Assembly (NCBI GenBank): GCA_002780065.1
Contig: PEWQ01000075.1
Span: 1-47,261, forward strand
DNA: 47,261 bases
Reading direction: 5' to 3'
Source: Candidatus Hydrogenedentes bacterium CG07_land_8_20_14_0_80_42_17
Lineage (GTDB): Bacteria > UBA8481
A model generated the notes under the pieces. That model did no database searches, was not told the origin of the DNA, and was given only the letters and a program-made list of their open reading frames with translations. Each line of letters begins with the position of its first letter. Position 1 is the first letter of the stretch. Of the stretch, positions 1 through 47,261 are shown piece after piece. A program made the translations under genes and the position numbers.

Positions 1-138
1 AACAAGATGCGATGGTGGCATCGTAATAAAAGCAAAAGTCGCGCCCCGTGCGGGGCGCGTGGATTGAAACAGCGCCAGCCGTTTGCCTTCGAAAGTAGGA
101 ACATTGTCGCGCCCCGTGCGGGGCGCGTGGATTGGCAT
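1..138 (+). CRISPR. Trailer end of a type I-C-like CRISPR array, truncated by the window start
   Basis: 33-nt repeat GTCGCGCCCCGTGCGGGGCGCGTGGATTGAAAC at 38-70. Second copy at 106-138 is identical for 29 nt then degenerate (GCAT instead of AAAC). AAC at 1-3 fits the end of a previous repeat. Spacers are 34 nt (4-37) and 35 nt (71-105). Internal hairpin plus ATTGAAAC end is typical of I-C. Confidence 0.9.
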
Positions 139-226
139 GCTTATCCAGCACGCACGAGGGAAGCCATTGCGCTGTAGCAAAAGATTTAGGAAAACTCTAG
201 TAATGAAAAAATTATTGATAGTAGTC

Positions 227-257
227 TTGACAAGTTATGCTTGAAAGCTATTATAAT
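227..257 (+). promoter_or_regulatory. Putative sigma70 promoter of rho
   Basis: TTGACA at 227-232; TATTAT at 249-254 (16-nt spacer) or TATAAT at 252-257 (19-nt spacer). Confidence 0.5.
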
Positions 258-385
258 CTTTAATCTGAGTTATTTCCCGCAAACTTTTGAATGTCTAAGA
301 TTAAAAGGAGCCGTACACAAAACTCTGAATTTAATTAGTGTTTCTAAATTTGCAATCTTGAATTTTTATATTGGAGAAGAAAAAC

Positions 386-1843
386 ATGCCTAGGAGAAAG
401 ACACCAAAGTCGGTGAAGGAAAAAGAAAAGTTGGAGAACCGCGCTGCTCCTGTCGAAGAAGAAAAAAAAGAGGTCGTAGCCGCTACGATTCCTGAAGTCT
501 TAGAACTCTCGACAGAACAGATAGTTAAAGAAGATGCCGCTGAGCCAAAACAGGTTGAGTCAGCAATCAATAAAGTTGAGCAGGCAGAGCTTGACGTTGC
601 AGGGCTTCAAAAGAATTCGATTGTCGAACTGACAAAGATGGCGAAGTCACTAAATGTCGAGAACGCTACGGGAATGAAGAAACAGGATCTTATCTTTGCG
701 ATTCTTGAGGCTCAGGCCAAAAAAACAGGTAACGTATTTGCCGCCGGCGTTCTAGAGATATTGCCTGACGGATTCGGCTTTATGCGCTCTCCGGATTACA
801 ATTATTTATCGAGTCCAGATGATATCTATGTTTCTCCGTCGCAGATTCGTAGATTCGGTTTACGAAAAGGTGATACTATATCCGGTCAAGTTCGCCAGCC
901 GAAGGAAGGCGAAAAGTTTTTCGCATTATTGCGCGTCGAGGCGATAAATCATCAGGACGCCGAGCAGGCTCAGGAGCGAATTCTTTTCGACAATCTTACT
1001 CCGCTTTATCCTACTAAACGCTATAAGCTGGAACTCAAGGGACAGAAAGATCTCTCAATGCGAATTATCGATTTGCTTTCGCCTATAGGCAAAGGACAGC
1101 GCGCTTTGATAACCTCTCCGCCAAAGGCAGGTAAGACGATTGTCCTTCAGCAGATTGCGAATGCTATCGCCGCAAATCATTCTGAAGCAACAATTATTGT
1201 TTTATTGATCGACGAGCGTCCGGAAGAGGTTACGGATATGCTGAGAAGCGTCAACGCCGAAGTTGTCGCATCTACGTTTGATGAACCGGCTCAAAGACAT
1301 GTTCAAGTTGCTGAGATGGTGATAGAGAAAGCGAAGAGATTGACCGAGACAAAGAAGGATGTAGTTATTCTTTTGGATTCTATTACGCGTCTTGCGCGCG
1401 CTTACAATCAAGTGGTGCCGGCCTCCGGAAAGGTGCTTTCAGGCGGCGTGGATTCGAATGCGCTTCATAGGCCGAAACGTTTCTTTGGAGCCGCGCGAAA
1501 CATCGAGGAAGGCGGTTCTTTGACAATAATTGCAACTGCGTTGATTGAGACCGGCAGTAGAATGGACGAAGTAATATTTGAAGAGTTTAAGGGGACAGGC
1601 AATTCCGAAATTATTTTGGATAGAAAGCTTGCGGAACGAAGAATTTATCCTGCTATCGATATAAATCGTTCAGGCACTCGTCGAGAAGAACTTCTTCTTG
1701 AGCCTGATGACTTAACTAAGACTTGGGCATTACGCAAGGTTCTTGCTCCGCTAACAGTAGTCGAGGCAATGGAGCTTTTGCAGGAGAAGATGGTTCAGAC
1801 CGAATCGAATGAAGAATTTTTATCTGCGATGTCGAGATTGTAA
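386..1843 (+). CDS. rho: Transcription termination factor Rho with charged N-terminal extension
   Basis: [53 protein letters not shown] motifs. ATG 386 follows GGAG (ORF track starts at TTG 371). Confidence 0.97.
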
Positions 1844-1870
1844 GGAATTGGAATTAGGTGTTGTGTCCCT

Positions 1871-3118
1871 CTAATTCGCTTCTTTTAAAAATATTTTTTT
1901 TAGGTCAGTGTCTTTACTGAGCTCTGCAGCTATACGAAAATGCTTTTTAGCGGTTCTCTTGTCACCTAAAGCAGAATATGACTTTGCAATGTGATATTCG
2001 ACAAGAGCTTCGCTCTGCCATATATCCTTGATCTTTTCGAGTATCTTAATCGATTCTCCAATTCGACCGTTATTTCTTAAAAGAATAGAATAATTCAGAG
2101 CGGCGATCGGAGAAGCTCCGCTAGCAATTTCTAGAATTTCTTTTGCCTCTTCGAACCTTCCTACATCCGCTAATGCGGCTGATTTGATTAGCATCAAATC
2201 GATAGAGCTTTTTTTTGAAGAGTCAATAAGCTCTATTGCTTTAGACGGATTCCCGAGCCGCCTTTCAGCTAGAGCTAGATTGAAGAGAACAATGTCGAAT
2301 TCTTTCTTTGCAAGCGGATTTTTTTCATCTTCTAATACAGGCCGCAAAACTTCTGCCGCTTCTTCATACAGACCTATCGAGAGTAAAGCCGTTCCATACG
2401 CCGACATCAGTTGAATACGGTCTTTTCCATGCGGCGCAGTTTTTTCAAAAGGTTTTAAGATTGCCGCCGCTTCACCGAAATTACCCGCATGCCATAGCGC
2501 TTTAGCTAAATTCATATTATTGCCCAGTGCGAATGGCGAGAGCGTAACTGTCTTACGAAAACAAAAGATTGCCGATTCATTTCTGCTTTCTTTAAAATAT
2601 CTTTTTCCGAGTGCTAGATATTTTTCTTCTTCTGAAAATTGATTGTTGCCTGTATCAGAAAAGTTTTCAAACGGCCATTGAGGAGCAGGCTCTAGCATGC
2701 CTTCCGGAGCATGAAAAACTATTTTTCCCTTAATGCCTGCCGCTCCTTGTAAAAATTCTCCAGAGTCAGAAAAGGCGCATTCAATACGCACTTTTTCTAA
2801 AGTATTGCCTGGTGTGAGAATTAAAGTTGAGCCTTGCCTTATCTTTACTCCCGGATCGAGTCTTACCTTTATCATTACGCCTTCCTCTACAGGCTCCAGC
2901 TCGATTACTTCACCGACCTTTGAAGCCAGCGGAGCGTTGCTTTGAAGAACAGACTGTCCTAAAGAAATGCCGAACGCAGACGGAACTCTTGAGTAAATTT
3001 CGGTTCTATTTAGCCACGGCAGTCTTGATTTTAAGTTTGGTATAAATTGATAAGCGGAATATAAAATCGCCAGGCAAATGAGAATTGCAATTATGATTTT
3101 GTCTATGCGTGAACTCAT
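1871..3118 (-). CDS. Membrane-anchored MCE/MlaD-like domain plus TPR protein
   Basis: N-terminal TM helix; AFGISLGQSV..KVGEVIEL..VMIKVRLDPGVKIRQGS resembles an MCE domain; C-terminal half has multiple TPR-like repeats. Confidence 0.65.
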   Translation of the reverse strand: MSSRIDKIIIAILICLAILYSAYQFIPNLKSRLPWLNRTEIYSRVPSAFGISLGQSVLQSNAPLASKVGEVIELEPVEEGVMIKVRLDPGVKIRQGSTLILTPGNTLEKVRIECAFSDSGEFLQGAAGIKGKIVFHAPEGMLEPAPQWPFENFSDTGNNQFSEEEKYLALGKRYFKESRNESAIFCFRKTVTLSPFALGNNMNLAKALWHAGNFGEAAAILKPFEKTAPHGKDRIQLMSAYGTALLSIGLYEEAAEVLRPVLEDEKNPLAKKEFDIVLFNLALAERRLGNPSKAIELIDSSKKSSIDLMLIKSAALADVGRFEEAKEILEIASGASPIAALNYSILLRNNGRIGESIKILEKIKDIWQSEALVEYHIAKSYSALGDKRTAKKHFRIAAELSKDTDLKKIFLKEAN

Positions 3119-3459
3119 TTGTCGGAAAGAGGAGTGTCAGGAAGATATTTAATCCATCTGAGTCCGTCTTCGTGAATTTCGATGGCAACTTTATTTCCAA
3201 TCTCAGGAATTTTGCCATGCTCGAATTTAGCCATTGCATTTATTCCTATGTCGAGTCCAACCATTGCCAATCCGTAAGGCTCGGTTTCGCCTGAAGGCGT
3301 CACATGAATTATTGTCCACGAAAGAACGACTCCTAACGGCGAGGTTGAAAAAGGCTGTAATAAATCATGGCATTTCGGACAATACGGGCGTTCGACGACT
3401 GTTCCGTATCCGCATCCGCATTTCCAAATCGGCAATAGAGGAATCAAAGATTTATTCAT
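3115..3459 (-). CDS. DUF35-family Zn-ribbon/OB-fold protein (thiolase partner)
   Basis: CGCG..RPYCPKC Zn ribbon followed by GVVLSWTIIH..PYGLAMVGLD OB fold; 4-nt overlap with the thiolase gene. Confidence 0.88.
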   Translation of the reverse strand: MNKSLIPLLPIWKCGCGYGTVVERPYCPKCHDLLQPFSTSPLGVVLSWTIIHVTPSGETEPYGLAMVGLDIGINAMAKFEHGKIPEIGNKVAIEIHEDGLRWIKYLPDTPLSDK

Positions 3460-4586
3460 CGAATCGCCTCCATTATGGTGACCAGATTGTTTGTTGCAAG
3501 TCCTCCGACAGATTGAGTTAATCCGTATCTGACGCCTTGAGGATGAGGATATTGAGCTTTTCCTGTAAGTTGAAGAACAATCTCCACGACTTGAGCCAAT
3601 CCGCTTGTTCCGACAGGATGCCCTCTAGCTTTCAATCCTCCGGATGCGTTTATTGGCAGTCTCCCGTCGTGCTGAGTGATTCCATCTATTAGAGCTCTTC
3701 TTCCTCCACCAGGCGGAAAAAGCCCGACATCTTCCGACCCAATAATTTCGAATGAAGTAAAGGCATCATGAATTTCCGCTGTGCCGATATCTGCCGGCGA
3801 AATTCCCGCCATTTTAAATGCTCGCTCTGCGGCAATGCGGGTGGAAGTGAAGTGAGTTAAATCAGAGCGCATCTGAACTGAAATAAGATCGGTTGCCTGT
3901 CCGAAGCCCGCTACTCGGATTGCAGATGGAGTATCGGTCAGTACAACTGCGGCCGCACCGTCGGAGATCGGGGAGCAATCGTAAAGACGAAGCGGATCGC
4001 AGATAAGTTTTGAAGACATTACATCTTCTATGGTTATCTCTTTTTGAAAATGAGCATAAGGATTTCTCGCTCCGTTCGCATGATTTTTTACAGCGACAAG
4101 AGCAAGTTCTCTGGAGGTCAAACCGTATTCGACCATATATCTTCTTGTCGATAGCGCGGCTAAAGCCGGCATTGTAGCGCCGTGTCTGCGTTCATCTCCG
4201 TCGATGACTTGTGAAAGAATATGAGTCGCTTTTGATGTTGGAACTCGAGTCATAACTTCTCCGGCAATTATCAATACGCGTCTGCAGTCTCCTGATGCAA
4301 CGGCATGGAAACCTGCCGTAAATAGAGCGGCGCCTGTCGATGAGGCAGATTCAACGCGCATTGCGGGCGCAGGAACGAGTCCGAGATAATCGGTAATTAC
4401 GGAAGCTAGATTGCTGGTACCGAGAAAACCTTCAGGATGCATCGCCCCAACATACACGGCATCGAAATCATCATATCCGGAATCAACTAGCGCAATACGT
4501 GCCGCCTCGAGAATCATATCTTCCAGCGAATCCTTACGCCGCCCGAACTTCGTCATTCCAATTCCTGCGATCCAAACATTCTTCAT
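3456..4586 (-). CDS. Thiolase-superfamily protein (SCP-x/archaeal type) lacking the nucleophilic Cys
   Basis: GIGMTKFG, KNHANGARNPYAHF, DCSPISDGAAA, EIHDAF, NASGGLKARGHPVG; VESASSTG replaces VExACASG. Confidence 0.9.
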   Translation of the reverse strand: MKNVWIAGIGMTKFGRRKDSLEDMILEAARIALVDSGYDDFDAVYVGAMHPEGFLGTSNLASVITDYLGLVPAPAMRVESASSTGAALFTAGFHAVASGDCRRVLIIAGEVMTRVPTSKATHILSQVIDGDERRHGATMPALAALSTRRYMVEYGLTSRELALVAVKNHANGARNPYAHFQKEITIEDVMSSKLICDPLRLYDCSPISDGAAAVVLTDTPSAIRVAGFGQATDLISVQMRSDLTHFTSTRIAAERAFKMAGISPADIGTAEIHDAFTSFEIIGSEDVGLFPPGGGRRALIDGITQHDGRLPINASGGLKARGHPVGTSGLAQVVEIVLQLTGKAQYPHPQGVRYGLTQSVGGLATNNLVTIMEAIR

Positions 4587-4718
4587 ATAAAGAGGCTAAG
4601 GAGTAATATGGTTGTAGTCAAGAGAGTAAGTGCTTTCACTACCTCTTTCCTTTACAAAAGCGCACAAACATTTCGCTTTGACTGAGATTGAGTTTAATAC
4701 GATTTTATTTTGGTTAGT

Positions 4719-4744
4719 TGCGAAAAAGTCTTGACTTTTTCGCA
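4719..4744. promoter_or_regulatory. Perfect 12-bp inverted repeat overlapping a -35 box (candidate operator)
   Basis: TGCGAAAAAGTC-TT-GACTTTTTCGCA; TTGACT at 4731-4736 lies inside it. Confidence 0.65.
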
Positions 4745-4764
4745 TTAGAGTGTGGAATAGTCTC

Positions 4765-5988
4765 ATGATAAAAAGGTCGATGTATCTTAATATGTGGCAG
4801 GATTTGTCATCTGAAAAAAAAATGATATTTCTCTCCGGACCCAGGCAAGTAGGTAAGACAACCTTTGCGCAGAAAATAGCCGAAGGGTTTAAAAATAACC
4901 TGTATTTTAATTGGGATATTATTAGCCAAAAAAGATTATTGATACAAGAACCTACATTTTTCGAGAATATTAATCGCAAAGACGAATCAATACCTTTGGT
5001 GATTTTTGATGAAATGCACAAGTATAGTAAATGGAAAAATTATCTAAAAGGAATATATGATGAATTTGCCGGTGATTATAAATTTCTTGTTTCAGGTAGC
5101 GGACGATTTGATTTGTATAAAAAAGGTGGTGATTCTTTAGCCGGCAGATATTTCCAGTTACACCTATTTCCTCTAACTGTAGCTGAATTATCGAATAAAA
5201 GAAAAAGTTTTAAAGATTTTGCAGTATCTCCTCTTACCAATTTTGATTTTACGAATTTAAAAATAACATCTAAGATCTGGCAAACTCTTTTTAATGTGGG
5301 TGGATTCCCTGAACCTTATGTAAATGGAAAAAAGACATTTTTCAATAAATGGACGGCAAATTATACATCTCAAATTGTCAGGGAAGACATAAAAAGTATT
5401 TCTGATATAAAAAATACCGACTATATCGAGATTTTATTTTCTCTGTTGCCTAAAAGGGTGGGTAGCCCCATTTCAATGAATAATATCGCCGAAGAATTAC
5501 AGGTTAGCTTTGGCAGTATAAAAGAGTGGTTAAAATTATTAGAGATATTCTATCTTGTATTTAGGATAGGCCCCTGGACAAAAAAAATATCACGAAGTAT
5601 TTTAAAAGAAAAAAAGTTATACCTTTACAATTATCCTGAAATTTCAGATGAAAGCTACAGATTTGAAAATATGGTGGCAGTTGAACTCTTGAGAGCTGTT
5701 TACAACTGGAACGAATACGGTTATGGGAGATTTACATTGCATTATTTACGCAATAAAGAAAAAGAAGAGGTCGATTTTTTAATATGCGAAAATAATAACC
5801 CGAAAATACTTATTGAAACTAAATTTTCAGACGATGCACCATCAAAGAATTTAATTTATTTTCAAAAAAAGTTAAATATTCCGGCTATTCAGCTTGTAAA
5901 TAAGGAAAATGTATTTAAATATTTAAAAAATGAACAAAATAAAATTTTAATCATTACAGCTCATATATGGCTATCGACTCTTCCTTAA
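4765..5988 (+). CDS. AAA_14 ATPase with wHTH and DUF4143 (PD-(D/E)xK-like) C-terminus
   Basis: GPRQVGKT Walker A, IFDEMHK Walker B, SGS, GGFPE, FENMV, EVDFL..IETK; visibly AT-richer than flanks. ATG 4765 chosen over GTG 4750. Confidence 0.9.
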   Translation: MIKRSMYLNMWQDLSSEKKMIFLSGPRQVGKTTFAQKIAEGFKNNLYFNWDIISQKRLLIQEPTFFENINRKDESIPLVIFDEMHKYSKWKNYLKGIYDEFAGDYKFLVSGSGRFDLYKKGGDSLAGRYFQLHLFPLTVAELSNKRKSFKDFAVSPLTNFDFTNLKITSKIWQTLFNVGGFPEPYVNGKKTFFNKWTANYTSQIVREDIKSISDIKNTDYIEILFSLLPKRVGSPISMNNIAEELQVSFGSIKEWLKLLEIFYLVFRIGPWTKKISRSILKEKKLYLYNYPEISDESYRFENMVAVELLRAVYNWNEYGYGRFTLHYLRNKEKEEVDFLICENNNPKILIETKFSDDAPSKNLIYFQKKLNIPAIQLVNKENVFKYLKNEQNKILIITAHIWLSTLP

Positions 5989-6070
5989 TAAATCACGAGA
6001 TTTTTGGGAGTCTCCGGAAATCTTTTCTGTTGACAGTTAGAGTAACTATAATATTATTCAATTACTAAAT

Positions 6071-6150
6071 CGCACACTCGCTGAGCATAGCCGTTCTCCG
6101 CATAAACGGAGGATTGCGAGTGGAGGAAAAAACGGAGGAAAGTTAAGATT
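6071..6150 (+). promoter_or_regulatory. rpsB leader (putative S2 autoregulatory RNA element)
   Basis: CGCACACTCGC...GCGAGTGGAGG long stem with the CACAC/GTGGAGG pattern of rpsB leaders; TTGACA at 6030 upstream. Confidence 0.55.
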
Positions 6151-7032
6151 ATGGCAATACCTACCATGAAACAGCTTCTTGAAGCTGGAGTTCATTTCGG
6201 TCATCAGACTCGGCGTTGGGATCCTCGCATGAAACCCTATATCTTTACAGAAAGAAATGGGATTCATATCATCGATCTTCAGCAGACAATGAAAGCCATC
6301 AAGGTTGTTCACAATGCTGTGAAGACCATGGCGGAAGCAGGCAAAACGGTTCTTTTTGTAGGAACCAAAAAACAGGCTCAGGAGACTATTGCCGAAGACG
6401 CAACCCGCTGTGACATGTTCTATGTGAACCAGCGATGGCTTGGAGGAACTCTCACAAATTTCCAAACAATTAAAAAGTCGATTATTAAACTTCAGCAATA
6501 TGAGAAAGCAAAAGAAGACGGTCATATGGCGCTGTATCCGCGCAAGGAACAAGCTCGAATAGAAAAGTCTATTCTGAATTACAACCGGTCGCTTGGCGGA
6601 ATCAAGAAGATGAAAGGAATTCCGGGCATCGTTTTTATTGTCGATCCAAAGCGCGAAGAGTTGGCAGTAAAGGAAGCTTTGGGATTGAAGATACCGATTA
6701 TTGCTTTAGCTGATACAAACTGCAATCCTGATAATATTGATTACGTGATACCGGGTAATGATGATGCGATACGCGCAATATCTTTGGTAACAGGAGTTGT
6801 TGCAGATGCTGTTATTCTTGGCAGAGCTTCGGCTCAGCAGGCAGGTTCGGCTCCGGAATTAATTCCAGAGGATTCTGAAGAACCGTTTATGCCTACGGAA
6901 GAAGAGCTTGAACCTTTTGAAAGTTTTGAAGATGAGTTTCAGGCTGAACCGGTTACGGAAGATGTTTTAAAGAAGAAAAAGATTAAAACAAAGGAAGAAG
7001 AGTTAGAGGAAGGATTGGAAGAAGAGATATGA
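6151..7032 (+). CDS. rpsB: 30S ribosomal protein S2 with acidic C-terminal tail
   Basis: LLEAGVHFGHQTRRWDPRM, RWLGGTLTN, PGNDDAIRAI. Confidence 0.98.
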   Translation: MAIPTMKQLLEAGVHFGHQTRRWDPRMKPYIFTERNGIHIIDLQQTMKAIKVVHNAVKTMAEAGKTVLFVGTKKQAQETIAEDATRCDMFYVNQRWLGGTLTNFQTIKKSIIKLQQYEKAKEDGHMALYPRKEQARIEKSILNYNRSLGGIKKMKGIPGIVFIVDPKREELAVKEALGLKIPIIALADTNCNPDNIDYVIPGNDDAIRAISLVTGVVADAVILGRASAQQAGSAPELIPEDSEEPFMPTEEELEPFESFEDEFQAEPVTEDVLKKKKIKTKEEELEEGLEEEI

Positions 7033-7655
7033 GTTATACGCCAACTGCTGATGAAGTTAAAAAATTAAGAGAAGAGACTCAGGCAGGAATGCTTGATTGT
7101 AAGAAAGCGATTCAAGATGCTAATGGAGATTTTGAGAAAGCAAAGGATATACTGCGCAAAAAAGGTCTAGCGTCGGTTTCGAAGCGTTCTGATAGAGTTG
7201 CGTCGAATGGAAGCATTGCTTCTTATGTTCACCACGGCGGAAGAATAGGAGTTTTGATTGAAGTACGATGCGAAACTGATTTCGTAGCTCGTACTGATGA
7301 ATTCCAGAAGATGGGAAAAACTCTTGCAATGCAGGTTGCAGTTTCTCGGCCGCGATATGTAAAACGCGAAGATGCGCCGGTCGAAATTGTCGAGCGAGAA
7401 AAGAAAATATATGCAGAGCAGGCTTCTGAAAGCGGAAAACCTCAGCAGGTTGTAGAAAAGATGGTTCAGGGAAAACTGGAAAAGTATTTCGCGGAAATAT
7501 GTCTGCTCGATCAGGAATTCATGATCGGCGAAGCTGTGAAGTCAACTGCAAAAACTGTTAATGATTATGTGATTGAGACTGCCGCAAAGCTCGGAGAAAA
7601 AGTTGATGTTATCAGATTCGTTCGAATGGAACTTGGCGAGAGTACGGGGAACTGA
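7029..7655 (+). CDS. tsf: Elongation factor Ts (short form)
   Basis: VKKLREETQAGMLDCKKA, CETDFVART; follows rpsB. Confidence 0.97.
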   Translation: MSYTPTADEVKKLREETQAGMLDCKKAIQDANGDFEKAKDILRKKGLASVSKRSDRVASNGSIASYVHHGGRIGVLIEVRCETDFVARTDEFQKMGKTLAMQVAVSRPRYVKREDAPVEIVEREKKIYAEQASESGKPQQVVEKMVQGKLEKYFAEICLLDQEFMIGEAVKSTAKTVNDYVIETAAKLGEKVDVIRFVRMELGESTGN

Positions 7656-7700
7656 GCGGTTTTTGCTCACGCGTCTCTTTTGAAAGAGAGGCAGAACGAA

Positions 7701-8447
7701 GTGAAGAGTAAGAGTAAAAGACAGGCAGGTTTGAGAAAAAAACCGGTCTATAAGCGAATTCTTCTAAAACTATCCGGAGAGGCATTACAGGGCGACCGTG
7801 AATATAACATCGATCCCGAAGTTGTCCGCTCTTTGGCGGAACAGCTTGCGGAGATATATGAATTCGGAATTGAGATTTCTGTTGTTGTCGGCGGCGGAAA
7901 TATTATGAGAGGAAAATCTGCGGCGGCTCTCGGAGTCGATCGAGTCACTGCTGATGCGATGGGAATGCTCGCAACGGTAATTAATGCGCTTGCTCTTCAG
8001 GATGCGCTCGAAAAGACCGGCGTTCCGACTCGAGTGCTTTCTGCAATTGAGATGAGGCAGATTGCCGAACCGTTTATCAAGAGAAGGGCAGTGCGGCATC
8101 TTGAAAAGGGCAGAGTGGTAATTTTTGCCGGAGGCACAGGCAACCCTTATTTCTCCACTGACACTGCGGCTGCGCTTAGAGCCAATGAGATTGGAGCCGA
8201 CGTTCTTTTGAAAGCAACCAAAGTCGACGGAATTTACGACAAAGACCCTGTCAAAGAAAAAGATGCCGTCCGGTTTGAAAAAATTTCATATCATGATATT
8301 TTGATAAAGAATCTTCAGGCGATGGATTCCACAGCTACTTCGCTTTGCAGAGAAACCAAACTGCCGATAGTAGTTTTTGATTCGACAAAGCGCGGGAATA
8401 TAAAGAAAGCCGTACTGGGCGGAAAAATTGGAACGAGGGTGGTGTGA
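7701..8447 (+). CDS. pyrH: UMP kinase
   Basis: [36 protein letters not shown]. Start uncertain (7680/7701/7731). Confidence 0.97.
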
Positions 8448-8448
8448 T

Positions 8449-9006
8449 ATGATTACTGAAGTGATGTCGGATGCGAAGAACCGCATGAATGGAGCGATTG
8501 AGGCATTCAAAAAGGAATTGCTCAGCATAAGAACCGGACGAGCTTCGGCTTCAATGCTGGATGATATTATGGTGGAGATGTATGGAAGCAATCTGCCGAT
8601 TAATCAGTTAGCAACTGTTTCGACTCCGGACCCGCGATTGATTGTTATTCAGCCGTGGGATAAATCATCGCTTTCTGCAATAGAGAAGGCGGTTCAAGCC
8701 GCAAACATCGGAATTACGCCTTCAAATGACGGCAAGGTAATAAGACTCCCGATCCCGTCATTGACTGAAGAACGCAGAAAACAGCTCGCGAAAGATGCAC
8801 ACAAGCGCGCCGAGGAATCGAGGATCAGTGTACGAAATGTTAGAAGAGATGCAAAGACGCTGATTGAAGATTTGGAGAAAGAGAGTGAGATATCCAAAGA
8901 TGATGCTCATCGTGCAACAGAAGAACTTCAAAAACTTACCGACTCTTTTATCTCAAAGATAGATGGTCTGACTGCCGCTAAAGAAAAAGAGATAATGGAG
9001 TTCTGA
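8449..9006 (+). CDS. frr: Ribosome recycling factor
   Basis: IRTGRAS, IQPWDKS, LTEERRK, RNVRRDA. Confidence 0.97.
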   Translation: MITEVMSDAKNRMNGAIEAFKKELLSIRTGRASASMLDDIMVEMYGSNLPINQLATVSTPDPRLIVIQPWDKSSLSAIEKAVQAANIGITPSNDGKVIRLPIPSLTEERRKQLAKDAHKRAEESRISVRNVRRDAKTLIEDLEKESEISKDDAHRATEELQKLTDSFISKIDGLTAAKEKEIMEF

Positions 9007-9806
9007 TGCCATCCGGGCAATCCCGGACGCTCTCTGATATTGTGTCCGTTGCAAAAGATAAGTATGAAGAGTCAGTGCTTAAACTGATTCAACCTAATCG
9101 TTTACCGCAACACATAGCGATAATTATGGACGGAAATGGTCGTTGGGCGCTTTCCAGACATATGCCGCGCATATTTGGGCATCGAGCCGGAATGGAGACT
9201 GTTCGCAGAACTCTTCAGGCCGCACGGGATATAGGAATCGAATTTGTGACTCTATACGCCTTCTCCGCTGAAAATTGGTCCAGGCCTAAACCGGAGATAT
9301 CTGCGTTGATGCATCTTCTCCAGGAATATTTGAGGAAAGAAGTTGATGAACTTGATTCTTCAAATGTAAAACTTTTGACTATCGGAAATATATCGAAGCT
9401 GCCTTCTTATGCTAAACGTGAACTCGACTGCGCGATAGAGCGGCTTTCAAAGAATGACGGTCAAAAGCTTGTTCTTGCTCTGAATTACGGCAGTAGAGAT
9501 GAAATTATCACGGTTGCTAAAAGAATCGGAACTATGGTTGCGAACGGCGAAATAAAACCTGACCGAATAAATTTTAAAACAATCGAAGATAATCTTTATA
9601 CAAAGGGAATACCGGATCCTGATCTCTTGATTAGAACTTCAGGCGAACTTCGCATCTCGAATTTCTTGCTCTGGCAGATGGCATACACCGAGTTTTATAT
9701 CACTGAAACATTATGGCCTGACTTCAGCCGTGTGGAATTTTTTAAAGCTGTTTTAGAATATCAGAAGCGTGATCGCAGATTCGGCTGTGTAAAAGCCAGT
9801 TCATGA
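9006..9806 (+). CDS. uppS: Undecaprenyl diphosphate synthase
   Basis: HIAIIMDGNGRWA, YAFSAENWSRP, PDLLIRTSGELRISNFLLWQ. Confidence 0.97.
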   Translation: MPSGQSRTLSDIVSVAKDKYEESVLKLIQPNRLPQHIAIIMDGNGRWALSRHMPRIFGHRAGMETVRRTLQAARDIGIEFVTLYAFSAENWSRPKPEISALMHLLQEYLRKEVDELDSSNVKLLTIGNISKLPSYAKRELDCAIERLSKNDGQKLVLALNYGSRDEIITVAKRIGTMVANGEIKPDRINFKTIEDNLYTKGIPDPDLLIRTSGELRISNFLLWQMAYTEFYITETLWPDFSRVEFFKAVLEYQKRDRRFGCVKASS

Positions 9807-9837
9807 TTTGTGACGTGTGATGCGCAGTTTGTTAACT

Positions 9838-9862
9838 GGCAGCCGCAGGCTTTGGTCTGCGT
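9838..9862 (+). repeat. REP-like palindrome, copy 1
   Basis: GGCAGCCGCAGGCTTTGGTCTGCGT; 22/25 identical to the reverse complement of 26569-26593. Confidence 0.7.
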
Positions 9863-9891
9863 GACAAGCGTGGTGTGTGATTGGTGCGAAG

Positions 9892-11241
9892 ATGAAGAAT
9901 AATTTAATGAGAGACTTTAAAATATTTAAAGACCCTTTGAGACTCGTTACGTTTTCATTTTTAATAAATATTATTTTAGGAGCGCTTTTACTTTCTCTGC
10001 CGGGTATGACAACTCGAAATGTCCCTTTCACCGACCTCCTTTTTACCTCGACATCAGCGGTTTGCGTCACCGGTCTAACTACTTTGGATATCTCTCAGGT
10101 TTTTACTGTTTGGGGTAAGATTGTTGTCTGTATTCTAATTCAGCTTGGCGGATTAGGCATTATTACTCTGTGGCTTTTTCTTCTTTCGACTTTCGGTTCT
10201 TTGATTGGCAATGCCTATACTTTGGCTTCTTCCACTGTAGGAGAGCGTTCGGTTAATAGAATCGGAAGAATACTGATGAGCGTTGCTTACGGAACTTTTA
10301 TTATTGAAAGTTTCGGAGCGGTTCTGCTTTATTTTGGACTTCCTGAACATACGACATTTTGGAATGATGCAGGTTGGGCTCTGTTTCATTCTGTCTCGGC
10401 TTTTTGTAATGCAGGCTTTTCACTTCAGTCGGATAATTTGATGGGGTATGGAGATAATTTTGTAATCAACTTTACTATCATGCTTTTGATAATTATCGGA
10501 GGATTTGGCTATGGAGTCATGGCTGAATTGACTTCGCTAAAAAAACGTTTTTCTCTTCATACACTACTTGTATTTTTTACGACATTGTTTCTTGTAATGG
10601 GCGGTTTTTTTGTATTGGGAGTTCTTGAATGGGACGGCTCAATTTTTGGAAATGCCGGAATTGGAGGCAGGCTTCTGCGCCTTTTGTTTTTATCAGTTAC
10701 ACCTCGCACTGCCGGTTTCAATACGCTCGATATTTCTATGCTTAGAGATAGTTCACTCTTTTTTATAATTCTCTTGATGCTTATCGGAGCATCACCAGGC
10801 GGAACCGGAGGAGGATTCAAAACCACTCCGCTTGCAATTGTTTTTTTGCGTTTAATCTCTATTCTTTCCGGAAGAAGATACGTAAGAATACAACGATGGG
10901 ATATCGAGGACGAAACAATATTTAAAGCAGTATGGATTATTTTTGTTTATCTCTTGATTGCCGCAGTTGCTTCGCTTCTGCTTTTGATCAGCGAATCTGA
11001 TTTACCGCGGGAATTAAATCCGCACGGAGCGCTCGGAATTATCTTTGAGGCTGTTTCAGCATTGGGCACGGTAGGACTTTCAACCGGTATAACTTCTTAT
11101 GTATCTTTCATCGGAAAGTGTATACTTATATTCGCAATGTTTATCGGCAGAATCGGTCCGCTGACCTTCGCATTTGCCATAGGAGGACGAGCACAGACCT
11201 CGTCCGTAAAATTTGTTGAAGGAAAGGTTGGACTTGGATAA
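9892..11241 (+). CDS. ktrB: Ktr/Trk potassium transporter membrane subunit
   Basis: TSAVCVTGL, QLGGLG, SAFCNAGF, PRTAGFN, GASPGGTGGGFKTT, SALGTVGLS pore loops. Confidence 0.93.
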   Translation: MKNNLMRDFKIFKDPLRLVTFSFLINIILGALLLSLPGMTTRNVPFTDLLFTSTSAVCVTGLTTLDISQVFTVWGKIVVCILIQLGGLGIITLWLFLLSTFGSLIGNAYTLASSTVGERSVNRIGRILMSVAYGTFIIESFGAVLLYFGLPEHTTFWNDAGWALFHSVSAFCNAGFSLQSDNLMGYGDNFVINFTIMLLIIIGGFGYGVMAELTSLKKRFSLHTLLVFFTTLFLVMGGFFVLGVLEWDGSIFGNAGIGGRLLRLLFLSVTPRTAGFNTLDISMLRDSSLFFIILLMLIGASPGGTGGGFKTTPLAIVFLRLISILSGRRYVRIQRWDIEDETIFKAVWIIFVYLLIAAVASLLLLISESDLPRELNPHGALGIIFEAVSALGTVGLSTGITSYVSFIGKCILIFAMFIGRIGPLTFAFAIGGRAQTSSVKFVEGKVGLG

Positions 11242-11251
11242 GGAGTAATTT

Positions 11252-11917
11252 ATGACTGAAAATAAGAGATACGCTGTTTTAGGGCTGGGATCTTTTGGAA
11301 GCAAAGTGGCAAAAGAACTCTTCAAGGCAGGAGCCGAAGTATTGGCTGTCGATAGGAACTCAAACGTCATTCACGAAATATCCGAAGAGGTGACGAAGGC
11401 TGTTGTTGGAGATGTCAGAAACAGAGAGGTTTTAAAAGAACTCGATGTTGCTTCATACAGCGCGGCGGTTGTCAGTCTTGGAGAATCGATCGAAGCGTCG
11501 GCAATGGTTGTATTTCATTTGCGAGAATTGAAAAGCCGCAAGATCATTGCTAAAGCTATTTCGAGCGAACACCGCGGATTGCTTGAACGAATCGGAGCGA
11601 CTGAAGTAATATTTCCAGAAGAGGAAACTGCTATTCGACTGGCTAAACAGATTATTGCATCGAATTTACTGGAGTATTTTGAAATTGCGCCAGGATATAT
11701 TATTGCTGAAGTTGTCACGCCGAATTCCATGGTTGGAAAGTCATTACGTCAGCTAAAGTTGAGATATAGATACAGCATTCAGGTTCTTCTTATTCAGCAG
11801 ACTATACCGGAACAGATTCATATCTTTCCAGATCCGGACGCTCCTCTTAAAGATTCAGATGTCCTGATTATTGCAGGAAAGGCTGATGATGTTTACAAGT
11901 TCGCGGAAGAAAAGTAA
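11252..11917 (+). CDS. ktrA: Ktr/Trk RCK regulatory subunit
   Basis: GLGSFG Rossmann motif, IGATEVIFPEEE, C-terminal RCK_C domain. Confidence 0.93.
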   Translation: MTENKRYAVLGLGSFGSKVAKELFKAGAEVLAVDRNSNVIHEISEEVTKAVVGDVRNREVLKELDVASYSAAVVSLGESIEASAMVVFHLRELKSRKIIAKAISSEHRGLLERIGATEVIFPEEETAIRLAKQIIASNLLEYFEIAPGYIIAEVVTPNSMVGKSLRQLKLRYRYSIQVLLIQQTIPEQIHIFPDPDAPLKDSDVLIIAGKADDVYKFAEEK

Positions 11918-11928
11918 AGGATAAAGAT

Positions 11929-12621
11929 ATGATTATTGGTTTTGTCGGATTGAATTTACCGGAAGGAAAGATGAAGTTCAAAGACCCTCGATTCGATGCT
12001 CTGGTTGAGAAACATAAGCCGAAGAAACTTGTGCCTCATTATGTGGAATTAATGAAGGGAGATCTTTCTAAGTGTGACGGAATTATTGTTGAGCAAGAAA
12101 GTATATTGGATTTAATTTTGCCTGATATTGAGAGATGCGAGCAGAGAATGGAAAAGTCTGAAGACCAATCTGAAAAAGCTCTATTGCAAAAAAGCATAAA
12201 ATTTCTTGAAGAGGAAAAACTGCTTTGTGATGCGGAATTTAATGATGAAGAGAAGAAATTATTATTAAATTTAAATTTTATTACAATGAAACCGGTAGTG
12301 CCTGTTAATGCTTCTATCCAGCCTGAAGAGGCTGTCAAAGCCGTTATTGCAAAAGCAGGAATTGTCTTCTTCTTTACTGCCGGCCCGCCGGAAGTTCATG
12401 CATGGCCAGTTCATAAGAGCTTCAATATTGTCGAGTGTGCGGAAAAAATTCATTCTGATCTTGCGCGAGGATTTATCAGAGCCGACATTGTTTCATTCGA
12501 TGATTACATGAAAGTTCACAGCTTTAATGACGCAAAGAAACAGGGACTAGCAAAGGTAGTGGACAGAGATTACATAATAAATGACGGAGACATCATCGAG
12601 ATTCGCTTCAACGTTTCGTAA
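11929..12621 (+). CDS. Shortened YchF-like protein (DUF933/TGS C-terminus) lacking NTPase motifs
   Basis: FFTAGPPEVHAW, IHSDLARGFIRA, DYIINDGDIIEIRFNV match the YchF C-terminus; N-terminus has no GKS/T; 230 aa. Confidence 0.85.
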   Translation: MIIGFVGLNLPEGKMKFKDPRFDALVEKHKPKKLVPHYVELMKGDLSKCDGIIVEQESILDLILPDIERCEQRMEKSEDQSEKALLQKSIKFLEEEKLLCDAEFNDEEKKLLLNLNFITMKPVVPVNASIQPEEAVKAVIAKAGIVFFFTAGPPEVHAWPVHKSFNIVECAEKIHSDLARGFIRADIVSFDDYMKVHSFNDAKKQGLAKVVDRDYIINDGDIIEIRFNVS

Positions 12622-12644
12622 CGCGGTTAGTTGCATCCGATTCA

Positions 12645-12896
12645 TTTGTCATTGCGAGGAGCGGACTCGCAGAGTCATCGCGACGAAGATACCAAGATAC
12701 TGAGTTTTTTTATCTATTTTTTTCCTTGTCTCCAGCCTATCTTTCAAAGGACGTGTGAAATAATTGAAAAATGAAAATTGGAAAAATAAAATTTTCAATT
12801 TTCACTTTCCAATTTGCAATTTCAAATATAATAACATACCAGCAATCTGTTAACATTAAGAGATTGCTTTGCACCTTCGGTGCTCGCGATGACAAA
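12645..12896. mobile_element. Composite non-autonomous palindromic element (outer element interrupted by a 152-bp insert)
   Basis: Terminal IR TTTGTCATTGCGAG / CTCGCGATGACAAA; inner IR AGCAATCT/AGATTGCT; GCAC-CTTCGG-TGC hairpin. Insert 12689-12840 is homologous to 25075-25315 (reverse) and to the window end. Confidence 0.7.
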
Positions 12897-12946
12897 ATAC
12901 TACTTTTTGGTCAACCCCAATAATTCGCCATGCTCCCAACTATTTC

Positions 12947-12975
12947 AAAAAAAAGGCTGGCAAAAATGCCAGCCT
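12947..12975 (-). terminator. Rho-independent terminator of the HhH/DUF4332 gene
   Basis: AGGCTGGCA-loop-TGCCAGCCT followed by 8 T on the minus strand, 20 nt after the stop. Confidence 0.8.
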
Positions 12976-12995
12976 CTAATTTAAATTTTATCGAA

Positions 12996-13970
12996 TCATA
13001 ATCCTTCAAGGAATCGTGGATACCTCACTGTATCCTTCGCCTTGGTAATCCATCTTCTGATTGTTGTCTTAGATGGCATTGTATTCACCATATTAAATTT
13101 ATCGCCGCCATATTGCTGATTGGTTTGAATCATTAAAGTTCTCAATGTCGTTGCATTTCTTGTCGCAAGATCCGGCACACCTTTTATTCCGCAATAGGCA
13201 AGCAGATCTCCATACTGTTCTCCGCAACCGCTGATTCTCTGAAGGTCGGCGCGAATCGCCCATTTGTCAACCAATGCTTGTGATACGCCGACTTTCTGAG
13301 CAATTTCAGCTCTCCAATCAGGCCATACTGAATGCATCAGCAAAGCTCCAACTGTAAAGAGTTTAATGTTTCTCATTCTCTGACCATAGACTGCGCCGAT
13401 TCCAGATATTGTTTCGATTCCCTTAGAGTTGGTCTTATATCGTAGAACTTTAAGATAAATTGCTACCTTTTTGAGATTTGGATTGGATACTCTTCTCAAA
13501 GCCTTCTTCCAATCTATATAAGGCCTATACTTCGGAATGCTCCTTTGAGCAGAAGAGCTAAGAGTTGCCGCAATCATTTGATTGACGGACGCATTGTTCA
13601 AAAAGTTTAATACAGCAGCTCTATCTTGAACTCTAATTCTTAAAGGAGTCTTTGTCGGATAGCGATCATACATTTCCTGAATAAACCCAAGCTCTATTGC
13701 AATTCTTTTTGCATTAGTATTTGAACCGACAGACGTCACCCACATTTGATCCCAATTGGAATAAGGTCGTAACAATAGAACTTTCTTTGCTGTCGCAGAA
13801 GATAGATCTATCGCTAACATCTGCTCAGTCGTTGCAGAATTCAGCCACTGCAATATCTGAGTCTTTTCCGATGAAGAAAAATCAAAACTAATTGGATAAG
13901 TTGCCGCGCTTCCTAGAGTTGCGCAAAGAAGCAACAAACCAATAACACCAAACCATTTAACACGTAACAT
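12996..13970 (-). CDS. Secreted multi-helix-hairpin-helix protein (two ComEA-like repeats plus DUF4332-like domain)
   Basis: Signal peptide MLRVKWFGVIGLLLLCATLGSA after GGGGAGGT SD; repeats LNSATTEQM..RPY and LNNASVNQM..RPY; C-terminal IETISGIG..ADLQRISGCGEQYGDLL..LATRN..WI. Confidence 0.75.
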   Translation of the reverse strand: MLRVKWFGVIGLLLLCATLGSAATYPISFDFSSSEKTQILQWLNSATTEQMLAIDLSSATAKKVLLLRPYSNWDQMWVTSVGSNTNAKRIAIELGFIQEMYDRYPTKTPLRIRVQDRAAVLNFLNNASVNQMIAATLSSSAQRSIPKYRPYIDWKKALRRVSNPNLKKVAIYLKVLRYKTNSKGIETISGIGAVYGQRMRNIKLFTVGALLMHSVWPDWRAEIAQKVGVSQALVDKWAIRADLQRISGCGEQYGDLLAYCGIKGVPDLATRNATTLRTLMIQTNQQYGGDKFNMVNTMPSKTTIRRWITKAKDTVRYPRFLEGL

Positions 13971-14168
13971 AACGTTACCTCCCCGAAAAAAACTTTTATG
14001 AAACAGTACAGAATAAAGTAATATAGATAATTCTGTCAAGCTTTTTTTTTATTTTTTTTTACCAGAGTTACTCACATAAATAAAACGGTTTAACTAATAT
14101 TTTAGAATTATGCAATGATAAAATGTCTGAGCAAATCCTGATAATCCGACTGGCCAAATAATTCGTGT

Positions 14169-14213
14169 AAATCCGCAACTTTTCTGCCGCCGTCGGCGGC
14201 GAGCGGCGGATTT
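14169..14213. repeat. GC-rich nested palindrome in the divergent intergenic region
   Basis: AAATCCGC (14169) / GCGGATTT (14206) enclose GCCGCCG-T-CGGCGGC (14186-14200). Confidence 0.55.
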
Positions 14214-14270
14214 GTCGATAATATATTTTTTCTTTTGCAAATCTTGGATATCATTTGTTAAATTGGAAAA

Positions 14271-14795
14271 ATGAAAAAATATCCAAAAAGAAAATTGCTC
14301 TTCGTTCCGTCAAAGCGCGATTACGTTCGTGGAAATCGGCCATCCGTATCGTGCATTTTATGCGCTTCGCGAGACGGAAATCCAAATGTAGAAAATTTAA
14401 TCCTCGCTAAAGACAAATATGTATTCGTTACCTTAAATCTCTTCCCTTACAATCCAGGTCATGTGATGATTGTTCCGAAGAGACACATAATCGATCCTCG
14501 CAGTTATCTCGATTCAGAAGTAAAATCGATAGATAAATGGACAAGGCGAATTCTAGACGTTCTTGACGAAATCTACGATCCAAGCGGATATAACATCGGA
14601 TACAATATTGGCAACACTGCCGGAGCCTCGCTCGAACATCTTCATCTTCATATTGTGCCGCGCTTCAAGAATGAAATTGGATTTATCGATATCATCGGAG
14701 GAGCCCGAGTCCATGTTGACGATCCAAAACTTGCGGCTAAAAAACTGCGCCAAAAGTTGAACTCCAAAAGCCGAGCAAAAAAAGAGAAGAGATGA
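14271..14795 (+). CDS. HIT-family hydrolase (Ap4A phosphorylase/Fhit-like)
   Basis: CILC, LNLFPYNPGH, AGASLEHLHLHIVPR. Confidence 0.93.
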   Translation: MKKYPKRKLLFVPSKRDYVRGNRPSVSCILCASRDGNPNVENLILAKDKYVFVTLNLFPYNPGHVMIVPKRHIIDPRSYLDSEVKSIDKWTRRILDVLDEIYDPSGYNIGYNIGNTAGASLEHLHLHIVPRFKNEIGFIDIIGGARVHVDDPKLAAKKLRQKLNSKSRAKKEKR

Positions 14796-15754
14796 AAAAT
14801 ATTCTCGAAATCGAAAACCTTTCCATTTCAACAAAATTATCTGAAACTGAAATAAACATTGTTGACGGAATATCACTCTCAGTTTCAGTCGGAGAAGTCA
14901 CCGGACTAATAGGAGAATCAGGATCAGGTAAATCCATAACCGCTCTAGCTGTTATGGGGCTTCTTCCCTCAAATCTTAAAATTTCGTCAGGTTCAATTAA
15001 ACTCGACGGATTAGAGTTGACTTCTGTTTCACAAAAACATTTTCATAACATTCGCGGAAAAATCGCGGCGATGATTTTTCAAGAGCCGATGACAAGTCTG
15101 AATCCGGTAATAAAAATAGGAGAACAAATTGCTGAAGTTTTTAAACTTCATTGCAGATTGACAAAAAAAGACGCCCATAATAAGGCAGTGGAAGCGCTTT
15201 CAAAGGTTGGAATCGGAGATCCCAAAAAAAGAGCGGAACAATATCCGTATCAATTATCCGGAGGCATGCGGCAGAGAGTTATGATTGCAATGGCTCTAGC
15301 TTCAGAGCCTAAACTCCTGATTGCAGACGAACCCACAACTGCGCTCGATGCCACAGTTCAGGCTCAGATTTTGGAACTGCTTCACTCAATAATAGAAACT
15401 GAAAAAGAAAAAGGAATACTTTTTATTTCTCACAACATTGGAGTAGTTTCCGAAATTGCCGACAAAGCAGTTGTCATTTATTCTGGTAGAGACGTAGAGT
15501 CAGGCGATGCAGAAGCTCTTTTGAATATGCCTCAGCATCCTTACACCGAGGGTCTTATTGCTTCGATGCCGAAACATTCCAATAAATCGAAACGTCTTTG
15601 TACTATTCCCGGGCAGATCCCACGGCCAATTGAACGGCTTTCCGGCTGTTCATTCAGGAATAGGTGCTCATTTGCGAAAGAAATATGCAGTGAAGAGATC
15701 AGCGTGCAGTCGAAAAATGGATATAAGCTTAGGTGCATTAAAGAACTCAAATGA
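14792..15754 (+). CDS. Oligo/dipeptide ABC transporter ATPase (OppD/DppD type)
   Basis: GESGSGKS, FQEPMTSLNP, LSGGMRQR, ADEPTTALD, HPYT, C-terminal Cys cluster. Confidence 0.93.
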   Translation: MKNILEIENLSISTKLSETEINIVDGISLSVSVGEVTGLIGESGSGKSITALAVMGLLPSNLKISSGSIKLDGLELTSVSQKHFHNIRGKIAAMIFQEPMTSLNPVIKIGEQIAEVFKLHCRLTKKDAHNKAVEALSKVGIGDPKKRAEQYPYQLSGGMRQRVMIAMALASEPKLLIADEPTTALDATVQAQILELLHSIIETEKEKGILFISHNIGVVSEIADKAVVIYSGRDVESGDAEALLNMPQHPYTEGLIASMPKHSNKSKRLCTIPGQIPRPIERLSGCSFRNRCSFAKEICSEEISVQSKNGYKLRCIKELK

Positions 15755-16752
15755 AAAATAATTCAAAATCGCTAGTAAAACTTGAAAATGTCTCTGTTGA
15801 TTTTTCCATTTCCAATTCATTGTTTGCAGACGGCAAAAAAAAATTACGCGTTGTTGATGAAGTCTCGCTTGAAATCTATAAAGGCAAAATATTGGGATTG
15901 GTAGGTGAATCCGGCTCGGGGAAAACAACACTCGGAAGAGCAAGTATTCGACTAATTCCTACTGCTGCCGGAAAAGTTTTTTTTAATGGAATAGAACTAG
16001 AAAAATTACGCAAAGAAGAATTGAGAATAATGCGCCGCCAAATGCAGATTGTGTTTCAAGATCCTAATTCCAGTCTCGATCCTCGAATGAAAATAAAAGA
16101 TCTTATCGGCAATCCTCTGCTCGTTCACAGAATTGCAAAAAATAATGAGCTCAAAGACAGAACCGCTAAAATAATGGAAAGGGTCGGACTCTCTCCCGAT
16201 GAAATGCACAAATATCCTCATCAATTTTCTGGAGGGCAGAAGCAGAGGATTTCTATTGCTAGAGCTCTTATTCTTGAGCCGGAATATATTGTATTAGATG
16301 AACCCGTATCTGCACTCGATCTATCAATTCAGGCTCAAATAATAAATTTAGTTTTGGATCTCCGAAAAGAACTCGAATTGACCTATCTTTTTATCTCTCA
16401 TGACATTGGCGTGGTATCACATGTGAGCGACAGGGTAGCTGTAATGTATTTCGGGCGAATTATGGAGATAGGGGAAAATGTTTTCGAAGATCCGAAGCAT
16501 CCCTATACCATGATGCTGATCGAATCGCTTCCCGGAAAAAAGATTAAACCTGTCGGGAAACCTCCACGAGGCGAACCTCCACGAGGCGAGCCTCCACGAG
16601 GCGAACCTCCACGAGGCGAGCCACCGAGCATATTTGAATCCAGGAGCGGCTGTGTCTTTTATTCTCGATGTCCGATTGGAGATGAAGAATGCAAAAAGAT
16701 CGTTCCTCAATTAAAAAACGGAGTGGCTTGTCTCAAGAAAAACGGGTGCTGA
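15751..16752 (+). CDS. Oligo/dipeptide ABC transporter ATPase (OppF/DppF type)
   Basis: GESGSGKT, FQDPNSSLDPR, FSGGQKQR, DEPVSALD, HPYT. Confidence 0.93.
   Translation: MKNNSKSLVKLENVSVDFSISNSLFADGKKKLRVVDEVSLEIYKGKILGLVGESGSGKTTLGRASIRLIPTAAGKVFFNGIELEKLRKEELRIMRRQMQIVFQDPNSSLDPRMKIKDLIGNPLLVHRIAKNNELKDRTAKIMERVGLSPDEMHKYPHQFSGGQKQRISIARALILEPEYIVLDEPVSALDLSIQAQIINLVLDLRKELELTYLFISHDIGVVSHVSDRVAVMYFGRIMEIGENVFEDPKHPYTMMLIESLPGKKIKPVGKPPRGEPPRGEPPRGEPPRGEPPSIFESRSGCVFYSRCPIGDEECKKIVPQLKNGVACLKKNGC
16561..16620 (+). repeat. In-frame 15-bp tandem repeat x4 (PPRGE)
   Basis: CCTCCACGAGGCGA(A/G) x4, equal to a perfect 30-bp unit x2. Confidence 0.95.
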
Positions 16753-16759
16753 CCACGCT

Positions 16760-17101
16760 TCACACTTCACGCTTCACAGAATTATTCACCCACTCAAAAT
16801 ATTCTTTCAATCCGTCAGTAGAATTTAAAACGACTACTTCTGGAAGTTCGTAAGGATGAATCTCACAAATCATTCTCTTCAGCTCTTCTGTCCTATCAAC
16901 GCTCGTCTTAATTAGAAGAAGGCATTCAGACTCCGCACACACTTCACCCTTCCACTTATAAATCGATTGCACAGACGAAATGATATTTACACAAGCGGCC
17001 AATTTTTCATCGACAAGTTTTCTTGCAATTGATTCTGCGACTTCAGTCGAAGGGCAAGTTGTAAGAACAATATTTATTCCCGTCATAACAACATTCTCCA
17101 A
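16760..17101 (-). CDS. cutA: Divalent cation tolerance protein CutA
   Basis: KLAACVNI, SIYKWKG, HPYELPEV. Start may be the second Met. Confidence 0.95.
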   Translation of the reverse strand: MENVVMTGINIVLTTCPSTEVAESIARKLVDEKLAACVNIISSVQSIYKWKGEVCAESECLLLIKTSVDRTEELKRMICEIHPYELPEVVVLNSTDGLKEYFEWVNNSVKREV

Positions 17102-17166
17102 AAAAATAGATAAAAATCAACAAAATCACTCAAGGTTGAATAAATCTATGACGATTACGATTCTAT

Positions 17167-17589
17167 ATGGCAAGGGTTATAAATTATGATGCAATAGGGC
17201 TTTCAGCTAAAGCACTGGACTATTCAATGCTTAGGCACAAAGTCTTGACAGATAATATTGCGAATATTGATACGCCCGGATTCAAACGTTCCGACGTATC
17301 TTTCGTCTCTGAATTGAAAAGAGCTTTAGATCCTCCGACGCGAATTGAAATGTCCCGCATATCAGCTCGCCATTTTGATACAGAGCCGACGAGAGACATC
17401 GATAGAATCAATCCGAACGTATATGCAGAGCTTGACACATGGACACGGAACGACAAGAACAATGTCGACCCCGAGGTTGAAATGGCAAACATGGCGCAGA
17501 ATACAATGTATTACCAAACCATGTCGGATCGATTGGCGAATCGGTTTCGAGTTCTATCAAGCATCGTGAATAAGACTCAGTCAGCATGA
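17167..17589 (+). CDS. flgB: Flagellar rod protein FlgB
   Basis: NIANIDTPGFKRSDV, RNDKNNVD. Confidence 0.95.
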   Translation: MARVINYDAIGLSAKALDYSMLRHKVLTDNIANIDTPGFKRSDVSFVSELKRALDPPTRIEMSRISARHFDTEPTRDIDRINPNVYAELDTWTRNDKNNVDPEVEMANMAQNTMYYQTMSDRLANRFRVLSSIVNKTQSA

Positions 17590-17605
17590 TGAAAGGAATA
17601 GAATC

Positions 17606-18070
17606 ATGAGCGCATTCATGCCGCTTTTCACAGCCGCGTCAGGCCTGTCTGCTCAGAGAACAAGACTCGACGTCATTGCGAACAACATTGCGAATGCCGA
17701 CACGACTAGAAGGTCTGACGGAAAACCGGGGCCCTACCGAAAGCAGAGAGTAATATTCGAACCGCGTTACAATCCAATTCGATTTCAAGTTCCTATGGTT
17801 CAAAATCCGGGAGTCATGACTAACGACCCGGGAACCGGAGTTAGAATAGTTGATGTAAAGGAGCAGGACGGACCTCTTTTGGAAAAGTATCTTCGATACG
17901 AGCCAAGTCATCCTGATGCGAATGCGGAAGGATACGTCGAATATCCCGATGTCGATATTGTTACGGAGATGGTGGACATGATCGATGCATCTCGAGCCTA
18001 TGAAGCCAACGTGACCACAATACGAGATTTTCGTGCAATGTGGAATGAAGCGCTTAAAATAGGAACATGA
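17606..18070 (+). CDS. flgC: Flagellar rod protein FlgC
   Basis: SGLSAQRTRLDVIANNIANA, PSHPDA, EMVDMIDASRAYEAN. Confidence 0.96.
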   Translation: MSAFMPLFTAASGLSAQRTRLDVIANNIANADTTRRSDGKPGPYRKQRVIFEPRYNPIRFQVPMVQNPGVMTNDPGTGVRIVDVKEQDGPLLEKYLRYEPSHPDANAEGYVEYPDVDIVTEMVDMIDASRAYEANVTTIRDFRAMWNEALKIGT

Positions 18071-18396
18071 TTAAGAATATTGATTTGATGAATCTTCGTG
18101 CCGGCGCACGAATAGATTTGGAAAAAGCTTCAGCAAAAAAAGAGATCATTCCAGAGAAAGCCCCAGGCGCCGATATCGCTCAAAGCTTCAAGTCTCTACT
18201 GGAAAATAAGGTTAACGACCTTGTAGCAGTAACTCAGGAATCGGATAAACTCGATCGAGACTTTGAGGCGGGCAAGACTGAAGATGTTCATCAAGTCATG
18301 GTGGCCGCGGCAAAATCTCAGCTCGCAATCGATACTGCACTTCAAGTAAGAAATCTCGCTATTCGCGCCTTTACATCATTAACTCAGCTCAGATAA
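18067..18396 (+). CDS. fliE: Hook-basal body protein FliE
   Basis: DVHQVMVA..QVRN; position after flgC. Confidence 0.92.
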   Translation: MIKNIDLMNLRAGARIDLEKASAKKEIIPEKAPGADIAQSFKSLLENKVNDLVAVTQESDKLDRDFEAGKTEDVHQVMVAAAKSQLAIDTALQVRNLAIRAFTSLTQLR

Positions 18397-18606
18397 TTCA
18401 AAAATTTTACTAACTGTTTTTCCACTAATTCTCCACAGCATAAAAATTTTTTAAAGAAACGACTTGCGTTTATAGCTAAATCAATAGTATAGAAGTGTAT
18501 TGATTTGAAATGCGCATCGGGCAGATTTGCTTGAAGAGAAAGCAAAGGTGCATTTCAATTGTGAAAAAAACGCGGCTTAAACGTAGCAAGAAACGGAGAA
18601 TGTAAT

Positions 18607-20229
18607 TTGAAAGAATTTGTTGCGAGAATCGTAGCGCAGATTCAAAACACTTGGAAGAGTCTCACTCTATCTCAACGCATTGCCTCGTCAATCGTCAGCG
18701 GCCTCACTTTTATTCTTCTTATTGCAGTCATCTTTTTTTCTCAGCGAACAGTATGGGTTGAACTTGGAACATTTGATCTTCAACAGGCATCGCAGATTAA
18801 GGTAGAGCTAGACAAACGCGGATACCGTCCTTCAATCGATTATAGGCTTACGAACGAAGGCAAAACAATTCAAGTTGATGCAAAGCTCAGAAACGAAATT
18901 CATCTAGCATTGGCAGAAAAAGGACTCTTCGGAAATACAGAAAAAGGATTCAGCATTTTTGAAGAGTTCGACATCACAACAACCGATTACGAACAGAGAC
19001 TGCGAACATTAGAAGCTTTAAAATCCGAAATGCGGCGGCTGATAAGATCATACACTCAAATCATCAGCGACGTATCGATATCTGTTCCATACATCGAACA
19101 TCAAAGTTTATTTGTCGAGAGTGAAATTCCTCAGACAGCATCAATCGTCTTAACGGTTGAGCCCGGGCAGAAGCTGGACGACGAACAAATTCGTGCGATA
19201 AGGAATCTCATTGCCGGAGGATTTCCCGGACTTGCTCCGGAAAAGATAACAATCACGGATCAGTTTGCAAGGCCGCTGGTGCCTGAAGATGAATCTTCGG
19301 GACAATCCTCCAAGCAAGCAAAAATAGAGCAAGAGACCGAAGATGAGCTGAACCTAAAGATATCGACAGTACTCGGTCCTATCGTCGGATACGACAAATT
19401 CACTGCAACAGTCGATGTCGAATTCGATTGGGACAATGTTCAAGTAAATCAAGAAAACTACACTGTTCCCGGATTTGATCAATACAAAGTTTCAGAACAG
19501 ACAATCGACGAAAAGCTTTCGGGGCAAGGCATTAGGCCGGGCGGCGAACCCGGAGTTGCTTCGAACGCTCCGCCAGTCTACAACTCAATTGCTCAAACAG
19601 GACCGATAGATTATTCGCGCTCTGAAAAGATAGTCAATTTGCTTTCAGACAAAACAGTCACTGAAAGAATTCAATCGCCTTACGTAAAAAGAATTTCAGC
19701 GGCAGTTGCAATTGACGGAATATGGAAGGAAGAAAAAGACACTCAGAATCAAGTCAAGCGTACATACATTGCTCGCACTGCTGTAGAGATGGATCACTTA
19801 AAAGCAATAGTTGCCTCTGCAATCGGTCAGAATCTTCAAAGAGGCGATGTAATAGAGGTAAGGAACACTCCGTGGGACCGAACAAAAGAGTGGGCTCAGC
19901 TCGATGCAATAAAAGAGAAGGAAGAGTTCCAAAGAAAGCTTACACTTTACGGACTACTAACTGCCCCATTCATTGTCGGATTATTCTTCCTGTATGCCGC
20001 GTGGAGAAGGCACATCAGAATCCGTGAAGAAGAGCTTGCGCGTAAACGAGAATTGGAGCGGCAAAGAGCTCTGGCTGAAGCAGAGGCAGGGCTTGCGGGT
20101 GAAATTTCGCTTGAGGACCAGGAGCGGCAAGAAATTCAGCGCAGAGCATCTTCGCTTGCACGAGCAAAACCAAAAGTTGTTGCGGATCTTATCAGAACAT
20201 GGATATCTGAAGATGCGGCGGCGGCATAG
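18607..20229 (+). CDS. fliF: Flagellar MS-ring protein FliF
   Basis: Two TM helices, GFSIFE, TASIVL, ITITDQ, C-terminal VADLIRTWI; synteny. TTG start after GGAG. Confidence 0.93.
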   Translation: MKEFVARIVAQIQNTWKSLTLSQRIASSIVSGLTFILLIAVIFFSQRTVWVELGTFDLQQASQIKVELDKRGYRPSIDYRLTNEGKTIQVDAKLRNEIHLALAEKGLFGNTEKGFSIFEEFDITTTDYEQRLRTLEALKSEMRRLIRSYTQIISDVSISVPYIEHQSLFVESEIPQTASIVLTVEPGQKLDDEQIRAIRNLIAGGFPGLAPEKITITDQFARPLVPEDESSGQSSKQAKIEQETEDELNLKISTVLGPIVGYDKFTATVDVEFDWDNVQVNQENYTVPGFDQYKVSEQTIDEKLSGQGIRPGGEPGVASNAPPVYNSIAQTGPIDYSRSEKIVNLLSDKTVTERIQSPYVKRISAAVAIDGIWKEEKDTQNQVKRTYIARTAVEMDHLKAIVASAIGQNLQRGDVIEVRNTPWDRTKEWAQLDAIKEKEEFQRKLTLYGLLTAPFIVGLFFLYAAWRRHIRIREEELARKRELERQRALAEAEAGLAGEISLEDQERQEIQRRASSLARAKPKVVADLIRTWISEDAAAA

Positions 20230-20261
20230 CATAATGAACCTATCAAGGATAAAATAAGTAT

Positions 20262-21275
20262 ATGACAACTGCGGCAACAAAATTAACAGGAAAGAGAAAA
20301 GCTGCAATCTTTCTCGTCTCGATGGGGCAGGAGATTGCCGCAGACATATTCAAACATCTTCGCGATGAAGAGATCGAGCAATTGACTTTGGAAATAGCTC
20401 GAATCGACAAAGTCGAACCTGAAGAACGCGACAAGGTTTTAGTCGAGTTCCAGGAAATGATGCTTGCTCAAGAATTTATTTCCCAAGGCGGAATCGAATA
20501 TGCGCGGGACATACTCGAAAAGGCACTTGGCGCCGAGCGCGCGATAGATATCATAAACAGGCTTACAACTAGTCTTCAGGTAAGGCCTTTCGATTTCATT
20601 CGCAATGCAGATCCCGGTCAGCTCTTGAACTTCATACAAGGCGAGCATCCGCAAACGATTGCGCTCATTCTTTCGTATCTTCAACCGCAGGTCAGTTCGC
20701 AAATACTTACTCATTTGCCCGAAGAGATTCAGGCAAACGTTGCAAAACGAATCGCAGAGATGGACAGAACTTCTCCGGATATCATCAGAGATATCGAACG
20801 TGTTTTAGAACGAAAGCTTTCCTCTCTGGTCAACGAAGAATACACATCAGCAGGCGGAATCGATGCAATAGTAGAGGTTTTGAATCTTGTCGACCGAGCA
20901 ACAGAAAAGTCGATCATAGAAGCTTTGGAAGAAGAGGATCCCGAACTAGCAGAAGAGATCAAGAAACGAATGTTTGTATTCGAAGATATTACTCTGCTTT
21001 CAGACAGAGATATTCAGCAGGTATTGCGCGAAGTCGAGCAGAAGGAACTGGCTCTTGCTCTGAAATCTGTTGACGATGCAGTGAAAGACAAAATCTTCTC
21101 GAACATGTCCAAGCGTGCCGCTGCAATGCTTCAAGAAGATATGGAATATATGGGGCCTGTGCGACTTAGAGATGTTGAAGACGCTCAGCAGAGAATCGTC
21201 AATATTATCCGCAAGCTCGAAGAAGCTGGAGACATAGTAATTGCTCGCGGCGGCGAGGAGCAGCTTGTTGTCTAA
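20262..21275 (+). CDS. fliG: Flagellar motor switch FliG
   Basis: KAAIFL, GGIEYA, EHPQTIALIL, MFVFED, GPVRLRDVE. Confidence 0.98.
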   Translation: MTTAATKLTGKRKAAIFLVSMGQEIAADIFKHLRDEEIEQLTLEIARIDKVEPEERDKVLVEFQEMMLAQEFISQGGIEYARDILEKALGAERAIDIINRLTTSLQVRPFDFIRNADPGQLLNFIQGEHPQTIALILSYLQPQVSSQILTHLPEEIQANVAKRIAEMDRTSPDIIRDIERVLERKLSSLVNEEYTSAGGIDAIVEVLNLVDRATEKSIIEALEEEDPELAEEIKKRMFVFEDITLLSDRDIQQVLREVEQKELALALKSVDDAVKDKIFSNMSKRAAAMLQEDMEYMGPVRLRDVEDAQQRIVNIIRKLEEAGDIVIARGGEEQLVV

Positions 21276-22086
21276 TGTCATTCGCGGAGATCAGTTAGGC
21301 TCAACTGAAGATGTAGTTCATATACCTTTGCAAGCCGGCATTTTTCCTATTCGGCATCAGGAAGGCGAAAAAAAAAGATTAGACATTCACGAACGGCTGA
21401 TTCACGAGGCTCGAATCAAAGAGCATGAAGCAAAAGAATCTGCAAAAATATTAGTTGAGAATGCAAACAAGGAAGCTGAAAAGATTCTTTCCAACACAAA
21501 AGAAAAGGCATCTGCAATTCTTGCAGGCGCAACAAAAGAGAAAGAGAGAATTGAAGAAGCGGCGCGAGAAAGCGGAATGAGCCGTGCAAGAGAAGATGCA
21601 AAAGCCGAAGCCGTCTCTTCAATAGAAAGTGCTTTGAAAATTTTAGAAGAAACGGCGCTGAATTTAAAGAAAACAAAATCTGATTACATTGAGTCCGCAA
21701 TAGACGGTATGGTTGATGTAATAAGCTCTGCATTGAAAGGAATTCTCAGAACCGAAATAGTTCTGGACAATGCGGCAGTAAAAAGAACTATCTCATCCGC
21801 ATTATCTGAAATAATCGGAGCAGACAGAATCAAAATAAAAATCAATCCCGAAGACCTTTCAAGCTCAGAAGAAATGCGGGATGAAATAATGAATAAGGTG
21901 AAAGGATTGAGTTCTATTGAAATCGAAGAAGACAAAGGAATAACCAGAGGCGGTGCTTTAATAGAAACGTCATTTGGGCGCGTAGATGCGCGCGTAGAAA
22001 CTCAAATTGAAGAGATGCTTCGCGATATGCGAATTGCTGTCGAAAATATTCCGGCAGAAGTTAACGAAGAAATTTCCGATTCATGA
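21268..22086 (+). CDS. fliH: Flagellar export protein FliH
   Basis: Long AxxxA coiled coil, INPED, GGALIETSFGRVDA; TTG 21268 after GAGGAG. Confidence 0.9.
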   Translation: MSNVIRGDQLGSTEDVVHIPLQAGIFPIRHQEGEKKRLDIHERLIHEARIKEHEAKESAKILVENANKEAEKILSNTKEKASAILAGATKEKERIEEAARESGMSRAREDAKAEAVSSIESALKILEETALNLKKTKSDYIESAIDGMVDVISSALKGILRTEIVLDNAAVKRTISSALSEIIGADRIKIKINPEDLSSSEEMRDEIMNKVKGLSSIEIEEDKGITRGGALIETSFGRVDARVETQIEEMLRDMRIAVENIPAEVNEEISDS

Positions 22087-23408
22087 ATTCACAATCCGCT
22101 CAGGTTATTTCAGCGATGCGCTCCGCAGTTTCGAATGCAAAAACGATAAAGCGGGGTGGAGCAGTAGTTCAAATCGTCGGCCTGATGATTGAAGCAACGG
22201 GGCCTCAGGCTCCGGTTGGAGATGTTTGTTTAATCAGAAGCGCAGAAGACTCAACAAAAGAGATATTTGCGGAGGTAGTTGGCTTCAGAAATAGCAGAAC
22301 TCTTTTAATGCCAATCGGCGATATGACAGGTATATCGCCAGGTGATTCTGTCATTGCAACAAATAGTACCCTTGAAGTTCCCATAGGAAACGAATTGTTA
22401 GGAAGGACCTTGAATGCAGTAGGTGCGCCAATAGACGACGGCCCTTCATTGAGGCATCTCCCGCGAGCATCAGTATTTCAAGAGCCTCCCGATCCGGTTC
22501 GACGTCCAAGAATTAAAGAAGTCCTACCGCTCGGCATTCGCTCTATTGACGGCATTCTAACAATCGGCTGCGGCCAGCGCATCGGAATATTTTCCGGCTC
22601 TGGAGTCGGAAAATCCACAGTGCTCGGAATGATGGCGCGATATACCGAAGCTGACGTAGCAGTCGTAGCTCTTGTCGGCGAACGCGGCAGAGAGGTGCGC
22701 GATTTCATAGAAAAAGATCTCGGAGTAGAAGGACTAAAGAAATCCGTATTGGTCGTTGCAACATCCGATCAGCCGCCTCTAATGAGAATCAGAGCCGCGT
22801 ACGCCGCAACAAGTATAGCCGAATATTTTCGCGATCAGGGCAAAGATGTGCTTCTGCTCATGGATTCAGTAACGCGGTTCTGCAGAGCTCTGCGTGAAGT
22901 TGCTCTCTCGGTTGGAGAGCCTCCAGGACTCAGAAGTTTTCCGCCAAGCGTCTTCACGACATTACCCAAACTTCTTGAACGTACCGGAACTTCAGAGCGG
23001 GGAACGATAACAGGTTTATATACAGTGCTCGTCGATGCAGACGATATGAATGAACCTGTCGCAGACAATGTTCGAGGTATTCTCGACGGGCATATTGTGC
23101 TATCTCGCGACCTTGCATCAAGAAACCATTATCCTGCTGTTGATATATTGAATTCCATTTCGAGGCTGATGACAGATATTGCTTCGGCTGAACAAAAAAC
23201 CGCTGCAGGGCGTCTTAAAGAATTAATTGCAGTCTACCGCGACGCAGAGGATCTTATCCGAATCGGAGCGTATGTCGAAGGCTCGGATAAAAGAATCGAC
23301 GAAGCAAAAAAAAGAATCGACGCGATCGAAAAATTTCTCAAACAAGGCATCAATGAAAAATCGGAGTTTCAAGAAACAGTAAAAGAACTTCTGAAGGCTG
23401 TAGCGTGA
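22083..23408 (+). CDS. fliI: Flagellar export ATPase FliI
   Basis: GSGVGKST, GERGREV, DSVTRF, ILDGHIVLSR. Confidence 0.97.
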   Translation: MNSQSAQVISAMRSAVSNAKTIKRGGAVVQIVGLMIEATGPQAPVGDVCLIRSAEDSTKEIFAEVVGFRNSRTLLMPIGDMTGISPGDSVIATNSTLEVPIGNELLGRTLNAVGAPIDDGPSLRHLPRASVFQEPPDPVRRPRIKEVLPLGIRSIDGILTIGCGQRIGIFSGSGVGKSTVLGMMARYTEADVAVVALVGERGREVRDFIEKDLGVEGLKKSVLVVATSDQPPLMRIRAAYAATSIAEYFRDQGKDVLLLMDSVTRFCRALREVALSVGEPPGLRSFPPSVFTTLPKLLERTGTSERGTITGLYTVLVDADDMNEPVADNVRGILDGHIVLSRDLASRNHYPAVDILNSISRLMTDIASAEQKTAAGRLKELIAVYRDAEDLIRIGAYVEGSDKRIDEAKKRIDAIEKFLKQGINEKSEFQETVKELLKAVA

Positions 23409-23430
23409 GAAATAGGTTGGAGTGCAGTTG

Positions 23431-23937
23431 ATGGCAAAATTCAAATTCAGATTAGAGCGCATCCTATCGGTGCGTAAACATCAAGAGGAGAAAGAACGAA
23501 TTCTTTTTGGAATCGCTGTTCAGAAAAAGCTTGAAGCTGAAATGAAATTATCGGAGATACGCGAGCGTCTAAATTCTGCGATGGAAAGCCGGACTAAATT
23601 GTTCAATTCGAAACCTACTATTGAAGATCTTGTGCGTGCTCACGAATATCATATTTCACTGATAAATCGAGAAGTAATAGCAATAAAAAATTTGGAAGAG
23701 ACTAAACGAATAATGGAAGAGCAAAGACTTAAGCTCATTGAAGCTAGAAAAAAGAAAAGAGTTCTTGAAAGATTGCGAGAACGCAAATATGAAGACTGGA
23801 AGTTTGAGGAAGAAAACAAGGAGCAGAACGAGCTCGATGAAATCGGTTTGCAAACTTTTATGAGAAAACAAAAATCTTTTTCCGAGCCTGCTGACCGTTC
23901 CGAATTAATATCTAGAGGTGAAAATTATGGCTATTGA
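23431..23937 (+). CDS. fliJ: Flagellar export chaperone FliJ
   Basis: KFKFRLERIL, coiled coil, EQNELDE. Confidence 0.9.
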   Translation: MAKFKFRLERILSVRKHQEEKERILFGIAVQKKLEAEMKLSEIRERLNSAMESRTKLFNSKPTIEDLVRAHEYHISLINREVIAIKNLEETKRIMEEQRLKLIEARKKKRVLERLRERKYEDWKFEEENKEQNELDEIGLQTFMRKQKSFSEPADRSELISRGENYGY

Positions 23938-24469
23938 AGGCATCAGCCGTGTTTTAAGCCGCATCGACGAGATACAATCGCGAATAAAAAATCTAATGGG
24001 GCCGATGAATCAGACTCAAAATTTCAGTTCTGCTCTTTCTGAAGCTGAAAATAACAGTTCTACACCCACTCAAAATGCCCCTGAAAATATCAAGCCTCTT
24101 ATTGAAGCCGCCGCGGCAAAATATAACATTTCTCCACAAGTGATCGAATCTATGGCAAGACATGAATCTAGTTTCAATCCTCGAGCCGTCTCGCCAAAAG
24201 GCGCAATGGGGATTATGCAGATAATGCCGGATACACAAAATATGCTTGGAGTCACTGATCCATTTGATCCTGCCCAGTCTATCGACGGCGGAGCAAAATA
24301 TTTGAGAATGATGCTCGATCGATTCGGAGGCGATATGCCAAAAGCTCTTGCCGCATATAATGCGGGGCCGGACAGTGTTAGTCGGTATAACGGCATTCCG
24401 CCTTATCAGGAAACAAGAAATTATGTCGGAAAAATACTTTCCGATATTGGAGCTTCGGAAGATGAATAA
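23927..24469 (+). CDS. Lytic transglycosylase (SLT domain)
   Basis: HESSFNPRAVSPKGAMGIMQIMP, AAYNAGP, ETRNYV. Confidence 0.95.
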   Translation: MAIEGISRVLSRIDEIQSRIKNLMGPMNQTQNFSSALSEAENNSSTPTQNAPENIKPLIEAAAAKYNISPQVIESMARHESSFNPRAVSPKGAMGIMQIMPDTQNMLGVTDPFDPAQSIDGGAKYLRMMLDRFGGDMPKALAAYNAGPDSVSRYNGIPPYQETRNYVGKILSDIGASEDE

Positions 24470-24496
24470 AAATGCCGATAAAGGAATAGAAAAATT

Positions 24497-25069
24497 ATGG
24501 GCAAGTATACTCAAATAATTCTTCTTTTGCTGATCATTGCAGGCACTATTTTCGGAGTCTTATATTTTTTGCAATCAGAAGGATTTGTCGATGTGACAGG
24601 GCCGCTGACCGGCATTGCAGGCGAAATTCCATGGGTCGGCAAGTATTTCGATCATGGGTCCGGTCTGCCTTACAATGAACTTGCGGAACTGGAGCGGCTG
24701 AAAGAAAAAACCGCTCGAGAAGACCGCTGGCTCACGTTGAAGAAGAAAGAAGATAAATTGCGAAAAGACGAACAGACTTTGAATGAGGATCGAGACCGTC
24801 TATCGCAATGGGAGCGAGAGCTCGAGCGCAGAGAAGAAGCATTAGTATTGCGAGAAAAAGAATTTACTAATAAAGAAGCTCAGTATGAGAAAGCCGTAAA
24901 ATTTTATCTTTCTATGCGTCCTGTAGCCGCCGCAAAAGTGCTGTCTCAGCAAGATGACCTTTTAGTCATAGAATTATTCCGGAGAATGCCTGAAAGAAAT
25001 GTATCCGCAATTCTAGCCGAAATGGATCCAACTGTTGCAGGAGCAATCATGCGCAAGATGGCAAGGTAA
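24497..25069 (+). CDS. MotE/YlxF/FlbB-like flagellar protein (TM, coiled coil, MgtE-N-like C-terminus)
   Basis: YLSMRPVAAAKVL..MPERNVSAILAEMDP; position after fliJ. Confidence 0.8.
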   Translation: MGKYTQIILLLLIIAGTIFGVLYFLQSEGFVDVTGPLTGIAGEIPWVGKYFDHGSGLPYNELAELERLKEKTAREDRWLTLKKKEDKLRKDEQTLNEDRDRLSQWERELERREEALVLREKEFTNKEAQYEKAVKFYLSMRPVAAAKVLSQQDDLLVIELFRRMPERNVSAILAEMDPTVAGAIMRKMAR

Positions 25070-25074
25070 TCTTC

Positions 25075-25315
25075 ATACTTCTCCCGTTATATTTAAAATT
25101 GCAAATTGCAAATTGAAAATTATATTTTTCGTAAGCGCTCACTCGGTAAGAAAATTAGCCACAAAAAAGCACAAAAACCGTGCAAAAAATGAATAAAAAT
25201 ATCTCTTTTTTGTGTGCATTCGTGTTTATTCGTGGTTCAAATTGCGACTGAGCGGCGTATAGGTGAACGGTTACCATTTTTCAATTATTTCATACATTCT
25301 TTGGGATAGAAGTAT
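25075..25315. mobile_element. Three-layer nested MITE-like element
   Basis: Outer 8-bp TIR ATACTTCT/AGAAGTAT; middle TIR GTAAGCGCTCAC (25131) / GTGAACGGTTAC (25263-25274); inner AGCCAC..GTGGTT palindrome with short repeats. Confidence 0.7.
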
Positions 25316-25316
25316 A

Positions 25317-26513
25317 CTATCTCAAATTAAGTAAAGTCTCCACTTCTTCAATCGGCATTGAAAATCTTTTGGCTATTTCATCAGCAGAAGCTCCGGCTTC
25401 AGCAAGTTCTTCGATCATGGAATACTCGTTTGATTTCGGTGACGGCCTTCTTCGGCGCTCTAACTCTTCCCCCATAGATGCTGCATTTTGTAAGGCGCTT
25501 AGCCTTTGTATTCTTCTCTCAACTTCGTCGTGAAATCCTGGATCATGTCCTGTGGGGCCCGTTTCAAAAACAAATGTTCCTTCCGACGCTGCTTTGTTAA
25601 GAATAGGAGATCGCCGCCTCTTTTTCTTACCTGTCTCTCTAACAATAGCTTCTTCTTCAAATTCATTTTTATTATAAGCTTCAGAGAAATCTTCAGCATC
25701 ATCTCGAGAAAATCTTTTTTGCTGTAGAATATGCTGGTGGCGCTTTGCAGATGGTTCAATCGGAGGCGCCCATGTGGCTGGCATTTCATCGTCTAGTGTT
25801 CTCTTGTTATGTTTATATCGAAATCCGATCATACCTAGCGAGGCTAGAAAAAGCGCGCTTGCCGCAATTTTATACCACCCTGCAGTTCCGCTTGGCCGAA
25901 TTTCTGTCTGATTGCTTTTATCGGCAGACTCTAATTTATTCAATCGAGAAGTTGGCTCTCCAAGCGACTCGCGTCTTGAAATGAATTGCCCGGCTTCCTC
26001 AGGAGTAGAATTTTCTTGGTTTGAAACAGCTTCGACTTGATTTGAATTCAGTTCTACAGGCTGAATAGCTTCGGGCGAAAGACTTTCAGGTTTCGGTACA
26101 CTCAAGGCTGATTGCTGTAGAGAAGGAACTTCTTCAGCAGAACCTTCCGCAGTCGAAATTGTATTTTGAGAATTACTGCTTTGGGTTGCCGTTGTCACGG
26201 GCGAATTATTTGTAGCTGATCGCCTACCAGAAGGCGGTGTAGGCCTTACAGGTGCAATTACTCTTCGAGGTCTTGCCGGCAGTATTGCATTCGAAGATGC
26301 CGGCCAAAGACTGTTTGCATTTCTGACTTCCCCAGAACTTACCGCAGATCCGGTTGGATTCTTTTGCCCGAACGAAACTACCTTTATTTCCGAACCGGTT
26401 GAAGATTCAAGTTCGGCAAGAACAGGCTGATGCAGTAGAGCGACAAGAAATACGCTCGTGCAAACATACTTACAAAACCTTATTTGAAACATGAAAGAAA
26501 CTATTTCTTTCAT
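25317..26513 (-). CDS. Single-pass membrane protein with low-complexity ectodomain and C-terminal DUF2802/SwrB-like HTH
   Basis: Signal-like N-terminus, S/P/T/E-rich region, TM WYKIAASALFLASLGMIGF, C-terminal LAEAGASADEIAKRFSMPIEEVETLLNL. Confidence 0.6.
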   Translation of the reverse strand: MKEIVSFMFQIRFCKYVCTSVFLVALLHQPVLAELESSTGSEIKVVSFGQKNPTGSAVSSGEVRNANSLWPASSNAILPARPRRVIAPVRPTPPSGRRSATNNSPVTTATQSSNSQNTISTAEGSAEEVPSLQQSALSVPKPESLSPEAIQPVELNSNQVEAVSNQENSTPEEAGQFISRRESLGEPTSRLNKLESADKSNQTEIRPSGTAGWYKIAASALFLASLGMIGFRYKHNKRTLDDEMPATWAPPIEPSAKRHQHILQQKRFSRDDAEDFSEAYNKNEFEEEAIVRETGKKKRRRSPILNKAASEGTFVFETGPTGHDPGFHDEVERRIQRLSALQNAASMGEELERRRRPSPKSNEYSMIEELAEAGASADEIAKRFSMPIEEVETLLNLR

Positions 26514-26568
26514 TACACCCTCCTTTTTCCATCCATGGTTAACATTGAAATAACATTTTTCTTTGCAA

Positions 26569-26593
26569 ACGCAGGCTAAAACCTGCGGCTGCC
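26569..26593 (-). repeat. REP-like palindrome, copy 2
   Basis: Reverse complement is GGCAGCCGCAGGTTTTAGCCTGCGT; matches 9838-9862. Confidence 0.7.
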
Positions 26594-26609
26594 GTCTTAA
26601 TATTTGTCA

Positions 26610-28325
26610 TCACATCTTCTCTGGAGCATTTATGCCCATGAGCCCAAATAGCTTTCGCAACGCATATCCAACGCTTTCTACAAGATAAAGCCTTGCGGAC
26701 GATAATTCTTTTTTGTCAGAAGTCACAACGCGTAAATCGGAATTTTCTTTTCCCGCAGTCTGGTATCTATGCAAAGACTCGGAAAGGCTTGTCGATATTT
26801 CAACGAGCCTGTGCGGTTCAAGTTTAATAGCCGCCGTTTGAACTGAATCAGGAATTGCAATTAGTTTTCTCATTATTTCCAGCTCGGTTTCATCCTTCAG
26901 CAGATGCAAATTTTTGTTCGATGGCTCAATTCCGTTTTCTCTTCCATTTGCTAGAAGCTGACAGGTTCTTGCGTGAGCATACTGACAATAAAAAACCGGA
27001 TTGTCTGAAGATTTTTTTACAGCAAGATCGAGATCAAAATCAAATTGAGCAGATGCTGAGCGCGACAGGAAAAAGAAGCGAACAGGATCTCCGCCGACTT
27101 CATCAATCAGTTCTTCAAGAAGAACCACAGTTCCAGCTCGCTTCGACATCTTAACCTCTGTTCCGCCTCGTATAAGCCTTACCATCTGGCAGAGCACTAC
27201 TTCCAATTTTTCTGCAGGCAAAGAAAGCGCTTTCATTGCGGCTTTCAGGCGTATTACATGACCTGCATGATCCGCGCCCCAAACATTCACAAGTCTTTCG
27301 TAGCCTCTAAACAATTTGTCTCTATGATAAATAATGTCTGTCGTAAAATAAGTTGCGGCACCTGAGCGCCTTAAAATAATTCGGTCTGTTTCATCTCCGA
27401 ATTTGCCGGTTCTTAGAAATGTTCCGCCTTCCATAGAATCGCGATGGATTGCAGATTTTGAATCCGCACGGCGTTTCTTTTCTTTCTCTATTTCAGGTTC
27501 ATCAGCTTCGTAGATAAGATCCTTTTTTTTCAGCTCATTGATTAAATCGGGTATGGCTCCGATAAAAGATGACTCTCTAACGACTGAATCGAAAGAAATA
27601 TCCAGTCTTTTAAGCAACTTCATTATCTTTGAAAGCAAACGTTCCTTGGCAAAATCTGCGGCTCGGCATATATCCTCGCGATTGCGCTCAGAAGAAGGCT
27701 CTTTGTTTAGATTTAAATATTCGTCAACCAGCTCTTCCACTTTATAAGTTGCTGAATAAGGCGACTCAATTCCATTTTTTTTATGAATTGCCGAAAGCAA
27801 TGATTCTCCGAGCGCATCAATCTGTTTGCCGATGTCGTTTACGTAATATTCTCTGGTGACTGAAAACCCTGCGTTAGCAAAAAGCCTTGCAAGTGTGTCA
27901 CCTATAACTGCTCCCCTTCCGTGCCCGATATGAAGATCTCCTGTTGGATTTGCGGAAACAAATTCGATATTTACTTTTGTTCCAGCGCCGATATTAGAGG
28001 AAGACCACGATGAAACTCGTGTCTCTTCCAGATTTTCACAGAGTCGTTCTCGTTTTATCTTAAAGTTTATGAATCCCGGATTTGCAGGTTCCGCGTCGGC
28101 ATTTCCTTTGAATTCTTTTGCAATTTTATTCGCAATATCTATCGGCTTTTGTTTTAAAATTTTTGATAGAAGAAAGGCAATGTTAGACATGTAATCGCCG
28201 AATGTTGAATCTGAAATTTGGCTAACCGGCGGAGAATTAAATTCTTCGATGTGAGGATAAATAGAACGAATGCATTCAGATAAACTATCCGAAATCTCAG
28301 CGCATATATTGCGTCTTGTCTTCAT
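26610..28325 (-). CDS. argS: Arginine--tRNA ligase
   Basis: EFVSANPTGDLHIGHGRG, WGADHAGH, KMSKRAG, NPVFYCQYAHAR, APEKM. Confidence 0.98.
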   Translation of the reverse strand: MKTRRNICAEISDSLSECIRSIYPHIEEFNSPPVSQISDSTFGDYMSNIAFLLSKILKQKPIDIANKIAKEFKGNADAEPANPGFINFKIKRERLCENLEETRVSSWSSSNIGAGTKVNIEFVSANPTGDLHIGHGRGAVIGDTLARLFANAGFSVTREYYVNDIGKQIDALGESLLSAIHKKNGIESPYSATYKVEELVDEYLNLNKEPSSERNREDICRAADFAKERLLSKIMKLLKRLDISFDSVVRESSFIGAIPDLINELKKKDLIYEADEPEIEKEKKRRADSKSAIHRDSMEGGTFLRTGKFGDETDRIILRRSGAATYFTTDIIYHRDKLFRGYERLVNVWGADHAGHVIRLKAAMKALSLPAEKLEVVLCQMVRLIRGGTEVKMSKRAGTVVLLEELIDEVGGDPVRFFFLSRSASAQFDFDLDLAVKKSSDNPVFYCQYAHARTCQLLANGRENGIEPSNKNLHLLKDETELEIMRKLIAIPDSVQTAAIKLEPHRLVEISTSLSESLHRYQTAGKENSDLRVVTSDKKELSSARLYLVESVGYALRKLFGLMGINAPEKM

Positions 28326-28401
28326 CGTTCTTTGCCTCGTATAAACTGTGTTTATTTCTTCGTGTCAGAGCTTATAACTGCTCATCATTAATTATTCTAT
28401 T

Positions 28402-29406
28402 CTAATGGCAGGACTCTTTCAAGCTATTTTTTATCTTTTCTAATATATCTGCAAGACCCTCAGTTACAGGGGCAATTTCATATTCTATCAGGTCCCCTAT
28501 TAATACTCTGTCCTTACGCTCAAAAGCTTCAATCAATTCCTGCAGTATGCCCGCAATCTCCTGATTTCGCTCTTCAAAGCTCTTTCCTTTGATATCCAAA
28601 TCATGAGAATAATTCGGCAATTCCTTTTTGCATCTATCAACCAAAATAAAAGCCTCTTCTATTGAAGAAATGCACGCCGCGAACTCCTCCATTCCTTTTA
28701 TTGAATCTCCAATAGAAATGTTGATGGCTATATTTTCAAGTTTTTCCGGCAGTTCTCGAATTATAGGCAATTGTTCGGTTATTTCCTCCATTAGGTTACT
28801 GCCTTCTGAAGTTAATGACGCATTTTCTAAAACCAAAGGAAGAGCATGAACTAATCGGTCGCAAAGAAGTGTTAGCGAACTTCCTAGAATACCTGCCAGC
28901 GCCGCGTGATTATTATTTTTCTGAGCCTCTTCGATATGTTCGCGGATGTCGCCAAGTTTAAGAAGGAGTTTAGAAAACTTTTCACCATCGAATTCTAAGT
29001 CGTGGTACGATATGCGGAGAATGCCTTCTACTCGTTTTAATACGTCTTCGCTCCATCGCAATCCATCGACCAATTGTTTTATATCATCTGCTTGAATGCC
29101 GTTATCCTGCATTTTAGGAGCAAGCCTTGCGACTCGGTCAAGATAGTTTCCAAGCTCATGAATTGTTTCGCCGACAAGTAATCGAACGTTCTGAACCTCA
29201 ACATCCATTTTTTTGCAAGAATCTATCGGCGCCGACCGGATAGATTTATCTTCCAAAAAATTTACGGATTTATCATCAAGGCGCAGGCTTACAATTACAC
29301 AGCCTTTACCAGACATCCACTCTTGAAGTCCGTCAATGATTTCACCGAGCGTAGCTTCATTTTCGATTTCATAATCTATAGACTTGCCATTAATATAAAT
29401 ATTCAC
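28402..29406 (-). CDS. Flagellin-locus hypothetical protein (beta-grasp-like N-terminus plus two helical repeats)
   Basis: Long ORF, GTG start; internal repeat SYHDLEFDGEKF / YSHDLDIKGKSF; C-terminal AFERKDRVLIGDLIEYE. Confidence 0.7.
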   Translation of the reverse strand: MNIYINGKSIDYEIENEATLGEIIDGLQEWMSGKGCVIVSLRLDDKSVNFLEDKSIRSAPIDSCKKMDVEVQNVRLLVGETIHELGNYLDRVARLAPKMQDNGIQADDIKQLVDGLRWSEDVLKRVEGILRISYHDLEFDGEKFSKLLLKLGDIREHIEEAQKNNNHAALAGILGSSLTLLCDRLVHALPLVLENASLTSEGSNLMEEITEQLPIIRELPEKLENIAINISIGDSIKGMEEFAACISSIEEAFILVDRCKKELPNYSHDLDIKGKSFEERNQEIAGILQELIEAFERKDRVLIGDLIEYEIAPVTEGLADILEKIKNSLKESCH

Positions 29407-29497
29407 GAATAAATGTTAGTTCAAAAAAATTATTGAAGCAAAATATATTTTCAATAATTACGCAGTAATTAAATCGAAAAGAGGTAGCCGCTTCATT

Positions 29498-29530
29498 AAA
29501 AAAAAGGGCGGACGCTTTTTACGTCCGCCC
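29498..29530 (-). terminator. Rho-independent terminator after flagellin
   Basis: GGGCGGACG-loop-CGTCCGCCC followed by a T run on the minus strand. Confidence 0.85.
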
Positions 29531-29568
29531 AAAGTGGGGTCGTTATTGAACCCCGCCATCAACTTCGT

Positions 29569-30435
29569 TTATTGCAGCAACGAAAGTACGACCTGTGGAG
29601 AAATGTTTGCCTGACTCAGAGCCGAGATACCTGTCTGTTGCAGTATCTGGTTCTTCGTGAAGTTCACAATCTCTTCCGCAAAGTCAGCATCTCGTATTCG
29701 TGACTCTGCCGCGGTTATGTTCTCGGTGCTGATTCCGACGAACGCAACAACGTTCTCGAACCGATTTACATAAGCGCCAAGGTCGCCTCTCTGCCGAGAC
29801 ACTGTGTCGACAGCAGATTGAATCAGCGTAATCGCGCTTTCAGCTCCGGCCTGAGTAATTACTCCACCGCTCGTAAGACCGGCAGTGTCGCCTGTTTGCA
29901 AATTGCCCAAAGCTAAACCGGTAATCGAAATCGAAGCAATATTAACTGCAAGGCGTTCGCCTTGATTTGCACCGACCTGAAATACCAGAGAACCAGTTCC
30001 TGAAGCAAACGTGCCATTCAAAAGTATTCTGCCGTTAAACGATGTTGCTGAAGCTTGTCGTCCTATTTCAGCGATTAACTGATTTACTTCGGTCTGGATC
30101 ACTCGACGGTCAACTGTCGTATTTGTGTCGTTGGATGCCTGAACTGCCAATGTCCTTAATCTCTGAAGCATATCCGAGATCTGAGACAATCCACCTTCAG
30201 CAACCTGTATCAACGAAATAGCGTCTTGCGCGTTTCGCTTGGACTGTTCAAGACCATTAACCTGAGTTCGCATTCTTTCCGACACGCCGAATCCTGCCGC
30301 ATCATCTGCCGCACGATTGATACGAAGACCGGAAGAAAGCCGCTCGATAGACTTGTTTAAAGCTCCTGATGTTTGAGTTAGAAGCCTCGACGCAAATAGA
30401 GCCGAGACATTTGTTTTAATTCGTAAACCTGACAT
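29569..30435 (-). CDS. fliC: Flagellin, minimal D0/D1 type (288 aa)
   Basis: RLSSGLRINRAADDAAG, RNAQDAIS, FQVGAN, ESRIRDADFA; almost no hypervariable region. Confidence 0.97.
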   Translation of the reverse strand: MSGLRIKTNVSALFASRLLTQTSGALNKSIERLSSGLRINRAADDAAGFGVSERMRTQVNGLEQSKRNAQDAISLIQVAEGGLSQISDMLQRLRTLAVQASNDTNTTVDRRVIQTEVNQLIAEIGRQASATSFNGRILLNGTFASGTGSLVFQVGANQGERLAVNIASISITGLALGNLQTGDTAGLTSGGVITQAGAESAITLIQSAVDTVSRQRGDLGAYVNRFENVVAFVGISTENITAAESRIRDADFAEEIVNFTKNQILQQTGISALSQANISPQVVLSLLQ

Positions 30436-30582
30436 TTTATCACCCTCCGTGGTGAAAAGATATTATCCATCAACCGGATACTCATCTCCGCAGACAATGT
30501 CATCCCTGACATTATCGTGCGCAGTTCGCCATGGTATCCGCTGAAAGCAACTCGGGGGCCACCCGATTGCTCTTCCGATTTC
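30436..30582 (-). promoter_or_regulatory. Structured flagellin leader with CsrA-type GGA hairpins
   Basis: AATGTCA-GGGA-TGACATT (30496-30513) and SD hairpin CACC-ACGGAG-GGTG (30441-30454) on the minus strand. Confidence 0.65.
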
Positions 30583-30954
30583 CTACGACTGATCGTTAAA
30601 CAAAAGACCGACAAGTGAACCAAAGGATTGACGCATCTTTGAAATGTCTCCGGGCGGAATCATGCGAACTAATTCGCCTGTATCGCCGTCCGTAACCTTT
30701 ATTACGATCCTCCCAGTTTCCTTGTCGACAGAAAATTGAAGATTCCTGTCAATAGCTTTTGAAACAGAATTGAGTGCGTCAGCAACATCGGACACGGTCT
30801 TTTCGCTCAAACTTTTTTGCTCTTCACTTTTTTCCGAATCGAGTTTTTTTTCAAATTTCTCTTCGGATGGTTGAGCTTTAGTTTTTGGATCAGACCAATC
30901 GATTGCCAATGAACCCGCTACCTCCGGTGTAGATAATTGAAGATTGTCGGCCAT
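30583..30954 (-). CDS. flaG: Flagellar protein FlaG
   Basis: LQFSVDKETGRIVIKVTDGDTGELVRMIPP..GLLFND. Confidence 0.92.
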   Translation of the reverse strand: MADNLQLSTPEVAGSLAIDWSDPKTKAQPSEEKFEKKLDSEKSEEQKSLSEKTVSDVADALNSVSKAIDRNLQFSVDKETGRIVIKVTDGDTGELVRMIPPGDISKMRQSFGSLVGLLFNDQS

Positions 30955-31135
30955 AATATTTCACCTCCTTTCAAAATTACAAAATTGCCGCAAAATAAAT
31001 CTAAATTGCGGTTCGCTATACGGATTTTTAGGGATCAACTCAGGAATTTCCTGAGGCGCCTCTACCTCCGTGTAGCAGTCAACCTCTAGCGATAAGCTTC
31101 GGATCCGTCCGAAGTGTATAAAATCGCTAATTCAC

Positions 31136-31163
31136 TTATCGGATTAATTCAAAGAGAACTTTA
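31136..31163 (-). promoter_or_regulatory. Sigma28 (FliA/SigD) promoter
   Basis: TAAA-N16-TCCGATAA (with TAAAGTT -35) on the minus strand upstream of flaG. Confidence 0.8.
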
Positions 31164-31243
31164 GCTTTATTTTTATTTTTTTTCTACAATGTTAAGTATA
31201 TGAAGAATTGCTGCTCTAACTCTAAAAAAATTCAGGTTCGGAA

Positions 31244-32815
31244 ATGAGTAATGAACCGCTTGCAAAAACTCTGGGACTTCTTTCTGCAGAATTAGATATT
31301 TCCAAAAACGGACTTCCAATTCTTTCATCTGGAGCGCAAACTTTTTACAGCAGATATAATCCCAAAGTCGAAGCCGAACGATTTGCTTCAACTATTACTT
31401 CGAAAAAAGTTTGCATAATCGGACTGGGACTTGGATATATCGCAGAGGTGTTAGGCGACAGATTGCAAAGTATTTTATCGTTTGAAGGTGAAAGCGCGCG
31501 TTTGAAAGCCGTAGCTCCTGATTCGTTTCAAAAGTTATTCGATAAGATTAAGGAATTTTCAAACCTTATCGAACTTGAGCGTGCCGCCGCGAATTCAATG
31601 AGTCCCAATGTTTCGTTTGTAATAGAACCGTCGATTGCGAAAGCACCTCAACTTTTTATTCGGCTTCAAGATCTTCTCAAAATGTTTTCGACGCAAATTC
31701 GCTGTGCCGTAATTCATCTGAGGACTGCCGGAGATGTAATACGTTCTCTTCAAGCGGTTCAGAATTTTAAACAACAAAATCCAAATTGGAAGATTACTTT
31801 TATTACTGAAGAGCCTTACGGAGAACTTGCGGAGATGGCGAAAGGTATCGATGAAGTAATTGAAGTTTCAAAAGATGCTTCGGCTATTCCTGAACTGCCA
31901 AGGCAGTTAATTGCATTCAATCTCGGAGCCGAACCTAAAGCCGTTCAAATTCTTTCGAGTTTTAATCCGGTATTCTCCGTAGGCTTTTCAGGAAAAGAAT
32001 TAGCTTTGATAGACGACAGAAACATGAAGCATGCAGAAGAACTCGCGCTTATCCGCAATCGAATGAATCGATACCATTTTTATCAAATGCTTCTCGGTCT
32101 CACGCCATCTTTTGATACTCCGAAACTTAGTTTAGAGTGGAAGCCGCAGGATTATAATGTGGTTCAATTCGGAGCAGGAAGCGGTGCGGAGATCTGGGAT
32201 GCAAAAAGAATTCGACCGGAAATAATCGGAGAAGCAATAAAAAAATATGGCGGGAAGTGGATCGCAGTCGGTTCTAAAGACGAATTTGTGCGCGCACAGA
32301 CTGCCGGGATTGCCGAAGAAGATAATTATTGCGGAAAGACTAATTGGAAAGATCTGGCTGAACTTATTTCAGGAGCGAAAATATATCTGGGACACGATAG
32401 CGGGCCTACTCATCTTTCCTCAGCGCTCGGAGCTCCAACACTTGCGCTCTTCGGATTCACTTCTCCTATACTCAACGAGCCTGTGGGACCGAGAACCTTG
32501 TTACTACAAGCCGACATGCCTTGCGCATTCAGAGGCTGTAAAGTTGCATGTTCGGAAAAAACCTGTGCAAATTCTTTTGACAGCTTCGCAATTATTGCAG
32601 GAATTGATTTACTGCTTGCAAATACTTTATCTGAAAGATTAGATGCGGCGGAGAAGTTAACTGCGAGCGGAATAAGATATTTCATTCCGCAGATTTCAGT
32701 CGAAGATGAAAATCCTTTTAGAAAAGATTTGATCGGCGAGCCTAGAATAGGCTGTCCAATTGATTTACCTCTGGCACTTCTCAGAGAATGGCTGGAACTG
32801 AGAGAGCGTTATTGA
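31244..32815 (+). CDS. Maf-like N-terminal domain fused to a family 9 glycosyltransferase
   Basis: FYSRYNPKVEAERF..IIGLGLGYI at the N-terminus; TAGDVI, GKTNWKDLA, HDSGPTHLSSALGAPTLALFG and Cys cluster of GT9. Confidence 0.75.
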   Translation: MSNEPLAKTLGLLSAELDISKNGLPILSSGAQTFYSRYNPKVEAERFASTITSKKVCIIGLGLGYIAEVLGDRLQSILSFEGESARLKAVAPDSFQKLFDKIKEFSNLIELERAAANSMSPNVSFVIEPSIAKAPQLFIRLQDLLKMFSTQIRCAVIHLRTAGDVIRSLQAVQNFKQQNPNWKITFITEEPYGELAEMAKGIDEVIEVSKDASAIPELPRQLIAFNLGAEPKAVQILSSFNPVFSVGFSGKELALIDDRNMKHAEELALIRNRMNRYHFYQMLLGLTPSFDTPKLSLEWKPQDYNVVQFGAGSGAEIWDAKRIRPEIIGEAIKKYGGKWIAVGSKDEFVRAQTAGIAEEDNYCGKTNWKDLAELISGAKIYLGHDSGPTHLSSALGAPTLALFGFTSPILNEPVGPRTLLLQADMPCAFRGCKVACSEKTCANSFDSFAIIAGIDLLLANTLSERLDAAEKLTASGIRYFIPQISVEDENPFRKDLIGEPRIGCPIDLPLALLREWLELRERY

Positions 32816-34152
32816 TGAGAACTCTGGTCATACTTCCGAACGCAATCGGCGATGTAATTTGCGGAATTGGAATTGCAAAAAAGTTTCTCGAAGATGGTTC
32901 AGTGACGTGGATTGTAAATTCGTCAGCGGCAGGCGTATTGAAGAATGAAGGATTTGAGCTGATTCATTCCCCTTCGAAATCTGTGCAGAATATGAACAGA
33001 TTCGGCGCGCGAATCGAAACTATGCGCGGAGTTTTAAAAGACTTTCTTTTCGATCTATCGAAATTCGGGAAATGGGACAGAGTAGTGAATCTGCATCTAA
33101 CCAGAGCATCGTCATTGATAGCAGGTGGAGCTAGTGCGCAAGAATACAAAGGTCCTGCATTGAACGATAAAATTATTTCCGATACATGGTCGGACTTTTT
33201 TATCTCTTCAATTACTTTGGGATTGAATCCTCTCTTCGATGTTGCAGAACGTTATTCTATGATTGCAGGATTTAAAGAAATAGTAAGAACTGATTTTCGC
33301 CATAAGCGAATTAAAAATGAAAGACGTATCTGTCTGCATCCGGGCTCAGGCTGGGAAACGAAAAGGCTTTCAGTAAAGCAGGCGGCGGAAATAGCTGACG
33401 GTCTGAACGAATTCGGAGAAGTGGCAATCATCGGTGCTTCGCATGAAGCAGAGATGCTCGATGCAATAAAAAGAGAAATGAAATCCAAGCCGGAAGAATT
33501 CTGCCCGGGAAAAATAGATATTGCTTTGCAACAGATTCTCTCTTCATGCCTTGTCGTCACGACTGATACTTGGGCTCTTCATGCGGCTCGCGCAGCAAGA
33601 ATTCCAACAATCGCCTTACTTGGACCGACGCGTGTTTTTCCATCGAACTCCGGTTTCGCAATTTCGCCGTTTGAAGAGCCGTCATGGAAAGATAAAGATG
33701 ATACTTCCATTAACAAAATAAATTCTCGAGAAGTTGTAAAACTTGCGGAAAGCATTTTAGATGGAACCGAATTGGATTCCGCTGATTTTCAGAATTGCGT
33801 ATGGGATTGCAGAAATGACTTTCCCGCGCCTATAACTCCATTGCCTGATTCCGGAGCGAGAACGGCTCAGAGAATATTTGCATGGGCAAGAGGCAAAGCA
33901 TTCGCTGAAATTGTAAAGAGCATCTTTCCGGAGTTGCCGCAACCCATACTTATGCCGGCAAACCTACTCAAACAAAATTATAGAGAATTGCCTTCAATTG
34001 CAAAATTGAAAGAGAACTCTAATTCAGAGGGCAGAAAAAAGTTTCCGCTTTTTGAAACTACTTTTTCAGGAAAAGATGCTGAAAGAATTCAAAAGAGATG
34101 GATACAAAGAACATTGGAACTGATTTCCGACTTCGAACAAAATAATCGGTAG
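32815..34152 (+). CDS. Family 9 glycosyltransferase (divergent)
   Basis: AIGDVI, LHPGSGWETKR, TDTWALHAARAARIPTIALLGPT; ATG 32815 overlaps the upstream stop. Confidence 0.85.
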   Translation: MRTLVILPNAIGDVICGIGIAKKFLEDGSVTWIVNSSAAGVLKNEGFELIHSPSKSVQNMNRFGARIETMRGVLKDFLFDLSKFGKWDRVVNLHLTRASSLIAGGASAQEYKGPALNDKIISDTWSDFFISSITLGLNPLFDVAERYSMIAGFKEIVRTDFRHKRIKNERRICLHPGSGWETKRLSVKQAAEIADGLNEFGEVAIIGASHEAEMLDAIKREMKSKPEEFCPGKIDIALQQILSSCLVVTTDTWALHAARAARIPTIALLGPTRVFPSNSGFAISPFEEPSWKDKDDTSINKINSREVVKLAESILDGTELDSADFQNCVWDCRNDFPAPITPLPDSGARTAQRIFAWARGKAFAEIVKSIFPELPQPILMPANLLKQNYRELPSIAKLKENSNSEGRKKFPLFETTFSGKDAERIQKRWIQRTLELISDFEQNNR

Positions 34153-34186
34153 ACATTACTCTACATTTCTGCTAAATATTTACTCA

Positions 34187-34384
34187 CGTAGGTTGCAATC
34201 GTTCTAAGAATGATTGATGAAAAGTTGATGAACTCAGCTTTTTTAGGGAAGACGGTGCGAAGCCGTCGCGGACCCGCCGCTGTAACCATGGACGAAAACC
34301 GCAATGTGCCACTATTCTGAGCTTGTCGAAGAATGGTAAGGCGCGGCGAGTAGGATGATGTGGGAGCCAGAAGACCTGCCTACG
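34187..34384 (+). ncRNA. Cobalamin riboswitch
   Basis: P1 CGTAGGT/GCCTACG; AGGGAAGACGGTGCGAAGCCGTC; CCCGCCGCTGTAA; GCCACT; B12 box GAGCCAGAAGACCTGCC; directly upstream of btuB. Confidence 0.93.
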
Positions 34385-34445
34385 AATTTATTTTTGGCGC
34401 GCGCGTCTCGAGGATAGGACGCGGAGTATGCGGGATTGAACACGG

Positions 34446-34478
34446 AATCCCCGCTTCTATTGGAGCGGGGATTTTTTT
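34446..34478 (+). terminator. Riboswitch expression-platform terminator
   Basis: AATCCCCGCTTC-loop-GGAGCGGGGATT plus T run, 20 nt before the btuB ATG. Confidence 0.85.
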
Positions 34479-34498
34479 GCGCCCGAGGAGTTACAAAA

Positions 34499-36487
34499 AT
34501 GGTTAGGTTTATTGGTGCAGGTATCGGATTATTGATTCTTTGCTTTTCGGCAGGGGCATACGAAATTCCGACTGACTACGCTGAATATGAAATTTCAGCG
34601 ACAAGGTTGGAAGGATACAAATTGCCTTTATCGAGAACCGGCGCGGCGGTCACCGTCATTAGTCGAGAAGATATAGACAAAAGTGGAGTCACAACAATTC
34701 AAGAACTTCTTGAACGGCATGCCGGATTCAATATTTTTGATGAAAATGGAAATGAGCTCGAACATAAAGTTTCGATGAGAGGGTTCAAAGATGGAAATGA
34801 TATCGTCGTAGTGCTCGACGGAATGAGAATAAACGATCCAAATGGAAATTTTGTCGCATGGAATTTGATACCTTTGGAGTCAATCGATCGAATTGAAGTT
34901 GTGCGCGGCGGAGCTACTTCATTATATGGCCCGTATGCATTGTCAGGTGTCATAAAGATCTGGACTCGAAGAGGTAAAGAAACGAATGGAAGAATTACGA
35001 CAGGTATAAGTTCTCATGCAGGTCGAGATATGACAGTAAGTTGGGGATCAAGTACGGAACGAATCGACGGAAGCATCAATTCGACTGTGCGGCATGGAAA
35101 AGGATATAGAAATAATTCGGATTTTCATTACGAAGATCTTGGCGGAGAATTTGGAATTAGATTAGGTGACGGCAGATATGCAATTCAACTCCAGCGGCAC
35201 GAGGATAAAGTCGGAAGAGCAGGTGAATTAACGGAAGGAGCCATGTTGAGTTCACGGCAACAGACAGTGAAGCCGCTTGATTACGGCGAATTTGACCAAA
35301 CACGAATCGGCCTGTCCGCTCAGCATCCGCTCTTTGAAGGTGAGTTGAATTTGAGATTCAATTACCGCGAAAGAGATAGATTGACTCATTCTACGTCAAT
35401 TATTTTCGGAAACAGAACATTGACCTCAGACGATCTTTTTTCAAGAGCAGGAGTAGTCGAATGGTCTCGAAAATTCGGTAATCACGGCATTTCTCTGCTC
35501 TATGACGAAAAATATGACAATACTCTTGCGATACAGAAGAACGCGGCTACGAATGCAATGATGACGAACCGCACAATTACAGAGCGGACAAAATCCGGCG
35601 CGGCGCGAATCGATCTTGCGCTTGGCTCCGATTGGACTCTGACCGGAACTGCTCGTTACGATAATTTTAGAATATCGAATCGAGATAATCTCGGAGATAC
35701 AACGGCGGATGGTATTCGTAAATTCGATGAGTTCTCGCCAGGAGGCGCGTTGATATGGCATCCCGAGCCTCTCGGAAGAGACGGAAAGTTTTTCGTTTCC
35801 GCATCGCGCGGATATAAACCTCCGAACATATTCGAGCTTTATGCGTTTCCACTATGGGGTTCGAACAAAAATCTCTCACCCGCAAAATCAAAAACTATGG
35901 AAGCCGGCATTTTTATCGACCGTGATAAATTTGATCTTGGAACGACTCTTTTTGAGATTGATATGAAAGACGAAATATATTACGACCCTGCGACAAACAT
36001 GAATCTGAATATTGCTAAGACCGAACGAAAAGGAATTGAAACTTATCTCGGAATCGAGCTCGGAAAAAATCTTTCTCTATCAAGCGAATTGACTTGGATT
36101 GCTGCCAAGACAAAATTAAATCCAACTGCACTCCAAACGGAAGGAAAGCATATTCCTCAGGTGCCCGGCTTTCAATCGAGCACTACTCTTTCATGGGAGC
36201 CTGGTCGCTATTCGCTTGCCGTCACTCACAGGCATGTCGGAAAACAATGGGTGGATTTCGATGATGACAACAACATGTTGCAATTACCGTCTTATGATCT
36301 ATTTGACCTTACAGCATCATATCGTCCTCGCGAGACTGTAAAACTTGAACTCGCTGTAAAAAATATAGGCGGAAAGAAATATGTTTCAAGAGGTATAGAT
36401 TCATTTGACGGTTTCTGGAATCCGACAGTTTATTACAATCCGTCGCCTGAGACAGAATACTATGGTTCATTGACTTGGGAATTCTAA
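34499..36487 (+). CDS. btuB: TonB-dependent cobalamin receptor
   Basis: Signal peptide, ISATR..VTVISREDI, IDRIEVVRGG plug domain, C-terminal WEF; under the B12 riboswitch. ATG 34499 after GAGGAG. Confidence 0.88.
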   Translation: MVRFIGAGIGLLILCFSAGAYEIPTDYAEYEISATRLEGYKLPLSRTGAAVTVISREDIDKSGVTTIQELLERHAGFNIFDENGNELEHKVSMRGFKDGNDIVVVLDGMRINDPNGNFVAWNLIPLESIDRIEVVRGGATSLYGPYALSGVIKIWTRRGKETNGRITTGISSHAGRDMTVSWGSSTERIDGSINSTVRHGKGYRNNSDFHYEDLGGEFGIRLGDGRYAIQLQRHEDKVGRAGELTEGAMLSSRQQTVKPLDYGEFDQTRIGLSAQHPLFEGELNLRFNYRERDRLTHSTSIIFGNRTLTSDDLFSRAGVVEWSRKFGNHGISLLYDEKYDNTLAIQKNAATNAMMTNRTITERTKSGAARIDLALGSDWTLTGTARYDNFRISNRDNLGDTTADGIRKFDEFSPGGALIWHPEPLGRDGKFFVSASRGYKPPNIFELYAFPLWGSNKNLSPAKSKTMEAGIFIDRDKFDLGTTLFEIDMKDEIYYDPATNMNLNIAKTERKGIETYLGIELGKNLSLSSELTWIAAKTKLNPTALQTEGKHIPQVPGFQSSTTLSWEPGRYSLAVTHRHVGKQWVDFDDDNNMLQLPSYDLFDLTASYRPRETVKLELAVKNIGGKKYVSRGIDSFDGFWNPTVYYNPSPETEYYGSLTWEF

Positions 36488-36507
36488 CTAAAGTTCAAAT
36501 TCATGAT

Positions 36508-36534
36508 GCAGGGGCGCGCCTATGTGTGCGCCCC
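36508..36534 (+). repeat. REP-like GC-rich hairpin between btuB and the tonB-like gene
   Basis: GCA-GGGGCGCGC-CTATGT-GTGCGCCCC. Confidence 0.55.
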
Positions 36535-36547
36535 GTTGGGATGAGAG

Positions 36548-37384
36548 ATGGAAGCAATTAGAGAAGATAAGGTTTTTATAATGACTCTCGTCGTCTCGGC
36601 AATTTTTCACGCATGCATTCTGGTATTTGCCGAAGTTCATGTTTCAAATACAACATTTCAAAATGAAATTAAAGTTTCATATTTGAAACTTCTTGATAAT
36701 GTGAAATTAGATTTGCCGAAGATAACAAAAAATAAAATTACTATGCAGGAAAAAGTTTATGTTCCTATTTCTGAAGCATATTCGGGTTTGACAGAAAAAT
36801 ATGCGAATTCGCCATCCGAACATGTACAGAACCTATCAGAAGATGAAATTCCTATTTTGCCTGCTGCGCAAAACATACCAGTGCCGGAACATGCCGTGCC
36901 GACTCTAACGCATGCATCTACAGAAGAACAACCTCCGACAGCTATTTCAGCAAATATTCATCCAATTGATTTGCAAAGAAGTTCAGGGGGCATAAGAGAA
37001 GTCGGCGCCGGTTTTCCTGAAAATACACCTGCGCCCTCAACTATTTCTCTTCCACAAATGGATAGGGGAAATGATGTAAAAAATATTCGAGGTTCAGAAC
37101 CAACTCCAGCCGAATATTTTGAGTATCGGGATTTAGTAGGTAAAATATTGAAGAGTAAGGCAGAGACTGTATTTCAGCGAGGAACTTACAACAACGGTTC
37201 GATCTCATTCAAAATAAATATTCTTCGAAACGGCAAGGTATTGATTAAAGAATTAGAATCTTCCGGAAAAGATATTGAAGAGATGCTCAGAGAAATATTA
37301 TCCGGCACAAGGCTTCCTGAAATACCAACCTTGCTTGGAGAAGAAGTTCCATTAGCATACAGATTCAGGTTTGTGATAAAATGA
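36548..37384 (+). CDS. TonB-like energy transducer (divergent C-terminal domain)
   Basis: TM with SAIFH (SxxxH) motif, Pro-rich linker, C-terminal GSISFKINILRNGKV..SSG..LPEIP..FRF. Confidence 0.7.
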   Translation: MEAIREDKVFIMTLVVSAIFHACILVFAEVHVSNTTFQNEIKVSYLKLLDNVKLDLPKITKNKITMQEKVYVPISEAYSGLTEKYANSPSEHVQNLSEDEIPILPAAQNIPVPEHAVPTLTHASTEEQPPTAISANIHPIDLQRSSGGIREVGAGFPENTPAPSTISLPQMDRGNDVKNIRGSEPTPAEYFEYRDLVGKILKSKAETVFQRGTYNNGSISFKINILRNGKVLIKELESSGKDIEEMLREILSGTRLPEIPTLLGEEVPLAYRFRFVIK

Positions 37385-38298
37385 AGAGAATATTTTCGCG
37401 CACCGCACATCCCTTTTTTATTCTTCTTTGCTCTTTATTTTTTATTTTGTCATGTTCAAAAGATAAAGCACCGCAGACTGAAGGTTATCCGAAAAGAATA
37501 GTATCTCTTGTTCCGTCTCTAACTGATGCTGTTATATTTCACGGAGCGGAAGATCGGCTTGTCGGCGTCAGCAAATTCTGCATTCCTGCAATTGAAAAAA
37601 GAAAATCTGTCGCAGTCATTAGTGATGCGCTTCGGGCAGATGCTGAAGCAATTGTAGCTCTCAAACCAGATTTGGTTTTAACTCATTCATGGCAGGATGA
37701 AAATATTCGAAAACAGTTGGAACGCGCCGGCATAAAGGTGATGATTTTGCCGGAGCCGGTAAGTCTTGGCGAAATAGCTCGAAATATTGAAACGGTTGGA
37801 ATAATTCTTGGAGACACCGAGTCGGCAAAAAAGCGAGTTGAAAAATGGAAAGACGATATTCGAAAAGTATTGGCCTTCGCGCCCAGTTCGGAGAGCCTCA
37901 GCTCGGAGAGCCCCAGCTCGGAGATCCGACATTTAAAAACCTACGTTCAAATCTATTCCCCCGGCAGGTGGACAATAGGAAAAAAAAGTTATCTTAACAA
38001 TATTCTTTTTGGTTTAGGGTTGGACAATATTTTCATAGACGAAGATTTTTCTTATAAAGAAGTTAACGATGAAAGCATCATAGATGCCGACCCTGAGTTG
38101 ATTCTATTTTTAGATGCTCATGATACAAGTTTAGCAAAAGATAAAGTGTTAGAGAAAACTTCTGCGGGAAGAAGCAATAATTTTGTATTTTTTTCAGATC
38201 GAGATATAACAATTCCCGGGCCGCGATTACTTGAGGCAATTATAAAGCTTAAAACAGAACTCGATAAAATCAGAAAAACGAATTCGAAACTTCCATGA
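37381..38298 (+). CDS. btuF: Cobalamin ABC transporter substrate-binding lipoprotein
   Basis: Lipobox ILSC, PKRIVSLVPSLTD, EAIVALKPDLVL, PGPRL. Confidence 0.88.
   Translation: MKRIFSRTAHPFFILLCSLFFILSCSKDKAPQTEGYPKRIVSLVPSLTDAVIFHGAEDRLVGVSKFCIPAIEKRKSVAVISDALRADAEAIVALKPDLVLTHSWQDENIRKQLERAGIKVMILPEPVSLGEIARNIETVGIILGDTESAKKRVEKWKDDIRKVLAFAPSSESLSSESPSSEIRHLKTYVQIYSPGRWTIGKKSYLNNILFGLGLDNIFIDEDFSYKEVNDESIIDADPELILFLDAHDTSLAKDKVLEKTSAGRSNNFVFFSDRDITIPGPRLLEAIIKLKTELDKIRKTNSKLP
37882..37926 (+). repeat. In-frame 15-bp tandem repeat x3 (PSSES/LSSES/PSSEI)
   Basis: CCCAGTTCGGAGAGC CTCAGCTCGGAGAGC CCCAGCTCGGAGATC. Confidence 0.9.
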
Positions 38299-39302
38299 AG
38301 ATGCGGTATAAAGTTTATTTCGTACTGCTTGCCATTATCTGGATATTAGCCTTTTTTATATGTCTCAAAGTCGGCGCAATAGAAATGTCATGGAAAGAAT
38401 TCAGCAAGGCATTGATAAAAGGTTCAGATGAGGAGATAGTTAATACAATAATATTTAATCTCCGCCTGCCTCGACTATTGCTTGCCGCTTTGACAGGTGT
38501 GGCTCTTTCTATATCAGGACTGCTCTTTCAAGCTCTATTGAAAAATCCTCTTGCAGAGCCTTATATTCTTGGAATATCGGGAGGAGCCGGAGCCGGCATG
38601 ATGCTGGCTTTTGCTACAGGAATTAGTCCGATTCTTTTCGGATTTTCTACTTTGCCTTTATATTCTTTTTTAGGCGCGTTGATCACAATTATTTTTGTTT
38701 ATTCTTTCGCTGGCGGCCATAAAAACGAATTGCATGTCAATACGCTGTTGCTGGTAGGTATAGCTCTTCAAGCAATTCTCTCAGCATTTATCCTTTTCAT
38801 TCAGAATATTTTAGAGCCGATCGATATGGCACGCGCATTTGCAATAATAATGGGAAGGATTCCTTCACTGGAATGGGCTCAACTTTCATTTGTCTTTTTC
38901 GTTACGTTTCTTGGAATAATTCCAATCATACCTCTGGGAAGAAGTTTGAACGCGCTTAGTCTTGGAGATGAAAATGCTTTATCGGTTGGAATAAGCGTTG
39001 AAGGAATGAAACGTCTGATCTTTTTAATCGCATCGCTTCTGACAGGATCTTTCGTTGCTTTCACAGGGATCATAGGATTCGTCGGAATCATCGTTCCTCA
39101 CATTGCCAGACTCATTTTCGGAGCAGACCACAGAAGATTGATACCTGTATCTATTATTGGAGGTTCTTTATTTTTGATGGTTTCGGATACTCTTGCCAGA
39201 ACAATCTTTTCACCGACGGAATTACCTGTTGGAGTTTTAACGGCAATCATTGGCGGTCCATTCTTTTTATTTTTACTTGCCAGAGACGGTAAGAAAAGAT
39301 GA
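38295..39302 (+). CDS. btuC: Cobalamin ABC transporter permease
   Basis: LRLPRL, KNPLAEPYILGISGGA, GFVGIIVPH, ELPVG. Confidence 0.9.
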   Translation: MKMRYKVYFVLLAIIWILAFFICLKVGAIEMSWKEFSKALIKGSDEEIVNTIIFNLRLPRLLLAALTGVALSISGLLFQALLKNPLAEPYILGISGGAGAGMMLAFATGISPILFGFSTLPLYSFLGALITIIFVYSFAGGHKNELHVNTLLLVGIALQAILSAFILFIQNILEPIDMARAFAIIMGRIPSLEWAQLSFVFFVTFLGIIPIIPLGRSLNALSLGDENALSVGISVEGMKRLIFLIASLLTGSFVAFTGIIGFVGIIVPHIARLIFGADHRRLIPVSIIGGSLFLMVSDTLARTIFSPTELPVGVLTAIIGGPFFLFLLARDGKKR

Positions 39303-40081
39303 GCGGCAAGATGCTGGAGCTGAACAATATTTCTTTTCAATATTATACAGGCTCTTTTTCAGTTGAGGCGGAATTAGTTGCGCGCAAAAGCGAATTAACA
39401 GTTATTGTAGGTCCGAACGGCGCAGGAAAATCGACAATACTTAAACTTGCCGCCGGATTGTTAAAGCCGTCTGCCGGAAAAATATTTCTTGAAGCAAAGA
39501 AGTTATCTGTAATGAGCCGAAAAGAAATTGCTTCTAAACTTGCGTATATTCCGTCAGAGACAAATTCAGTATTTGAATTCACAGGTCGCGAGATTGTCGA
39601 GATGGGAAGATATGCCAGAAAAGCTCCATTCGAACCCATGAACGAATCTGATCAGCGTGCGATCGAAAACGCGCTCGCGATGGTTGACGCTTCAGAATTA
39701 GAGAATCGCGATTTCAGAAATTTATCCAGCGGAGAACGCCAGAGAATAATGCTTGCAAGAGCAATTGCTCAAGAAGCGAATTGGCTGCTTTTTGACGAGC
39801 CAACAGTTCATCTCGATATAAAGCATCAAATCGAGTTTTTTAAACTTCTCAAAAAATTCGCTGTTTCTGAAAACAAAGGGCTGATTGTTGTGACTCACGA
39901 AATAAGCATAGCATCCATATTTGCCGACAGTGTTGCAGTAGTATCAAATGGCCGAGTCATAAGGTCAGGTTCAAGAGAAATACTTTTCGACAAAAAACTT
40001 CTCTTCGAGATATTCGGAGTGAATTTCGAATTCATAAACATTCATGGAAACAAAGTTCTTTTTCCACAGGCTGGAATTTAG
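39299..40081 (+). CDS. btuD: Cobalamin ABC transporter ATPase
   Basis: GPNGAGKST, LSSGERQR, DEPTVHLD. Confidence 0.88.
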   Translation: MSGKMLELNNISFQYYTGSFSVEAELVARKSELTVIVGPNGAGKSTILKLAAGLLKPSAGKIFLEAKKLSVMSRKEIASKLAYIPSETNSVFEFTGREIVEMGRYARKAPFEPMNESDQRAIENALAMVDASELENRDFRNLSSGERQRIMLARAIAQEANWLLFDEPTVHLDIKHQIEFFKLLKKFAVSENKGLIVVTHEISIASIFADSVAVVSNGRVIRSGSREILFDKKLLFEIFGVNFEFINIHGNKVLFPQAGI

Positions 40082-40161
40082 ATTCTAACAATTCTTTTGA
40101 AGAGACAGTTCTATATGATACTATTCATCGACTTTTTCATTACAACAAATCGGAGAGAACG

Positions 40162-41265
40162 ATGAAGGCACGCCCAAAAGCGTTACTCGCTCTGGAAGAC
40201 GGAACCGTCTTTCAGGGAAGATCGATAGGAGCAAGCGGCTCCACCAGCGGAGAAATTGTCTTCAATACGTCTCACTGCGGTTATCAGGAAATTCTTACAG
40301 ATCCTTCCTATTGCCGGCAGATTGTTGTTATGTCATTTCCTTTGATTGGGAATTATAGTTTCGAAGTTGAGGACCAAGAATCGGAAAGAATACAGGTTGC
40401 GGGCTTTGCAGTTACGGAATCGGCAGGCATAACCTCCTCAAGCGGTTCTTCTCTTAATCTTCATGAATATCTCGAACGAAACGGAGTTGTCGGAATAGAA
40501 AATATCGATACGCGGGCAGTTGTCCGGCACGTTCGAAGCAAAGGCGCAATGCGAGCTGTAATTTCAGCATTGTATGAAGAACAAAAATCTTTAATAGAAC
40601 GGGCAAAGTCGATTCCACCGATGAAAGGTTCTAATTTGGTTGATGAGGTATGCTCATATCCTTCAAGAGAATATCTTCAAGTAAATGCCGGCGGCAGAAT
40701 TCCAATTGCGCTCATGGACTTCGGCGCAAAGCAAAGTATTATTAATTCATTAATTCAGCGTGACTGCAAAGTTATGATCTTTTCAGCGAGGACCTCAGCT
40801 GAGGAAATTTTGAAATCAAAACCGGCTGGCATTATACTTTCAAATGGGCCCGGAGATCCTGCGGCATTAAATGAAATCATAAGCGAAATTAAAAAATTTA
40901 TCGGCAAACTTCCGATTTTCGGAATTTGTTTAGGACATCAATTACTCGCACTTGCGGCAAACGCAAATACATATAAGCTCCCATTCGGTCATCGCGGCGG
41001 CAATCATCCGGTTATCGATCTCAAAACAAATTCAATCTCTATCACAAGTCAGAATCACGGGTTTGCTGTCGACGAAGAAAGTCTGCCGAAAAATGTTGAA
41101 GCGACAGAACGAAATCTTTACGACGGAACTAACGAAGGAATTAGTTTAACCAACACACCTGCTTTTTCTGTTCAATATCATCCTGAAGCGCGGCCTGGTC
41201 CAAGAGAAAGTGCAAAACAATTTGATAAATTTTTAAAGATGGTAAAAGAGTTCAATCATGCCTAA
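40162..41265 (+). CDS. carA: Carbamoyl-phosphate synthase small subunit
   Basis: [31 protein letters not shown]. Confidence 0.97.
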
Positions 41266-44200
41266 ACGAAAAGACATTTCATCAATTCTTATTATCGGAG
41301 CAGGCCCCATTGTTATCGGGCAAGCATGTGAATTCGATTACTCCGGCACTCAGTCTGCGAAGGCTCTGAAGCAAGAAGGCTACAGAGTTATTTTAGTGAA
41401 CTCGAATCCCGCAACAATTATGACAGATCCATCACTTGCAGATTCCACTTACATAGAACCGATGACTCTGGAATCTTTAGAACGAATTATCTCCATTGAA
41501 AAACCTGATGCTCTTCTTCCGACAATGGGCGGGCAGACTGCGCTGAATCTCGCAAAGGATCTGTATGATTCAGGCATACTCGAACGTTACAACGTAAAGA
41601 TGATCGGAGCGGGAATTGAAGCGATTCGGCGCGGTGAAGATAGAGAAGCATTCAGAGAAGTCTGTAGAAAAGCCGGAATAGAAGTTCCAAGAGCAGAGGT
41701 TGCAAAATCAATTGAAGACGGTTTGCGCATTGCAAATGAGCTCGGTTATCCTGCAGTATTGAGACCGGCTTTTACGCTAGGCGGCACAGGTTCTGGAATT
41801 GCAGAGAATGAGTTTGAATTGCGAAACATGCTTTCGCTCGGGCTGATTGCATCACCGGTCCACGAGGTTTTGATCGAGGAATGTCTGATAGGCTGGAAAG
41901 AATTCGAGCTTGAGGTAATGCGTGACGGAGCGGACAGATGCGTTGTAATCTGCACGATCGAGAATGTGGATCCGATGGGAGTTCACACAGGCGACTCAGT
42001 CACTGTTGCGCCAGCTCTTACACTTTCAGACCGGCTGTATCAGATTATGCGCGATGCGGCTTTTGCAGTACTCCGCGGCGTTGGAGTTGAAACTGGAGGT
42101 TCCAACGTTCAGTTTGCAGTTCATCCTACAAGCGGAAGAATGGTTGCTATCGAGATGAACCCTCGTGTCTCCAGGTCGTCGGCGCTTGCATCAAAAGCAA
42201 CAGGTTTTCCGATAGCAAAGATTGCGGCTCTGCTTGCTGTCGGATATCTTCTCGATGAAATAGAAAACGATATTACTAAAAGAACCAAAGCCGCATTCGA
42301 ACCTGCGTTAGATTACGTAGTGACAAAAATTCCAAGATTTGCTTTCGAGAAATTTAAAGAGGCTGATGAAACATTGACAACTTCGATGAAATCCGTCGGA
42401 GAAGTAATGGCCATCGGAAAAAATTTTCTTGAGTCTATGCAGAAAGCTTTGCGCGGGCTTGAAATAGGCAGAAACGGGCTTGCGGCTGACGGAAAGGGCC
42501 TAGATGGGATTTGCAGAAAATTGCGTAATAGGGACGTTAATGATCCTGAACGCAAAGATTTTTTACGAGAAGTTGTCTATAAACTCGAAACGCCGAATTG
42601 CGATAGATTGTTTAATATTAAATATGCGCTGATGCTGGGAATAAAAACCGAAGAGATATCAAGGCTCACAAAAATTGATAGATGGTTCATTGCTCAAATC
42701 GAACGGCTCGTAGAATTCGAAAAAGATATAGAAAATAATAAATCGCTCAACACAGAACTTTTAAAAGAAGCCAAACGCCTCGGCTATTCTGATTTTCAAA
42801 TTGCATTTCTTACGGGCAGGACTCCGGATGAAATCCGCACCGATAGAATCAAAGACGGGCTTCTGCGAGTTTACAAATGCGTAGATACATGTGCTGGGGA
42901 GTTCGAAGCGCAGACGCCGTATTATTACGGAACGTTTGGAGATGAATGCGAGTATCGAAATTCAGAGCGGGAAAAAGTTATAATCTTTGGAAGCGGTCCG
43001 AATAGAATCGGACAGGGAATCGAGTTCGACTGTTGTTGCTGTCACGCAGTGGATGGACTTCGTAAAGATGGATACGAAGTCATTATGGTCAATTCAAATC
43101 CTGAAACTGTTTCGACAGACTACGACACTTCGGATCAGCTATTCTTTGAACCTGTCGTTGTTGAGGATGTTCTCGATATTTGGGAGACTACGCAGGCGAA
43201 ATCGGCAATAGTGACAATCGGCGGGCAAACTCCGCTTTCAATTGCGCGAGGCATCGAGAAGCGCGGCGTCAAAATAGCAGGGACAAGTACTGCATCAATT
43301 GACCGAGCTGAAGACAGAGAACTTTTTGCTGAACTTATAAGAAAACTCAATCTTCGCCAGCCGGCAAACTGCACGGTTATTTCTATCGACGAGGCTAAAA
43401 AAGCCGCTGAAGAGATCGGATATCCTGTTCTTCTTCGTCCGTCTTACGTTCTGGGCGGACGGGCAATGCAGGTTGCTAGATCTGAAAGCGAACTGAAAGA
43501 GCTTGCTGAAGAAGCGCTAGAAGCTTCCGAAGGAAAACCGCTTTTAATCGATGAGTATCTTGAAGGCGCAATTGAAGCCGATGTCGATGCAGTTTGTGAT
43601 CGAAAACGAACAATCATTGCAGGTGTCATGGAGCATGTTGAGCCTGCCGGAATTCATTCAGGAGATTCAGCAGCATCATTTCCATTCTATTCTCTTCACG
43701 AAAATATTGTCAGCGAAATGAAAGAGGCAACTCGGAAAATTTCGCAAGAATTAAAAGTTTGCGGATTGATTAATGTTCAATTTGCATTAAAAAATGAAAA
43801 AGTTTATATCTTGGAAGTCAATCCTCGCGCGTCAAGAACAGTTCCTTTTCTCGAAAAGGCAACAGGCGTGCTCTGGTCCGGCGTAGCGGCCAGAGTAATG
43901 ATGGGAAACACTTTGGATAAACTAAAAATCAATGACGGGAGCGGCCGTGGATTATATTTTGTAAAAGAAGTTGTGCTTCCGTTTAACCGATTCCAAAATG
44001 TTGATCCGGTATTGTCTCCAGAGATGAAATCAACCGGAGAAGTTATGGGAATAGGTAGAAGCTTTTCTGAAGCATATCTGAAAGCTCAGCTAGCGGCAGG
44101 CAACAAACTTCCAAAAAACGGTTCTGTTCTTATCACAGTTGCGAACAGAGATAAAAGTTCAGTGTTGGGGCTTGCGGAAAAATTGCTTGAACTTGGTTAT

Positions 44201-44509
44201 TCAATTCGCGCAACAAGAGGAACCGCAGAATATCTCAACAATCACGGAGTCAAAGCAAAATCATTAAGAAAAATTTCCGAAGGCTCTTCAGAAATAATAG
44301 ATGAAATTATTTGCGGAGAAATAGGGCTGGTCATAAATACGAGAAGCGACAGAATCGGAGCAGGCGACGCCAGAAGAATAGACCTCGCTTCGTTATCGCA
44401 TCAAGTGCCGGTCTATTCAACTGTCCGCGCCGCACAGGCGCTTGTCGATGCGCTGAAAATTTATTTATCGAGCGAGCCATTATTAATGAAACGAATGCAG
44501 GATTTGTAA
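41258..44509 (+). CDS. carB: Carbamoyl-phosphate synthase large subunit
   Basis: [43 protein letters not shown]-terminal MGS domain. Confidence 0.98.
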
Positions 44510-44550
44510 TTAACTTAGTGTGAAGAGCTGACAGTTTTTGAGATATTCTC

Positions 44551-44564
44551 ATGTTCATGAACAT
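44551..44564. promoter_or_regulatory. Perfect 14-bp palindrome upstream of the CDF gene (candidate operator)
   Basis: ATGTTCATGAACAT is its own reverse complement. Confidence 0.45.
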
Positions 44565-44601
44565 ACTGGAATTTTTCTTGTTTCACTGATATGATTTTGA
44601 A

Positions 44602-45486
44602 ATGGAGAATAGCAAAAAAACTCGAGCTGTATTATTCGGAATAGTTTTAAATGCGCTTCTAGCCGCAATAAAAGCAACAGCAGGTATATTGGGAAACACG
44701 TATGCTTTGATTGCAGATGCTATCGAATCTACATCCGATATTATTCTCTCAATCATTGTTTTCAGTGGGATTCAGATTTCTGCAAGACCACCGGACAAAG
44801 AACATCCGTATGGTCACGGAAAAGCAGAACCTCTATCTGCGATCATTGTATCATTTTTTCTTGGAATTGCCGCGGTCTTCATAGCATCTCAAAGTATAAA
44901 AGAAATTATTACTCCTCACGGTTCACCAAAACCGTGGACTTTAATCGTTTTAGCACTTGTCATCGCAGTTAAAGAATCGTTATTCAGATTTGTTCTTCAA
45001 GTTGGAGAGGAAGTTGAAAGCACTGCTGTAAAGGCTGACGCATGGCATCACAGAAGTGATGCAATAACTTCTCTGGCCGCATTTATTGGCATTTCAATCG
45101 CGCTTGTTGGCGGAGAAGGCTTCGAGGCCGTAGATGACTACGCTGCGCTTTTTGTATCTTTCATTATTCTTATAAATGCCTTTCTTCTTGTTAGACCTGC
45201 TATCAGTGAAATAATGGATGAAGCTCCGCCGCCTGAAATCGAAGAAAGAGTCAGGGAAACTGCGGGCAATGTCGTTGGAGTAGCCGGAATAGACAAATGC
45301 TTAATTAGAAAAACAGGCAAAAATATTTTTGTCGATATTCATGTCGAAGTTCCAGGAGTCACCAGCGTTTTTGAAGGGCACAAAATTGGACATAGAGTTA
45401 AAGATGCGCTTCGAAAAAATGATTCCAGAATCGTTGATGTATTGGTTCACATTGAACCCCATGAAGAGAATACAAAACCTTTGTAG
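44602..45486 (+). CDS. Cation diffusion facilitator (FieF-like)
   Basis: ALIADAIES, HPYGHGKAE, ADAWHHRSD, LVHIEP. Confidence 0.95.
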   Translation: MENSKKTRAVLFGIVLNALLAAIKATAGILGNTYALIADAIESTSDIILSIIVFSGIQISARPPDKEHPYGHGKAEPLSAIIVSFFLGIAAVFIASQSIKEIITPHGSPKPWTLIVLALVIAVKESLFRFVLQVGEEVESTAVKADAWHHRSDAITSLAAFIGISIALVGGEGFEAVDDYAALFVSFIILINAFLLVRPAISEIMDEAPPPEIEERVRETAGNVVGVAGIDKCLIRKTGKNIFVDIHVEVPGVTSVFEGHKIGHRVKDALRKNDSRIVDVLVHIEPHEENTKPL

Positions 45487-45516
45487 GATCATACTTGCCC
45501 CTACAAAGGTTTTTTT
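45474..45516. terminator. Shared hairpin spanning the stop codons of two convergent genes
   Basis: AAAACCTTTGTAGG (45474-45487) / CCTACAAAGGTTTT (45500-45513), a perfect 14-bp IR with a T run on the plus strand. Confidence 0.7.
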
Positions 45517-47141
45517 CCGTAAATTAAAATAGAACCTGTAAACTCTTTTATGATCGGTATCTTTTCCAAAAATTTTCCAAGCGATTCTACAATACTCAAT
45601 GTAAAAGAAGGAAGAAGCGGGTGAATAAAATCAAAAGGAACTGCCTTTGCCTCAATAAAGCCGCACTTTTTAAGTGAAGAAGCTAATTTCCATCGAAAAA
45701 AAGCAGTTTCATAAGGAGTATCACCCATTGCTTTTTTTATGATGGGGATTTTTTTCTGCATAGTAACAAGTGGATTCAACATATTTGGTTCGAAAAAGAT
45801 TGCAAAGCCGCCAGGCACCAGCATTTTAAACGCCTGAGCAAGAAACGAATCATAATCTATATGATGTAGAATAGCATTACCAATTATTGCATCAAAACTA
45901 TTGGAGACAGATGCAAATGACTGAAGATCCCTGCACTCGAATTTTGCATTCTTATATTCCACACACTCTTTTTTTGCAACCTCTATTCCCTTTTCGGATA
46001 GATCGCACGCCAAAAGTTTCAAAGAAGGATTTAATTGCAAAAGTGTTTTGGTCCAAGCGCCGGCGCCGCACCCTATCTCAAATACTTTAGGATCATTATA
46101 TTTCTCTAATAATTCACTAACGATTTTTGATCTAATCTCGAACCTACGCATCCCTGCGCGCGTAGAAGTCCCCCACCAAACTCGTCCCTTCTTTTCGATA
46201 AGACTATCAAAATGTTTTCTATCAACATTTGAATCTACTGCATGCTTTTTAACAGATATCTTTTTTGACATATTTTTTAATTGATCGGCAAAACAAACTA
46301 AAATATCTATATTCATATTTTTATTAATTAGCTTATGAATTAAATATGCAAATTTAAAAAACATTTTTTCAATTAATCCTAACTTTATTCTTTCAATAGG
46401 ATAGCTTCGGCCGCGAAGAACAAGAGGTTCAAAATTGTGGAGTCTCAGTAAATTTACAAGTGACCGGCGTGTAAAAAAAGTCATATGTTCAAGCGGATAA
46501 AGTCTTTCAGCCGGACTTGAAATAATTCCAAAACTTGTTTTAAAAAGTGCCGAACCGGTAAAATTTACAATATTATCTATATCTACTGTTGAAAGGTAGA
46601 GCACTCCATCAGGCTTTAACAGCCGTTTAATTTTTTTTAAGAATTTGGCAGGTGAAGAAAGATGCTCAATGAAATCGATTCCGCAAATTACATCAAAATA
46701 TGATTTAGGAAGATCCACTTCGTCGAAGAAACCGCATTTCATTTCAATTCCATATCGAGTCGTCAATTCATCACAAAAAGATTTAATAACTTCGACCCCT
46801 GTCACTTGAAATCCCTGATTTTTTGCAAGTTTGGCCATCTCGCCTTTTCCACTGCCTAAGTCGAGCCATGTTCCTTCGGATTTGTAAGCAAATATAGTTT
46901 CTGAAGCCTTAATAAAATCAGGAAGAATAGTATCGTCTTTGAAGTAGGCTCTTGTCTCGTATTCTCCGCTTCTATAAATTTTGTCTATCTCTTCACTTGC
47001 CGGAATTGGATTAACGTGATCTGCTCCGCAATCTCTGCAGCGAAAAATATTTTTATTTTTCAATTTTAAAAAAATACGTGTATTCGTAGAATCACACAGT
47101 GGACAGCTGCTATTAATCGATAACAAATTTTTTCTCCTCAA
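45501..47141 (-). CDS. Tandem class I SAM-dependent methyltransferase (Zn ribbon plus two MTase domains)
   Basis: CPLC..CRDC; WLDLGSGKG..FIEHL; FEIGCGAG..AILHH..EPN. AT-rich. TTG 47126 after GAGGAG is an alternative start. Confidence 0.88.
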   Translation of the reverse strand: MRRKNLLSINSSCPLCDSTNTRIFLKLKNKNIFRCRDCGADHVNPIPASEEIDKIYRSGEYETRAYFKDDTILPDFIKASETIFAYKSEGTWLDLGSGKGEMAKLAKNQGFQVTGVEVIKSFCDELTTRYGIEMKCGFFDEVDLPKSYFDVICGIDFIEHLSSPAKFLKKIKRLLKPDGVLYLSTVDIDNIVNFTGSALFKTSFGIISSPAERLYPLEHMTFFTRRSLVNLLRLHNFEPLVLRGRSYPIERIKLGLIEKMFFKFAYLIHKLINKNMNIDILVCFADQLKNMSKKISVKKHAVDSNVDRKHFDSLIEKKGRVWWGTSTRAGMRRFEIRSKIVSELLEKYNDPKVFEIGCGAGAWTKTLLQLNPSLKLLACDLSEKGIEVAKKECVEYKNAKFECRDLQSFASVSNSFDAIIGNAILHHIDYDSFLAQAFKMLVPGGFAIFFEPNMLNPLVTMQKKIPIIKKAMGDTPYETAFFRWKLASSLKKCGFIEAKAVPFDFIHPLLPSFTLSIVESLGKFLEKIPIIKEFTGSILIYGKKPL

Positions 47142-47174
47142 GAATTTATTTACCGGGCTCGTGCAAGTAGCATT

Positions 47175-47261
47175 TTTGAACCACGGAGTTACAGAGACAC
47201 GGAGATTTTTAAATAATTTTTTATTTTTTTTATCCTTGTCTCCAGCCTATCTTCCAAAGAA
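47175..47261 (+). mobile_element. Third copy of the composite repeat, truncated by the window end
   Basis: TCCTTGTCTCCAGCCTATCTTCCAAAGAA matches 12723-12751 with 2 mismatches; TTTGAACCACG (47175) equals the reverse complement of 25231-25241. Confidence 0.7.

Follow-up and report, generated by a model that had tools for sequence, protein, structure and literature searches.

Between two convergent genes at the end of a flagellar gene row, the genome of a groundwater bacterium holds a short stretch of DNA in which repeats lie inside repeats, and the question raised by this locus is whether it represents a system of small mobile elements that has not been described, or a known kind of element that has landed in another repeat. 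The window, by which we mean the whole stretch of 47,261 nucleotides that was analyzed, is contig C6 of a MAG of 2.39 Mb (207 contigs, 87% complete, 42% G+C), and 24 public runs contain the region, every one of them labelled as a groundwater or aquifer metagenome. The nest occupies a 247-bp gap, and between 25070 and 25316 there is no open reading frame of 80 aa or more. To the left the gene order is flgB-flgC-fliE-fliF-fliG-fliH-fliI-fliJ-SLT-MgtE_N-like, and the initial annotation was correct in placing the nest where this row stops, at 25069. That annotation had also proposed three nested layers. Our analysis points to two: an IS66-type MITE inside an abundant heptamer palindrome (H), a case of nested selfish DNA that is real and neat and at the same time ordinary in kind.

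Anatomy of the nest and its outer repeat

The features to which we refer are the following, in the order of the nest and then of the uninterrupted H copy of the window.

24497–25069, + strand: gene of 190 aa that closes the flagellar row, matched weakly by MgtE_N, with its stop 5 bp ahead of the nest
25075–25086, no strand: flank of the outer repeat copy (..ACTTCTCCCG), complementary to 25304–25316 and paired when the whole gap is folded as RNA
25087–25130, − strand: right arm of H, heptamer array AAATTGC ×3.7 (nhmmer profile positions 39–87, E 9e-6; TRF period 7 at 25096–25121)
25123–25130, + strand: putative 8-bp target duplication, left copy TATTTTTC (from the sequence and the alignment with the second MITE copy)
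25131–25274, + strand: 144-bp non-coding element, a candidate IS66-type MITE, its limits set by alignment with the second copy, where the flanks are wholly different
25131–25142, + strand: left terminal inverted repeat GTAAGCGCTCAC (from the sequence, and compared with the IS66 inverted repeats in PMC12888890)
25159–25235, no strand: inner imperfect palindrome CCAC..GTGG, at the same place in both MITE copies and integral to the MITE
25207–25234, + strand: right inner arm, resembling the CCACGAAT-type palindromes of the genome, a likely conversion patch
25263–25274, + strand: right terminal inverted repeat GTGAACGGTTAC, with an identical 12-mer at C77:4866–4877
25275–25282, + strand: putative 8-bp target duplication, right copy CATTTTTC (evidence as for the left copy)
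25275–25304, − strand: left arm of H (nhmmer profile positions 2–32, E 5e-3)
25317–26513, − strand: convergent gene, 398 aa, with a DUF2802-like match under the cut-off; its stop abuts the nest
12744–12835, + strand: canonical uninterrupted H, inverted arrays TGAAAAA ×3.7 and AATTTTC ×4.7 (nhmmer E 2e-24; TRF at 12765–12822; ssDNA fold)
12774–12780, + strand: heptamer AAAATTG, present in canonical H copies and missing from the nest copy

The alignment on which the nest was first recognized holds up: in a repeat search of the window, 25087–25130 and 25275–25303 match, in reverse complement, 12781–12831 and 12745–12773 at 85–91%. A profile built from 58 other canonical copies and searched with nhmmer matches the nest in two pieces as well, positions 39–87 at 25130–25089 and 2–32 at 25304–25274, with the central heptamer skipped, and none of 1000 first-order Markov simulations, which served as A+T-rich controls, reached the real score for either arm. 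Because of the profile matches and the simulations, we take the alignment of the nest to H to be real.

H itself is an imperfect palindrome of ∼90 bp composed of two inverted heptamer arrays. As single-stranded DNA its canonical form folds at −14.9 kcal/mol, better than shuffles (z −3.26). No other repeat in the genome is as abundant: the core 16-mers of H are the most frequent of all, with up to 162 copies, and nhmmer places H at 198 non-overlapping loci, 66 of them near full length and 131 less than 200 bp from a contig end. An H copy stands within 200 bp of 96 of the 414 contig ends, which accounts for the fragmentation of the assembly, and given the copies at contig ends, the true copy number is probably higher than the one counted. 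The copies are 93–99% identical to one another, and many have a CGGGAGA-type flank beside them. H was not found in three genomes of the same family and one of the same order, where the sole match comprised 32 A+T-rich bases.

Not all copies have the same spacing between their arms. The left arm of H matches at 111 places, with canonical spacing in 86; three of the 111 (on C28, C160 and C151) are short-loop variants without ∼15 bases, and several H copies have extra 14-bp units. A real insert is present in the window copy only, the one other long spacing being a run of N. The copy at 12.7 kb, which had been presented as the matching empty site of the nest, is one among the 86 canonical copies, and it is the copy on C160 that fits a model of the empty site best.

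H is usually part of mosaics with other short modules, as at 12641–12918, where four modules with 10–186 BLAST hits each stand together. A YchF-like gene and a DUF4332 gene border this mosaic, which fills all the space between them. Apart from H it contains two hairpins, one of CATTGCGAGGAGCG..GCGACGAAG type and one reading GAGATTGCTT..CGCGATGAC, and also a CTTGTCTCCAGCCTATC module, with 10–40 BLAST hits each. At the contig end, 47217–47259 is another CTTGTCTCCAGCCTATC..CAAAG module, like the one before H at 12707–12749, so that an H copy probably lies beyond the end of the contig. A 17-bp unit, GCGTCCATTGACGCGAG, is found in long tandem arrays with ∼110 hits at one mismatch or fewer (e.g. C94:8094–8300, C37, C159 and C177); these arrays terminate in GGAGGCACAGGCGCC and often abut H copies, and one is located just upstream of the RAYT-like gene of C2.

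Neither a terminal inverted repeat nor a duplication was seen at the H borders in 43 copies. The genome has four to five Y1_Tnp matches, and the four ORFs scanned against NCBIfam all fall below the cut-off of NF047646, the REP-associated transposase. Two complete RAYT-like genes (C131:21523–22368 and C12:8576–9445), which encode 281–289 aa with an N-terminal Y1_Tnp and a long C-terminal extension, each stand between inverted repeats of their own, which in one case number 29 copies, and have neither H nor GTAA ends at their flanks. A RAYT link to H or to the MITE was rejected because the RAYT-like genes are bracketed by other repeats. The 29-copy repeat, GGGGTCAGGCTTGAAC, suggests a separate REP-like family, and the RAYT-like protein of C12 has a weak DnaA C-terminal-like match.

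Intergenic mosaics in which a few short modules occur in many combinations are known from the bacterial interspersed mosaic elements (BIMEs) of E. coli and from pneumococcal BOX. The mosaic build around the nest is alike, whereas the module sequences are unrelated, and here one part is a recognizable DDE-type MITE. Among cyanobacteria, STRR sequences are heptamer repeats, and the SDRs, of ∼24 nt, nest in one another without IS-type ends. The H nest shares with these the heptamer periodicity and the nesting of something small in a repeat, but phylum and sequences differ. The REPINs and their RAYT transposases, as described in PMC3116915, come close in another way, since H is likewise short, extragenic and palindromic, with its 198 loci of 93–99% identity and its ssDNA hairpin, and RAYT-like genes are present in the genome. 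Unlike in that system, H does not flank a RAYT gene, the RAYT-like genes standing here beside other repeats, and it consists of heptamer arrays in place of two inverted REP units; the MITE in turn differs from REPINs, which have neither its terminal inverted repeats nor its target duplication. The same source reports that small repeats insert into or beside existing ones in the case of REPINs.

The 144-bp insert and its IS66-type features

Several parts of the middle layer are as they had been described: a 144-bp insert is present with 12-bp imperfect inverted ends (10/12), and it contains both a second inverted repeat (25136–25145 / 25245–25254, 9/10) and the CCAC..GTGG palindrome. What could be added is a second copy. 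The assembly holds it incompletely, because contig C23 ends within it. When metagenomes were scanned with a 20-base pattern from the end of the element, four loci came up, one being the window locus with one base change and three being the complete C23 locus. There the element measures 152 bp, has the same ends and is found upstream of the start of a gene, in the A+T-rich spacer that separates the two arms of a CCACGAAT-type palindrome, and not in H. When the window was compared with the three metagenome contigs of the second locus, ends and loop were identical at 85 of 87 positions and the flanks were unrelated, so that the shared ends fix the exact boundaries of the element. Both outer layers of the nest occur independently, as the initial annotation had supposed, H in its 86 uninterrupted canonical copies and the element in this second copy outside any H. 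Two of the metagenome contigs at the second locus, L016 and L014, differ in the host palindrome, whose right arm has one more unit in L016; CCACGAAT-type palindromes therefore vary in unit number between strains.

Earlier, no clear TSD had been recognized. The C23-locus element is flanked by a perfect 8-bp direct repeat, AAATAAAT (8/8), and the window element by the two 8-mers listed above, which match at 7/8. With GTAA(G/C)CG termini, an 8-bp target duplication and no coding capacity, the middle layer appears, as judged from its sequence, to be a MITE of IS66-family type. GTAA ends and 8-bp duplications are generally described as typical of the whole IS66 family. The ends of the element read GTAAGCGCTCAC and GTAACCGTTCAC, with GTAAGCG(C/T)TCAC as the left-end form, while the IS66-family inverted repeats given in PMC12888890 read GTAAGCGTCCGG.. 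and GTAACCGTCCGG..; by our own count the agreement is 9/12 for each, with the first 8 bases identical and the same G/C at base 5. According to PMC3281130 (Table 2), the captured IS66 elements ISPpa5a and ISPpa7 made 8-bp repeats.

Remains of IS66 elements are present in the same genome. At C1:5399 there is an end, GTAACCGTTCGG, whose first 10 bases equal the right end of the MITE; after it come TnpA, matched weakly and below the cut-off (NF047593, E 7e-5), and a TnpB_IS66 broken by stops (E 4e-19). ORF1 of this relic had no Pfam match. The end of contig C47 carries a frameshifted TnpC fragment (E 4e-7). The C1 relic also has a palindromic repeat beside it, a CCACGAAT-type half palindrome at ∼55 bp (C1:5279–5398).

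An intact IS66 element with matching ends was found neither in the 87%-complete assembly, which has the decayed relics on C1 and C47 only, nor in the four other genomes of the phylum, where one fragment (in G004) has no recognizable end. Among wider genome contigs a 15-base end pattern matched at least 120 loci at chance level in unrelated phyla, with no intact IS66 partner nearby; the seven of these that were inspected lie mostly inside ORFs, and none goes beyond chance or has a convincing second end. A search of the genome for ISL3, IS256 and TnpB (PF07282) transposases gave no match, and a plasmid collection contained nothing matching. The view that unidentified enzymes mobilise the layers is accordingly altered in one part and kept in another: the IS66-type ends, the 8-bp duplication and the IS66 relics point to a family, but no intact partner of the element was found.

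The element resembles IS66-derived MITEs, of the three-gene IS66 or the single-gene ISBst12 group, in its GTAA(G/C)CG ends with imperfect 12-bp terminal inverted repeats, in its 8-bp duplication (both targets being low-complexity and A+T-rich), in its small non-coding length of 144–152 bp, and in the company of broken tnpA/tnpB/tnpC relics. It differs from them in that the search for an intact parent element with matching ends found none and only two full copies are known, in that its insertions lie in palindrome centres, and in that its core palindrome appears to exchange sequence with unrelated palindromes. The initial annotation, which had offered the layer as an undescribed system, named a known IS family with ordinary TSDs as the finding that would speak against this, and such a family is what the ends and flanks indicate. 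We would class the layer as an IS66-type MITE family that is new and small, one that comes from a very sparsely sampled groundwater phylum (five genomes in the searched set, namely the host MAG and four others). In the passages retrieved by our literature searches on IS66 together with MITEs, IS66 appears only in tables of insertion sequences; searches on nested bacterial MITEs returned nothing relevant.

The innermost palindrome had been counted as a separate inserted layer. It is found in both MITE copies at the same place and adds no length, and since the window copy is the shorter of the two, nothing has been inserted as a third layer. The two copies differ mainly within it, its two arms accounting for 10 of their 12 mismatches and for every one of the 12 gap columns. 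In the window copy the right inner arm (25207–25234) is identical at 27 of 28 positions to an unrelated palindrome at C7:120–147, as against 22 of 29 columns in the sister copy, where both inner arms are of the CACAAAA type. In the window this arm is probably a conversion patch derived from a genomic CCACGAAT-type palindrome. Such palindromes form ∼20 clusters in the genome, with GAACCACGAAT occurring 18 times against 1.2 expected. The recurrence of the palindrome's end at 47175, which had been pointed out earlier, comes down to a shared 11-mer, TTTGAACCACG, that BLAST does not report at E 1e-3.

Probable insertion into palindrome centres and competing explanations

Three insertion sites of the element are known: the window nest, the C23 locus and a solo end on C77. 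The last is the right-end 12-mer at C77:4866–4877, which meets ..GAAAAATAAAATTTTC of a different H copy exactly where the nest has its junction; its orientation relative to H is opposite to that in the nest, its H arm has one more heptamer, and upstream of it come ∼50 bp of other sequence and then a small membrane-protein gene. We read it as a probable second landing in H, independent of the nest but at an identical position, and truncated later. A further possible solo end (11/12) stands at the start of C204, so the family as known is very small: two full copies, plus one solo end or perhaps two. All three insertions lie in the A+T-rich centres of palindromic repeats, and the locus shows neatly how a repeat can offer a safe or preferred place to land. 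Structure recognition, an A+T-rich preference and survival in harmless places are three explanations of this pattern that we cannot separate. In the minimum free energy fold of canonical H the position equivalent to the insertion is in the left arm and not at the apex, while in the short-loop form it would be at or near the apex.

The explanation that we prefer, with a rough probability of 75%, is that an IS66-type MITE inserted with an 8-bp duplication into a short-loop copy of H, and that the inner palindrome is part of the MITE, with one arm converted. The outer layer would then be a somewhat diverged short-loop copy. An IS66-family DDE transposase supplied in trans would bind both MITE ends and cut H at its A+T-rich centre with a stagger of 8 bp, so that insertion of the element duplicates (C/T)ATTTTTC. 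The missing heptamer would reflect variation in heptamer number among H copies, not replacement, and the right inner arm of the MITE would have been overwritten by gene conversion from one of the ∼20 CCACGAAT-type palindromes. What had seemed an undescribed system thereby turns into something testable and mostly ordinary, an IS66-type MITE that landed three times in palindrome centres.

One point at which this explanation has to be weighed is the duplication at the nest itself. If one of the two 8-mers is removed, the resulting site model is a short-loop H, whose best gap-free match is C160 (83% over 72 bases), a copy that also has the GTATG variant of the left arm seen in the nest; C28 matches without gaps as well. 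The site model that keeps both 8-mers is also gap-free, to the H variants on C1 and C151. Since both models fit, the test does not discriminate between them and the nest alone cannot prove a duplication: heptamer slippage makes both readings possible at this site, and the 7/8 repeat could be the inherent heptamer repeat of H. Support for duplication comes from the second locus and from a repeat length that agrees with IS66, although the perfect repeat at that locus could belong to an A+T-rich spacer with native AAAT periodicity. The statement that the element stands in place of the heptamer AAAATTG fares similarly, being true against canonical H, while variation in heptamer number explains the absence as well.

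One competing explanation keeps the three-tier hierarchy of undescribed elements, with no target duplication, unknown enzymes and one heptamer replaced. It draws on the exchange of insert for AAAATTG just described, on the position of all three insertions in centres of palindromic repeats, on the fact that no enzyme has been assigned to the spread of H, and on the RAYT-like Y1 transposase genes in the genome. We nevertheless think it very unlikely, because 8-bp repeats flank both complete copies, the ends are of IS66 type with IS66 relics in the same genome, the innermost palindrome is common to both copies without added length, and the RAYT-like genes are flanked by repeats that are neither H nor GTAA ends. 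From the picture of elements that insert into each other's hairpins one part can be retained, namely that an element stands at the palindrome centre of another repeat, but the three insertions belong to one element family and not to several. A related and unlikely idea is that H is a new kind of non-autonomous repeat with an undescribed mechanism, whose apex is a preferred landing site that the MITE recognizes through structure and not through A+T content, and that the MITE core swaps sequence with genomic palindromes; if this were true, the repeat families of the lineage would evolve as an interacting network.

A transposition-free origin would make the nest a mosaic of repeat modules from recombination or template switching, as in BIMEs, with illegitimate recombination or heptamer slippage bringing the 144-bp hairpin together with the arms of H. 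It would suit intergenic DNA built from modules in many combinations (four at 12641–12918), an inner arm that looks converted, and the half-nest on C77, taken as a rearrangement at the same junction. Such an origin is very unlikely nonetheless, for the break points coincide with the exact ends of an element with terminal inverted repeats whose ends are found again at an unrelated locus, and the break falls on one and the same base in two H copies that carry the element in opposite orientations. Finally, the 144-bp segment could be kept mainly as a bidirectional terminator or small RNA, its repeat-like features being secondary. The location between convergent genes would favour this, as would the fold of the whole gap as RNA (−54.6 kcal/mol, better than shuffles at z −2.95), a terminator-like site on the minus strand at 25183–25169, downstream of the minus-strand gene, and an insert that is unchanged in four runs except for one variant base. 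We regard it as extremely improbable: one such site against 0.6 expected from shuffles is no excess, the best Rfam hits of the nest and of the 12.7-kb mosaic are far below gathering scores, the second copy precedes the start of a gene instead of standing between convergent genes, and a search for RNA runs among the 24 found none. The MITE by itself folds, as single-stranded DNA, no better than shuffles (z −0.85), which also counts against the preferred explanation.

Against the preferred explanation, a MITE insertion into H, also stand the failure to find an intact IS66 partner, the very small size of the family and the lack of an empty site among the contigs; presence/absence polymorphism had been suggested as a check. 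Contigs from four groundwater or aquifer runs all carry the insert with 0–1 differences, and although no empty site appeared among them, contigs cannot show absence. Joints that skip 144/146 letters were considered as an empty allele and rejected; they have 7–9 other letters between the two sides and a shorter side of 24–27 letters, and come from other H copies.

Two further repeats were noted in the window. At the start of the contig, 38–134 holds two identical 29-bp direct repeats, GTCGCGCCCCGTGCGGGGCGCGTGGATTG, 68 bp apart, which looks like the end of a CRISPR array, and at 16546–16620, within the ORF 15751–16752, there is a 15-bp tandem repeat, CCTCCACGAGGCGAA, of 4–5 units.
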